Source: a virus. Taken from it: a DNA stretch of 44,059 bases. A program made the position numbers and the translations under genes. The stretch lies in the IMG/VR virus record IMGVR_UViG_3300020120_000022, one strand, 5' to 3'. The notes below the pieces were generated by a model. It was not told the origin of the DNA and searched no databases. It worked only from the letters and a program-made list of their open reading frames with translations. Shown one piece after another: positions 1 to 44,059 of this stretch (the first letter of the stretch is position 1; every line of letters starts with the position of its first letter).

Positions 1-127
1 CCAGCGAGTAGGCGACATGGGTGTACCGGGTGGTCACGCCCTGCGACATGGAGTCGTATTGCGTGGCTTCGCCCTGTGCCTTGACCGGGGCGAGACCGAA
101 GCCGGTCACTTCCTGGTCTTCCTCGTA
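1..127. repeat. Left copy of 127-bp terminal overlap (identical to 43933..44059)
   Basis: Direct comparison of the first and last lines of the window. The offset of 43,932 was verified from the GTG at 44041, which corresponds to position 109. Confidence 0.95.
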
Positions 128-259
128 GGTCATCTCCGAAGTGAACACGTCGACCAGGTCGGAATATTCCTTCGGGAACTCGGTGTAGTTGGCGCCCCAG
201 CGCGCGTTCAGGCCGGGCCACAGGAGCTTGGCAATGTTGCCAGTGGAAACGACAGACAT
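1..259 (-). CDS. Major capsid protein, 5' part (gene crosses the junction: 259..1 joined to 43932..43283 = 909 nt, 302 aa)
   Basis: ATG at 259 (MSVVSTGNIAKLLWPGLNARW...) reads off the left edge in the same frame as ORF 43283..44041, and 259+650 nt is divisible by 3. It is the last large head-module gene and is followed by a hairpin terminator. Confidence 0.7.
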   Translation of the reverse strand, partial: MSVVSTGNIAKLLWPGLNARWGANYTEFPKEYSDLVDVFTSEMTYEEDQEVTGFGLAPVKAQGEATQYDSMSQGVTTRYTHVAYSL

Positions 260-262
260 GGC

Positions 263-862
263 TTAGACCCCCGCGATCTGGTTGGCGAACTGGTGACGGT
301 TGATCCGCACCAGGAAGCGGCTCGAGGCGGCGCCGGTACCCACGGCAGTGCCCGGGTCGTTGTCGGCGCGGTTGACCATGCCGACGATCTTGAGATCGAG
401 GGTGTTGGTCGTGGCTTCGGTGGTGTTGTCGATGACCGAACCGGACAGGCCGGTGACGGTCGATCCGGCGACCACCGAGATGTTGACGTTGAGGCTGACG
501 TCGTTGGCATTGAGCGGAGTACCGCCCGAGCCCTGCGCCACTTCGAACATCGCGCTCGGGTCGATGTTGACCAGAGCGATGCGCTGGGTGGAGGCGGCGC
601 GATAGACGAGGCTGTCGCGGGTATCGGCGAGGAAGCCGACCACCACGCCGCAGAACACATCACCCGACGCCGCGATGGCGATGTCGGCGAAGGTGCTGCC
701 GTTGATGAACTGGGACGTGCCGACGAGTTTGACGAGATCGCCGACGTAGATGGCGTTGGAGTCGCCGGCCGGCACCGAGAACTGACGGATCAGTCCCGAG
801 TAAACGCCGCCCGCGAGACTGCCAACGGGGCGAAGCCCAATCGGAGCTGCTGCATTGGCCAT
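263..862 (-). CDS. Head-module structural protein, 199 aa, Gly/Ala/Val/Thr-rich beta-type (possible decoration or capsid accessory protein)
   Basis: Full ORF with ATG start, 3 nt upstream of the capsid gene start, and no catalytic motifs. Function is positional only. Confidence 0.6.
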   Translation of the reverse strand: MANAAAPIGLRPVGSLAGGVYSGLIRQFSVPAGDSNAIYVGDLVKLVGTSQFINGSTFADIAIAASGDVFCGVVVGFLADTRDSLVYRAASTQRIALVNIDPSAMFEVAQGSGGTPLNANDVSLNVNISVVAGSTVTGLSGSVIDNTTEATTNTLDLKIVGMVNRADNDPGTAVGTGAASSRFLVRINRHQFANQIAGV

Positions 863-923
863 GATGGCACCCTTTGCGTTCGCGTGGAGCGCGTGGGTGC
901 CGTCAGGTCAGAGGTTGGGCACC

Positions 924-1412
924 TTAGCGATCCCGCTGGATGGAGACGCGGCCCGTCTGCTCGCTTTTCGGAACAGGCTTGCCAGCTTCATCGATGATCG
1001 CATTCATCGCGTCATCGATTGCCTTGCTTTGCGCTTCCTTCTCATCGAGACCGGCCCGGAATTCTTCGACGGGCGTTTCCATGAGATATGCGCGGAGCGG
1101 TTCCCCATTCGCCTTGGTGCCTACGAGGCGGGAAACCCGCGACCCCTCCCCAGTGCCTTCGATGGAGGTGTCGGTCACGAAGTCATACGCCAATTCCTCG
1201 GCGTGCGCAATCCTGTTGCCGGTGTCGTTGACCCAGCGGCGGATAAAGCCTTCGCGTTGGGGTGCGGCGAGCTTGAGCGCGTGCCCGCCGACCGAGGCGC
1301 GGCGACGGCGACCGGGCAGCCTGGGGGCAAGGTTCGCGGCCTCGTCGGCGCTGCGTTCAGTAACGGGCGGGCGGCCACGGCGGGCGGGGATGGTTTGGTC
1401 GGTCATGGTCAT
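924..1412 (-). CDS. Head assembly/scaffold-like protein, 162 aa
   Basis: Internal ATG (MTMTDQTIPARRGRP...) forms an ATGA overlap with the stop of the upstream zinc-ribbon gene. It has a basic N-terminus and an acidic helical C-terminus. The longer 177-aa start is Arg-rich out-of-context sequence. Confidence 0.55.
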   Translation of the reverse strand: MTMTDQTIPARRGRPPVTERSADEAANLAPRLPGRRRRASVGGHALKLAAPQREGFIRRWVNDTGNRIAHAEELAYDFVTDTSIEGTGEGSRVSRLVGTKANGEPLRAYLMETPVEEFRAGLDEKEAQSKAIDDAMNAIIDEAGKPVPKSEQTGRVSIQRDR

Positions 1413-1714
1413 TCTCCGAAGATCGCGGCAGTCTGCTCGGTGCCGCAGGACATGCATTTGAGGTGGAATAGGACATCGCGCTTGTAGGCGGTGAGGGCTT
1501 CGCAGCCACAGACGCAGCGGAACACCGCGTCACCCTCAGCCCCTCCGACAGGATAGCGCCAGACACCCTTCATGGTGCCGCAGGCTGGGCATTCCAGTTG
1601 CCATGTCCCGGTCGGTGCGACCCCTGCCCATTCGTGTCGGCACCCGATGCAGACCGCTGCCCCTGCGAGGTGTGGTGAACGTTCCTCTGCTGAGGGGAAC
1701 GGGACGACACTCAC
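1409..1714 (-). CDS. Small double zinc-ribbon protein (four CxxC pairs), about 101 aa
   Basis: Motifs CIGC, CPAC, CVCGC and CMSC. A GTG at 1714 overlaps the scaffold stop (GTGA), and the ATG at 1780 would overlap the scaffold gene by 70 nt. Confidence 0.55.
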   Translation of the reverse strand: MSVVPFPSAEERSPHLAGAAVCIGCRHEWAGVAPTGTWQLECPACGTMKGVWRYPVGGAEGDAVFRCVCGCEALTAYKRDVLFHLKCMSCGTEQTAAIFGE

Positions 1715-2526
1715 CAGCTGTAATCCTTCACATACTGTTCCTTCGTGAAGCCCGGGATGGACTTCACGAAGCGGTCGCACTGGCGCTTGGCCTCGGGCGG
1801 CAGGTCGGCATAGGAGCGCCCACCCTTCGCCCCGCCGCGATTTCCGCCGCCCGCGTTCTGCACCGGCGGTTTGTCGGCGAACTTGCGGCTGACCCGCGCG
1901 TCGATCTCCTTGAGCGCGGCCTCGAGGCCGCCAGGAAACCGATGCAACGCGCCATGCTCCTTGATCAGATCGTCGGATTGCAGGTCGGCGTAGCGGGTCT
2001 TGGCCTCGTCAGCCATGTAGTAGGGGCTGCTGTCGATCCACCGCTTCACCTGCTGTTGCGCGTCGGCCGGGGCATCGGCGGCGGGATCGTCGGCTGACCC
2101 GGTCGGCGCCGCGGGCACATCGGCCTTGAGCTCGGTGATCTCCTTCATGACCTTGCGCGCGCCGGCCACGTCGCCGGTCTCGACCGCCTCGTCATGCCGG
2201 GCCTGCAGATCCGTCATGGCGCGGGTATAGGCCCGCTCCTCGGCCTTGCTCGCGAAGGCCTGGAACTGCTTCATCGTGCGCTTGAGGTCGTCCATTTCGC
2301 GCTTGAGCGCCGCGTTCTGCTTCTTCAGGAACGGCATCACCTCGTCGGCGCGCTTCACGAAGGTTTCGGCGTCGACCCACTTTGCCGCATCGCCGCGAAA
2401 GTCGTCCTTGGGCGTCCAGCCATGCTGCCGGGCCTCAGCCTCGTAGTCGCGGGGCGCCGGGGATGTAGAGTCCCCTTCGCCGGCCGGGGTGAGATCGCCG
2501 GTATCGATCACGTCTCCACTGTCCAT
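1711..2526 (-). CDS. Scaffolding-like coiled-coil protein, 271 aa
   Basis: Start MDSGDVIDTG at 2526 shares 1 nt with the GroES-like stop (TGATG). It has a long charged helical middle (LKKQNAALKREMDDLKRTMKQFQ) and sits between portal and capsid. Confidence 0.55.
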   Translation of the reverse strand: MDSGDVIDTGDLTPAGEGDSTSPAPRDYEAEARQHGWTPKDDFRGDAAKWVDAETFVKRADEVMPFLKKQNAALKREMDDLKRTMKQFQAFASKAEERAYTRAMTDLQARHDEAVETGDVAGARKVMKEITELKADVPAAPTGSADDPAADAPADAQQQVKRWIDSSPYYMADEAKTRYADLQSDDLIKEHGALHRFPGGLEAALKEIDARVSRKFADKPPVQNAGGGNRGGAKGGRSYADLPPEAKRQCDRFVKSIPGFTKEQYVKDYSW

Positions 2527-2852
2527 CACACGCCCTCCTTCAGCGTCGCGATCACGTCGACATCGTTCATGATGCGGTAGTCGAGCCCATCGACCGGGCC
2601 CTTGACGGTCACCCCGCCGTACTTGGCGATCATCACCCGGTTGCCGGGCTGCGGCGCATCGAAGCACGGGTTGGCGCTGGCCTCGGCGAATGCGTTGGCG
2701 CCGACCGCGACCAGCGTGGCCTTGACCGTGGCGAACTTCTCCTGCTCGACCGTGGTTGGGGCGAGGATGATCCCGCCCTTGGTGACTTCCTCGACCGGAT
2801 CGGGGCGCACCAGCACCCGCACATCCAGCGGTTCAATTCCGCTCGTGTTCAT
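2526..2852 (-). CDS. GroES/Cpn10-like co-chaperonin, 108 aa
   Basis: EPLDVRVLVRPDPVEEVTKGGIILAP ... GNRVMIAKYGG ... YRIMNDVDVIATL matches the GroES pattern (RPLxDRVlVk..e.e.kTaGGIvlP ... GD.V.f..y.g ... i...DIlA). Confidence 0.8.
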   Translation of the reverse strand: MNTSGIEPLDVRVLVRPDPVEEVTKGGIILAPTTVEQEKFATVKATLVAVGANAFAEASANPCFDAPQPGNRVMIAKYGGVTVKGPVDGLDYRIMNDVDVIATLKEGV

Positions 2853-3109
2853 TCATCTTCCCCTTCTTCGTCCGTGATCCCGTAAAAGCCGCGCACATCC
2901 TCACATTTGAGGTGCGCCAGGTCCCCCAGCGTCTCCGCCTGCGCCTGCGCCTTGACCATCACCGGGCTGTCCGAGGGCACCATCCCCTCCGCCCATGACA
3001 TCGCCAGCTGCTGGCATCGGTCCGTCAGGAACTGCCGGTACGCTACCGTCAGCGGGTTCTCCGCCCATCTCAGAAACTCGTCCCGATTGGTCAGCGGGTT
3101 GTCCTTCAT
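2849..3109 (-). CDS. Hypothetical protein, 86 aa, fully overlapped out of frame by the portal 3' end
   Basis: ATG at 3109 with AAGGGG about 7 nt upstream, and an ATGA overlap with the GroES-like start. Third codon positions are almost all G/C in this frame but not in the portal frame. Confidence 0.6.
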   Translation of the reverse strand: MKDNPLTNRDEFLRWAENPLTVAYRQFLTDRCQQLAMSWAEGMVPSDSPVMVKAQAQAETLGDLAHLKCEDVRGFYGITDEEGEDE

Positions 3110-5105
3110 CGCTTGTCCCCTTCATCTGCGCGGCCACGCTGTCGGCGAGCGCAATGCCTTCGTTGAGCATGCGCGTCGCGTCGGCCTGGATGCTCATGTC
3201 GGCCAAGGTCTGGCCCAGCGCGTAGGCAGCGGTTGCGGCGTCGATCAGCGCCTTGGCCGTGGCGGCGTCGGATGCCCGCACCTCGGCGGCGGCGGTCGTC
3301 TGCTTGATCTCCAGTTCGGCGGTCTTGGCGAGGCCGGCGGGATCGGGCTGCGGCGCCGGAACCTTGAGGAGCGCAGGAATGTCGGGAATGCCGGCCGCCT
3401 CGAACTCGCGCTTGCGGATCTCGAGCTGATTGACCAGCGGATCGCCGTTGTGGCTCATCAGCACCTGCGCCTTGGCCATCTTTACCCGGTCGTTGATCGC
3501 GCGCGGGTCCGAGACCGGCTGCACGTCCAGATCCTTGTCCTGATAGTCGGCGCGACCCACCTCGACCGGGCAGTCGTTCAGGTTAAAATATTCCTTCACG
3601 TCGAGGTAATCGCGGTTCAGCCGGCGCATGATCTTGATCTCGCAGCCGAGCGCGCGGTGGATGCGCTGATAGATCGCGGTGAACACCTTCTGCCCCTGCT
3701 CGATCAGGGCGAGGGCCGTGGTCGGCGCGGTCTGGCTGTCCTGCTCGCCGGTCATGATGTCCGACACCGACGTGATGCCCTTCACGCTCTCGATCAGCAT
3801 GCCGAGCAGTTGGAACAGCGTCGCGTTCGGCCCGGGCAATTGCAGCGGCAGGATGTTGTCGCGCAGCGGGCCGGATGTGGCGCCCTCGACCCGCTTCCAT
3901 TCACCCGGGGTGAAGCGCATGTTGCCGCCGCGAATTTTCGTGCCGCCGGCGAGGAACCCGCCCTGCATGTTGGCCAGCGTGCCGGCGTCGATCAGCTGGT
4001 TGATGATGGTGTTGACCGCGGCGCCGAGCGCATCGGTGAGGGTGCCAAAGCCGAGGTCGAAGAACGATCCGTCCGGCGCCGGGATGAACCCGTACTTGGT
4101 GATGTATTCGCGGCGCTGGATGCGGATCAGCTTGAGATCGGGCAGCGATGCGCCGGGCCCGGCCGCATGAACCTCACCCATGATCTCGGCAAGGCTGACC
4201 TGCCCGTCGAACGAGGATGAGGTGAAGAACATGCTGTCGGCATCGAAACAGGCCACGATGCGGAATACCGCGCCCTGGTTGGTCAGCGTGACGATGTATG
4301 GCTCGGCGAGACCGTCGTCGTCCATGTCGATTAGGCGGAACTGCTCGAGCACTTCCACAAGGCTGTGCGGATCGTTGCCGTCATCGCCGTCGTAGGGAGC
4401 ACGGGCCCAGGTGTCGGTGCGGATGAACGCCTCGATCTCGTGCGGGTAGTACCGCTTGACGCGGGTGTAGCGCGGGGCCTTGTCGAGCGAGGTCGTGGCG
4501 ATGTTGACCACGAAATCCTTGGCGCTGAACGTCTCGGAATTGTTCTGCTGGCACACCGGATCATGCCACGTCTCGCGCAGGACACAGCCAACGATGGGCA
4601 GCTGCAGGAGAAGCTTGTCGGTGTCCTCCTCCCAGCCCGGCACGTCGTTGAGGAACTGCCAGGTCATGTGCTGAGCAATCCGTTCGGCGCGCGCGGCCTT
4701 GCTGCCATCGGGGTCTGGACCGATCACCTTGCCCTTGACCACCTCGCCGCCGTCGATGATCGCGGGATAGGCGCGGGCCTGAAACTGGATGGCGGCCTGC
4801 GTCAGCAGCGGAAAGATGACGTTCGAGGCGTTGGGCCACGGGAAGGTCTTCGGCTTGCGGACCTGCATCGCCATATCCATCGCGCGGTCGTACCGTTCGT
4901 GGAAATCCTTGCAGGTTTCGCGGTCGGTCTCGAACTCGCGCAGCGCCTCCGAACCGATGCGTCCCACATCAGCCTCGCCCAGCAGCGGCACGAGGTTGGG
5001 CGCGCCGATCACGTCGAACATGCTGACGCGCTGGGCGGTGTCGACCGCCTCGTCGTAAGCGGTGTCCTGTTCGGCGGCTTCGGGCAGGGTTTCGGCGGTG
5101 TCCAA
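2901..5105 (-). CDS. Portal protein, 734 aa
   Basis: Large ORF starting 12 nt downstream of terL, with size and position typical of portal. The last 70 aa or so are low-complexity Gly/Pro/Asp read in a low-GC3 frame. Confidence 0.75.
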   Translation of the reverse strand: MDTAETLPEAAEQDTAYDEAVDTAQRVSMFDVIGAPNLVPLLGEADVGRIGSEALREFETDRETCKDFHERYDRAMDMAMQVRKPKTFPWPNASNVIFPLLTQAAIQFQARAYPAIIDGGEVVKGKVIGPDPDGSKAARAERIAQHMTWQFLNDVPGWEEDTDKLLLQLPIVGCVLRETWHDPVCQQNNSETFSAKDFVVNIATTSLDKAPRYTRVKRYYPHEIEAFIRTDTWARAPYDGDDGNDPHSLVEVLEQFRLIDMDDDGLAEPYIVTLTNQGAVFRIVACFDADSMFFTSSSFDGQVSLAEIMGEVHAAGPGASLPDLKLIRIQRREYITKYGFIPAPDGSFFDLGFGTLTDALGAAVNTIINQLIDAGTLANMQGGFLAGGTKIRGGNMRFTPGEWKRVEGATSGPLRDNILPLQLPGPNATLFQLLGMLIESVKGITSVSDIMTGEQDSQTAPTTALALIEQGQKVFTAIYQRIHRALGCEIKIMRRLNRDYLDVKEYFNLNDCPVEVGRADYQDKDLDVQPVSDPRAINDRVKMAKAQVLMSHNGDPLVNQLEIRKREFEAAGIPDIPALLKVPAPQPDPAGLAKTAELEIKQTTAAAEVRASDAATAKALIDAATAAYALGQTLADMSIQADATRMLNEGIALADSVAAQMKGTSDEGQPADQSGRVSEMGGEPADGSVPAVPDGPMPAAGDVMGGGDGALGQPGDGQGAGAGGDAGGPGAPQM

Positions 5106-5116
5106 GGCGTGAGCTC

Positions 5117-6430
5117 CTAGTATCCAGTCACAGCGTCGGGTTCGGCGCGGTCGTAGTCGTCGTATTCGTCCACCAGCGAAGGGAGCAGCAGCGGGCGGGC
5201 GACGGCGATCAGGCCGAATGCATCGGCGCCATGGCTCGACCAGTCGTGATTGGGGCCGAGGCCTATTCCGCGCTCAGCATCGCGCTTCTCGTGATACCAG
5301 CCGATCGCGTCGATCCCGGCCTGGCACTTGCCCTCATTGAACAGCATCTGCGGGAACAGCCGCCGCGCCGCCTCGATGCGCTGGTTGGCTGCACCGGTGC
5401 CCTGGTTGGGGATGACCACCACTTCGAACCCGGCGTTGCGCAGCGCGCCCTCGTAGGTCGTGTCGTGCACCTTGTCGTGCGCCGCGCCGTCGTGCGGGAG
5501 GATGCATTGTGCCCGGCCGTAGCCATTGTCGCGCAGCCAGTTTACGTGGGCGGCGAGCGGTTGGCCGACCGCCTCGTAGTAGTCGAGCAGGCGGACCTCA
5601 GGCCCGACAAACTGCACAATCCAGATCGCCGTCGCATCGGCCTTGGCGCCGGTCCCGCCGATGTCCCATACCGCGCGGATCGTCATCAGTGGGTCGGCGG
5701 CAACGCGGCACAGGCGGCCCTCGTCGCGGGCAATGGTCAGTTGCCGGGCGTAGTAGGCACCCTCGGCTGTGGTGACGTATGCGCCCTCCCAGATGTGTTC
5801 GTACTGGTCGGGGCGTTCGCGCCGGTCCTTCACGCGCTGGCGCTCAAGGATCGCCGGAAACCACGGGTTGTCCCGCCAGTTCATCTCCACGATCTTGGCG
5901 CGCGGATCGGTGGTGTTGCGGAATCGCTGATTGGTGGCCGACGCCTTGCGCTCGGGGTTCCACGTCAGCCAGAGCTCGCTGTCTTCCTCGCGCAGGGTCG
6001 GGATCAGCTTGGTCCACGCTTCATCCGTGACCGGCTCGGCTTCCTCCACCCACGCCAGCAACAGCCGCGCTTTCGACTTGATGCTCGAAAGGTTGCGCGA
6101 CAGGCCGATGAAGCTGAACGAAATCCGCCGCGATACAGTGCGGATGTAGGTTTCGCCGATCTCAAAGTGCGGCGCCAACCAGTCCTGCGAGCGGATCGCC
6201 TCCTTCACTTCCTCGATCGAACTGTCGGCCAGTGAATTCATGAATTGGCGCGCACACAGGATGATGCCGCTGCGCCCCTGCTGGTCCCACATGTGCGCCC
6301 GGATCGCGGCCATCAGGGCGAAGGTGCGTGTCTTGCCGGATCCGCGCCCACCAAAGGCGCCGCGCACATCGGCCTCACCTTCGAACACCGGCACCAGGCG
6401 GGCAGGGATATCGATCGTGGCGCTCGTCAT
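5117..6430 (-). CDS. terL: Terminase large subunit, 437 aa
   Basis: Walker A GGRGSGKT near the N-terminus, and the N-terminal layout of PBSX/terminase_3-type large subunits. ATGA overlap with the small subunit gene. Confidence 0.9.
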   Translation of the reverse strand: MTSATIDIPARLVPVFEGEADVRGAFGGRGSGKTRTFALMAAIRAHMWDQQGRSGIILCARQFMNSLADSSIEEVKEAIRSQDWLAPHFEIGETYIRTVSRRISFSFIGLSRNLSSIKSKARLLLAWVEEAEPVTDEAWTKLIPTLREEDSELWLTWNPERKASATNQRFRNTTDPRAKIVEMNWRDNPWFPAILERQRVKDRRERPDQYEHIWEGAYVTTAEGAYYARQLTIARDEGRLCRVAADPLMTIRAVWDIGGTGAKADATAIWIVQFVGPEVRLLDYYEAVGQPLAAHVNWLRDNGYGRAQCILPHDGAAHDKVHDTTYEGALRNAGFEVVVIPNQGTGAANQRIEAARRLFPQMLFNEGKCQAGIDAIGWYHEKRDAERGIGLGPNHDWSSHGADAFGLIAVARPLLLPSLVDEYDDYDRAEPDAVTGY

Positions 6431-6768
6431 TGCGGCATCACCCCGCGCAGGATGATCTCGTGCACTGCCTTGATCGCGCCGCCGTCCTCGTCACCGGCAA
6501 GAACTTGGCTGGGCTTGCCGTAGCCGCGATCAAGAATGGCGTTGGCGGCAGACACCCGGGCCGCCTCGCTTTCGCCGGCCACCATGATCTGCGCCAACGT
6601 CTCCAGGGCTTGCGGCGTGTATTCGCGCGCCAGTTCCTTCAACGATACGGAGGCTTTGTTGGGAACACCTTTCGGACGCCCGCCTCCTTTACGCAGGTTG
6701 GCGAGGCTGGCCGAATTCGGTTTACGGCCGGTACTTTTCCGATCTGCGGTGGTGTCTGGCCCGCTCAT
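6427..6768 (-). CDS. terS: Terminase small subunit (putative), 113 aa
   Basis: Sits immediately upstream of and overlapping terL. It has a basic N-terminus (GRKPNSASLANLRKGGGRPKG) and an AILDRGYGKP motif common in small terminases of alphaproteobacterial phages (recalled, not searched). Confidence 0.6.
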   Translation of the reverse strand: MSGPDTTADRKSTGRKPNSASLANLRKGGGRPKGVPNKASVSLKELAREYTPQALETLAQIMVAGESEAARVSAANAILDRGYGKPSQVLAGDEDGGAIKAVHEIILRGVMPQ

Positions 6769-6848
6769 GGGCGAACCAATTACGCCTGAGATTCACCCGC
6801 CGCCATGTGGCAAAAATCAGATGGCGTGAATTATTTTGCGGGAACTAT

Positions 6849-7079
6849 TCAAGCCGCCAGCAGTAGCGACACCTCTGCCACGTCGATCCCGATCGGCCAG
6901 CACTCGCGGAAGTTCGGCCCGAAGGTGGCGCGCAGTATCCGATAAATGTGGCTGCGGTCGGCACCGGTCGCACGGACGACCTGCATGATGGTCTGCGGGC
7001 GGTGCTTCTCGATGTAGGTCAGAACGCGAGCCCTGGTGACTGGTGGCCGTCCGCGCATGTTTCCCCCCTCGTTGCTCAT
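6849..7079 (-). CDS. Small helix-turn-helix protein, 76 aa (start uncertain: 7103 GTG, 7079 ATG or 7058 ATG)
   Basis: RARVLTYIEKHRPQTIMQVVRATGADRSHIYRIL looks like a winged-helix/HTH. It is the first gene of the late/packaging block, and G-rich SD-like runs precede both internal ATGs. Confidence 0.5.
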   Translation of the reverse strand: MSNEGGNMRGRPPVTRARVLTYIEKHRPQTIMQVVRATGADRSHIYRILRATFGPNFRECWPIGIDVAEVSLLLAA

Positions 7080-7106
7080 TTCACCCCCGCCAGTTTGATC
7101 CACCGC

Positions 7107-7140
7107 CCGGCAAATCGGTACAGGTCGGGATATTTGCCGG
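7107..7140 (-). promoter_or_regulatory. 9-bp inverted repeat CCGGCAAAT-N16-ATTTGCCGG at the replication/late-gene boundary
   Basis: Perfect arms at 7107-7115 and 7132-7140 in the 55-bp gap between two minus-strand genes. Confidence 0.3.
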
Positions 7141-7158
7141 CCGCTCGGTTGGCGGTGG

Positions 7159-7386
7159 TCACCCGATTATCCGCTTCTTGGCGCGAGCAAGAGCAACCTC
7201 CGTCGCAAGTACAGCAATCGGCCACCGCAGATGATCGCGATCGGTGATGACGAATGTTTTTCCGACGATGACCGGTGTCAGTTCGTCCGCCACCTCCTCT
7301 GCCCAGAGAGCGATGTGTTCGGCGACAGGAAGCGTCACGTCGAAGCGTTCAGAGATCCTCTTCAGATCGTCCTCAGGGAATTCCAT
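7159..7386 (-). CDS. Hypothetical protein, 75 aa
   Basis: ATG (MEFPEDDLKR) preceded by AGGAGA at about 7 nt. The upstream GTG at 7404 lacks an SD. Confidence 0.6.
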   Translation of the reverse strand: MEFPEDDLKRISERFDVTLPVAEHIALWAEEVADELTPVIVGKTFVITDRDHLRWPIAVLATEVALARAKKRIIG

Positions 7387-7404
7387 CAACCTATCTCCTG
7401 TCAC

Positions 7405-7671
7405 TGCTCAACCCCTGCAAACGGACCGGGGGTCTGCTCCACCTCCCTCTGGGGAACCCCCCTTTAGGGGGGTCCCCAAGGGTGGAGCACCGGCCCCCTT
7501 GCTGCTCAACCTTGCTCAACCTTTGCTCAACGTTGAGAGTAAGGTTGAGCAACGCATTCCGGCCATTCTTGAGCGAGCGGGAGACCGACGAGTCGGACCC
7601 TGCTTCCACCTGCTCAACCCCTGCTCCACCCTGCCTAACAAGGTTGAGCAAACGCCGGAATTGCGCCGTTT
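7405..7671. repeat. Iteron array / putative phage origin of replication
   Basis: TGCTCAAC at 7405, 7503, 7513, 7524 and 7611. Inverted GTTGAGCA at 7544 and 7643. Variant TGCTCCAC at 7435 and 7622, and inverted at 7482. GC hairpin at 7450-7478. The region is non-coding and lies directly downstream of the helicase gene. Confidence 0.6.
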
Positions 7672-8925
7672 TCAATCCGTGTGCCACGTGCCGACCTCCA
7701 CGAACCACTTGGGCCGCCGCGCCTCGTCCATGTCCTCGACCTCGCGCAACATATCGGTTGCGAGCCACTGCTTGAGGATGTCCTTGATCCGACCCCGCCC
7801 CTTCTCGGCATCGATATTGCAGACCTCAGCCACGACCAGGCCGACCCACTGCTTGGACTGCACGTCCTTGCGGAAGCGACCCTGAGCGACGCGCTGCTGC
7901 ACTTGCTTGAGGTGCCATGTTGAAACCCCGTCGAACGCATCTGGCCACTGCCACGGGCAAGCCACGCCGACGCTGTCTCCATTGGGCAGGTCAACGTTGT
8001 TCATGCGCATCCAGTCTGCCCCTTCGGGGGGCGCGAGGTTTGCTTTGTCGTTCTGCGTCCGGAAGTAGAAGCCGCGGAACTCCGGCGCGATGCCCGCGCG
8101 TTCACCTTCCTCCTTGGTCATCCGATTGTAGACCACGACCGAACGGGCCGCGCCGATCAGTGAGACGGCGCCGCGGCTGCTTTCCGCCGTCACTTCCTGT
8201 CCATTGGTCTTGCGCACGTGGTGGACCAGGTTGATGGCGCAATCGCAGATGTCAGCGATGCGGCTCCATTCTTTCGCCACCATGTCGATCGCCCGGTTAT
8301 CGTTTTCGCTGATCGCGTGGCTGGACACGAAGGGGTCGATGGACAGCACGTCGATGCGCCGCTCGCGCAGCTGCTCAACCACAGCTTCAACGACCGGTCG
8401 CATGATGCGCGAGCCCGTCTCGGTCTCCTCCGCGATGCAGATTGGCTGCTCGCGACCACTGTCTACATAGAGCCGATCTCCAAGGTCCTCTGGCAGCAGG
8501 TCGTACCACTGCACCGCGGCATGGATGCGCCGCTCAGTCTCCTCCGAGGGGTCTTCGAGGTTGTAGAGCCAGACCCGATGCGGCCCTTCAAAGACCTCTT
8601 TGCCGAGGAGCGCGCGCCCGCTCGCGAGGGCCAGGGCCTCGACGATCTTGACGCTCGATTTACCGAGACCGCCAGGCGCGATGTCGAGCGAGAGGAACTT
8701 GCGGATAAGGTGCCGGCCATAGAGCCAGCGCCGCGGCGGGATTGAGGCGGGGTCGCGCCATGTGAATGGAGTGGCCTTGATCTGCGGGCGCTCAGCCTCA
8801 CCCTCGTCGGGATAGGGCGCGAACTCAGGCAGCATAGACCGGCGCTGGTGGAACGCAGCGCGCACGTGATCCAGCCCGAATTGCGCCTCGATGTCGTTGG
8901 CGTCGTAGTTCTCCGACACGGTCAA
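7672..8925 (-). CDS. RepA-like (AAA_25/RecA-fold) replicative helicase, 417 aa
   Basis: Walker A APGGLGKSS, Walker B-like VLSIDPF, and HHVRK. The layout resembles plasmid RSF1010 RepA-type helicases. The TTG start overlaps the primase stop and is preceded by GGGAGGG. Confidence 0.7.
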   Translation of the reverse strand: MTVSENYDANDIEAQFGLDHVRAAFHQRRSMLPEFAPYPDEGEAERPQIKATPFTWRDPASIPPRRWLYGRHLIRKFLSLDIAPGGLGKSSVKIVEALALASGRALLGKEVFEGPHRVWLYNLEDPSEETERRIHAAVQWYDLLPEDLGDRLYVDSGREQPICIAEETETGSRIMRPVVEAVVEQLRERRIDVLSIDPFVSSHAISENDNRAIDMVAKEWSRIADICDCAINLVHHVRKTNGQEVTAESSRGAVSLIGAARSVVVYNRMTKEEGERAGIAPEFRGFYFRTQNDKANLAPPEGADWMRMNNVDLPNGDSVGVACPWQWPDAFDGVSTWHLKQVQQRVAQGRFRKDVQSKQWVGLVVAEVCNIDAEKGRGRIKDILKQWLATDMLREVEDMDEARRPKWFVEVGTWHTD

Positions 8926-9815
8926 GCGGCCCTCCCTTGCGGCTTGCCAAGGGGGTAGGCGACGTGCGCGCCAATCTCGGCGGCAACAGCCTCGGCCGTC
9001 TCGATCCCTGGGTTCTTGTAAGGTTTGCCCTGATCGACGTAGGACCGGGCGGTCTGCTCGTCGTCGTCAGCAAAGACGGTGAAGGCGAGATCAGGCCGCA
9101 GATCGGCCCAGAGGCGGGCGACCTTGGGCATGTTCGCTGTGTTAAATGTGACTATCACGGGCAGACCGGTCGCGCGGTGGACGGTCGAACCAGTCGAATA
9201 GCCTTCGACAAAGACTGCCTCGGCGGTTTCAGTGGCGAACTGGCCGATGATGGCGAACAGGCCATCGATCCGCCCGCCGCGCAGGAAGCGCTTCGTGCCG
9301 TCTGGTCCGATCGCCTGGAGGTTCCACAGCGTACCAGCCTCGTCGCACATCGGCACCAGCAGGCGATTGCCTTCCTGCTTGAGGCCCGTCACGTCGAGGT
9401 TTTTGGCCGCAGCATAAGAATGGTCGGGCGATGCCGGGGGGCATTTGCGCCACTTGTCGGCGGCGTCGAGCGAGGCTTGCGTCTCGTTGTCGCGCCTGGT
9501 GGCCTCGCGCTTCTCGCGCGCTTCGCGCCACTCGCGTTGCAGGGCCTCGCGTTCCGCCGCGGTCAGGGCGGGCCGGTCACTGTTGGTCTTCCACTTGAGG
9601 GTGCCGGTGTTGGCCTTGTAGTTGCCGAAGGCGCCGGCCGGGCGCTCATCGAGGTAGAGGATGGCCCAGCCGTTCTTGCGGCCCTTGCCGTCGCCTTCGC
9701 AGCGGAAGCGGATCAGGTTGCCCGAACCCAGGCGCTGCGCGATCGGTTCGATCGGCACGACGCCATTCGCTTCCATGAAGCCGATGAAATCAGCGATGGC
9801 GTCTGCGTAGCTCAT
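8922..9815 (-). CDS. DNA primase (TOPRIM-type), 297 aa
   Basis: Start MSYADAI forms an ATGA overlap with the upstream stop. N-terminal RFRCEGDGKGRKNGWAILY primase-type motif, and C-terminal TOPRIM-like FVEGYSTGSTV ... VIVTFNTANM ... FADDD. Confidence 0.65.
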   Translation of the reverse strand: MSYADAIADFIGFMEANGVVPIEPIAQRLGSGNLIRFRCEGDGKGRKNGWAILYLDERPAGAFGNYKANTGTLKWKTNSDRPALTAAEREALQREWREAREKREATRRDNETQASLDAADKWRKCPPASPDHSYAAAKNLDVTGLKQEGNRLLVPMCDEAGTLWNLQAIGPDGTKRFLRGGRIDGLFAIIGQFATETAEAVFVEGYSTGSTVHRATGLPVIVTFNTANMPKVARLWADLRPDLAFTVFADDDEQTARSYVDQGKPYKNPGIETAEAVAAEIGAHVAYPLGKPQGRAA

Positions 9816-10003
9816 GCCTCTGTCAGCCCCAATGCCGGGATAAGCACATCCATTTCGGCGGCATTGATGTGCCCGTGCTCGTAGGCGATCATCATCCGTT
9901 GCTTCATCTCGGTCGGATCCTGCCGCGCGGCCGCGACACCCGCCCACACGACGCGAGCGGCAAAATCGGCCAGCGGGAAGATGTTGGCCGGCTCGTGGAT
10001 CAC
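9812..10003 (-). CDS. Hypothetical protein, 63 aa
   Basis: GTG start overlapping the VRR-NUC stop (GTGA), and an ATGA overlap with the primase start. Confidence 0.5.
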   Translation of the reverse strand: MIHEPANIFPLADFAARVVWAGVAAARQDPTEMKQRMMIAYEHGHINAAEMDVLIPALGLTEA

Positions 10004-10464
10004 GTCACCGGCTCCTTGATCGGGCAGCCCAACGACCGCAGCCACGCGATCGCGGACTTCGCCGAGAAGAAGCACGCGACGGCCTGCCCGGAGCGGTGCA
10101 GCCGGTTCATCGTCTCGATCTGCTGCGCGGACAGCTTTCCGGCCGCGCCGCGTGCATCGATACCTTTCATTTCCAACCACGCGACGGTCGGGCCATCGCA
10201 GTGCGCGTCCTCGACCGACCATGCGCAGGTGAGGTCGGGCACGCCGGCGAGAAGCCCTTCCTTGTGCGCCTGGCGCTGAGCTCCCATGCCGCGTTTGCCG
10301 GCATTGGCATTGGCGTAGATCAGCACCTTGGGGCTGGTCTTGCGGATGTAGGCCACCAGCCACGCCTGCCGGTCGAGCTCCGACATGCGGACCCCGTCCG
10401 GCTGCTCGACCGGAAACTCCGGCTCGGGCGCGAGCGTGCTTTCAAGGTCGGCCCAGGTCGTCAC
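10000..10464 (-). CDS. VRR-NUC domain nuclease, 154 aa
   Basis: GLLAGVPDL ... WLEMKG ... KLSAQQIETMNRLHRSGQAVACFFSAKSAIAWL matches the VRR-NUC pattern. The GTG start overlaps the upstream stop. Confidence 0.7.
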   Translation of the reverse strand: MTTWADLESTLAPEPEFPVEQPDGVRMSELDRQAWLVAYIRKTSPKVLIYANANAGKRGMGAQRQAHKEGLLAGVPDLTCAWSVEDAHCDGPTVAWLEMKGIDARGAAGKLSAQQIETMNRLHRSGQAVACFFSAKSAIAWLRSLGCPIKEPVT

Positions 10465-10679
10465 GCGCGGGCCTCCCGGGCCTTGCGGGCCTCGAGTGTG
10501 GCGCGCAGTTCCATCGCCAGTTTCGTCCGCGTGCGCTCGGTCGCATGGCTGCGCACGATGCTGTCGATCATGGCCTCGGTGAGGGTGTGCAGCGGGGCGG
10601 TGGAGACCTTGGCGAATGCCGCCATGCGGTTGGCCTGCTGCGTCATCTGTTCGCGCTTCGGGATCTGGCGGGGCTTCAT
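10461..10679 (-). CDS. Hypothetical protein, 72 aa
   Basis: ATG (MKPRQIPKREQ) in an ATGA overlap with the upstream gene stop. Confidence 0.55.
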   Translation of the reverse strand: MKPRQIPKREQMTQQANRMAAFAKVSTAPLHTLTEAMIDSIVRSHATERTRTKLAMELRATLEARKAREARA

Positions 10680-11605
10680 GCCGCCTCCGCTTCGGTCGGA
10701 GCATAGAACTCGGCCACCCGGAGCATCAGCGGCGAAGCGCTGGCCTCGAACGCCTCGCAGCCGGCGATCACCGTCGAATGATCGCGGTTCATCCATTGAC
10801 CGATCTGCGGATAGGAAAAGCCGCGGCGCCGGAAGATCATCATCGCGGTTCGGCGCGCTGGGATGATCTGGGCATTGCGCGAGGCGCCGAGCAGATCGTC
10901 GGCAGTTAGCTTGAACGCCTCGGCCACCGCCTCGACCGTCGCGCGCCAGCCAGTCCGGGGCACCGGGCGCAGTTCGACCAGCTTTGCCGCCAGTGACGCG
11001 CGGGCGGCATGGTCAGGTTCGGTTTTCGCGACCACAGCAACCTCCAGTCCGTTCGCCCGGCGCCAGCGCTGCATCGTGACCTCGTGCTGGTCCTCGATCA
11101 TGCGGCGGGCTTCGATGGCCTTGAAGCCCTTGAGCTTGATCAGGTCCACGTAGTCCTGGCGCAGCTCTTCGGGGCACCATGCCAGCCGAGTAGCGCGCAG
11201 CGAACGAGCCGCTTTGCGCCGGGCCTCCGATCCAGCCGGCTGCGCGGCCTGCCCGATTTTCCAAACCTCGTTCTCGCGGAAGTAGCGGGTGCGGCGCTCG
11301 ATGATACCGGGATCGCGGGCCAGATTGGCAGCCCGGAGTCGCACATCAGCGAGGTAGGTTGGATCGCCGTCGAGCTTGCGCCGGATGCCAGCACGCTGCT
11401 TCTCCCGATAGGCGGGATCACGCATCGCCGCATGGACAGCGTGCTTGCGGCAGAAGCCAGAAGCGTTCGTATGAGAGACGGGTTCGTCGCACACGGTGCA
11501 GCGCTTTTCCTCGCGCGGCTTCTTCCAGCGGGTCGCCACGTGGGCCTTGCACAGGCCGGTGCGGTTGCGGCTGCTGAGTGGGTGGGCGCAGATGGTGCAG
11601 TTCAT
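10676..11605 (-). CDS. DnaA domain IV-like DNA-binding protein with Cys/His-rich N-terminus (putative replication initiator), 309 aa
   Basis: C-terminal ARRTAMMIFRRRGFSYPQIGQWMNRDHSTVIAG resembles the Bac_DnaA_C helix-turn-helix (R..A.q.AMYL.r..t..S...IG..fg.rDHSTV). The N-terminus has CTIC...CKAH and CTVC...CRKH pairs. Confidence 0.65.
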   Translation of the reverse strand: MNCTICAHPLSSRNRTGLCKAHVATRWKKPREEKRCTVCDEPVSHTNASGFCRKHAVHAAMRDPAYREKQRAGIRRKLDGDPTYLADVRLRAANLARDPGIIERRTRYFRENEVWKIGQAAQPAGSEARRKAARSLRATRLAWCPEELRQDYVDLIKLKGFKAIEARRMIEDQHEVTMQRWRRANGLEVAVVAKTEPDHAARASLAAKLVELRPVPRTGWRATVEAVAEAFKLTADDLLGASRNAQIIPARRTAMMIFRRRGFSYPQIGQWMNRDHSTVIAGCEAFEASASPLMLRVAEFYAPTEAEAA

Positions 11606-12012
11606 GCCGCCCTCACCACGGCCAGCTTGACGTTCAGCGCCGCTTCCTCGCTAGGCCCGATCTCCCGCCCATCCTCGCTCTCACGATGATGCGCGCGGTT
11701 CTTGGTCGCGAGATAGTCCTCCATCGCCTCGGCCGCAGCGTCATGATCGACGCCTTCCGGGGCGCGGACGACAAGGAAGCCTTCGGGCAGCAGCAACGAC
11801 AACAAGTCGCCGGGGATCGCGCCGCACAGTGCGTAAATCGCGGACCCAGGGATCGTGGCCGGCTCAGCCTCTCCGCCCGGGAAGTACGAGCGCAGTGTGT
11901 CGTAGGGCAGGCGGGAGTCGTAGGCGACGACCTTGAGGCTAATGGCCCGGCGGTCCAGTTCGCGGCGGATGGCAAGCTGACGCTCGCGGACGATCATCGT
12001 GACGCTAGGCAT
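11602..12012 (-). CDS. Hypothetical regulatory/replication-associated protein, 136 aa
   Basis: ATG at 12012, 5 nt after the upstream stop, and an ATGA overlap with the downstream gene. No firm motif. Confidence 0.55.
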   Translation of the reverse strand: MPSVTMIVRERQLAIRRELDRRAISLKVVAYDSRLPYDTLRSYFPGGEAEPATIPGSAIYALCGAIPGDLLSLLLPEGFLVVRAPEGVDHDAAAEAMEDYLATKNRAHHRESEDGREIGPSEEAALNVKLAVVRAA

Positions 12013-12016
12013 GATC

Positions 12017-12403
12017 CTATCGCGGCTCCGGTCTAATGGGGATGGAATGGGCAACAGGGTGAGAAACAGGCGTGCGCCAGCGGTAGCCGGGCGCCGCATA
12101 GCCACGATCGGCATGGATCGGATCGGGCAGGCCGTTGGCCGCGAGCCACTTGCGCAGGTTGCAAATCTGGACATGGACGACCTTGGCGTCGTCGCTTCTG
12201 GAGATGCGGTTGAGCAGCGCGTCGGTGGTCATGAACCCGGTGGCCGAGGCCAGCGCATGGAGCAGTTTGGCGCGCGCCGGGGTGGTGCGCAGGAACGGGC
12301 CCCTGAAGGCGACGAACCCGGCAGGATCGATTGCCCATCCATCGCGATAGGCGAAGTGGTCAGGCTTGGCGGTGTGGCCACATGCGGGACAGGGCGCCGT
12401 CAT
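12017..12403 (-). CDS. Zinc-ribbon + winged-helix (OmpR/PhoB Trans_reg_C-like) DNA-binding protein, 128 aa
   Basis: CPACGH near the N-terminus. VVHVQICNLRKWLAANGLPDPIHADRGYAAPGYRW resembles the C-terminal wing of OmpR-type effector domains. ATGA overlap with the upstream stop. Confidence 0.55.
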   Translation of the reverse strand: MTAPCPACGHTAKPDHFAYRDGWAIDPAGFVAFRGPFLRTTPARAKLLHALASATGFMTTDALLNRISRSDDAKVVHVQICNLRKWLAANGLPDPIHADRGYAAPGYRWRTPVSHPVAHSIPIRPEPR

Positions 12404-12603
12404 GGCCGAACCCACCCAGCCAGCGCGGTCCACAGCCGAGAAAGCACGCCCGGTCGCGTTTCGTCGCGATCCAGCGGCTTGACGCGGAACGCGATCCATT
12501 CCCCATCGTCGGAATACCGGGGCGCTGTGGCCAGATGCCACGTCAGCAGGGCGATCGTGAATCCCGCCACACCCGCGATAACCGCGTCCGCCAAAGTCAT
12601 CAT
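12400..12603 (-). CDS. Small membrane protein, 67 aa
   Basis: N-terminal hydrophobic helix (LADAVIAGVAGFTIALLTW), and an ATGA overlap with the downstream gene. Confidence 0.55.
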   Translation of the reverse strand: MMTLADAVIAGVAGFTIALLTWHLATAPRYSDDGEWIAFRVKPLDRDETRPGVLSRLWTALAGWVRP

Positions 12604-12652
12604 TGCCCCCGTCTCGTGCGCCGATCCCGCAGCGCGTGGTGTTCAGATCAGT

Positions 12653-12790
12653 TCAGGCGTCGGCGGCGCCGTCTCCGTCCGGTCGGCCCAGGTGGAACCC
12701 GTCGCTGTCCTCGTAGCCCTCAGGGGCCGTGATGAATTCGCGGATGAGGTGCAGCACGCTGATGCCTGCGATGATCAGCGTGGGGATCAT
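12653..12790 (-). CDS. Small membrane protein, 45 aa (below ORF-track cutoff)
   Basis: ATG in an ATGA overlap with the cro-like stop. MIPTLIIAGISVLHLI is a hydrophobic helix followed by an acidic tail. Confidence 0.4.
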   Translation of the reverse strand: MIPTLIIAGISVLHLIREFITAPEGYEDSDGFHLGRPDGDGAADA

Positions 12791-13005
12791 GCGGCGGCGT
12801 CCGTGGGCGTCGAGTACTTGCGCATGAAGTCGAGTACGGTGTGCGCAGTCTTGAGCGTCAACGACCGCCCGGCGCGCATCCCGGCGACGAGATTGGGGTC
12901 GCCAATGGCGTTACGTCCGAATGTGGTGATGCCCATGCCGTGCTGTGCGCAGAATGCTTCCATCTGCTTCAGCAGGTCTGCGTCGCTCGCCAGCTGCGTA
13001 TCCAT
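12787..13005 (-). CDS. Cro-like small early regulator, 72 aa (alternative starts 13017 and 13041)
   Basis: Divergent from the CI-like gene and first gene of the leftward operon. The predicted -10 (13013-13018) lies upstream of the ATG at 13005, so the shorter, nearly leaderless form is favoured. Confidence 0.55.
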   Translation of the reverse strand: MDTQLASDADLLKQMEAFCAQHGMGITTFGRNAIGDPNLVAGMRAGRSLTLKTAHTVLDFMRKYSTPTDAAA

Positions 13006-13008
13006 GAA

Positions 13009-13041
13009 ATCCAACATAGTTGGATATGTCCGACCTTGCAA
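13009..13041 (-). promoter_or_regulatory. Leftward early promoter with operator: TTGCAA-N17-TATGTT, plus the 17-bp palindrome ATCCAACATAGTTGGAT
   Basis: Read on the minus strand: -35 at 13041-13036, the spacer GGTCGGACATATCCAAC (identical to 15806-15822), and -10 at 13018-13013. The perfect 7-3-7 palindrome is at 13009-13025. Confidence 0.5.
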
Positions 13042-13053
13042 GTAGGAAACATC

Positions 13054-13815
13054 ATGCTTCCGTCGATAAGTCCGACGTGGGATTTATCCGACATGACGGA
13101 TGCAACTGCATTGCGGGGCAAGGCGCTATACGACGCGCTTATGCGGCTGAAGCCTGAGAACCTGGTCGAAACTGATTGGGCGACTTCCGCCGGGGTCAAT
13201 CGTGGGTTCTTCTCGAACCTCAAGGCGAAAGAGAACAGCCCGCGCTGTGACACCCTGAGCAAGCTGCTGCGGCACATCGGTAAGACCGAGGCGGACCTAG
13301 ACGAGGGTGTCATCCCGCCGAGCAATGCGCGCGTTGTCAGGTTTGAGGGAGCAAGTGACGTTCATCTGCCGAGAGACGTGCCTGTGTTTGGTACATCGCT
13401 TGGCGCGCCTCTTGAGTTCGACGGGGAAGCGATCGAGCAAACGATGCTCAACACGGGAAATACCATTGCGTACCTGCCACGCCCGACCGTCTTAAACGGC
13501 CAGAAATACGCCTACGGCCTCTATGTGCAGGGATCTTCCATGGCCCCGCGCTTCGAGGATGGGGAAACCATTTTTGTCACTGATTGCCGCCATTCCAAGC
13601 CGCCCAAGATTGGCGATGACGTAGTGGTCTACATCCGCGATTGCGAGGACGACGACGGCGAGCGCGCAGTGGGGGTTCTCGTGAAGCGGCTTGTCCGGAG
13701 AACTGCCAATTACGTCGAGCTGGAGCAGTTCACCCCGGCGGTTACGTTCCAGATCGAGGCGAGCAAAATCCTGCGTATGGATCGGGTCATCCCCTGGATG
13801 GAATTGCTATCGTGA
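13054..13815 (+). CDS. CI-like repressor with LexA/S24 autopeptidase domain, 253 aa
   Basis: C-terminal GSSMAPRFEDGE (catalytic Ser) and VKRL (Lys) form an S24 dyad. There is an N-terminal HTH-like region. AGGA lies 6 nt before the ATG at 13054, and the gene is divergent from the cro-like gene. Confidence 0.85.
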   Translation: MLPSISPTWDLSDMTDATALRGKALYDALMRLKPENLVETDWATSAGVNRGFFSNLKAKENSPRCDTLSKLLRHIGKTEADLDEGVIPPSNARVVRFEGASDVHLPRDVPVFGTSLGAPLEFDGEAIEQTMLNTGNTIAYLPRPTVLNGQKYAYGLYVQGSSMAPRFEDGETIFVTDCRHSKPPKIGDDVVVYIRDCEDDDGERAVGVLVKRLVRRTANYVELEQFTPAVTFQIEASKILRMDRVIPWMELLS

Positions 13816-13834
13816 TCTGGATAGGGAGGTGGAT

Positions 13835-14218
13835 TTGAGAAAGGCAAGCGTCATTCTGGCCGCACTAGCCACGTCATCTGCGGCCGGCGCGCAAACTACA
13901 AATTGCAACTGGTCTGGCCCAACTTGGCAATGCCGGCAGCAGCCTGATTTCCATACCCCACCAGTCCAGACGCCGAATGCGGGATCAATGCTGGACGCTT
14001 ATCGCGCTGGGCGTGAAGATCGACAACGCTACGAAGAAGCGCACAGAGCCACGCCGCCTCCTGCCGCGACACAGGACAGTGGACCAGATTTCGTGCGGTA
14101 CAAAGTCATCCAACTATTACGACGCGGAGACTGTGCTGGCGCCGCGGACATCGCATTGGCGGGTGGCGACATTGATTTGGCTGCCAAGGCAAAGGCTTAC
14201 TGCAACCCCACCCCCTGA
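13835..14218 (+). CDS. Secreted (Sec signal peptide) Cys-containing protein, 127 aa
   Basis: TTG start 5-6 nt after GGGAGG, 20 nt after the cI stop. MRKASVILAALATSSAAGA-Q signal peptide and four Cys in the mature part. Confidence 0.55.
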   Translation: MRKASVILAALATSSAAGAQTTNCNWSGPTWQCRQQPDFHTPPVQTPNAGSMLDAYRAGREDRQRYEEAHRATPPPAATQDSGPDFVRYKVIQLLRRGDCAGAADIALAGGDIDLAAKAKAYCNPTP

Positions 14219-14242
14219 CCGGATGGGAGCGAGGGAGAGATT

Positions 14243-14440
14243 ATGGATTATCGAGTGTACGGATTCGATCAAACGGGCGCGCGTCATGAGGTCACCTCCA
14301 CGCCGTCCGCCCGAGTTGCCCGCACGTACAGGGACGCAGGCAACAGCCCCTGGGACAGGGTCGAGGTATTCGGCGCCGACGGCGCATTGTCGGTCGAGCA
14401 GCTCAACCGTTTGGCTGAAATAGATCACAGGTACAGTTGA
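14243..14440 (+). CDS. Hypothetical protein, 65 aa
   Basis: ATG preceded by GAGGGAGAG. Same strand and operon as cI. Confidence 0.6.
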   Translation: MDYRVYGFDQTGARHEVTSTPSARVARTYRDAGNSPWDRVEVFGADGALSVEQLNRLAEIDHRYS

Positions 14441-14447
14441 GGCGATC

Positions 14448-14924
14448 ATGAGGGTGAGGGCCGCCGCACGCCTGAGGAAGATCATCACGTCAGATACGCG
14501 GTGGAAGCGGGATGACGTTCAGCGGCGGTATTGCCCGATCAACAGCAGAACCAAGCCGATCCGGGCAGGTTGGGAGTGGCGGTCGCTCAAGGCCGCGTCA
14601 GATGACGGACGGAAATTCATCGCCTACCTCGAAGCGAATGTGCGCAAGGGCGATTTCAAATCAGTGCTGATTGAGGAGACCGTTAACGGCCCATCAGTGA
14701 TTGCCCGTTACGAATATCACTCCAGCCACCCAGGCATTCACGTCCACGCTCATTGTGAGCGAAGCGGGATCGAAATTGGGGCAAGCGGGATGGATAAACT
14801 GGAACGAGCGCCGCGCGTGAAGGAGCGGCACCGGCGGATCAGCGCATTATCTCTATCGACATTTCTGGCGGCAGCGAGCAGATTCTACGGTATGGAGTAC
14901 GATACTGGCCCTCTCTTTTCGTGA
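14448..14924 (+). CDS. Hypothetical protein, 158 aa, basic N-terminus and His cluster (YHSSHPGIHVHAHC)
   Basis: ATG 8 nt after the upstream stop with GAGG upstream. Its stop overlaps the start of the next gene (TGATG). Confidence 0.65.
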   Translation: MRVRAAARLRKIITSDTRWKRDDVQRRYCPINSRTKPIRAGWEWRSLKAASDDGRKFIAYLEANVRKGDFKSVLIEETVNGPSVIARYEYHSSHPGIHVHAHCERSGIEIGASGMDKLERAPRVKERHRRISALSLSTFLAAASRFYGMEYDTGPLFS

Positions 14925-15694
14925 TGTTGCAGGAGCTTGAATCCAAGCTCTGCTCCGCCTTTTGCGGGGGGCTGCAAGTTCATCCCGTACCGGCCGGATA
15001 CGCGGTGTCTTCGGCGTTCGAGGATAGCTCCGGGGACCGAATTTCATTCTACATCACCGAGACGCCAGACGGCTACCAGATTGAGGATGATGGCAGCTAC
15101 CTTGCCGATCTTGTCGCCAGAGACATCAACATAGAGACTGGCGCCCGTGGCGAACTGCTGAAAGCGATCCTCACCGAGGGTCAGGCTTATTGGGACCCAG
15201 ACACTTACGAGATCAAGTCCAGCGGGGTGGTCAACGGGGATCTACCTGGTCGCGCAATCCAGTTCTTATCGTCGCTGATCCGTGTACGCGACTTGGCGTT
15301 GATCACCAGAGAGCGCGTCCGTTCCGCCTTTCGCGAGGATTTCATTCGCGCCCTCACGACCCGCTTTGGCGACGACTTGGACATCCGTGAGAACGTGGCG
15401 CCCGCGAACGATCTGGCAGACTTCCCCGCGGATGTCGTATTAACCACCCCCGACCGGCGGGTTGGCGCGATCTATCTCGTCAACACCAATGACAAACTCA
15501 ACGAGGCCCACCTCGCTTGGCTTGAATCTCGCGAGCGGCATTCCGAGGTTGTGACCATCGCCGTGCTGGAGGACATGGAATCCATCAGCAAGAAGCGGTT
15601 TCAACGAGCTTTGAACCGTCGCCTGCCCACGACCATATTTCGTGGTGACGAGGAAGGCGCAATGGACTTCGTAACGAGCGTGATCACCGCCTAA
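14924..15694 (+). CDS. DUF1828/DUF1829-like two-domain protein, 256 aa
   Basis: The N-terminal segment ISFYITETPDGYQIEDDGSYLADLVARDINIETGARGELLKAIL and the C-terminal FPADVVLTT...IYLVNTNDKLNEAHLAWLESRE fit my recollection of DUF1828 followed by DUF1829. This was not searched. Confidence 0.5.
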   Translation: MLQELESKLCSAFCGGLQVHPVPAGYAVSSAFEDSSGDRISFYITETPDGYQIEDDGSYLADLVARDINIETGARGELLKAILTEGQAYWDPDTYEIKSSGVVNGDLPGRAIQFLSSLIRVRDLALITRERVRSAFREDFIRALTTRFGDDLDIRENVAPANDLADFPADVVLTTPDRRVGAIYLVNTNDKLNEAHLAWLESRERHSEVVTIAVLEDMESISKKRFQRALNRRLPTTIFRGDEEGAMDFVTSVITA

Positions 15695-15723
15695 CCGACC
15701 CACCCTCTCAGGGTCGCAGGGAG

Positions 15724-15754
15724 CCGCCTCGGGAAACCGGGGCGGTTTTCGTTT
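15724..15754 (+). terminator. Intrinsic terminator closing the repressor operon
   Basis: CCGCCTCGG-GAAA-CCGGGGCGG (9-bp stem with one G-U pair and a GNRA loop) followed by TTTTCGTTT. Confidence 0.8.
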
Positions 15755-15763
15755 GTGGATACA

Positions 15764-15830
15764 GTTGGAAATAAATGTCAGAAGAATCCAACATCACGCT
15801 TGACGGGTCGGACATATCCAACTAATCCAA
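15764..15830 (+). promoter_or_regulatory. Rightward early promoter with operators: TTGACG-N17-TAATCC
   Basis: -35 at 15800-15805, spacer GGTCGGACATATCCAAC at 15806-15822, and -10 at 15823-15828. ATCCAAC half-sites at 15786, 15816 and 15825, and GTTGGA at 15764. Confidence 0.5.
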
Positions 15831-15884
15831 TCTCCAGACAGCCGGTGAGCGAAACGCAGACCCGGCCAAGTTTGGAGACGCCCC

Positions 15885-16244
15885 ATGTGGTACACCACCC
15901 CCGAAGCCCTCGCGATCATCGCGCGGATCACGGCAAAGCCCGCGGTCATCCTGCATGAGCGCCGCTTCCCCCGCACGACTGACCGCTGGTACGAGTTTGC
16001 CGGCCCCGAGGTCGACGCCCTGTTTGCGCTCTACAACGCTGCTTTCCGCGCCGCCGATCACGACGATCGCCTGCGCGCCATGGTCATTCAGACTAACCCC
16101 GAGGACGTGATCGGCGCGTTGTGGGGTGACCCCAACGGCAACCAGTACTTCCGCACCGATCGCGACGCTGGCCGCACCTGGCAGAGCCTGCGCGAGCAGA
16201 TCGGCGAGGCAATGGCCGAGCATGCCATGCAGGTGGCGGCATGA
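15885..16244 (+). CDS. Hypothetical early protein, 119 aa
   Basis: ATG with GGAG 7 nt upstream. First gene after the rightward promoter. Confidence 0.65.
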   Translation: MWYTTPEALAIIARITAKPAVILHERRFPRTTDRWYEFAGPEVDALFALYNAAFRAADHDDRLRAMVIQTNPEDVIGALWGDPNGNQYFRTDRDAGRTWQSLREQIGEAMAEHAMQVAA

Positions 16245-16552
16245 GCAGCATCACCGATCTGCACGAGGTGCTTGGCATCCTCTCCGCCGATAGCGCGGGC
16301 AAGGTTCACGCTGGCGGTCACACCTATGACAGCCGCACCGCCTCGGCGCTGCGTTCGCTGGAGCCCATTGGTCTTCCCGACCTGAGTGCTGCCGACCGCG
16401 CTGCCGACCTTGGCCGCGATCACCTTGCCACCCTGTCCCCGGAACGCCGGGAGCGACTGGCCCGCGAATGGCACGAAGCCGAATGCGACCGCCGCGAAGC
16501 CTTGTGGGAAGCCTCCAAGGAACTCGCGGCACGTAACGGAGGGCTGGTCTGA
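16241..16552 (+). CDS. Hypothetical protein, 103 aa
   Basis: ATGA overlap with the upstream stop. Confidence 0.6.
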   Translation: MSSITDLHEVLGILSADSAGKVHAGGHTYDSRTASALRSLEPIGLPDLSAADRAADLGRDHLATLSPERRERLAREWHEAECDRREALWEASKELAARNGGLV

Positions 16553-16701
16553 TGGCTCGGCTCATGGACTGGTCTCTGTGCGCCCTCTGCCTTTTGATGG
16601 CCGTGATTGAGGTGACGGTGAAGGGCTTCCCCAACGGCGGGGTCTATTTCGCCGGCGCAGTGGCTTACTTCCGGTTGGCCAATCGGGAGTGGTTCGCATG
16701 A
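16552..16701 (+). CDS. Small membrane protein, 49 aa (below track cutoff)
   Basis: TGATG overlap upstream and ATGA overlap downstream. Hydrophobic segment MDWSLCALCLLMAVI. Confidence 0.45.
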   Translation: MARLMDWSLCALCLLMAVIEVTVKGFPNGGVYFAGAVAYFRLANREWFA

Positions 16702-16868
16702 TGGCCGCTCTCGCCAATTGGTGGTCGATGAACGGCCCCTTCGCCCTGAACGAACGCGCCCACGGCCCCATGCGCCGCTCTGACAAGGTGGTGTTTATCA
16801 TCACTGCAACCGTGGCGATCTGGCTGGTGCTGTTCCTGTTGGCTGCTGCCTGGGTGGTGACGCCATGA
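16698..16868 (+). CDS. Small membrane protein, 56 aa (below track cutoff)
   Basis: ATGA overlaps at both ends. TM helix VVFIITATVAIWLVLFLLAAAWVV. Confidence 0.5.
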   Translation: MMAALANWWSMNGPFALNERAHGPMRRSDKVVFIITATVAIWLVLFLLAAAWVVTP

Positions 16869-17062
16869 GCCCGGCAGAGATCGCTGCGAAGCTGACGAAG
16901 GAACAGCGGGAAGCCTTGTTGTTCCATGATGGAAAGCCGGGGGCACTATTCCCGCAGCACCTCGTGGATGCCGGATATGAACTACTTGAGATGAAGCTGT
17001 TCGGCGCAAAGCCCACCCCGCTTGGTTTTGCTGTGCGGGCCGAATTGGAGCGCCAGCAATGA
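16865..17062 (+). CDS. Hypothetical protein, 65 aa (paralog of 25192..25437)
   Basis: Shares EIAAKLTKEQREAL and LGFAVRAELERQ with the 81-aa protein at 25192. Confidence 0.6.
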   Translation: MSPAEIAAKLTKEQREALLFHDGKPGALFPQHLVDAGYELLEMKLFGAKPTPLGFAVRAELERQQ

Positions 17063-17208
17063 CCGCATACCGCATCCTCCGCAGCCACCGCCCCTCTCTT
17101 GTGAGCGCTCCTGTTGCTCCGATGGATGAGGCTGACCGGGCTTTCTTCGAACTGCGCCGCCAGCACGTCCCCACCATGCGCGAGTGGCTCCAAAGGAAAT
17201 CAGCATGA
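17059..17208 (+). CDS. Hypothetical protein, 49 aa (below track cutoff)
   Basis: ATGA overlaps with both neighbours. Confidence 0.45.
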   Translation: MTAYRILRSHRPSLVSAPVAPMDEADRAFFELRRQHVPTMREWLQRKSA

Positions 17209-17396
17209 ACATGGTTTCAATGACCATTGTCCCGTTCGACAGCTATTCGGCTTACCAGCGGGAACGCGAACACAGCCGCCGGATGGAAGCCCTGCTTGCC
17301 CGGTCCAACGCCCTCCTGCGCATGGCCTGCGTCAATGGCGGCAAGGTGCAGGACGTGGAGGCCGTGCGGGCGTTCCTTGTGGAGTGCGCCCGATGA
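17205..17396 (+). CDS. Hypothetical protein, 63 aa
   Basis: Internal ATG (MNMVSMTIV) in an ATGA overlap with the upstream stop. Confidence 0.55.
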   Translation: MNMVSMTIVPFDSYSAYQREREHSRRMEALLARSNALLRMACVNGGKVQDVEAVRAFLVECAR

Positions 17397-17554
17397 GCTA
17401 CTTTGACGACTATGTGGCGGACGGCCTGTGCTGCGAGTGTTGCGGCGCATTCATCGACATGGACGAGCCCGGCTTCACGCGCCGTTGCGGCGGATGCCGT
17501 GAACCTGCGCAGAAGAAGCCCGCGACACCGAAGAAGCGGAGGGCGCGCAAGTGA
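17393..17554 (+). CDS. Small zinc-ribbon protein with basic tail, 53 aa
   Basis: CCECCG ... CGGC, then KKPATPKKRRARK. ATGA overlap upstream. Confidence 0.55.
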   Translation: MSYFDDYVADGLCCECCGAFIDMDEPGFTRRCGGCREPAQKKPATPKKRRARK

Positions 17555-17595
17555 CCCTGCATCACAACAACCCGCCGCCGCTGGAGGCATTCAGC

Positions 17596-18210
17596 ATGGA
17601 GATCGAGGACTTATTCAGCCTTGTCTCCGGTTCGGTCGCAGCCCCGGTCCAGACTGACGAACAGGAAGCCGCGCTCGATGCCCTGCTCGATGACGTGCGC
17701 CGGGTGCGCAAGGACGCTGAGGCACAGCGGACGGCAGAGAAGAAGCCGCACCTTGAAGCAGGCCGGAAGGTCGATGCTGACTGGAAGCCTCACCTCGACA
17801 AGTTGGACGCTGCCGCCACGGCCCTGAAGAACGCGCTAACGCCGTGGCGTGAGGCGCAGGCCAAGGCCGCTGCCGAAGCTGCCCACAAGCTGCGCGAGGA
17901 AGCCGAGGCCAAGCAGCGCGCCGCGCAGGAAGCCCTCAAGCAGTCCGATGACCTGGAAGCCCGGTTCGCTGCCGAGGCGCAACTCAAGCAGGCGACCAAA
18001 CTGGCGGCGACCGCAAACAAGATCGATCGATCAGCCACCGGGCTGCGGACCTATCAGATTGCCGAAGTCACCGACCGCAAGGCGCTGCTCCAGCACGTCA
18101 TGCGCACCGATCCCGACGCCCTCACGGAATGGCTGGCCGACTATGCCCGCAAGGCGCTGCCCGCCCAACTCCCCGGCGTCACCATCCGAATTGAGAAGCG
18201 AGCCGCGTGA
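17596..18210 (+). CDS. Coiled-coil recombination-module protein, 204 aa (possibly Gam/host-nuclease-inhibitor-like; alternative GTG start 17551)
   Basis: ATG with GGAGG 8 nt upstream, long Ala/Glu/Lys helices, and a position immediately upstream of the Rad52-like annealase. The family assignment is weak. Confidence 0.45.
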   Translation: MEIEDLFSLVSGSVAAPVQTDEQEAALDALLDDVRRVRKDAEAQRTAEKKPHLEAGRKVDADWKPHLDKLDAAATALKNALTPWREAQAKAAAEAAHKLREEAEAKQRAAQEALKQSDDLEARFAAEAQLKQATKLAATANKIDRSATGLRTYQIAEVTDRKALLQHVMRTDPDALTEWLADYARKALPAQLPGVTIRIEKRAA

Positions 18211-18857
18211 TGTTCACCGAAGCACAGACCAAGGCGCTCGCCGCCCCGCTGGATCCGAAGCATGTCGTCAAGCCGACTGGCAGCTTTGGCCCCAAGGGCG
18301 ACTATCTGGAGGGCTGGCACGTCATCAATGAAATGAACCGCGTGTTCGGGTTCGATGGCTGGTCCTACACCATCGATCTAACCCGCGATGCGCTGGAGAT
18401 CGGCAAGGACCACAAGGGCAACGATCAGTGGCAGGCGGCCTATACCTGCATCTGCACCCTGCGCGTGGGCGACGTGACCCGGCAGGACGTTGGGTTTGGC
18501 AGCGGATTCGCCAAGGCCATCGGGGATGCCATCGAAGGCGCGACCAAGGAGGCGGCGACCGACGCCCTCAAGCGCGCCGCCCGTACCTTTGGTAACATCT
18601 TCGGCCTGGCGCTTTACGACAAGACCCGCGCCAATGTGCAGGCCCCCGAACCGGAACGCGAGCCAACGCTGTCCGACGACCAACAGACCGAAATCATCAA
18701 CATGCTCTCGCAGATGAACGTGCCGGTGGGGGACTTCCTCAAGGTCGGCAACTGGCGAGACGTGCGTGACGTGCCCGCCTCGCAATTCGATCTGGGCAAG
18801 AAGTGGATCAACAAGGAGGCCCGCAAGCGCGCGGCCCCGGAACAGAAGGCAGCGTGA
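18210..18857 (+). CDS. Rad52/Rad22-family single-strand annealing protein, 215 aa
   Basis: [21 protein letters not shown] and [28 protein letters not shown] match the phage Rad52-like (Sak-type) pattern. It lies next to ssb. Confidence 0.7.
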
Positions 18858-18859
18858 AT

Positions 18860-19321
18860 ATGGCTGGCAGCGTCAACAAGGTCATCCTGATTGGCAACCT
18901 TGGGCAGGACCCGGAGGTGAAATCCTTCGCCAACGGCGGCAAGATCGCCAACCTGCGCATCGCCACCAGCGAAAGCTGGAAAGACAAGCAGACCGGCGAG
19001 CGCAAGGAGCGCACCGAATGGCATAGCGTTGTCCTGCAATCGGACGGCCTGTGCGGTGTGGCGGAACGCTATCTCCGCAAGGGATCGAAGGTTTACATCG
19101 AGGGCCAGCTCCGCACCCGCAAATGGCAGGATAGCAGCGGCGCCGACCGCTATTCGACTGAGGTCGCGGTTGGCGGGATGCAAGGCGTCCTGACCATGCT
19201 CGACGGATCGGGCGGAAATCAGCAGGACCAGCGCCAGCAGCCGCGCCAGCCCGAGCCGGTGGGCGGCTTCGGCGACGATCTGGACGACGATATCCCCGGC
19301 TTCGGCAAGCCCCCATTCTGA
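18860..19321 (+). CDS. ssb: Single-stranded DNA-binding protein, 153 aa
   Basis: [19 protein letters not shown] ... TEWH ... [13 protein letters not shown]-fold signature, a Gly/Gln-rich linker, and an acidic tail [15 protein letters not shown]. Confidence 0.9.
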
Positions 19322-19396
19322 CGCAAGGGCCAGCAATCCCGCTGCCCATCCCCGTGCCCGGCGGGAACAATACCGGGCGTATTCTTGGAGGGAACA

Positions 19397-19795
19397 ATGA
19401 GCGAAACAGGAAGCGCAGTGATGGTCATCCTCGGCGGCGTTGTGCTGCTTGGCGCGACTGTCAGCGGGGCACTCTACGGCTGCCCGCAATACAGCGTCTA
19501 TAGCTCGCGCATGTCGGGCGAAGCCACGCTGGCAGAGGCGCAGTCCTCACGCATGGCCAAGGTGGCCGAGGCAAAGGCCCGGTTCGAATCCGCGCAGTAT
19601 GACGCGAAGGCCGAGGTCGCCCGAGCACAGGGCACCCGTGACGCCAACAACATCGTGATCAGCTCGTTCGGCTCAACTGAGGAGCGCCTGCGCTATCTCC
19701 AGATCGAGGCGATGAAGGACGGCATGAAGGAGGGCACCGTCATTTACGTGCCCACCGAAGGCGGACTTCCGATCCTCGGCGGCGCGAAGAAGTAA
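19397..19795 (+). CDS. Membrane-anchored SPFH/band-7 C-terminal-like protein, 132 aa
   Basis: ATG after GGAGGG. N-terminal TM (AVMVILGGVVLLGATV), then AEAKARFESAQYDAKAEVARAQG ... RLRYLQIEAMK ... VIYVP, resembling stomatin/HflC C-terminal regions. Confidence 0.45.
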   Translation: MSETGSAVMVILGGVVLLGATVSGALYGCPQYSVYSSRMSGEATLAEAQSSRMAKVAEAKARFESAQYDAKAEVARAQGTRDANNIVISSFGSTEERLRYLQIEAMKDGMKEGTVIYVPTEGGLPILGGAKK

Positions 19796-19841
19796 TCACC
19801 CGTGCCCGGCGGGATATCCGGGCCCCTGTTCTGAGGACCGC

Positions 19842-20198
19842 ATGAAGATCGATACGCGCCCGAGACACCGCAATGCACCGCGCCAGCCTTGGCGGGTGGC
19901 CGAGGGGTTCAAGCAATGGCTCCGTGGACGCGGCTGTGCTGCCGATGGCTACGGCCTGTGCGATGGCCGGATGGAAGCCGCGCACGTCGATCATGCTGGC
20001 GGGAAGGGCGTCGGCCTTAAGGTTGCCGATCGGCACTGCATCCCGCTTTGCTCCGGTCATCACGCCCGCCAGCACAAGCGGGGCTGGGCCACGTTCGAGG
20101 CGGAATGCCTTGGTGGGAAGTCTGCGGTTGCCCTCGCTGATGCCTACTGGCGCGCATGGCCGGGACGGGCTGCATGGGAGGCCAACAATGGCGAATGA
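19842..20198 (+). CDS. HNH-type (DUF968/NinG-like) nuclease, 118 aa
   Basis: C...C...EAAHVDHAG...K..D...IPLCSGHHARQH pattern. Confidence 0.5.
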   Translation: MKIDTRPRHRNAPRQPWRVAEGFKQWLRGRGCAADGYGLCDGRMEAAHVDHAGGKGVGLKVADRHCIPLCSGHHARQHKRGWATFEAECLGGKSAVALADAYWRAWPGRAAWEANNGE

Positions 20199-20535
20199 CG
20201 TAGAAGCAAGGTCGCACATCGACCGCGCGATCAATGACGCGGAGGAACTGTTCGTCGCCGCCGGCCAAGCCAAGGTCCGCGCCGAGCAAATGGACTACCG
20301 CCGAAAGTCGGTTCGGGCCGCAATGTTCATCAAGCACAAGGCTAACGTGAAAAGCGCCGCCGAGGCTGCCGAACTGGCCGAGTGTGACCCGGTTTACGAG
20401 CTGGCCAAGGAAGACTGGTTCGCCGCCGCGATGGAAGCGGAAACCCTGCGCGCCCAAGCCGAAGCCAAGCGGATGAAATTTGAAGCGTGGAGGACGGCCA
20501 ACGCCACCGCCCGCGCACAGATGAACTTGAGGTGA
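20188..20535 (+). CDS. Hypothetical helical protein, 115 aa
   Basis: ATG (MANDVEARSH) overlaps the upstream 3' end by 11 nt. Confidence 0.55.
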   Translation: MANDVEARSHIDRAINDAEELFVAAGQAKVRAEQMDYRRKSVRAAMFIKHKANVKSAAEAAELAECDPVYELAKEDWFAAAMEAETLRAQAEAKRMKFEAWRTANATARAQMNLR

Positions 20536-20538
20536 TGC

Positions 20539-20766
20539 ATGACTAGCCAACAACAGGGCTGGAGAGACATCGCCAGCGCTCCTCAGGGGCCGGAGCGGGT
20601 GATTGTCGTCGGCGGTCGGTACAAAGAGCCCGAGATTGTCGACGCCGATGGGGACTGGTGGCGAGCCTCGTCTTCGTATTTGCCGGCAATTCCCACCCAC
20701 TGGATGCCCCTACCCGAGCCCCCCTGTAGCCCATCACCTAGAACGGGGGAGAGCGATGACAGCTAA
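20539..20766 (+). CDS. DUF551-like protein, 75 aa
   Basis: W..I..AP ... THWMPLPEPP C-terminal signature. Confidence 0.55.
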   Translation: MTSQQQGWRDIASAPQGPERVIVVGGRYKEPEIVDADGDWWRASSSYLPAIPTHWMPLPEPPCSPSPRTGESDDS

Positions 20767-20974
20767 ACGCCGCCTGGTGCCCGTGGCCGAGGTTCAGGAG
20801 ATGCTGGACTTCCTGCGCAAAGAGGGCTTCCAATTCTCGGGCGTTGACGTTCGGGCGGATGGGGTAACATTCCTCCCGCCGAATCAGTCGGTGCCGGGAA
20901 CCGCCTATGATCGCTGGAAAGCGCAACAGGACACGAATAGTGACCGGCCTGCACGTCGTTCGCAAGCCAACTAA
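20756..20974 (+). CDS. Hypothetical protein, 72 aa (positional candidate for excisionase/RDF)
   Basis: ATG at 20756 overlaps the upstream 3' end and lies immediately 5' of int. No HTH is recognised with confidence. Confidence 0.4.
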   Translation: MTAKRRLVPVAEVQEMLDFLRKEGFQFSGVDVRADGVTFLPPNQSVPGTAYDRWKAQQDTNSDRPARRSQAN

Positions 20975-21938
20975 GGGGCTTGATCGCTGGTATGTCTACG
21001 CCTGGCGGGGCGGGCCTTGCGTTCACACCTGCGAAGGCGCGCGGCCAGTGATCGACATGGCGCTGATCGCCAAGGCCAACGCGGCCAAGGGTGATCGGAC
21101 GAACCGCCATTACGATACGCTGGAAGAGATCATCACGGCCTATGAGGCCGCGCCCGAGTTCACCGGGCTAAAGCCGTCCACCAAGCGCGACTACCGCCTG
21201 TGGCTGAACCGCATATCCGACAAGTGGGGCAAGGTCCCACTGGAGGTGTTCGAGGATCGCCAGATGCGCGGCGACATCATCCAGTGGCGCAACCAGTGGG
21301 CACACCAGCCTCGCACCGCCGACAAGGCGACCGTCATGCTCGGGACGCTCCTCGCCTATGGCGTCGAGATCGGCCTGCTGACCATCAATGTCGCGGCCAA
21401 GATCAAGCACCTGCACAGCGCCGACAAGTCCGACCAGATATGGGAGCGACGGCATATGCGGGCTTTTGCCCGTGCCCCGAAGCATCTGCGCAATGCCTTG
21501 ATCCTCGCCGGGCTCACTGGCTTGCGCTTGGGCGATCTGGTGAAGCTGGACTGGTCGCAGGTTGGCGCGAAGGCGATCATCGTGGAGAAGACCCGCAAGC
21601 GCGGGGGCAGGGCGGTCATCCCCATCCTGCCAGAGACCCGCGCTATCCTCACCCGCCTCGGTGAGCGCACTGGGCTGGTGTTGAAGAATAGCCGGGGGCA
21701 GGGGTGGACCGAAAGCGGGCTGGGCAGCGTGTTCCAGAAAGTGAAGCCTGCCGGGTTCGAGCGGACCATGCACGACCTGCGCGGCACCTTCGCCACCAGG
21801 TTGGTCCAGGCGAAGTTCACCGACGAACAGGCGGCGATGGTCATGGGCTGGACCGCCAAGCGGGTAGCCGCCATCCGCGCCCGCTACGTCAACGAGGAGC
21901 GGGTGATAATCGACATGATCGAACGATTGTCCGCTTGA
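20907..21938 (+). CDS. int: Tyrosine recombinase / phage integrase, up to 343 aa (alternative GTG start at 20940)
   Basis: LAGLTGLRLGDL (Arg), HDLRGTFAT (His-x-x-Arg) and RARYV (Tyr). attP lies 270 nt downstream. Confidence 0.85.
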   Translation: MIAGKRNRTRIVTGLHVVRKPTKGLDRWYVYAWRGGPCVHTCEGARPVIDMALIAKANAAKGDRTNRHYDTLEEIITAYEAAPEFTGLKPSTKRDYRLWLNRISDKWGKVPLEVFEDRQMRGDIIQWRNQWAHQPRTADKATVMLGTLLAYGVEIGLLTINVAAKIKHLHSADKSDQIWERRHMRAFARAPKHLRNALILAGLTGLRLGDLVKLDWSQVGAKAIIVEKTRKRGGRAVIPILPETRAILTRLGERTGLVLKNSRGQGWTESGLGSVFQKVKPAGFERTMHDLRGTFATRLVQAKFTDEQAAMVMGWTAKRVAAIRARYVNEERVIIDMIERLSA

Positions 21939-21971
21939 TTTAACGTCATTGTCCGGTTAGATTCAGCGGAC

Positions 21972-22112
21972 ATGGATTGGAAACAATATCTCACCGCCGA
22001 GGAGCGTGAACGGATCGAGGCTATTCCCTCGGAACGCGCGGCTCTGACCAAGGAATATCGCACCATCTATGAGCGGTGCCGCAAGCGTATGGAGCGCGCC
22101 AGCAATGCCTGA
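21972..22112 (+). CDS. Possible small ORF, 46 aa (below track cutoff)
   Basis: MDWKQYLTAEERERIEAIPSERAALTKEYRTIYERCRKRMERASNA. It lies between int and the attP core and has no SD. Confidence 0.3.
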   Translation: MDWKQYLTAEERERIEAIPSERAALTKEYRTIYERCRKRMERASNA

Positions 22113-23007
22113 GACGGTTTACAACGCCCCGGAAAGTGACGGAAAGCTGCGGCCTGTATCGGGTGCGGTTTACAAAGGAACGGCGGAAAACTGCGCAGAC
22201 ACGAGAAATCATAATCCGCGTGTCGGGGGTTCGAGTCCCTCCTCCGCTACCAAAATCAGCCATTTTTCGGACGGCGATCAGGGCGAGTTTACAACCGCCT
22301 GTAAACTTTTCCGCCGCCGCCCCCGAATACTGATCGGCTATTCCTGCTGCCCGCTGACCTTGGAAGCGTTTGAACACGTCGGGTGTGAGGCGTGGACCTG
22401 CGACCTACTGCCCTCGCGCGGACGGCCTGACCGGCATCTGCAATGCGATGTGTGGGAGGTTGTCTGCGGGGATTGGGACTTCGGTCTGTTCCACCCTATG
22501 TGCACCTATCTGACGATCAGTGCGGCATGGGCGTTCGGTGACGGGCCCTATCACCAGCGGGTGAAGTCGGGAACACTGGTCGGGGCCCCGCGCCGCGCCG
22601 CACGAGACGAGGCAATCGCGAATTTCCAGCGGCTAGACGCGCTGCCTTACCCACATGCCATTGAGAACCCGGCGCCATCCTTCATCAGCAAGGCGTACCG
22701 GCCACCCGATCAGACCATCCAGCCCTACGAATTTGGCAATGATGCCAGCAAGCGCACAGGGTTGTGGATCAAGGGTGTTCCGAAGCTGCGCAGGACAGAG
22801 CGTGTCGTCGGACGAATGGCTGGTGGCAGGGAGCGGTGGGCCAACCAGACCGACAGCGGACAGAATCGCCTGTCCCCCGGCGAAGGGCGCTGGCTTGAGC
22901 GCAGCGCCACGTATTCCGGGATCGCGGCGGCAATGGGCGCTCAATGGGGCAGATACCTGATCGATCGCCTGTCTTTCCCTACGGGTATGGTGGGGGAGGT
23001 AGGCTGA
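22105..23007 (+). CDS. DNA (cytosine-5) methyltransferase-like protein (start problematic; ORF is open from 22069 through the attP core)
   Basis: FHPMCTYLT (PxC-like motif IV), AIENPAPS (ENV-like motif VI), QPYEFGNDASKRTGLWIKGVP, and SATYSGIAAAMGAQWG. No ATG/GTG/TTG lies between the core and the conserved RILIGYSCC N-terminal strand. Confidence 0.5.
   Translation: MPETVYNAPESDGKLRPVSGAVYKGTAENCADTRNHNPRVGGSSPSSATKISHFSDGDQGEFTTACKLFRRRPRILIGYSCCPLTLEAFEHVGCEAWTCDLLPSRGRPDRHLQCDVWEVVCGDWDFGLFHPMCTYLTISAAWAFGDGPYHQRVKSGTLVGAPRRAARDEAIANFQRLDALPYPHAIENPAPSFISKAYRPPDQTIQPYEFGNDASKRTGLWIKGVPKLRRTERVVGRMAGGRERWANQTDSGQNRLSPGEGRWLERSATYSGIAAAMGAQWGRYLIDRLSFPTGMVGEVG
22117..22306 (+). other. attP region: core flanked by GTTTACA(A) arm-type repeats
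   Basis: GTTTACAA at 22117-22124, 22168-22175 and 22287-22294, and inverted TGTAAAC at 22300-22306. These flank the tRNA-derived core at 22208-22252. Confidence 0.55.
22208..22252 (+). other. attP core = 3' 45 nt of a tRNA-Met(CAT) gene (not a complete tRNA)
   Basis: ATCATAA (anticodon loop, CAT), TCCGC, GTGTC, GGGGG-TTCGAGT-CCCTC (T arm), CTCCGCT, A, CCA. No matching 5' acceptor strand (AGCGGAG) or D arm is found upstream. Confidence 0.7.
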
Positions 23008-23204
23008 TGGACGTTGAAACCCGCTTTTGGTCCATCGTTGACCGAGACGGCCTGACCGGGCTGCCGTCCGATATGTGGGCGGCGCTGGAGCAACTGGTGC
23101 GTGACCGGGCTGAACGCCAGAGGGCCGAGCGCAATCGCGACATGTGGAAGGGCCAGTGCGAACGGCAGGCGGAACAATTGCGCGCCTTGAAAGGCCAGCA
23201 ATGA
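23007..23204 (+). CDS. Hypothetical protein, 65 aa
   Basis: ATG in a TGATG overlap, with GGGGGAGG upstream. Confidence 0.6.
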   Translation: MDVETRFWSIVDRDGLTGLPSDMWAALEQLVRDRAERQRAERNRDMWKGQCERQAEQLRALKGQQ

Positions 23205-23398
23205 AGAGGGACCTTCGCAGCGACCCTGAGTTCCTGCGCTACTACGCAATGGTTCTGATCCGCGAGGCCGTCCTTCGCGATCGGCAGGGAGATGGTTCGT
23301 TCTGCGAGTTCCTCCGTGACGCTGCCGAACGGGCAAAGCGTGAAGCCGACGAGATCGAGAACCGCAAGCCAGCGCAAGGCGACCTGTTCGCCGCCTGA
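23201..23398 (+). CDS. Hypothetical protein, 65 aa
   Basis: ATGA overlap with the upstream stop. Confidence 0.6.
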   Translation: MKRDLRSDPEFLRYYAMVLIREAVLRDRQGDGSFCEFLRDAAERAKREADEIENRKPAQGDLFAA

Positions 23399-23428
23399 TC
23401 CCCACCCGCACCACATAGGAGAAACACG

Positions 23429-23602
23429 GTGAACAAAGAACTGATAGCCGAACTGGTGGCTGCTCTGGAGCCGTTCGCGGAATCCTGCTGCCACCTACAC
23501 CCATCGCACCCCGACGACGGGGAAACGCTGGACGGGTTCAAGGTCAGTGATTTCCGGCGCGCTTATCACGTCTACACCAAAGCCAAGCAGGGGGCACAAT
23601 GA
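23429..23602 (+). CDS. Hypothetical protein, 57 aa (below track cutoff)
   Basis: GTG start after AGGAGAAAC, and an ATGA overlap with the next gene. Confidence 0.5.
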   Translation: MNKELIAELVAALEPFAESCCHLHPSHPDDGETLDGFKVSDFRRAYHVYTKAKQGAQ

Positions 23603-23871
23603 CCCAGGAACGCTTGCCAACGGTCAAAGCCGCAGAGAGCCAAGAGCAGCGCGCCCGACGCCTGTTCGATGAAATGGCCCGCAACATTGGGCGAGAAGCC
23701 GTCAACCATCTCAAGGCAATGTACCCGGCAGTTGCCGACAGGGCGACCCTCGGCGGCAATTGGGAGCGGTCGCTGACCAATCACGTCCGCAACGACATCA
23801 ACTGGCGAATGCGCCCGCTACTTATGGCGCTGATCGCAGTCCACCAGGAATGGAGCGAGGACGATGCCTGA
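23599..23871 (+). CDS. Hypothetical protein, 90 aa
   Basis: Starts MTQER within the first copy of a 33-nt repeat. Confidence 0.6.
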   Translation: MTQERLPTVKAAESQEQRARRLFDEMARNIGREAVNHLKAMYPAVADRATLGGNWERSLTNHVRNDINWRMRPLLMALIAVHQEWSEDDA

Positions 23872-23910
23872 CGCCCGTGAACTGGTCGCCAAGGCCAAGC
23901 AGGGGGCACA

Positions 23911-24150
23911 ATGACCCAGGAACGCTGCGAGACGCTGCACCGCGTCACCGCCCGGCTTGGCCATAGCCACATCCGCATGGATCTGAGGCGCGACACCAAA
24001 CTAATCGTGACCACCAATGTCACTGCCAAGCACATCTGCATCGCGGTCGGGCACAATGAGGCGACCATCATTCTCCACCCCCACGCGGCCCGTCGCCTGA
24101 TCGCCGACATTACCGCCGTTCTGGACGGAAAGGACTTCGCTTATGATTGA
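23911..24150 (+). CDS. Hypothetical protein, 79 aa
   Basis: Starts MTQER within the second copy of the 33-nt repeat. Confidence 0.6.
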   Translation: MTQERCETLHRVTARLGHSHIRMDLRRDTKLIVTTNVTAKHICIAVGHNEATIILHPHAARRLIADITAVLDGKDFAYD

Positions 24151-24847
24151 TCACTCCCCCGCCCTGATCGCCGCTGCGAAGGCGATTGAACTGCGCGTGT
24201 TCGGCTACGACCACCCTGACGATCGTATCTGCGCCGCCCTCTGCGAAGCCCTGTCCACCACACCCAGCGAGGAACCGATGAAACAGAAGCGTGACCTGTC
24301 GGAGTGCCAGTCGGCTTTTGATGTGATCGCCAACGCTGCCAAGCCCGAACCCTCCGAGGATCACCTGCGGCGGGCGTGTAAGTTGTGCGGTGAGAAGTAT
24401 GACACCTTTGCCAGCGGGAAACTGTCAACCCGCTATGCTGATAACGTCCACACCGTCGCCCGCCTACTGGCCGAGCGTGAGGCGATGCAGACAAGGGTGG
24501 AGGGGCCGGTCTACCGCCACAAGAAGCGCGGCACCATCTACACTGTGATCGGCGAGGGCAAACTGCAATGCTCGGCCAATGAACTTCTCGATGACGCGCC
24601 AGTGGTGATCTACCGGGGCGAAGATGGGCAGCTATGGGTGCGCGGCGTTCAGGAGTTCCACGATGGCCGGTTCGAGCCCGCCGAACCCACCCCCGATCCC
24701 GACCTTGTGCTGGCGCGGGAGGCGGCGGCGCAGAACGCGAACTTGATCGCCAGCGCAAAGCAAGACCTGCGAGACGGCAAGTGGGACGATCACGAAGGCG
24801 TCCAATCCGCCCTTCGCGCCCTCAAGCTGGCGAAGGAGCAGGGGTGA
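24143..24847 (+). CDS. Hypothetical protein with DUF1653-like segment, 234 aa
   Basis: YRHKKRGTIYTVIGEG ... VVIYRGEDGQLWVRGVQEFHDGRFE resembles DUF1653 (recalled). Confidence 0.55.
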   Translation: MIDHSPALIAAAKAIELRVFGYDHPDDRICAALCEALSTTPSEEPMKQKRDLSECQSAFDVIANAAKPEPSEDHLRRACKLCGEKYDTFASGKLSTRYADNVHTVARLLAEREAMQTRVEGPVYRHKKRGTIYTVIGEGKLQCSANELLDDAPVVIYRGEDGQLWVRGVQEFHDGRFEPAEPTPDPDLVLAREAAAQNANLIASAKQDLRDGKWDDHEGVQSALRALKLAKEQG

Positions 24848-25164
24848 TGCTGGACCGCCTGATCAAGCGCACCGTGGATCGAACTGTGCGCGAGTATGTT
24901 AGCAAGCAACTGGACGATGCAGTGGACCGCGCCATTGCGAACAATCCGCGCTTTCAATTCGTTAAGGCGATGCAACTGCAAATGCTTGGCTGCGATCCGC
25001 AGATGGACCCGCGAGAAGCGTGGAACGTCGCAGTCGATAACTTGAACACCTTCCTTGCAGACGAAGGGATCAAGTTTGGTGACGCGCGATATGACTGGTC
25101 GCGCGATGGTGCAGTGACGCTGATCCACGAACAGGAAATCCACCATTGGGAGTCAGCCCCATGA
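24847..25164 (+). CDS. Hypothetical protein, 105 aa
   Basis: ATG in a TGATG overlap with the upstream stop. Confidence 0.6.
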   Translation: MLDRLIKRTVDRTVREYVSKQLDDAVDRAIANNPRFQFVKAMQLQMLGCDPQMDPREAWNVAVDNLNTFLADEGIKFGDARYDWSRDGAVTLIHEQEIHHWESAP

Positions 25165-25191
25165 CCGCCCTCAAGCTGAAAGGCCAAGCCC

Positions 25192-25437
25192 ATGACCAGT
25201 GATGCGCGGGAGATTGCGGCCCGTCTAACGAAGGCGCAGCGGGACGTACTCCAACGCCTTCCCCGCGTCTATGGGCGCTGGTGGGGGCCGATTGATGTTC
25301 TCGTTGCCAACGACTTGATCGACATGGCGAGGTCCACAAACCCCCGAGGCAAATCTTATGACCGGGGATGGTGGGAGCCCACGGTTCTTGGCCTCGCAGT
25401 GCGCGCCGAACTCGAACGCCAGGAGCAACAGAAATGA
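25192..25437 (+). CDS. Hypothetical protein, 81 aa (paralog of 16865..17062)
   Basis: EIAARLTKAQRDVL and LGLAVRAELERQ are shared with the 65-aa protein. Confidence 0.6.
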   Translation: MTSDAREIAARLTKAQRDVLQRLPRVYGRWWGPIDVLVANDLIDMARSTNPRGKSYDRGWWEPTVLGLAVRAELERQEQQK

Positions 25438-25937
25438 CCAGTGAACCCGGTGAATATGAGGCGCTCTGGCGGAAGGCGTTACAGGCGTCCCGATCTGCCC
25501 TCGACCCACGATGCAACCCACCCAAGCATGAAGCCGCCGCATCCATCCTGCGCGATCATGTCGAGGCTCGTGATGCCAAGCGCGATGCCGCGTGGAGGGA
25601 AGCCCTCGAAGACCAGCGCCGCCAATGGGCGGCTGCCATACAGGACAAGCTCGATGCATACGAGGCGAAGCTGGCCGAAGTGCGGGCGGATTACATGGAT
25701 GCCAGAGTGGTCAGAGAGGGTTTTGCCTACCGCGACAAGATCATTGCCGACCAAGCGGCGGAATTGGAGCGGCTGCGGGCGTTCATCGCAAACCCACCGG
25801 AGCATCGCTATTGGGGCGCTGGTGAGCCTGACTGCCCGCGCGAGATCAAGTGTGCGAATGGTGAACTTCATACCATGCGCTGCAAGGTCTGTGGGCAGGA
25901 TAGCCCGCGCGACCAGATTTGCCAGGGAGGCATGTGA
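25434..25937 (+). CDS. Hypothetical protein with C-terminal zinc-ribbon, 167 aa
   Basis: ATGA overlap upstream. C-terminal CPREIKC ... CKVCG. Confidence 0.6.
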   Translation: MTSEPGEYEALWRKALQASRSALDPRCNPPKHEAAASILRDHVEARDAKRDAAWREALEDQRRQWAAAIQDKLDAYEAKLAEVRADYMDARVVREGFAYRDKIIADQAAELERLRAFIANPPEHRYWGAGEPDCPREIKCANGELHTMRCKVCGQDSPRDQICQGGM

Positions 25938-26275
25938 TGATGCACGATCTATGGGCCAAGGTTGAAAAGGCAAAAGCCGAGCGCGCGGCAAAATGGCCGT
26001 CCGAGCAGGACGCGATCAACACCATCCAGCAGTGCTACCACCGCCTCAGGGAGCTTGGCTGGAATGACCCGCGATACTGCCCGAAAAACGGCGACCCGCT
26101 GGACCTGATCGAAGCCGGAAGCAGCGGCATACATCGCGGCCATTACATGGGGGAGTGGCCGGACGGAGGCTGGTGGGTCCACGACGGCGGCGACTTATGG
26201 CCTAGCCACCCTTTCCTCGCCCGCACCGCCTTACAGGAGACAGCCAAGATGGAGGCTCAAAGCCATGTCGGATGA
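25937..26275 (+). CDS. Hypothetical protein, 112 aa
   Basis: ATG in a TGATG overlap (alternatives 25934 GTG and 25940 ATG). Confidence 0.55.
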   Translation: MMHDLWAKVEKAKAERAAKWPSEQDAINTIQQCYHRLRELGWNDPRYCPKNGDPLDLIEAGSSGIHRGHYMGEWPDGGWWVHDGGDLWPSHPFLARTALQETAKMEAQSHVG

Positions 26276-26702
26276 ACGTAGCAATCAGGGCGATGCCCTA
26301 CGGGCCCGGGCTGCCGGTCCTTCGGACCCGAGCCCTGCGGTCTCGGCCACAGGCGGCATCCCTATCGCGCTGGAGTTCCGCCCCGATCACAAGGGCCGCT
26401 TTGATGAGATCGTGGCGCGGTTCGCGGACGGCATGGTTCACGTCGAAACCATGAGCAACAAGTCGTGCTACGTCGGGTTCTACTGGGACGATGGGCGTTA
26501 CTGCCAGTGGTGGGTCAGCTCCGACAAAAAGCTGCACTATCATCACGAGGACGGCACGGGCGACCCGCCGCGCTTCACCGCGCAAGGGGGCGAAGCCCGG
26601 CAGGGCGGAGACGCCGCAGGTGGCTCCGTTCACGAGCACCCGGTGCCCGCAGGGGATGCGCACAACCAGCCCAACGCCGGGCCACACCACTTCTCGATTT
26701 AG
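26265..26702 (+). CDS. Hypothetical protein, 145 aa
   Basis: ATG overlapping the upstream 3' end by 11 nt. Confidence 0.55.
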   Translation: MSDERSNQGDALRARAAGPSDPSPAVSATGGIPIALEFRPDHKGRFDEIVARFADGMVHVETMSNKSCYVGFYWDDGRYCQWWVSSDKKLHYHHEDGTGDPPRFTAQGGEARQGGDAAGGSVHEHPVPAGDAHNQPNAGPHHFSI

Positions 26703-26785
26703 GAGACACCCATGTCTAGCCTAGCCAATGAACTGGAGAAGCTGGCGGGGGATGTCACCGGCGAACACATGAAGGGGAAAGGGTG

Positions 26786-27022
26786 ATGGCTTGGCAGCCC
26801 ATCTTGAAGATCATCCCGGATGGTCGCCCGGAACACACCACAGCCGGATTTGACTTCGGGGCGACCTATGAATTCCGCCGAGGGTTCGACGGAGAGCCGT
26901 GGGTTGGCAAGGGTGAGGACTTCCACCCGCAGTTCAACATCGCTGGGCTTTGGTTTAGGCCGCTTCCCACCCTGCCTTACTGCCCGACTGACACTGCCCA
27001 ATCATGCGCACTCACCGCGTAG
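26786..27022 (+). CDS. DUF551-like protein, 78 aa; last gene of the rightward operon
   Basis: MAWQPIL ... GLWFRPLPTLP. Its 3' end overlaps the convergent i-spanin 3' end by 46 nt. Confidence 0.5.
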   Translation: MAWQPILKIIPDGRPEHTTAGFDFGATYEFRRGFDGEPWVGKGEDFHPQFNIAGLWFRPLPTLPYCPTDTAQSCALTA

Positions 27023-27435
27023 GCGTAGAGGTCGCCACAGGTTCGCACGTCATCTGTGCTAACCATGACGGCTTCGGTGGGCACTGTCTCAGGAATTCGG
27101 GCAGGATCGGCTTCACTGACGCTGCCGGAGGTGCCGAAACTACGCGGTGTGCGCACCCGGCGAGCGTCCACAAAATGGCGGGTAAGAACGCGAGCCCGAT
27201 CCAGCCCCGCATCATGGTTTGCATCAGCTTCACGGGCTTGTTCCTCATAATGGGCGCGCTCTTGCGTCCGCAAGGCTTCCTGCGCCTTCACAGCGCCCGC
27301 AGAGGCCGCATGGCAGGCATCGCGCTGGGCTATGGCCGACAAGCGTCCAGACCGCTCCAGTGAGCCCCACAGGACCGCTCCCGCCAGCGCAAGGGCGAGG
27401 GCGGCAATGATCGCCAGTGCCGCCCTGCCAGGCAT
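26977..27435 (-). CDS. i-spanin (Rz-like), 152 aa
   Basis: N-terminal TM (AALAIIAALALALAGAVLW), a charged helical periplasmic region, last gene of the lysis cassette, and a lipoprotein ORF embedded in another frame. Confidence 0.7.
   Translation of the reverse strand: MPGRAALAIIAALALALAGAVLWGSLERSGRLSAIAQRDACHAASAGAVKAQEALRTQERAHYEEQAREADANHDAGLDRARVLTRHFVDARRVRTPRSFGTSGSVSEADPARIPETVPTEAVMVSTDDVRTCGDLYAYAVSAHDWAVSVGQ
27012..27215 (-). CDS. o-spanin (Rz1-like lipoprotein) embedded in the i-spanin gene, 67 aa
   Basis: MMRGWIGLAFLPAILWTLAG-C lipobox, then a Pro-rich mature part (SAPPAASVKPILPEFLRQCPPKP). It is entirely inside 26977..27435 in a different frame. Confidence 0.65.
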   Translation of the reverse strand: MMRGWIGLAFLPAILWTLAGCAHRVVSAPPAASVKPILPEFLRQCPPKPSWLAQMTCEPVATSTPTR

Positions 27436-27599
27436 CAGAGCTTGCCTTCGCGCTTGAGCACGGAGATCAGTGCGAACACCGCCACCGCGACAGCCGAGGC
27501 GGCTGAGTAGATGGGGGCCGAGATGCCGATCGCGGCAGCCATACCGGCGAACCCGGCATAGGTCGAAGGCTCATCGAGCCGAGAGAGAATCCAGTCCAT
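27435..27599 (-). CDS. Small membrane protein of lysis cassette, 54 aa
   Basis: ATG (MDWILSRL) after GGAGGG, a C-terminal TM (AASAVAVAVFALISVL), and a TGATG overlap with the i-spanin start. Confidence 0.55.
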   Translation of the reverse strand: MDWILSRLDEPSTYAGFAGMAAAIGISAPIYSAASAVAVAVFALISVLKREGKL

Positions 27600-27621
27600 T
27601 GTTGTACCCTCCGCAGCAGAC

Positions 27622-28038
27622 CTAAGCCAGCTGGCCACCCTGCTGATAGTAGGCCAGAGGATGCCCTCCCGTCATTTGGAAGTGCGGCATCTCACGAAAG
27701 CGCGGCCACTCGTAGCCCCACTCGAACCCGTGCTTCTTGAAAATGGCGGCGATCTTCGGCCACCATGGATGCTTGCCGGAAAAGTCAGGCTTGCCGCCCG
27801 GGTTGGGGTAGAGATCCAGCGCCATGCGATACTGGTGGAAGCTCTGCCCGGCGCGGGCGTTCGTCACCTTTGGACCGGGCTTGGTACGGCCCTGCGCGTA
27901 AAGCTCATCCTGCTCGGCGCCGGAACGATAGGTGCAGGTCACCAGCACCGACATGCCGGCTGCAGCGCATTCCGTGAGGGCTGCTTTCGCCGCGGCGGCA
28001 ACGCGGGGGTTCAGGTGATCGAGATCCCGGTCGCTCAT
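27622..28038 (-). CDS. Endolysin, peptidase M15 (D-Ala-D-Ala carboxypeptidase/L-Ala-D-Glu peptidase type), 138 aa
   Basis: SFHQYRMALDL (S-x-H-x(3)-A-x-D) and EMPHFQ zinc-ligand pattern. ATGA overlap with the holin stop. Confidence 0.75.
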   Translation of the reverse strand: MSDRDLDHLNPRVAAAAKAALTECAAAGMSVLVTCTYRSGAEQDELYAQGRTKPGPKVTNARAGQSFHQYRMALDLYPNPGGKPDFSGKHPWWPKIAAIFKKHGFEWGYEWPRFREMPHFQMTGGHPLAYYQQGGQLA

Positions 28039-28472
28039 GCCACCTTCTCCCCGCCGACCTTCGTCGCCCAGGCGGTGAACAGCCGGTCGACCGAATAGGG
28101 GCCGAGATAGCTTGCCGCGATTGCCGCGCTGATCGTCGGCTGCGCCTCGAGCCGGGCCCACACGCACAGCCCATAGACGATCCAGCCCATCGCCAGCGCA
28201 ATCGGAAGGTCGAACAGCAGCGCCCATGTCAGCGGCTTGCGCTTGCCTTGCTGGACCTGCTTGGCGTGAAACATCAGTCGACCGATGACGCCCGCGCCAC
28301 CGGTCCAAACATACGGCGCAGCGTCCGTTACCCCCGGCCAGTCTGACACTCGCGATACCCCCTGTTGAGAAATTTGATCAGTGCGCAGGCTCCACAGGAG
28401 GGCTGCGAAGACGATACCGCTCACGAGGAGGATGCTCATTGCGGCGATGAATTGGGCGTAGAGGACGATCAC
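28035..28472 (-). CDS. Holin-like membrane protein, 145 aa (GTG start; alternative ATG 28439)
   Basis: Several TM segments (FIAAMSILLVSGIVFAALLW, LTWALLFDLPIALAMGWIVYGLCVW), directly upstream of the endolysin. Confidence 0.65.
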   Translation of the reverse strand: MIVLYAQFIAAMSILLVSGIVFAALLWSLRTDQISQQGVSRVSDWPGVTDAAPYVWTGGAGVIGRLMFHAKQVQQGKRKPLTWALLFDLPIALAMGWIVYGLCVWARLEAQPTISAAIAASYLGPYSVDRLFTAWATKVGGEKVA

Positions 28473-28810
28473 AGCGCGAACCGCAGATTGGCCGCCACGA
28501 CCCCGCCCTGGATCGCGATCGTCAGGAACTGAAACAGCCTGGCGGCTTCGGGGTCACGGTAGCGCAGAAACCGCGCCACCGCGTAATGCGCGACGCCAGT
28601 GCCAGCCTTGACGGCGATCAGCTTGCCCGGCGAGGGATTGCGACCGAGCAGCGGGTTCGCTTCGTGGCACACATCCTGATTGAGGCAGTCAATCGTTTCC
28701 GCCGTATCGACCGCATTGAGCACCTGGTAGGCGATCTCGCGGTTGGTAAAGCCATCCGCATGGGCGGGCGTGGCGATCAGGGCCAGCGCGAACAGGGCGG
28801 TCCTGGTCAT
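28469..28810 (-). CDS. Secreted/membrane protein with DUF5658-like EANPLLG motif, 113 aa
   Basis: Signal peptide MTRTALFALALIATPAHA-D. ATGA overlap with the tailspike stop and GTGA overlap with the holin start. Confidence 0.55.
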   Translation of the reverse strand: MTRTALFALALIATPAHADGFTNREIAYQVLNAVDTAETIDCLNQDVCHEANPLLGRNPSPGKLIAVKAGTGVAHYAVARFLRYRDPEAARLFQFLTIAIQGGVVAANLRFAL

Positions 28811-31425
28811 GGCTTTTCCACCTCGACCATGATCGTAGTTGAGCCGAGATCGATCGCCCCGCCCGAGAGGTTCGCGAGCACCACAATCACCGAGCTGACC
28901 GAACTGACATAGCCGGTGACGATCAGCCCGGATATATCGATGCCGAGGCTGACCCGCACTCTGTCGCCTACCGCCGCCCCGGTGACCGTGACGCCAGTCG
29001 TGGTTTGCGCCCCGCTGGCGATGCTCGGCGCGTCATAGGTCGCCGAACCCCGCAGCACCCGCTTTCCGGTGAGCAGGTTTTCGAGTGAGGAGTCGGAATA
29101 TGTCGCAGCCGCCCCGCTGGCGAAAGGCAGGGCCGCCCCGGTGTAACTCGACTTGATCACCGTGCCGACCATCGCCGTAAAGCCAAGGAAAGCCCCAGCC
29201 GGGGCGGTTCCGGCAGTGCGGTAATGGAGGATTGAGCTTTTGCCGGTCAGCGTCATAACCGGGGGTTCACTAGTGTGATGCAGGTTGGAACTGGCGAAGC
29301 GGACGCCTTTGCCTGCCTGCATGGAGCCAGAGATTTCCCCGAGGGCGCACCCCACGCCATTACGCAGGGGGTAAACGTCGATGTTCGCCACGTCCGCATC
29401 GGATGATGCGAAGGCCGTGAAATTCCAGAACGGGCCTTCAAGGCTGTATTCGGTGCCCGCATCACTGAGCGGCATCTTGATCGCCACCGTGCGCGAGGCC
29501 CGAAAGTCTACCGTCGCATATTCACGGAACGAAGCAGAAGTTCCCGCCGCTACCGTCTGCGAATTGTTGACGGTATAGACCCCGCCGCCGGTTTCCGCCG
29601 TGATCTTGGTGCCCGCCGAGATCCCGTTGCCCAGCACTTCCACCCCGGCATGAAGCCCGGTCTGGCCGCTGGCGAGGGTCATGGTCGTGCCGGAAATGGT
29701 GACAGTGGTCGGCGCGCAGGCCGGCCCATCGTAGTCAACCAGCATCCCGCCGTTGATATAGATCGACGCCGGGAATTGCCCGCGCAGGCGAACATGGCCC
29801 ATGGCGTTGAACGCGCCATCCGCACCGCCATCATCGTGCATGTACCAGGTCAGGGCGCGCGGAGCGATGATGTAGGGATCGCGAACGGTGACCTGCGAAC
29901 CCTGCGCCACAAAGAACGCGGCCACACCCGAGGCTGCTGTTGCGGTGAATTCGAGGGTGGGCTTGTCGATCACCACATCCTCGCAGAAGCTCTCCGCGAA
30001 GATCATCGTGTTTTGCAGGTCGCGGGCTACCGGGTTCTTGATCGAGACGTTGACGCAGTTCGACAGGTTGAACATGCGGCCAAGGCTGGCCTGAGCGCGG
30101 CCATTCTTGTTGCCGAGCAGAACCGGGTCGTTGATGACCACGTTGCGACAGAACTGGAGCAGCCCGATCAGGCCGGTCCCGGCGTCCCCCGTGCCATGGG
30201 TGTCAAGGTTGGCGCGGATGTTGTTGAAGCGCAGGTTCCGCCCGCCCTGGAACCACAGGACGCCTTCGACCGAGGCATTCGAGGCCGTATCACCCACGAA
30301 CACGAGGTCGTTGACCTCGATGTTGTCGCCATCCGTCAGCGCGTAGATCGCTCGGTTGACGCCGGTGCTGCCTACTGAGGGGACCGCAACCGTCGAGCCA
30401 TTGGCGAGGGTGTAGGTCGAGGCATAGTTGAGCGGGATGGCGCGGGGCACCGTCGCATCGATCGTGATCGTGCTGCCCACGATGGCGGTGATTTTGACCG
30501 CCTGACCCCACATCGGTTCAGCATTGTCCCACGGGTTATGGCCGAGGCGCACAAGGACGAACTGGCCGACCGACAGGCCGGATGTGGTGGTGACGGTGAG
30601 GGTTGAGGTAGGTCCGGTAATGTCGGCGGAAACGTAGGCCAGCGGCGAACTGGACGGGGCCGCGCCGAATACCTCCACGGAGCCGGAGCATTTCAGCGTT
30701 GCCCCGTTGAAATCCCACGCGAGATTGCTGCCAGACGCGATCAACGCCGAGGTGCGATAGGTGCGGCCCTTGGTGAAACCGATTCGGCCTGCACCGATGG
30801 CCACGGCATAGTTGCGGGCCGCGTCGATCGCCGCAAGATCGTCGGTCGTACCGTCGCCGGTTGCGCCGCCCGCATCGACAAACACCGTGCCGCGCGCGTC
30901 TGGCACCAGCCGGAAATAGCGCCCGTTGCTGGTCGCCTTGCAGAGCCGGGGATGAGCAGCGGCCAGCGCGGCATTGGCCGTCGCATCGGCGACGTAGAAC
31001 GCAGCGCCGATACCTGCCGTGCTGTAGCCGGTGGTGTGGATCAGATCGGTCCCGGCGGCGATGGACAGCCCGCTGATTGCGGTGGCCAGCCCGACTGCCA
31101 TGGCGTTGCCGCCCGGGTCGCCCTTGGCGCCAGTCTCGCCGACGACACCCCCGTAGTATGGGTCGATCTCGTCGAGCGTTACCCCGTCCCGGTCTTCGAG
31201 GATCACCCGGTAGACGATCGCGTCGTCAATATAGATGCTGGGCCACGTCCCCGCCGCGTTGGCAATGACCGGGTTGGGCAACGCGATTGATAGCCCGCTG
31301 TCAGAATAGACAGGGGCGAGGGTCGATGTGCCGCTGTAATACAGGTAGAGCTTGGCGCCGGGCACCACCATGCTGTTGAGCCCGATCGCGGGCCGGAACG
31401 GCAGGTAGAAATAGATCGCGGCCAT
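28807..31425 (-). CDS. Tailspike / tail fibre with beta-helix (pectate-lyase-like) depolymerase body, 872 aa
   Basis: N-terminal anchor motif (GAKLYLYYSGTSTLAPVYSD...NPVIANAAGTWPSIYIDDAIVYRVILEDRDG), a short GxY run (GETGAKGDPGGN), and GDGTTDDLAAIDAA, typical of pectate_lyase_3-type tailspikes. Confidence 0.75.
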   Translation of the reverse strand: MAAIYFYLPFRPAIGLNSMVVPGAKLYLYYSGTSTLAPVYSDSGLSIALPNPVIANAAGTWPSIYIDDAIVYRVILEDRDGVTLDEIDPYYGGVVGETGAKGDPGGNAMAVGLATAISGLSIAAGTDLIHTTGYSTAGIGAAFYVADATANAALAAAHPRLCKATSNGRYFRLVPDARGTVFVDAGGATGDGTTDDLAAIDAARNYAVAIGAGRIGFTKGRTYRTSALIASGSNLAWDFNGATLKCSGSVEVFGAAPSSSPLAYVSADITGPTSTLTVTTTSGLSVGQFVLVRLGHNPWDNAEPMWGQAVKITAIVGSTITIDATVPRAIPLNYASTYTLANGSTVAVPSVGSTGVNRAIYALTDGDNIEVNDLVFVGDTASNASVEGVLWFQGGRNLRFNNIRANLDTHGTGDAGTGLIGLLQFCRNVVINDPVLLGNKNGRAQASLGRMFNLSNCVNVSIKNPVARDLQNTMIFAESFCEDVVIDKPTLEFTATAASGVAAFFVAQGSQVTVRDPYIIAPRALTWYMHDDGGADGAFNAMGHVRLRGQFPASIYINGGMLVDYDGPACAPTTVTISGTTMTLASGQTGLHAGVEVLGNGISAGTKITAETGGGVYTVNNSQTVAAGTSASFREYATVDFRASRTVAIKMPLSDAGTEYSLEGPFWNFTAFASSDADVANIDVYPLRNGVGCALGEISGSMQAGKGVRFASSNLHHTSEPPVMTLTGKSSILHYRTAGTAPAGAFLGFTAMVGTVIKSSYTGAALPFASGAAATYSDSSLENLLTGKRVLRGSATYDAPSIASGAQTTTGVTVTGAAVGDRVRVSLGIDISGLIVTGYVSSVSSVIVVLANLSGGAIDLGSTTIMVEVEKP

Positions 31426-31426
31426 G

Positions 31427-31465
31427 AGACATTTCCGAACTGTTTGACGGTTCGTGGAAATGTCT
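31427..31465 (-). promoter_or_regulatory. Imperfect palindrome abutting the tailspike start codon
   Basis: AGACATTTCCGAAC (31427-31440) pairs with GTTCGTGGAAATGTCT (31450-31465), leaving a 9-nt loop and a 2-nt bulge. It covers the tailspike RBS region. Confidence 0.35.
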
Positions 31466-31558
31466 GGCCGGACGCGCGCCCCACATGCGCGCTGGGCAGG
31501 TCGCCCCCGTTGCGCAACCTATGGCATAGTCGCGGGATAAAGGCTAGTATCTGCCGTC

Positions 31559-31783
31559 ATGAAGGGGATCATCTTGCTCGCCGCGCTGGCCTTGGCCGGC
31601 TGCGCTCCGAAACTGCAGTTCGCGAATGAGGCCGGCGGCGTGGTCAGTCAGGCAATGAGCCCGGGCAACGACCGCGCCTTTGCCCTCGCCGAGGCGCACT
31701 GCGAAAAATACGGCAAGATCGCGCGGATTGAATCGCGGACAGTCCTGGTCAAGTCCACGCGGTTCGAGTGTGTGGCGCGATGA
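31559..31783 (+). CDS. Small lipoprotein, 74 aa, opposite strand to the surrounding late genes (moron)
   Basis: MKGIILLAALALAG-C lipobox, high third-position GC, and two further Cys in the mature part. Confidence 0.7.
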   Translation: MKGIILLAALALAGCAPKLQFANEAGGVVSQAMSPGNDRAFALAEAHCEKYGKIARIESRTVLVKSTRFECVAR

Positions 31784-31849
31784 GCCCTGGTTGGATCATC
31801 GCCATGGGCGGCCTCGCAACCGGCGTCATTCGCGAGGCCTATCCCATGA

Positions 31850-34624
31850 TCACGGGGAAGGAGATGTTCCCTGCGCACCCACAACCGCGGTGGATGCAGA
31901 CACTGCTCCGGAAAGCCGGGCTACCTTCTCTAGTTGTTGACGAATCCGTGCTGCAACGGCGCCGCGAGGAGCAATCGCGCCCTTAACCACCTTGCGCACC
32001 CCCGGCGCATAGGCGCCGCCGATTGCCCCAAGGACAGCCAAGGTCGTCGGCTCGAGATAGGCGGCACCGCCAGCGGCCAGCCCTCCAACCGCCATTCGCT
32101 CGGGCGTTCCGCTGTTCGGCATCTTGTCCTCCAGCGCGCGCCCGGCCTTGGCGTAGTCCTGCATCAGCGCATCACCGCGCAGGAAGGCCTTGGACCGCAC
32201 CCCTCCGCTCGTGTTCTGCACAGACGCGTCGAACTGCGCCGGGCTGAATGTGCCGGCATCTCCGCCCCTGCGCCGGGCAGCGTCCTCGATCCGGACGAAC
32301 TTGGCATATCCGGCATCGGCAGCGTCGAGCAGTTTGACGGCATCCGGATCAGAATGGCGCCGGGCTGCGCCTTCAATGGCCGACGACACCCCTTGCAGGA
32401 TGTCTGCCATCGCCTGGTCGTCGGAGGCGTCGCTCTTGCGGAAGCGTTCAATCCGCTTTCCAAGGTCAGACACGACTTTCTTGAAGTTCGCCCCCGTCAT
32501 TTGGCCATCGGCTACTTTGGGCGTGACAACATTCGCCATGATCGCGGCCAACTTGTTTCGCGCCTGCGGGCCTAGCTCAGAAATTGGAGCGGCGAGGCTG
32601 CCGAGGTCGTTGGACAATTCTTCGTCCGCGACCATGTGCATGCCTTCGCGGGCCGTGTCATAGGCCTTGCTAAAAACCCGCTGGGTATAGGCGTGCGGAT
32701 CGGTGCCGGGCGACATTCCTTTGGGAAGCTCTTCACCAACCTCTTTCAGGGCCTCATTGAATGCGCCAGTTTGAAACTGATCGCGGGCCTCCTGCCGGGC
32801 ACCGCGAATGGCGGCGCCAACGATGGGGACAGACTGAAGGCCCTCTTCGGTCGCATTGATGGCCTTGCCGATGGTCCCACTTACACCGCGTCCGCCATTA
32901 ATTGCCGCCGCCCGCTGACCAATGGTGGGGCGAACACCTGCTTCATAGAGCCCCGCGAGATCCCCGCCTGAAGGAGCGACGAGTCGACCGAGGCCGCGGG
33001 TCACCGCCCGGCCGGCAATGTTGCCAGCGCCTGCTTCAAGCGCGCCACGAAGGCCGCCGCCGATGCGATCACCGCCATCAGACGCACCAGCGCCGTTCAC
33101 CCCGCCCATCGCCATATCGGCAAGCAACCCTCGCCCTGCGCTTGCTCCCACCCCCATGCGGGCCAGCCCTGCCTCCCCGGCCATACTCCCGAGCACGCCG
33201 CCGGAAATCCCGCCGATCGCGTTGGCTGTCGGGTGCTGTTCGGCGAGCATGTCCAGCGCGCCGCGGGCGCGTTCCGGATCCGGCGCAATGTTGTCGAGCG
33301 TGTTGCCGCTCAAAAACTGCCCCGCACCGGCGGCATAGCTCGCCACCGTCCCGCCGACGGGAGTCGCGGCAACCTTTCCGACAACCTTCTCGAACCCACT
33401 TTGCGGCTCGAGCTTCCACGCCCGCGCCACGCTGCCCTGATAGTCGGGGTGCTGCTTGAGGAAGTCCTGCACCTGTCCGTATTCATTTGGACCGATTGGA
33501 GCCATTCCCTTGCCGCCAAGGAATTGGTTGATCTCGCCCAGCGGCGTTCCCTTGCGCACCATCTGGTCCAGCTGCGCGGTCATCTCAGGATCCGCCACGC
33601 GGCGGGTGTCGCCTGTGGCTACCTCCAATTTGTCAGGGCCTGGGCCAATCACTGGCGGCGTCGGGAGAGTTCCGGCCGGGGCACCACCGGGACCCCCATC
33701 GCCGCCCGCACCCCCAACCGGAGGCGAGCCCGGAGGAGTGAAGCCCGGCAGATACTTCGCCAGGACCTGCTTGGAATGCGGATCGAGCACATCGAGCGGC
33801 TGCGCGGTAGTGCCCATACCCTTGACGTACTGGTCATTAAGCGCATCGAGACGGGACTTGAGTAGCGTCGTGATATTGGCAATCGCGGCCTTCTTCTGCT
33901 CCTCCGATGCGTTCGGATCGAGCTCGCTCAGATAGCGCTGGATATCCGCCTCAGCGCCACCGGAGCCACGGAACACCTGCGTCAGTTCGCCCGCGACCGC
34001 CCCGGCAGTCTGCGCGTAATTGGTGATCCCCGGATCGCCCATGCCGCGTTCGGCGGCGTTCTGGATGGCATTGACTGTCGTGGCAAACGGGAAGCCGCCA
34101 TGCGAGGCCGTCCCGCTGATCTGGTCGGCCAGTTGCCCAACGTGGCCAATGGCGGTGTTCAGCGCCTTGATGTTGCGCGACGAGGTGCCAGAGGTGAAGT
34201 CGGCCCGCGTTTTGGCCCGCGCATTGTAGTTCACCGCGTCGAAATCGGGATCGTACTGCGCCACCTGAGCAAGGCGCTGCTGCCAGTAGGGCGAGGATGC
34301 GGCCTTGCCTGCGGGGAATGCCATGCGCCCTTCCGCCAGCGCCTGCACCTGAGCGGCATCAGCGGGGGGAAGTTTGGCGATGAAGTCTTTCCCGGTCAGG
34401 TGCATCTGGTCTGAAGGAATTCCGACCACATCGGCGCTTTCGCGGTCGTGCTTCTCCTTGTCCCACTGGAACCGCTGCGCCTCTCGCGCCTCTCGTGCGG
34501 CATCAGCCGGATCTTGCGACTTCGGCGGGCTCGGCAGCGGGGGGATGGTTCCGCTGGTCGACGCGGCGCCGGCGGGAGCGCCAGACGCGACGGGAAACTG
34601 CGCCCAAGGATCAGTCTGCGGCAT
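31850..34624 (-). CDS. Large internal virion / DNA-ejection protein, 924 aa
   Basis: Largest gene of the tail-proximal block, Ala/Gly-rich with long helical stretches. It follows other ejection-type proteins, and no lysozyme motif is seen. Confidence 0.55.
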   Translation of the reverse strand: MPQTDPWAQFPVASGAPAGAASTSGTIPPLPSPPKSQDPADAAREAREAQRFQWDKEKHDRESADVVGIPSDQMHLTGKDFIAKLPPADAAQVQALAEGRMAFPAGKAASSPYWQQRLAQVAQYDPDFDAVNYNARAKTRADFTSGTSSRNIKALNTAIGHVGQLADQISGTASHGGFPFATTVNAIQNAAERGMGDPGITNYAQTAGAVAGELTQVFRGSGGAEADIQRYLSELDPNASEEQKKAAIANITTLLKSRLDALNDQYVKGMGTTAQPLDVLDPHSKQVLAKYLPGFTPPGSPPVGGAGGDGGPGGAPAGTLPTPPVIGPGPDKLEVATGDTRRVADPEMTAQLDQMVRKGTPLGEINQFLGGKGMAPIGPNEYGQVQDFLKQHPDYQGSVARAWKLEPQSGFEKVVGKVAATPVGGTVASYAAGAGQFLSGNTLDNIAPDPERARGALDMLAEQHPTANAIGGISGGVLGSMAGEAGLARMGVGASAGRGLLADMAMGGVNGAGASDGGDRIGGGLRGALEAGAGNIAGRAVTRGLGRLVAPSGGDLAGLYEAGVRPTIGQRAAAINGGRGVSGTIGKAINATEEGLQSVPIVGAAIRGARQEARDQFQTGAFNEALKEVGEELPKGMSPGTDPHAYTQRVFSKAYDTAREGMHMVADEELSNDLGSLAAPISELGPQARNKLAAIMANVVTPKVADGQMTGANFKKVVSDLGKRIERFRKSDASDDQAMADILQGVSSAIEGAARRHSDPDAVKLLDAADAGYAKFVRIEDAARRRGGDAGTFSPAQFDASVQNTSGGVRSKAFLRGDALMQDYAKAGRALEDKMPNSGTPERMAVGGLAAGGAAYLEPTTLAVLGAIGGAYAPGVRKVVKGAIAPRGAVAARIRQQLEKVARLSGAVSASTAVVGAQGTSPSP

Positions 34625-34626
34625 GA

Positions 34627-34911
34627 TCAGCCCTTCGGTTCCACATGGACATGGTTGCCCTCGTTGATGACATCAAAACCCGGCATCGCGGCGGCGAGGC
34701 GGGCATGCAGTGTGCCCATCGACATGCCTTGCGGCGGCACAAAATCGCGGGCCTGGTCGGTCAGGTGATAGCTGTTGCGCACCCCGCCGACCGCCGCGTT
34801 GTGGGTGGCACTGCGCTGCCGGCTCGTGACGGTGAGACCCGGAACCACCGACTGTGCGGTCTGCTCGATCGCGGCGCCGGTGACCGTGCTATTGTGCCCC
34901 GGGAAAGCCAC
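34627..34911 (-). CDS. Peptidase M15A-like peptidoglycan hydrolase domain, about 94 aa (start uncertain, GTG 34911)
   Basis: TSRQRSATHNAAVGGVRNSYHLTDQARDF ... GNHVHVE matches the pattern SGYRS...N...GG...S.H..G.A.D ... H.H. There is no ATG upstream of the domain, and the ORF overlaps the preceding gene by 23 nt. Confidence 0.55.
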   Translation of the reverse strand: MAFPGHNSTVTGAAIEQTAQSVVPGLTVTSRQRSATHNAAVGGVRNSYHLTDQARDFVPPQGMSMGTLHARLAAAMPGFDVINEGNHVHVEPKG

Positions 34912-35860
34912 CGCCAGCGTTGCCGCTGGCGCCTCCCGGAACTGTGCGGAGAACGCCGTTGGGATCGTAGAAGTGCGAGCCCGGAGGGAGTTTGGCCGCC
35001 TCCTGCGGCGTGGAGACATGCGGAACATCGGTGGGCGAAGGGGTTCCCGCGGGTGCACCACCACCCACCGCCCACCGCGCCGACCCGTCCGGCTTGATGA
35101 TCGCGACATTGCCGCCGCCGGTGACCGGAACCGCCTTGCCAGCCTCGAATTCACGCTGGGCCAGTTCGTTGTCGATCATCTTGTCGTAATCGATCGCCAC
35201 ACCCTGATAGCCGCGCAGGCCATCATCCGAGAGGTTGGCGTTGGCGATTTCCTGTTCACTCCACCCGGCGGCGCGCAGCTGCGGAGCGACGATCTGCAGC
35301 ATCTGCCCGCGCTGCTGTGGCGGATAGCGCGACAGGAAGTGTGCCGCCGCGCCCATGATGTCGTTCTTGTTCTGGTGCAGTTTGAGGTCGGTCTCGTCCA
35401 TCGACTTCAGCGCGCCTGCGATCTTACTGCCCATTTCCGGGTCAAGCACGACCAGTTTGCGCAGGAGATCGGGATCATAGGGCTGGCGCGGCGGGGCGAC
35501 GGCAGGAGCGGTCGGGGCAGTTGGGGCTACAGGCGGCGCCAGTGGAGCCGGATCCGCACCGGCGGCCAGAGTGCCCATGGTCTTGCCGTCAAAAGCTTGG
35601 TCGAAGGTCGGGCCTGCAGTCGACGTGGTATCCGCCGGATGAGACGGCGCATAGGCGCCAGCGATGCCTGTCTGTGCTGGTTGCGACTGCCCACCGCCCA
35701 TCAGCTGCCCGAGGATGCCCGTAACCTGCGACTTGCGCGCGGCATCGGCGCGCATGCCCTGGAGCTTGAGCCGCGTTTCCTCGTCCGAATAGCGATCGGA
35801 ACGCCCCTGACGGAAGGCGTTGATCAATGATCCGGCGTTGATCCCATCCACCATCGGCAT
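34889..35860 (-). CDS. Internal virion protein, 323 aa
   Basis: ATG (MPMVDGINAG) in a TGATG overlap with the upstream stop. Ala/Gly/Pro-rich centre. Confidence 0.5.
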   Translation of the reverse strand: MPMVDGINAGSLINAFRQGRSDRYSDEETRLKLQGMRADAARKSQVTGILGQLMGGGQSQPAQTGIAGAYAPSHPADTTSTAGPTFDQAFDGKTMGTLAAGADPAPLAPPVAPTAPTAPAVAPPRQPYDPDLLRKLVVLDPEMGSKIAGALKSMDETDLKLHQNKNDIMGAAAHFLSRYPPQQRGQMLQIVAPQLRAAGWSEQEIANANLSDDGLRGYQGVAIDYDKMIDNELAQREFEAGKAVPVTGGGNVAIIKPDGSARWAVGGGAPAGTPSPTDVPHVSTPQEAAKLPPGSHFYDPNGVLRTVPGGASGNAGGGFPGAQ

Positions 35861-36675
35861 CAGACCCAAGTCCCCGTTCCGCCTTGACCGTAGTAACTCA
35901 TTGGCCCGCCCGCACCGGGAAGGCCGCCACCTCCACCGCCGTACCCTTGGTTGTAGAGGTAGGCGGAGGCGAGATTGCCGACCGTGTTGTTGATGGCGTT
36001 ACCCGTGTTGGCATAGGACGATGCCCGTGCTTGCCCGGCCGCCATGGTGTTGGCGCTGGTCTGGTTGGCGGCGTTCGCTCCGGCCGCCGAGGTCGCCTGC
36101 GTTGCGGTCTGGCCCACGCCGGCCAGTGATTGCAGGGTGCCGACATAGTTGCCGAATTCCTGACTGGCCTCGTTGCCGGCAAACCGGTCCATGGCTTTCA
36201 TCGTCGCGCCCGAGCGAAGCCCGCCGCGCGCCGCGGCGCTGCGTTCGATCGCCTTCAAGCCCTCGTCCATGCGGAATTTATAGGACGGCGAGGCGTAGAA
36301 CCCGCCGTAAGGGTCGGCCGGGGCGGCGCTGGTGCCAGTCGCCCCCGGAGTTGCCGCGCCCGGTGCGCCAGGTGTGGTCGGGACAGCTTGCCCGCCGTAG
36401 CCGTTCCACCCCGACGTGCCGGGGTAGGAGGCCGCCGCAGGGGAAGGATCAGGCGTCGGAGTGACGCCATACATCCCCGCGAGCTTGTACAGGGCACCTG
36501 AGCCAACCGACCGCCACGGTGCCTGATCGGCCCGCGTCTGGTTGTACATCGCCATCTGCGTGGCGCTCGAGCTGTCGGCCGCCCCCTGGATGGCGCTGGC
36601 CTGCTTGTTGCCCGAGATGACGCTGGTGACGCCGCCAATGACGGCGGCTCCGGCTACGGCTGCCGCAAGACCCAT
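35860..36675 (-). CDS. Internal virion / ejection protein with N-terminal TM, 271 aa
   Basis: MGLAAAVAGAAVIGGVTSVISG hydrophobic N-terminus and a Gly/Ala/Thr/Pro-rich body. TAATG overlap with the upstream stop. Confidence 0.5.
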   Translation of the reverse strand: MGLAAAVAGAAVIGGVTSVISGNKQASAIQGAADSSSATQMAMYNQTRADQAPWRSVGSGALYKLAGMYGVTPTPDPSPAAASYPGTSGWNGYGGQAVPTTPGAPGAATPGATGTSAAPADPYGGFYASPSYKFRMDEGLKAIERSAAARGGLRSGATMKAMDRFAGNEASQEFGNYVGTLQSLAGVGQTATQATSAAGANAANQTSANTMAAGQARASSYANTGNAINNTVGNLASAYLYNQGYGGGGGGLPGAGGPMSYYGQGGTGTWV

Positions 36676-37829
36676 TACGCGGCCTCCGACAGGGCGAGGC
36701 GGAAGGTTTCGCCGTGATCGGAAGCACCCAGCCGGCGGTACATCGCGCCGAGGCGAGGGCCGGATCCGCGCTTGCCTGCTTCCCAGAATACTTCGTCCAC
36801 CCCGCGCTCCTTGAGGCTGGCCAGCGCCGCGCGCTGCAATTTCATGCCGAGACCCGGAAAGGCCGGGTCGGCAAAGAAGGTGGTATGGGTGCCGCTGGTC
36901 TTCCCCCCGGAGGCCAGCGACGGCGTGACGATGGTCATGAGGTAGCCGAACATGCGCCCGTTTGATCGGGCGGTGGTGATCTGCATGGCGCCGATCCGGT
37001 CAAGGTCTTCCATCAGCGTCCAGTTCTTGTCTGCCCACTCGCGCGGATCCTCCCCTACGATGACGCAATGATCCTCGAACAGGCGCTGCGCATCGGCGCG
37101 CCAGGTAGCGAGGTGCTCGGTCTGGATCGTGATGCCTTCCGGGGCGACCGGCTTGCGCAGGTGGAGCGCGGCGAGGGAGCGATGACGGGCCTGCGCAGCC
37201 AGTTTGTCCAGCGCCGGCGCGTAGGCGGTGCAGTAGCGGATCAGGGCCTGCATATCGATCTGGATATTGACCGGGGCGAGAGCGGCCCAGCGTCCGGTAT
37301 CATGGGGATAGGGAAGGCAGTGCTCGAACAGCGCCGCGCAGGCGTCCTCGCGGGTGAGGTCCTCGTAGCGGACGGACAGGACGCCGGGCAGACGCGCCTC
37401 GATCTGGTCGAGCTTGCGGTCGAGCCGGGTCATCAGTGTGGTGACCGCGTCGCGATCGAACGCGCACCCGGGGATACGCATGAGGCTGTCGACCACTTCG
37501 GAAACCGGACGGCGGATCGTGGCGACGCGTACCCCTTTGGGCAGCATGCGCCACCATGACGCCGCGGCGGTCTCTATCGTGCCGGTGCAGGGCTGGGTAA
37601 ACCACGCGGCCACGTCGCCAAAGCTGCGCAGGTGGCGCACTTCCTCGTGAGCGCAATGCCAGTCACCATAGGACAGGAAATGCGACAGCCAGGCTGTGCG
37701 CGAGCGGGGCAGGGCGAAGATCACGAAACCCTCACCCGCCGAACCGCCGATCACCCCCTTTCGGTTAGGGCGCGAAGCATCGGGGCCAGATGACCCTTGC
37801 GCTTCCATCGGTGCAGGATTGTCGTGCAT
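36675..37829 (-). CDS. Sulfotransferase-like / GNAT acetyltransferase-like fusion protein, 384 aa
   Basis: N-terminal half: FALPRSRTAWLSHFL (compare the PKSGTTW 5'-PSB loop) and IRRPVSEVVDSL (compare R.P.D...S 3'-PB). C-terminal half: FPGLGMKLQRAALASLKERGVDEVFWE (GNAT motif A-like). Confidence 0.5.
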   Translation of the reverse strand: MHDNPAPMEAQGSSGPDASRPNRKGVIGGSAGEGFVIFALPRSRTAWLSHFLSYGDWHCAHEEVRHLRSFGDVAAWFTQPCTGTIETAAASWWRMLPKGVRVATIRRPVSEVVDSLMRIPGCAFDRDAVTTLMTRLDRKLDQIEARLPGVLSVRYEDLTREDACAALFEHCLPYPHDTGRWAALAPVNIQIDMQALIRYCTAYAPALDKLAAQARHRSLAALHLRKPVAPEGITIQTEHLATWRADAQRLFEDHCVIVGEDPREWADKNWTLMEDLDRIGAMQITTARSNGRMFGYLMTIVTPSLASGGKTSGTHTTFFADPAFPGLGMKLQRAALASLKERGVDEVFWEAGKRGSGPRLGAMYRRLGASDHGETFRLALSEAA

Positions 37830-37927
37830 CAGACCCCAGACGGCTTGAACGCGCTGCCTGTCTGGAGTGATCGTTCCGGGGCGCAGGCCGGAACCGCTTT
37901 CGCGTCACGCCGTCGACCTTAGCGCAA

Positions 37928-38266
37928 TCACGCCGCGTATTCAACACCGCTGGCGACGAGTGTAATCGCCGTGCCTGCCGACGCCAGTGCCTGCAGGGTG
38001 CCGCCGCTCTCGATCCACTGCCCGATCGCGCCAGGCGGAACGAAAGTCTCCCCGGGCGCTAGTGACTTGGCCGAGACGATGCAGTTGGTATCGTCCGCTG
38101 CCCCCCCTGATGGCACCAGATGCACAGTCGCCGTCGCCGATGACCCGCTGGTGTTGGTCAGTGCCAGCGCGTCAATCCGCGCCTTGACGTTGGTCGCGGT
38201 GTAATAGGTTGCGGCGCTGGCGGTCAGCTGCGAGCCGGCAATAAGGCGAGTGGGGACAATGGCCAT
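37928..38266 (-). CDS. Small tail-module beta protein, 112 aa
   Basis: ATG 2 nt after the tail fibre stop, Ala/Thr/Ser/Gly-rich. Confidence 0.55.
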   Translation of the reverse strand: MAIVPTRLIAGSQLTASAATYYTATNVKARIDALALTNTSGSSATATVHLVPSGGAADDTNCIVSAKSLAPGETFVPPGAIGQWIESGGTLQALASAGTAITLVASGVEYAA

Positions 38267-38267
38267 A

Positions 38268-38852
38268 TCAGGCGATCCGCTTCCACATGTAGACGACGAT
38301 ATAGGGCTGGACGACTGAGGTCGCCGAACCGGCGAAAGTGCCTTGGGTGACGCTGTGGCTCAGGGTCGGGCTCTCGTTCGAGGTCGCGCCGGTGACCACC
38401 ACATCAGTTCCCGCGCCAGACTGGACCGCTGTGGCGCCGGTGACGGTGTGGGTATGGTGGGCATGATCCGCCACCGCCGTACCGCTGATCGTGCCCGCAG
38501 CTGCGACAGTCTTGGCGCCGCCGGTCTCCTCCGCCGTGTCAAAATCCGTATCGCCGCTATCCTGCCCGACCATCACCCGCCCGGCGCCGAACGCCTGCCA
38601 TGTGCCAAACCCGAGCAGGTCGAGCGGGTTGGTTTCCACGGTCGATATGAATACGGCGCCCACGGGCCATGCCGCACCGATATCGCGGGCCGGCGCGGGG
38701 GGCTCACCCAGAAACACGGCATCCTCGAACGGGCTCGACGGGCCGCCGACCGTGCGCTGGATCGCGACGAAATAGCGATACCATTCGGGTGTGATGGCTC
38801 CGGTGCTGTCGATCAGCGCCGTGCGGGGCGGGTTGACGGCAAACCCGGCCAT
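38268..38852 (-). CDS. Tail fibre protein with collar-type C-terminal domain, 194 aa
   Basis: ITPEWYRYFVAIQRTV N-terminal motif. WPVGAVFIS..NP...LGFGTWQAFGAGRV.VG ... QPYIVVYMWKRIA matches the phage tail-collar (MdpB-like) pattern. Confidence 0.6.
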   Translation of the reverse strand: MAGFAVNPPRTALIDSTGAITPEWYRYFVAIQRTVGGPSSPFEDAVFLGEPPAPARDIGAAWPVGAVFISTVETNPLDLLGFGTWQAFGAGRVMVGQDSGDTDFDTAEETGGAKTVAAAGTISGTAVADHAHHTHTVTGATAVQSGAGTDVVVTGATSNESPTLSHSVTQGTFAGSATSVVQPYIVVYMWKRIA

Positions 38853-40199
38853 CTAGCGAATATCCGCCCAATAGGAGATCGCCAGCCGGTAGAACGGGTC
38901 GGTCATCACCAGTTTGATCTGGCGCGCACGGAACTGGCCGAGGCGCCGCCATACCGCCCGCGCGCGATAATCGCCAAGCTGCCCCGCCGAGCGCCACAGG
39001 CTGTTTGACCACAGCCGCCCGCCGTCGTCGGAGTAGCTGAGCATGATCTGCGGATCGGTGACATCGCCATTGCCGCCGCCAGTCTCGACTGTCACCTCAA
39101 AGGCATACATCGTCACCCGCTGCCGCCCATATTCGAGGGTCGGCAGGCCAATCTCGACGCTGATGGTGTTGCCGTTCTCGGTGTGAACGTCATTCGACGG
39201 GACGTAGAGGTTCCCGTTCGCCCGATCCGTCAGAAGCGTCCGGCCATAGGCATCGATCGCGCCATTGCAGCGCCAGATGTCCGAGTCCCACGACTTGCGC
39301 ATGTGCCAGGTGCCCGTCGCGTGGTCATAGACCGCGGTGCCGGCATCGCATTCCAGCACGTAGAACTTGTGCCCCTCCATCGAGTAGGTCCACCCCCGGG
39401 CATAGGTGGCGCCGCGCAGCAGATATTCGATGGCATGGGTCGAAACGCGCTGGGGCTGATAGCCATTGAGCAGGTAGACCACGCGGTCATCGCCCACGAA
39501 GGTCACCGAGTTGTCGATCTTGACTGCGCTGTCGGCGTCGAAAATACCCCGCTCGATGAAGGCGTTGCCCTGGCGCTCGAATGGGAAGTCAGCCGCGCCC
39601 GAGTTGTAATAGATCTCGGTCGTCTGCGCCCCGAAGAACAGGATTTCGCGGTGGCTGTTGATCACGCCTTCGACATCATCCGGCGCGCCTTCGACCGACG
39701 CGATATCGGCGCCGTCATAGGTCAAGGCGTCGTCGAGCCCGGAAATGATGAACTGCTCGGAATTCTGCACCGTCCACAGGATGTAGCCGTCGATGTAGAT
39801 CACATCCGAGACCGAGAACGGCACTGGCGTCTGCAATGACCCACCAGACCACACATAGCCGGTGCCGTTGACCGCGATGCACACCTCGGTGTAATTGCAG
39901 GCAATCCCGACCGGCCCGGTCCCGGGGATGGCGCCGAGCGCGGTTGCCGTGCCGTTCGATGCCACCGAGTAGAGCGTGCCGCCCGAGACCATATAGAGCA
40001 CGCCGCCGCAGACCACATGGCCACGATAGGGGCCGTCGCCGACCGTGGCCCATAGGGTGAGGCCGGGGGTCGCCATCACGGCAAAATCCTCGCGCTTGTC
40101 GCCGTCCGCCTTCTCGGCATAGCAGTTCACCAGCGCCGCGCCCGACCAGTTGAACGAGCGGCCCTGGCTGTATTGCAGCGCGGGCTTGAGTTGCTGCAT
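38853..40199 (-). CDS. Tail nozzle / beta-propeller protein (P22 gp10 'phage stabilisation protein'-like), 448 aa
   Basis: Repeated beta-blade-like segments, a position directly after the adaptor gene, and C-terminal WRRLGQFRARQIKL. The family is recalled, not searched. Confidence 0.55.
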   Translation of the reverse strand: MQQLKPALQYSQGRSFNWSGAALVNCYAEKADGDKREDFAVMATPGLTLWATVGDGPYRGHVVCGGVLYMVSGGTLYSVASNGTATALGAIPGTGPVGIACNYTEVCIAVNGTGYVWSGGSLQTPVPFSVSDVIYIDGYILWTVQNSEQFIISGLDDALTYDGADIASVEGAPDDVEGVINSHREILFFGAQTTEIYYNSGAADFPFERQGNAFIERGIFDADSAVKIDNSVTFVGDDRVVYLLNGYQPQRVSTHAIEYLLRGATYARGWTYSMEGHKFYVLECDAGTAVYDHATGTWHMRKSWDSDIWRCNGAIDAYGRTLLTDRANGNLYVPSNDVHTENGNTISVEIGLPTLEYGRQRVTMYAFEVTVETGGGNGDVTDPQIMLSYSDDGGRLWSNSLWRSAGQLGDYRARAVWRRLGQFRARQIKLVMTDPFYRLAISYWADIR

Positions 40200-40885
40200 C
40201 AGCGATACTCAGGCTGCATGTGGAGGCTGGCCGGCTCGGTGTCCCATGCCTCGATCGCGGCCCGGTATTGCGAGGCGCGCACCGCGATTTCCTGCCTGAT
40301 ATCGGGCGCCACGCCATATTTGAGGGCGAGCTGCTCGGCCAGCGAGTAGGAGAGGGCGAGCAGCCATTCCTGCGGCAGGTCGGCATCGTCGGCGCTGCTG
40401 TCGAAGTCCTCGATCGTGCGCAGGTAGGAGAGTTTGAGTGTGTAGGCGCTGGCAGTGGCGGCCGATGGCGTCGGCCACAGGTAGAGCGTGCCATCGGCGC
40501 GCTGCGGATCGTAATAGAACGCGGTCGGGATGCTCTCGGAGCCCTTGTTGGGCATGTCGAAATATTCCTGCCGCGACCATTCGTTGAGCGGGGTATCGCT
40601 GCCGCTGGCGGTGTTGTGGCGGCGGACCTCGAGAACACGGGCCGGCTTGGGGGTGAGCGCATAGCTGGCCGTGCTGGCGGTCAGTGTGACGTCGCGTTCG
40701 GTGCGCAGCCACAGGTGATCCTTGGCTCCGCCCGCCTTCACGAGCAGGTTGAGCGAGCGCCGGGCCCGAACGTACTGGTCGGCGGTGATCGTCTCGCCTT
40801 CCGAGCCGATCCCGCAGATATCGAACGCCTCTTCGATGATCTCATTGGCGACGAGGTTGAAATTCGTCGACCCAGACGTACTCAT
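40199..40885 (-). CDS. Head-tail adaptor protein, 228 aa
   Basis: ANEIIEEAFDICGIGSEGETITADQYVRARRSLNLLVK ... LWLR ... YAL pattern typical of podovirus adaptor proteins. ATGA overlap upstream and TGATG overlap downstream. Confidence 0.55.
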   Translation of the reverse strand: MSTSGSTNFNLVANEIIEEAFDICGIGSEGETITADQYVRARRSLNLLVKAGGAKDHLWLRTERDVTLTASTASYALTPKPARVLEVRRHNTASGSDTPLNEWSRQEYFDMPNKGSESIPTAFYYDPQRADGTLYLWPTPSAATASAYTLKLSYLRTIEDFDSSADDADLPQEWLLALSYSLAEQLALKYGVAPDIRQEIAVRASQYRAAIEAWDTEPASLHMQPEYR

Positions 40886-41043
40886 GGCAGCGGCTCCCAC
40901 TTGTTCAGCATGATCGCCCGCTTGAGCTTCTCGTCGGCATGGGCCTGCGCGATCGGGATGGACTGGCGCACTTCACCGTACTGGACCAGTTCATAGGCAC
41001 TGCCGTCATCGGAAAGGCGGCCATGGATGCGCCCCTCTCTCAT
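40882..41043 (-). CDS. Hypothetical protein, 53 aa
   Basis: ATG (MREGRIHGRL) in an ATGA overlap with the upstream stop. Confidence 0.5.
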   Translation of the reverse strand: MREGRIHGRLSDDGSAYELVQYGEVRQSIPIAQAHADEKLKRAIMLNKWEPLP

Positions 41044-41273
41044 AGGTCCGCCGGCGTGATCGTGCCGGTGATGAAGGTGTCGGCCTGCTCCGGCCTGGCC
41101 ATCCGCACCGCGCGGTTGTCGGGAATGCCGCGCACGAAGTCCTGAGGATTGCGCTTGTCGAGGAAGCGGGGCAGCACCATTGCGCCATCCCACTGCCTGA
41201 CGAGTTCATCCGCGTAGCATTTGAAGCCACTCGCATCGCAGATTGCGATCTGGCGGACACGCTCGTCAGGCAT
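41040..41273 (-). CDS. Hypothetical protein, 77 aa
   Basis: ATG with AAGGGG upstream. Lies in the neck region of the structural module. Confidence 0.55.
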   Translation of the reverse strand: MPDERVRQIAICDASGFKCYADELVRQWDGAMVLPRFLDKRNPQDFVRGIPDNRAVRMARPEQADTFITGTITPADL

Positions 41274-41285
41274 GGGACGAACCCC

Positions 41286-42260
41286 TTAGGAGTCGACGGC
41301 CGGAATGACGAACCCGGTGGCGCCGACCACGCCGGTCACGCGGTTCTCGAAGGCAGCGAGCGCCACGGTCGTGGTGAACAGTTTATCCGCCGTGGTGGTC
41401 AGGGTCTGGACGCGGTTGTTGGTCACGAAGCCCGTCGAGGTGGTGCCGCCCACGTTGATCAGCGAACCGTTCGCCGTGGTGGTGTTCTTGCGATAGCCGA
41501 TGTTGCTGTCCGCGAGGAAGTTGGTCAGCACGCCGGCCGTCACGGTGATCAGGATCGCCGCGTCGACGGTGGTCACCTGGGTGATCTGGTTGCCCGAGAG
41601 GGTGCATGCGTCGATGTCGTTGGCGGTCAGGACGAACGAGTTGACCGAGGTCGTGCCGAGCGAGTTCCACACGCAGCCGGTGATAGTCAGCCCGTCGACG
41701 GTGTTGGCAGCGCCGGTCGATTTCACGACGTTGAGGAAGTCGAGCACGCCCGAGGTGTCGTAGAAGCCGCAATTCTGCAGCGTGAACCACTTGGCGGTGG
41801 TCAGCGTGAAGCACGCCGCGATCGACAGGAAGTTGGCGAAGAACTGCACATTCTGGATCGACACGTTGGCCGCCGTGACGTTGATCGTGGCGGTGTTGGC
41901 GGTGTCGAGCGTGAACTTGGGGCGCAGCGAACCCGACCCGAGGCCGATGATCGCAAGACCGGCGACGTTGAGGGTGAGCGCCGTGGCCGACGACACGGTT
42001 TCGGCATGGCCCGGCTTGACGATCAGGATGTCGCCGCGGCTTGCACCGCTATCGGCGGCAATCGCGGTCAGCGCGCCGGCCAAGGTCGAGAATGGGCTGT
42101 TGTAGGTGCCCTTGTTGCTGTCGGAAGCGCCGCGGTCGCCCTTCTGGAGGGTCGTGGCATTGCCCAGCCACCAGACGCGGCCGGGATTGGTGACGCTTAT
42201 CGGAACGCCGCGGATCGTGACGCCCTGGGGGAATCCGCCGGGATAGTTGGAAGCAGGCAT
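41286..42260 (-). CDS. Right-handed beta-helix (pectate-lyase-fold) structural protein, 324 aa
   Basis: ATG (MPASNYPGG) 8 nt after AGGAGA. GDILIVKPGHAETV motif and repetitive N/T/V/G-rich rungs (NVTAANVSIQNVQF, TLQNCGF, LTITGCVW). Confidence 0.6.
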   Translation of the reverse strand: MPASNYPGGFPQGVTIRGVPISVTNPGRVWWLGNATTLQKGDRGASDSNKGTYNSPFSTLAGALTAIAADSGASRGDILIVKPGHAETVSSATALTLNVAGLAIIGLGSGSLRPKFTLDTANTATINVTAANVSIQNVQFFANFLSIAACFTLTTAKWFTLQNCGFYDTSGVLDFLNVVKSTGAANTVDGLTITGCVWNSLGTTSVNSFVLTANDIDACTLSGNQITQVTTVDAAILITVTAGVLTNFLADSNIGYRKNTTTANGSLINVGGTTSTGFVTNNRVQTLTTTADKLFTTTVALAAFENRVTGVVGATGFVIPAVDS

Positions 42261-42405
42261 ATCAAAGTCTCCTGTGAACCCCGATGGGGCCGCAAATGGG
42301 AAAGTCACAGTTCGCTTGGGCCAAGGCCCCGAACCATCCGCATTTGCCTAGGAGACGCCAGCACGCGGTCTTGCCGGCCCATCCTGCTTATCATGGCCTC
42401 CCGCC

Positions 42406-42437
42406 AATGAAAAGGCCCCCGGAGCGAACCGAGGGCC
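42406..42437 (-). terminator. Intrinsic terminator after the 253-aa gene
   Basis: Minus-strand RNA GGCCCUCGG-UUCGCU-CCGGGGGCC followed by UUUUCAUU. Confidence 0.75.
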
Positions 42438-42463
42438 TTCCCAAGCGGCGAGGGGAGGCGCCG

Positions 42464-43225
42464 TTACTTGTACGTGACGAAGCCGTGAATGTCGGTACTT
42501 GCGCCGGCCGTGGTCGGGATGGCGATGTCATCCGTGGTGAACTGCCACGAAATACCGGTGGCGAACGCCCCGCCCATGCCCGAAAAGTCGATCATGACGC
42601 TGGCGTTGGGCGGCAGGGGGATAGTCATCACCGGGGTGTCGGTCGACAGCGTGCCAGCCGTCGCCTTGTTGTAGATCTGCAGGTAGCGGATCGCCGCATT
42701 GGAGTTGGTCAGCGTGGCGGTGTAGAGCTGCCCCGCACTGGCCTTGATCACGCCGCTGGTCGCGCCGATCAGCCGGGCGATCGACAGGCCACCCGAAGTG
42801 ACCGGCTTGGGCACGGTGAAGGTGCCGGTGGTGTCGCCGCGCATGAGCTGGATCGCCGCGCCGTCCCACACGTAACCCAGCGAGGCGTATCCTAGTGCGC
42901 CCCCGTTATCAGCCCACGGGAGGGTGACGTAGGGCTGGCCGACAAAGCTGGTCGCAAGGGTGGCCTGCCCGGTGTTGACGACCACGAGGCCGCCGTTTGT
43001 GCTAAGCGGAAGGGGGGCAACGTTACCGCCCTGGCTGCCGCCCACAAGGACCGGGTTGCCCGCAACCGCCGCGCCCGTAGCCGCAACGCCCTGCACCCGG
43101 GCCGACGAGGTGCCGGTCGCGCCCGCCATGGTGACCTTGATGTTACCTGCCGAGTCCATCTGCGGCTTGGCAACCTGCGCATCGGTCAGCGTGATGCCTG
43201 CCGAGCGATACTGTCCAACGCTCAT
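42464..43225 (-). CDS. Structural beta-rich protein, 253 aa, bracketed by two terminator hairpins
   Basis: Full ORF with ATG, Gly/Thr/Ala/Val-rich, immediately downstream of the capsid gene. Confidence 0.6.
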   Translation of the reverse strand: MSVGQYRSAGITLTDAQVAKPQMDSAGNIKVTMAGATGTSSARVQGVAATGAAVAGNPVLVGGSQGGNVAPLPLSTNGGLVVVNTGQATLATSFVGQPYVTLPWADNGGALGYASLGYVWDGAAIQLMRGDTTGTFTVPKPVTSGGLSIARLIGATSGVIKASAGQLYTATLTNSNAAIRYLQIYNKATAGTLSTDTPVMTIPLPPNASVMIDFSGMGGAFATGISWQFTTDDIAIPTTAGASTDIHGFVTYK

Positions 43226-43253
43226 GTGCGATTTCCCGTCATGAAAGGGTAAG

Positions 43254-43275
43254 GGGCGGGACCGAAGCCCCGCCC
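43254..43275 (-). terminator. Hairpin (UUCG loop) after the major capsid gene
   Basis: Minus-strand RNA GGGCGGGGC-UUCG-GUCCCGCCC followed by CUUACCCUUU (weak U tract). Confidence 0.5.
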
Positions 43276-43282
43276 GTTACCG

Positions 43283-44059
43283 TCAGGCGCCCTGCGAGCC
43301 GAACAGGCTGCGCCAGTCGGAGCAGCCCACCGAATACCGCTCGTACGCCTTGTACTTGAGGTTGTCGGTGTCGAAGTCGCCGTCGTTCTTGAACTCCGCC
43401 TCGACGCGCTGGAACAGCTTGAGGCCTTCCGGGGCGTTGGTGCGGATGAAGAACGCGTCGGTGTCGGTCAGGTAGTTGTTGACCTTCACCCCATCCGGGA
43501 ACGCCCCCATCGAACGCAGCGCATTGATCGCGTTGTTCGCGGTGTCGTTCTGCTGGACCGACTTCAGGATGCGGGCCGCCTCGAACTGCAGCTGCACCGG
43601 GATGATCAACGACTTGGCCTGGAGCGAAATGCGCAGACCGCGCGAGTTGGTCGCCTGGCCGATCAGGACGACAAGGTCTTCCAGCGCCGCCTCGGAAAGG
43701 TCGGCGTCGGTCGACATCTTGTTGGCCTGGTTGCCGGCCAGCGTCGGGTGCGCCGTACTCAGGAGAGCCGCGGCGTCGCCGATCGGGTACGAGGTCGAGA
43801 ACGCCCGGTTGTAGAGGTTCGCGACCACGTTTTCCTTGGTCTGGCGCATCGAGAAGGCGAGGCTGCCGGTGCGCTGCATGCCGATCTTCTCATACTGGTT
43901 ATCGTCGATCGCCTCGCGGGTGATGACGAAGCCCAGCGAGTAGGCGACATGGGTGTACCGGGTGGTCACGCCCTGCGACATGGAGTCGTATTGCGTGGCT
44001 TCGCCCTGTGCCTTGACCGGGGCGAGACCGAAGCCGGTCACTTCCTGGTCTTCCTCGTA
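43283..44059 (-). CDS. Major capsid protein, 3' part (5'-truncated by the window end; 43933-44059 duplicates 1-127)
   Basis: Same reading frame as 259..1. The track's M at 44041 is an internal GTG (Val). C-terminal ...YKAYERYSVGCSDWRSLFGSQGA. Confidence 0.7.
   Translation of the reverse strand, partial: YEEDQEVTGFGLAPVKAQGEATQYDSMSQGVTTRYTHVAYSLGFVITREAIDDNQYEKIGMQRTGSLAFSMRQTKENVVANLYNRAFSTSYPIGDAAALLSTAHPTLAGNQANKMSTDADLSEAALEDLVVLIGQATNSRGLRISLQAKSLIIPVQLQFEAARILKSVQQNDTANNAINALRSMGAFPDGVKVNNYLTDTDAFFIRTNAPEGLKLFQRVEAEFKNDGDFDTDNLKYKAYERYSVGCSDWRSLFGSQGA
43933..44059. repeat. Right copy of the 127-bp terminal overlap
   Basis: Identical to 1..127. Confidence 0.95.

What the first reader, a model, noticed from the sequence alone, without database searches (positions are those of the whole stretch)
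14448..15694. Coupled 158-aa + DUF1828/DUF1829-like gene pair inside the repressor operon: candidate uncharacterised prophage defence/exclusion module
Seen in sequence:
- Two genes on the same strand as the CI-like repressor.
- No terminator between cI and them.
- The stop of the first overlaps the start of the second (TGATG at 14922-14926).
- A strong intrinsic terminator (15724-15754) follows immediately, just before the early-right operator.

Established knowledge: this is the slot that lambda rexAB and other lysogeny-expressed exclusion or abortive-infection genes occupy.

The first protein has no motif I can name apart from a His cluster (YHSSHPGIHVHAHC) and a very basic N-terminus. The second looks like a DUF1828+DUF1829 two-domain protein, a family with no assigned function to my knowledge.

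Inference: the pair is expressed in the lysogen and acts on incoming phage or on the cell envelope or DNA.
Basis: partly seen in the sequence, partly recalled or inferred. Interest (0 to 1): 0.8.

Follow-up and report, generated by a model that had tools for sequence, protein, structure and literature searches.

The report
Coupled two-gene cassette behind prophage repressor
Two overlapping genes of unknown function sit behind the repressor of a temperate phage, in the slot that lambda's rexAB exclusion genes occupy; the same pair recurs in over a hundred loci, often in phage repressor operons and once inside a DISARM locus, so it is a good but untested candidate anti-phage system.

Summary
Genes A (14448-14924, 158 aa) and B (14921/14924-15694) overlap and end a five-gene operon headed by an S24 cI-like repressor. 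A hairpin terminator follows, then a second copy of the operator motif.

- **B:** it has a Pfam DUF1828 domain and a diverged DUF1829-like C-terminal domain. It matches PADLOC's untested candidate PDC-M24B.
- **A:** it belongs to an unnamed family with an invariant His/Cys cluster. Its confident AlphaFold model has no PDB or BFVD neighbour. It is at most a remote relative of DUF6978 (PDC-M24A).
- **Co-occurrence:** A directly precedes B in every evaluable locus (IMG/VR 23/23, metagenome 76/76, nine isolate-genome or metagenome loci looked up by exact protein). Sixty-seven of 72 junctions overlap.
- **Contexts:** repressor operons of temperate phages, a DrmD–methylase (DISARM-like) locus, next to an HsdM-like methylase, an ICE, and solo islets.
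- **Sister cassette:** DUF6978 + DUF1828 holds the same cI-downstream slot in P. aeruginosa prophages and lies in a Staphylococcus lysogeny module.
- **Charge:** A is basic and B acidic throughout the family.

Best reading: a lysogen-expressed anti-phage or exclusion cassette. No experiment exists and the mechanism is unknown. I call it a new variant of a catalogued candidate.

The parts
12787..13041 (-). 84-aa ORF in the cro position, divergent from cI. It leads toward the leftward primase/helicase genes.
   Evidence: ORF list. No PHROG hit. Assigned by position only.
13008..13036 (.). Operator-like region between the cro-position ORF and cI. It holds the perfect palindrome ATCCAAC-ATA-GTTGGAT (13009-13025) and a 20-mer that is repeated after the terminator.
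   Evidence: k-mer and palindrome search.
13054..13815 (+). cI-like repressor with a C-terminal Peptidase_S24 domain; first gene of the operon. The start is ATG 13054 (AGGAA ribosome-binding site) or ATG 13093.
   Evidence: Pfam Peptidase_S24 1.3e-6; phrog_4 transcriptional repressor 7e-13.
13835..14218 (+). 127-aa protein with an N-terminal hydrophobic signal-like segment and 4 Cys; second gene of the operon.
   Evidence: ORF and sequence. No family hit.
14243..14440 (+). 65-aa ORF; third gene of the operon. It travels with A and B as one 1.55-kb block in a heteroimmune relative.
   Evidence: L042 is 99.7% identical to window 14204-15755 only. No family hit.
14448..14924 (+). Gene A: 158 aa, pI 10.2, with the cluster E89 H91 H94 H98 H100 C103 (H98 invariant, the rest invariant or nearly so by family depth). 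It belongs to an unnamed family of standalone 150-180 aa proteins.
   Evidence: 224 clusters in the exhaustive profile search. AF2 pLDDT 94.8. No PDB or BFVD neighbour. No Pfam, PHROG, NCBIfam or PADLOC hit.
14921..15694 (+). Gene B: 256/257 aa, pI 4.7. It has DUF1828 at residues 33-121 and a diverged DUF1829-like C-terminal domain (invariant D171, E217, N232).
   Evidence: Pfam DUF1828 2e-9. PADLOC PDC-M24B 6e-15. phrog_5059 1e-22. hhalign to a Staphylococcus DUF1828+DUF1829 protein: 97.2% over residues 16-249.
15719..15758 (+). Intrinsic terminator ending the cI operon: a GC-rich hairpin with a GAAA loop, then TTTTCGTTT.
   Evidence: RNA fold. The simple pattern scan does not list it.
15785..15832 (.). 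Second operator-like region with ATCCAAC half-sites and the inverted copy of the 20-mer, ahead of the rightward operon (exonuclease, recombinase, integrase).
   Evidence: Shared k-mers with 13008-13036. PHROG hits of the downstream genes.

Best explanation
A and B form a horizontally mobile, translationally coupled two-gene cassette. It is a diverged alphaproteobacterial branch of the DUF6978 + DUF1828/DUF1829 pair that PADLOC lists as the untested candidate PDC-M24.

**Shown here.** In this phage the cassette sits between cI and the second operator. That is the position lambda rexA-rexB hold between cI and OL.

**Inferred, step 1.** It is transcribed with the repressor in the lysogen.

**Inferred, step 2.** Its most likely role is to protect the lysogen against other phages, by exclusion or abortive infection.

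**Inferred, step 3.** The two proteins are made in a fixed ratio and form a complex. The strongly basic A carries a conserved His/Cys cluster that looks like a metal or active site, and is the enzymatic or nucleic-acid-binding component. The acidic B, with DUF1828 and a domain of the PD-(D/E)xK clan, binds or holds A and senses the trigger. Infection would release or activate the complex against nucleic acid.

Which protein is the effector is not settled.
For: - **Strict pairing:** A directly precedes B in IMG/VR 23/23 loci, in 76/76 evaluable metagenome loci, and in all nine isolate-genome or metagenome loci looked up by exact protein. Of 72 non-redundant junctions, 67 overlap, 54 of them by NTGA.
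- **Repressor operon slot:** the upstream same-strand ORF is Peptidase_S24 in 12 of 49 non-redundant loci and HTH_3/HTH_31 in 5 each, sets that may overlap the S24 ones. Rhizobium phage RHph_N28_2 has S24 repressor - A - B.
- **Sister cassette:** DUF6978 + DUF1828 follows cI in Pseudomonas phage phita81A and in six P. aeruginosa prophage places with different cI/Cro alleles. The identical DUF6978 protein is indexed in more than 1,400 blocks. A Staphylococcus element has XRE repressor ... DUF6978 - DUF1828+DUF1829 - integrase.
- **Defence association:** B matches PDC-M24B at 6e-15. L078 reads DrmD (1e-210) - A - B - MTase_III (7e-183). L083 reads HsdM-like methylase - A - B. In L132/L133 the pair sits in an ICE with AbiEii nearby. 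DefensePredictor scores an E. coli DUF1828+DUF1829 protein as a predicted novel defence gene. It also validated a system whose second protein carries DUF1829.
- **Lambda-like layout:** operator motifs lie on both sides of the cI operon, with a terminator after B.
- **Independent of the repressor:** the s65-A-B block is 99.7% identical in a relative that has a different repressor.
- **Charge complementarity:** median pI is 9.7 for A (97% above 8) and 4.85 for B (all below 6).
- **DNA link:** a HIRAN-domain gene follows B directly in five sphingomonad prophage loci.
Against: - No experiment exists for this pair or for PDC-M24. PDCs are explicitly untested, and two other PDCs showed no defence when tested in their native host.
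- A has no hit to PDC-M24A or DUF6978 models: 0 of 112 family members.
- B's C-terminal domain lacks a conserved canonical (D/E)xK motif, so nuclease activity is doubtful.
- In the one validated system with DUF1829 (HipAD), the DUF1829 protein is thought to be the antitoxin-like partner, not the effector.
- Many copies lie between housekeeping genes with no defence neighbour.
- Transcription in the lysogen is inferred from gene spacing only.
Confidence: 0.55

Rival explanations
1. The pair is a toxin-antitoxin-type addiction module. It stabilises the prophage, ICE or islet that carries it. One protein is toxic (for example the basic A) and the other neutralises it (the acidic B). Any anti-phage effect would be secondary.
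For: - It is a small, autonomous, mobile two-gene cassette with overlapping genes.
- It occurs as solo islets between housekeeping genes and next to an IS fragment.
- A and B have conserved opposite charges.
- The DUF1829 protein of HipAD is proposed to be antitoxin-like.
Against: - There is no similarity to any known toxin or antitoxin family in Pfam, NCBIfam or PADLOC.
- B, at 257 aa with two domains, is large for an antitoxin.
- The repeated placement in repressor operons and inside DISARM/RM loci is more typical of defence genes.
- This reading is not exclusive of the defence reading.
Confidence: 0.2
2. The pair is an accessory of the lysis-lysogeny switch, such as an anti-repressor or an induction sensor. 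A would act on the repressor as an ImmA-like metalloprotease.
For: - The pair lies directly downstream of the repressor in many phages.
- Some loci have short XRE repressors without an S24 domain.
- A has a His-rich putative metal site.
Against: - The same cassette, at 99.7% identity, sits behind a different repressor in L042.
- It follows at least three cI/Cro alleles in P. aeruginosa.
- It occurs with no repressor at all in L002, L003, L078 and L130.
- A has no HEXXH motif.
- Most partner repressors carry their own S24 autoprotease domain.
Confidence: 0.07
3. The pair is a lysogenic-conversion moron that changes host physiology, for instance DNA repair or stress response, and has no role in phage-phage conflict.
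For: - Both functions are unknown.
- A HIRAN (DNA-end binding) gene is attached in some loci.
- Chromosomal solo copies exist.
Against: - A window-type pair is embedded between DrmD and a methylase.
- B matches a candidate family defined by embedding in BREX, DISARM or type I RM loci.
Confidence: 0.12

Closest known systems
PADLOC phage defence candidate PDC-M24 (cassette CAS_00098; DUF6978 protein followed by a DUF1828/DUF1829 protein)
   Same: - B matches the PDC-M24B model (6e-15).
- Both have a ~160-170 aa protein first and a ~260 aa DUF1828 protein second, with overlapping genes.
- Both sit downstream of cI in temperate phages.
- Both are found embedded in defence loci.
- The A family aligns colinearly with DUF6978: an N-terminal Lys, the strand ending ARY[EN], then the His residues and HxH.
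   Different: - A is not detected by PDC-M24A or DUF6978 models: 0 of 112 members.
- Profile-profile probability is only 13.9% (P 0.002).
- The loop between the His motifs is much shorter in A.
- A is strongly basic (median pI 9.7), whereas DUF6978 is near neutral (6.4).
- PADLOC would not call the system here.
- PDC-M24 itself has never been tested.
Lambda rexA-rexB (exclusion genes co-transcribed with cI)
   Same: - The slot is the same: downstream of cI in the same operon, between the two operator regions and ended by a terminator.
- Both are two genes expressed, by inference here, in the lysogen.
   Different: - No sequence similarity was found, and PADLOC gives no Rex hit at E <= 1.
- Neither A nor B has a hydrophobic segment that could be a membrane helix, whereas RexB is a membrane protein by established knowledge.
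- Unlike rexAB, the pair is also common outside phages.
HipAD / DS-6 of DefensePredictor (HipA-like kinase plus a DUF3037+DUF1829 protein)
   Same: - It is a validated two-gene anti-phage system whose second protein carries a DUF1829 domain.
- The first gene is the proposed active component and the second the partner.
   Different: - The first protein there is a kinase, not an A-like protein.
- The partner has DUF3037 rather than DUF1828.
E. coli DUF1828+DUF1829 protein WP_000968518.1 (DefensePredictor 'predicted novel defense gene')
   Same: It has the same two-domain layout and length: 250 aa, with DUF1828 at 25-114 and DUF1829 at 155-241.
   Different: - It is only predicted, and I did not find it among the validated systems.
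- I could not fetch its sequence or its neighbours.

Membership tests
PADLOC PDC-M24 | Second protein matches the PDC-M24B model | tested here: met
   PDLC04539 scores E 6.2e-15 over residues 28-233 of 257. Window-type B proteins in L078 and L083 also match.
PADLOC PDC-M24 | First protein matches the PDC-M24A model (Pfam DUF6978) | tested here: not met
   - No PADLOC or Pfam hit at E <= 1 for A.
- 0 of 112 A-family members hit PDC-M24A.
- hhalign of the A family against DUF6978 gives probability 13.9%, P 0.002.
- hmmsearch gives a best E of 0.004 among 65 sequences.
PADLOC PDC-M24 | Two adjacent same-strand genes, small protein first | tested here: met
PADLOC PDC-M24 | Found embedded in BREX, DISARM or type I RM loci (the basis of the candidate) | tested here: met
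   L078 reads DrmD - A - B - MTase_III. L083 reads HsdM-like methylase - A - B.
PADLOC PDC-M24 | Anti-phage activity | not testable with these tools
   No experimental report was found for PDC-M24, DUF1828 or DUF6978.
Pfam DUF1828 | Match above the gathering score | tested here: met
   38 bits against a cut-off of 22, residues 33-121. All 27 family members match.
Pfam DUF1829 (clan PDDEXK) | Match to the DUF1829 model in the C-terminal domain | tested here: inconclusive
   - No Pfam hit at E <= 1 in 27 of 27 members.
- The B profile aligns to a Staphylococcus protein with genuine DUF1828 (1e-25) and DUF1829 (1e-13) across residues 16-249, at 97.2% probability.
- The clan assignment is taken from DefensePredictor Table S5.
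PD-(D/E)xK nucleases | Conserved D ... (D/E)xK catalytic motif | tested here: not met
   D171 and E217 are invariant. The position corresponding to (D/E)xK reads NDK, ESK, KEK or TTS in different members. No structure model of B could be made.
Lambda RexAB | Sequence similarity to RexA/RexB, and a membrane-spanning second protein | tested here: not met
   PADLOC gives only PDC-M24B. The maximum 19-residue hydropathy is 1.08 for A and 0.88 for B.
Lambda RexAB | Position downstream of cI, within the immunity region and in the cI operon | tested here: met
HIT (histidine triad) superfamily | HxHxHxx motif on a HIT fold | tested here: not met
   The window has HVHAHC, but the third His varies across the family (D, S, T, C). 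Foldseek of the pLDDT 94.8 model finds no HIT protein (best E 1.4). There is no PDB sequence hit.
Type II toxin-antitoxin families | Match to a known toxin or antitoxin domain | tested here: not met
   No Pfam, NCBIfam or PADLOC hit apart from DUF1828 and PDC-M24B.

The most novel reading that the evidence does not exclude
A and B are a mechanistically new anti-phage system.

- The effector would be a basic His/Cys-cluster protein whose fold has no solved or predicted-viral relative.
- The acidic DUF1828 + DUF1829-like partner would hold it in check.
- Together with its DUF6978 sister branch, it would be one of the most widespread exclusion cassettes of temperate-phage repressor operons, from Staphylococcus to Pseudomonas to sphingomonads.
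- It would have been overlooked because gene A is often not called and matches no model.
Probability: 0.3. Interest if true: 0.8.

Novelty: new variant of a known kind. Interest (0 to 1): 0.6.

Why it matters
- **A general rexAB-like slot:** if the cassette protects lysogens, repressor operons across distant bacterial phyla would share one filler for the rexAB-type slot, and its two protein families have no known biochemistry.
- **A tractable model:** the P. aeruginosa version is very common (the identical protein is indexed in more than 1,400 blocks) and sits in culturable prophages, so the question can be tested directly.
- **An annotation gap:** gene A is missed or truncated by gene callers in most isolate records examined, and no current model detects it. 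Defence-finding tools that need both genes therefore skip this branch.

Tried and rejected
- **Family scans of A:** Pfam, PHROGs, NCBIfam and PADLOC gave nothing.
- **PDB sequence searches:** profiles of A, B and DUF6978 gave nothing meaningful.
- **Foldseek of the A model:** no match against PDB or BFVD; best E 1.4 and 0.13, TM below 0.35.
- **HIT-superfamily idea from HVHAH:** rejected on fold and on conservation of the third His.
- **ImmA-like anti-repressor idea:** rejected, because the cassette is independent of the repressor allele and occurs without a repressor.
- **RexAB homology:** rejected.
- **Plasmids:** tblastn of B against plasmids found nothing.
- **Phages:** blastn of the region against phages found nothing.
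- **First k-mer search for A:** it found only 9 relatives, which wrongly suggested that A is rare. The exhaustive profile search and six-frame analysis of B loci corrected this.

Full report
**1. What is in the sequence**

The + strand of 13054-15694 carries five tightly packed genes:
- an S24 cI-like repressor (Pfam Peptidase_S24 1.3e-6, phrog_4 'transcriptional repressor' 7e-13);
- a 127-aa protein with a signal-like N-terminus (13835-14218);
- a 65-aa ORF (14243-14440);
- gene A (14448-14924, 158 aa);
- gene B (14921 or 14924 to 15694).

The gaps are 19, 24 and 7 nt. A and B overlap in GTGATG at 14921-14926. No + strand terminator pattern lies inside the operon. A hairpin at 15719-15750 followed by TTTTCGTTT ends it; the simple scan had not listed this hairpin.

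The intergenic region between the cro-position ORF (12787-13041, - strand) and cI holds a perfect palindrome, ATCCAACATAGTTGGAT. Its sequence recurs just after the terminator: the 20-mer 13017-13036 is inverted at 15806-15825, and AATCCAACAT is at both 13008 and 15785.

So the cI operon lies between two operator-like regions. This is the layout of lambda, where cI-rexA-rexB lie between OR and OL (established knowledge).

The flanks are phage-like. Primase and primase/helicase genes lie leftward. An exonuclease, a recombinase, an integrase and a methyltransferase lie rightward. The immunity region has lower G+C (0.57-0.59 against 0.63-0.68; GC3 0.67-0.71 against 0.78-0.84).

**2. The two proteins**

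*B.* It has DUF1828 at residues 33-121 (E 2e-9). It matches PADLOC PDC-M24B (6e-15) and phrog_5059, whose function is unknown (1e-22). Pfam's DUF1829 model hits none of 27 family members. The family profile does align over residues 16-249 to a Staphylococcus epidermidis protein with genuine DUF1828 and DUF1829 domains, at 97.2% probability. The C-terminal domain is therefore a diverged DUF1829-like domain.

DefensePredictor's Table S5 places DUF1829 in the PDDEXK clan. However, no canonical (D/E)xK motif is conserved in B. The invariant residues are D171, E217 and N232.

*A.* It has no hit in Pfam, PHROGs, NCBIfam or PADLOC. An exhaustive profile search finds 224 clusters at 50% identity. Nearly all are standalone proteins of 150-180 aa with the hallmark E-x-H-x-x-H-P-G-x-H-x-H-x-x-C.

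With a 112-sequence alignment AlphaFold2 gives pLDDT 94.8 and pTM 0.89. Foldseek finds nothing in PDB (best E 1.4, TM below 0.35) or in BFVD (best E 0.13).

A is basic (pI 10.2) and B is acidic (pI 4.7), and neither has a membrane-like segment. This charge split holds across the families: A has median pI 9.7 with 97% above 8, and B has median 4.85 with all below 6.

**3. Co-occurrence**

Every B locus with enough upstream sequence has an A gene directly upstream:
- 23 of 23 IMG/VR loci;
- 76 of 76 evaluable metagenome loci, out of 80;
- all nine isolate-genome or metagenome loci looked up by exact protein.

Of 72 non-redundant junctions, 54 overlap by 4 nt (NTGA), 13 overlap by 7-20 nt, 4 have gaps of 1-22 nt, and one (a decayed copy) could not be scored.

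My first k-mer search had suggested that A is rare, with 9 relatives. The reason is annotation. A is absent or truncated in the gene calls of L039, L040, L041, L129, L131 and L132, although the ORF is intact in five of them and cut short only in L129.

**4. Relation to PDC-M24**

In Pseudomonas phage phita81A the order is cro, cI, an 84-aa gene, a 172-aa protein that matches PDC-M24A (1.2e-8) and Pfam DUF6978 (7e-12), then an overlapping DUF1828 protein that matches PDC-M24B.

The window's A family and DUF6978 are not linked by standard models. Three results point to remote homology without proving it:
- hhalign gives P 0.002 (probability 13.9%);
- the alignment is colinear over the full length;
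- the A-family HMM scores DUF6978 proteins at E 0.004 among 65 sequences.

Size, gene order, partner and the strand-plus-His motif (ARY[EN]...H...HxH) agree between the two. I treat A as a probable distant sister of DUF6978.

PDC systems are untested candidates. They were defined by embedding in BREX, DISARM or type I RM loci, and PDC-M24 is cassette CAS_00098. I found no experimental work on PDC-M24, DUF1828 or DUF6978.

**5. Contexts**

*Repressor operons.*
- Rhizobium phage RHph_N28_2 has S24 repressor - A homologue - B.
- Among 49 non-redundant loci, the upstream same-strand ORF is Peptidase_S24 in 12 and HTH_3 or HTH_31 in 5 each; these sets may overlap the S24 ones.
- A Novosphingobium prophage has cro | cI - A - B - HIRAN.
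- Six P. aeruginosa places all show Cro | cI - (216 aa) - 84 aa - DUF6978 - DUF1828 with different cI/Cro alleles. The identical DUF6978 protein is indexed in more than 1,400 blocks.
- A Staphylococcus element has XRE repressor ... DUF6978 - DUF1828+DUF1829 - integrase.

*Defence loci.* L078 reads DrmD (1e-210) - A - B - type III methylase (7e-183). L083 reads an HsdM-like methylase - A - B.

*Other mobile elements.* The pair occurs in an ICE with TraG and AbiEii and next to an IS240 fragment.

*Solo islets.* Copies lie between housekeeping genes: MiaB-like and GST, TldD, and an ABC transporter and fumarase.

*Mosaicism.* Contig L042 is 99.7% identical to window 14204-15755 (65-aa gene, A, B, terminator). 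It has a different repressor and a different secreted protein upstream.

**6. Interpretation**

*Shown:*
- a strictly paired, translationally coupled, mobile cassette;
- repeated capture into the cI operon of unrelated temperate phages;
- occasional embedding in DISARM or RM loci;
- conserved opposite charge of the two proteins;
- a conserved His/Cys cluster in a protein with no structural neighbour in the libraries available.

*Inferred:*
- expression in the lysogen;
- complex formation;
- an anti-phage role;
- action on nucleic acid, suggested by the PDDEXK-clan domain, the basic A, and the HIRAN gene attached after B in five sphingomonad prophage loci.

The effector is unknown. In HipAD, the one validated system with a DUF1829 domain, the DUF1829 protein is thought to be the neutralising partner. 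By analogy this favours A as the active component and B as holder or sensor.

*Rivals:*
- An addiction-type toxin-antitoxin module. This is not exclusive of defence.
- A switch accessory. This is disfavoured because the cassette is independent of the repressor allele and occurs without any repressor.
- A host-physiology moron.

**7. Verdict**

Its interpretation passes every in-silico test it proposed, but it remains an inference from association.

The pair is not wholly new. It is a diverged branch of PADLOC's untested PDC-M24, and current tools would miss it because A matches no model and is often not called. I rate it a new variant of a known candidate kind, with interest 0.6.

Noticed in passing
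window 14204-15755; L042 1-4801: A second metagenome contig shares the block 65-aa gene + A + B + terminator at 99.7% identity. It has a different repressor (L042 1814-2566) and a different signal-peptide protein (L042 2586-3251). Identity resumes only at L042 1-134, which matches window 11478-11611. This looks like a swap of the immunity region between heteroimmune relatives that keeps the cassette.
   Followed up: partly
L039 6531-7004, L040 6448-6999, L041 6528-7004, L129 5542-5889, L131 5528-6004, L132 5522-6004: Gene A is not called, or is called as a 44- or 101-aa stub, in the gene calls of isolate genomes and assemblies (Sphingobium ba1, Bradyrhizobium diazoefficiens, two Novosphingobium and others). 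The ORF is intact in all but L129, where it ends about 110 nt before B. This makes the A family look rare in protein databases.
   Followed up: yes
L122 2984-3432 (S. epidermidis plasmid NZ_CP121501.1): The RefSeq DUF6978 gene is annotated as 78 aa from an internal ATG. The ORF extends to an ATG at 2984 preceded by AAAGGAGG, which would give about 149 aa.
   Followed up: partly
L001 8801-9202; L007 7266-7664; L008 7283-7669; L039 7796-8194; L131 6790-7203: A 130-137 aa HIRAN-domain gene follows B with 0-20 nt spacing in the sphingomonad prophages closest to the window. The window has a terminator at that position instead.
   Followed up: partly
window 13835-14218 and 14243-14440: Two further small genes lie between cI and A: a 127-aa protein with a signal-like N-terminus and 4 Cys, and a 65-aa protein. 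Neither has a family hit. They could be additional lysogen-expressed morons.
   Followed up: no
window 13008-13036 and 15785-15832: Operator-like ATCCAAC half-sites and a shared 20-mer flank the cI operon on both sides. A perfect 7-3-7 palindrome lies at 13009-13025.
   Followed up: partly
L036 6004-6779; L037 5741-6784: Two IMG/VR loci carry decayed copies. B is split by a frameshift in both, and A is cut to 89 aa in L037.
   Followed up: no
L078 759-6877: In this DISARM-like locus the DrmD ORF overlaps the start of A by 11 nt, and a type III methylase follows B by 18 nt. The cassette appears to be fully embedded in one transcription unit.
   Followed up: partly
window 13001-16000: G+C falls to 0.57-0.59 across the whole immunity region, against 0.63-0.68 elsewhere in the window.
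   Followed up: no
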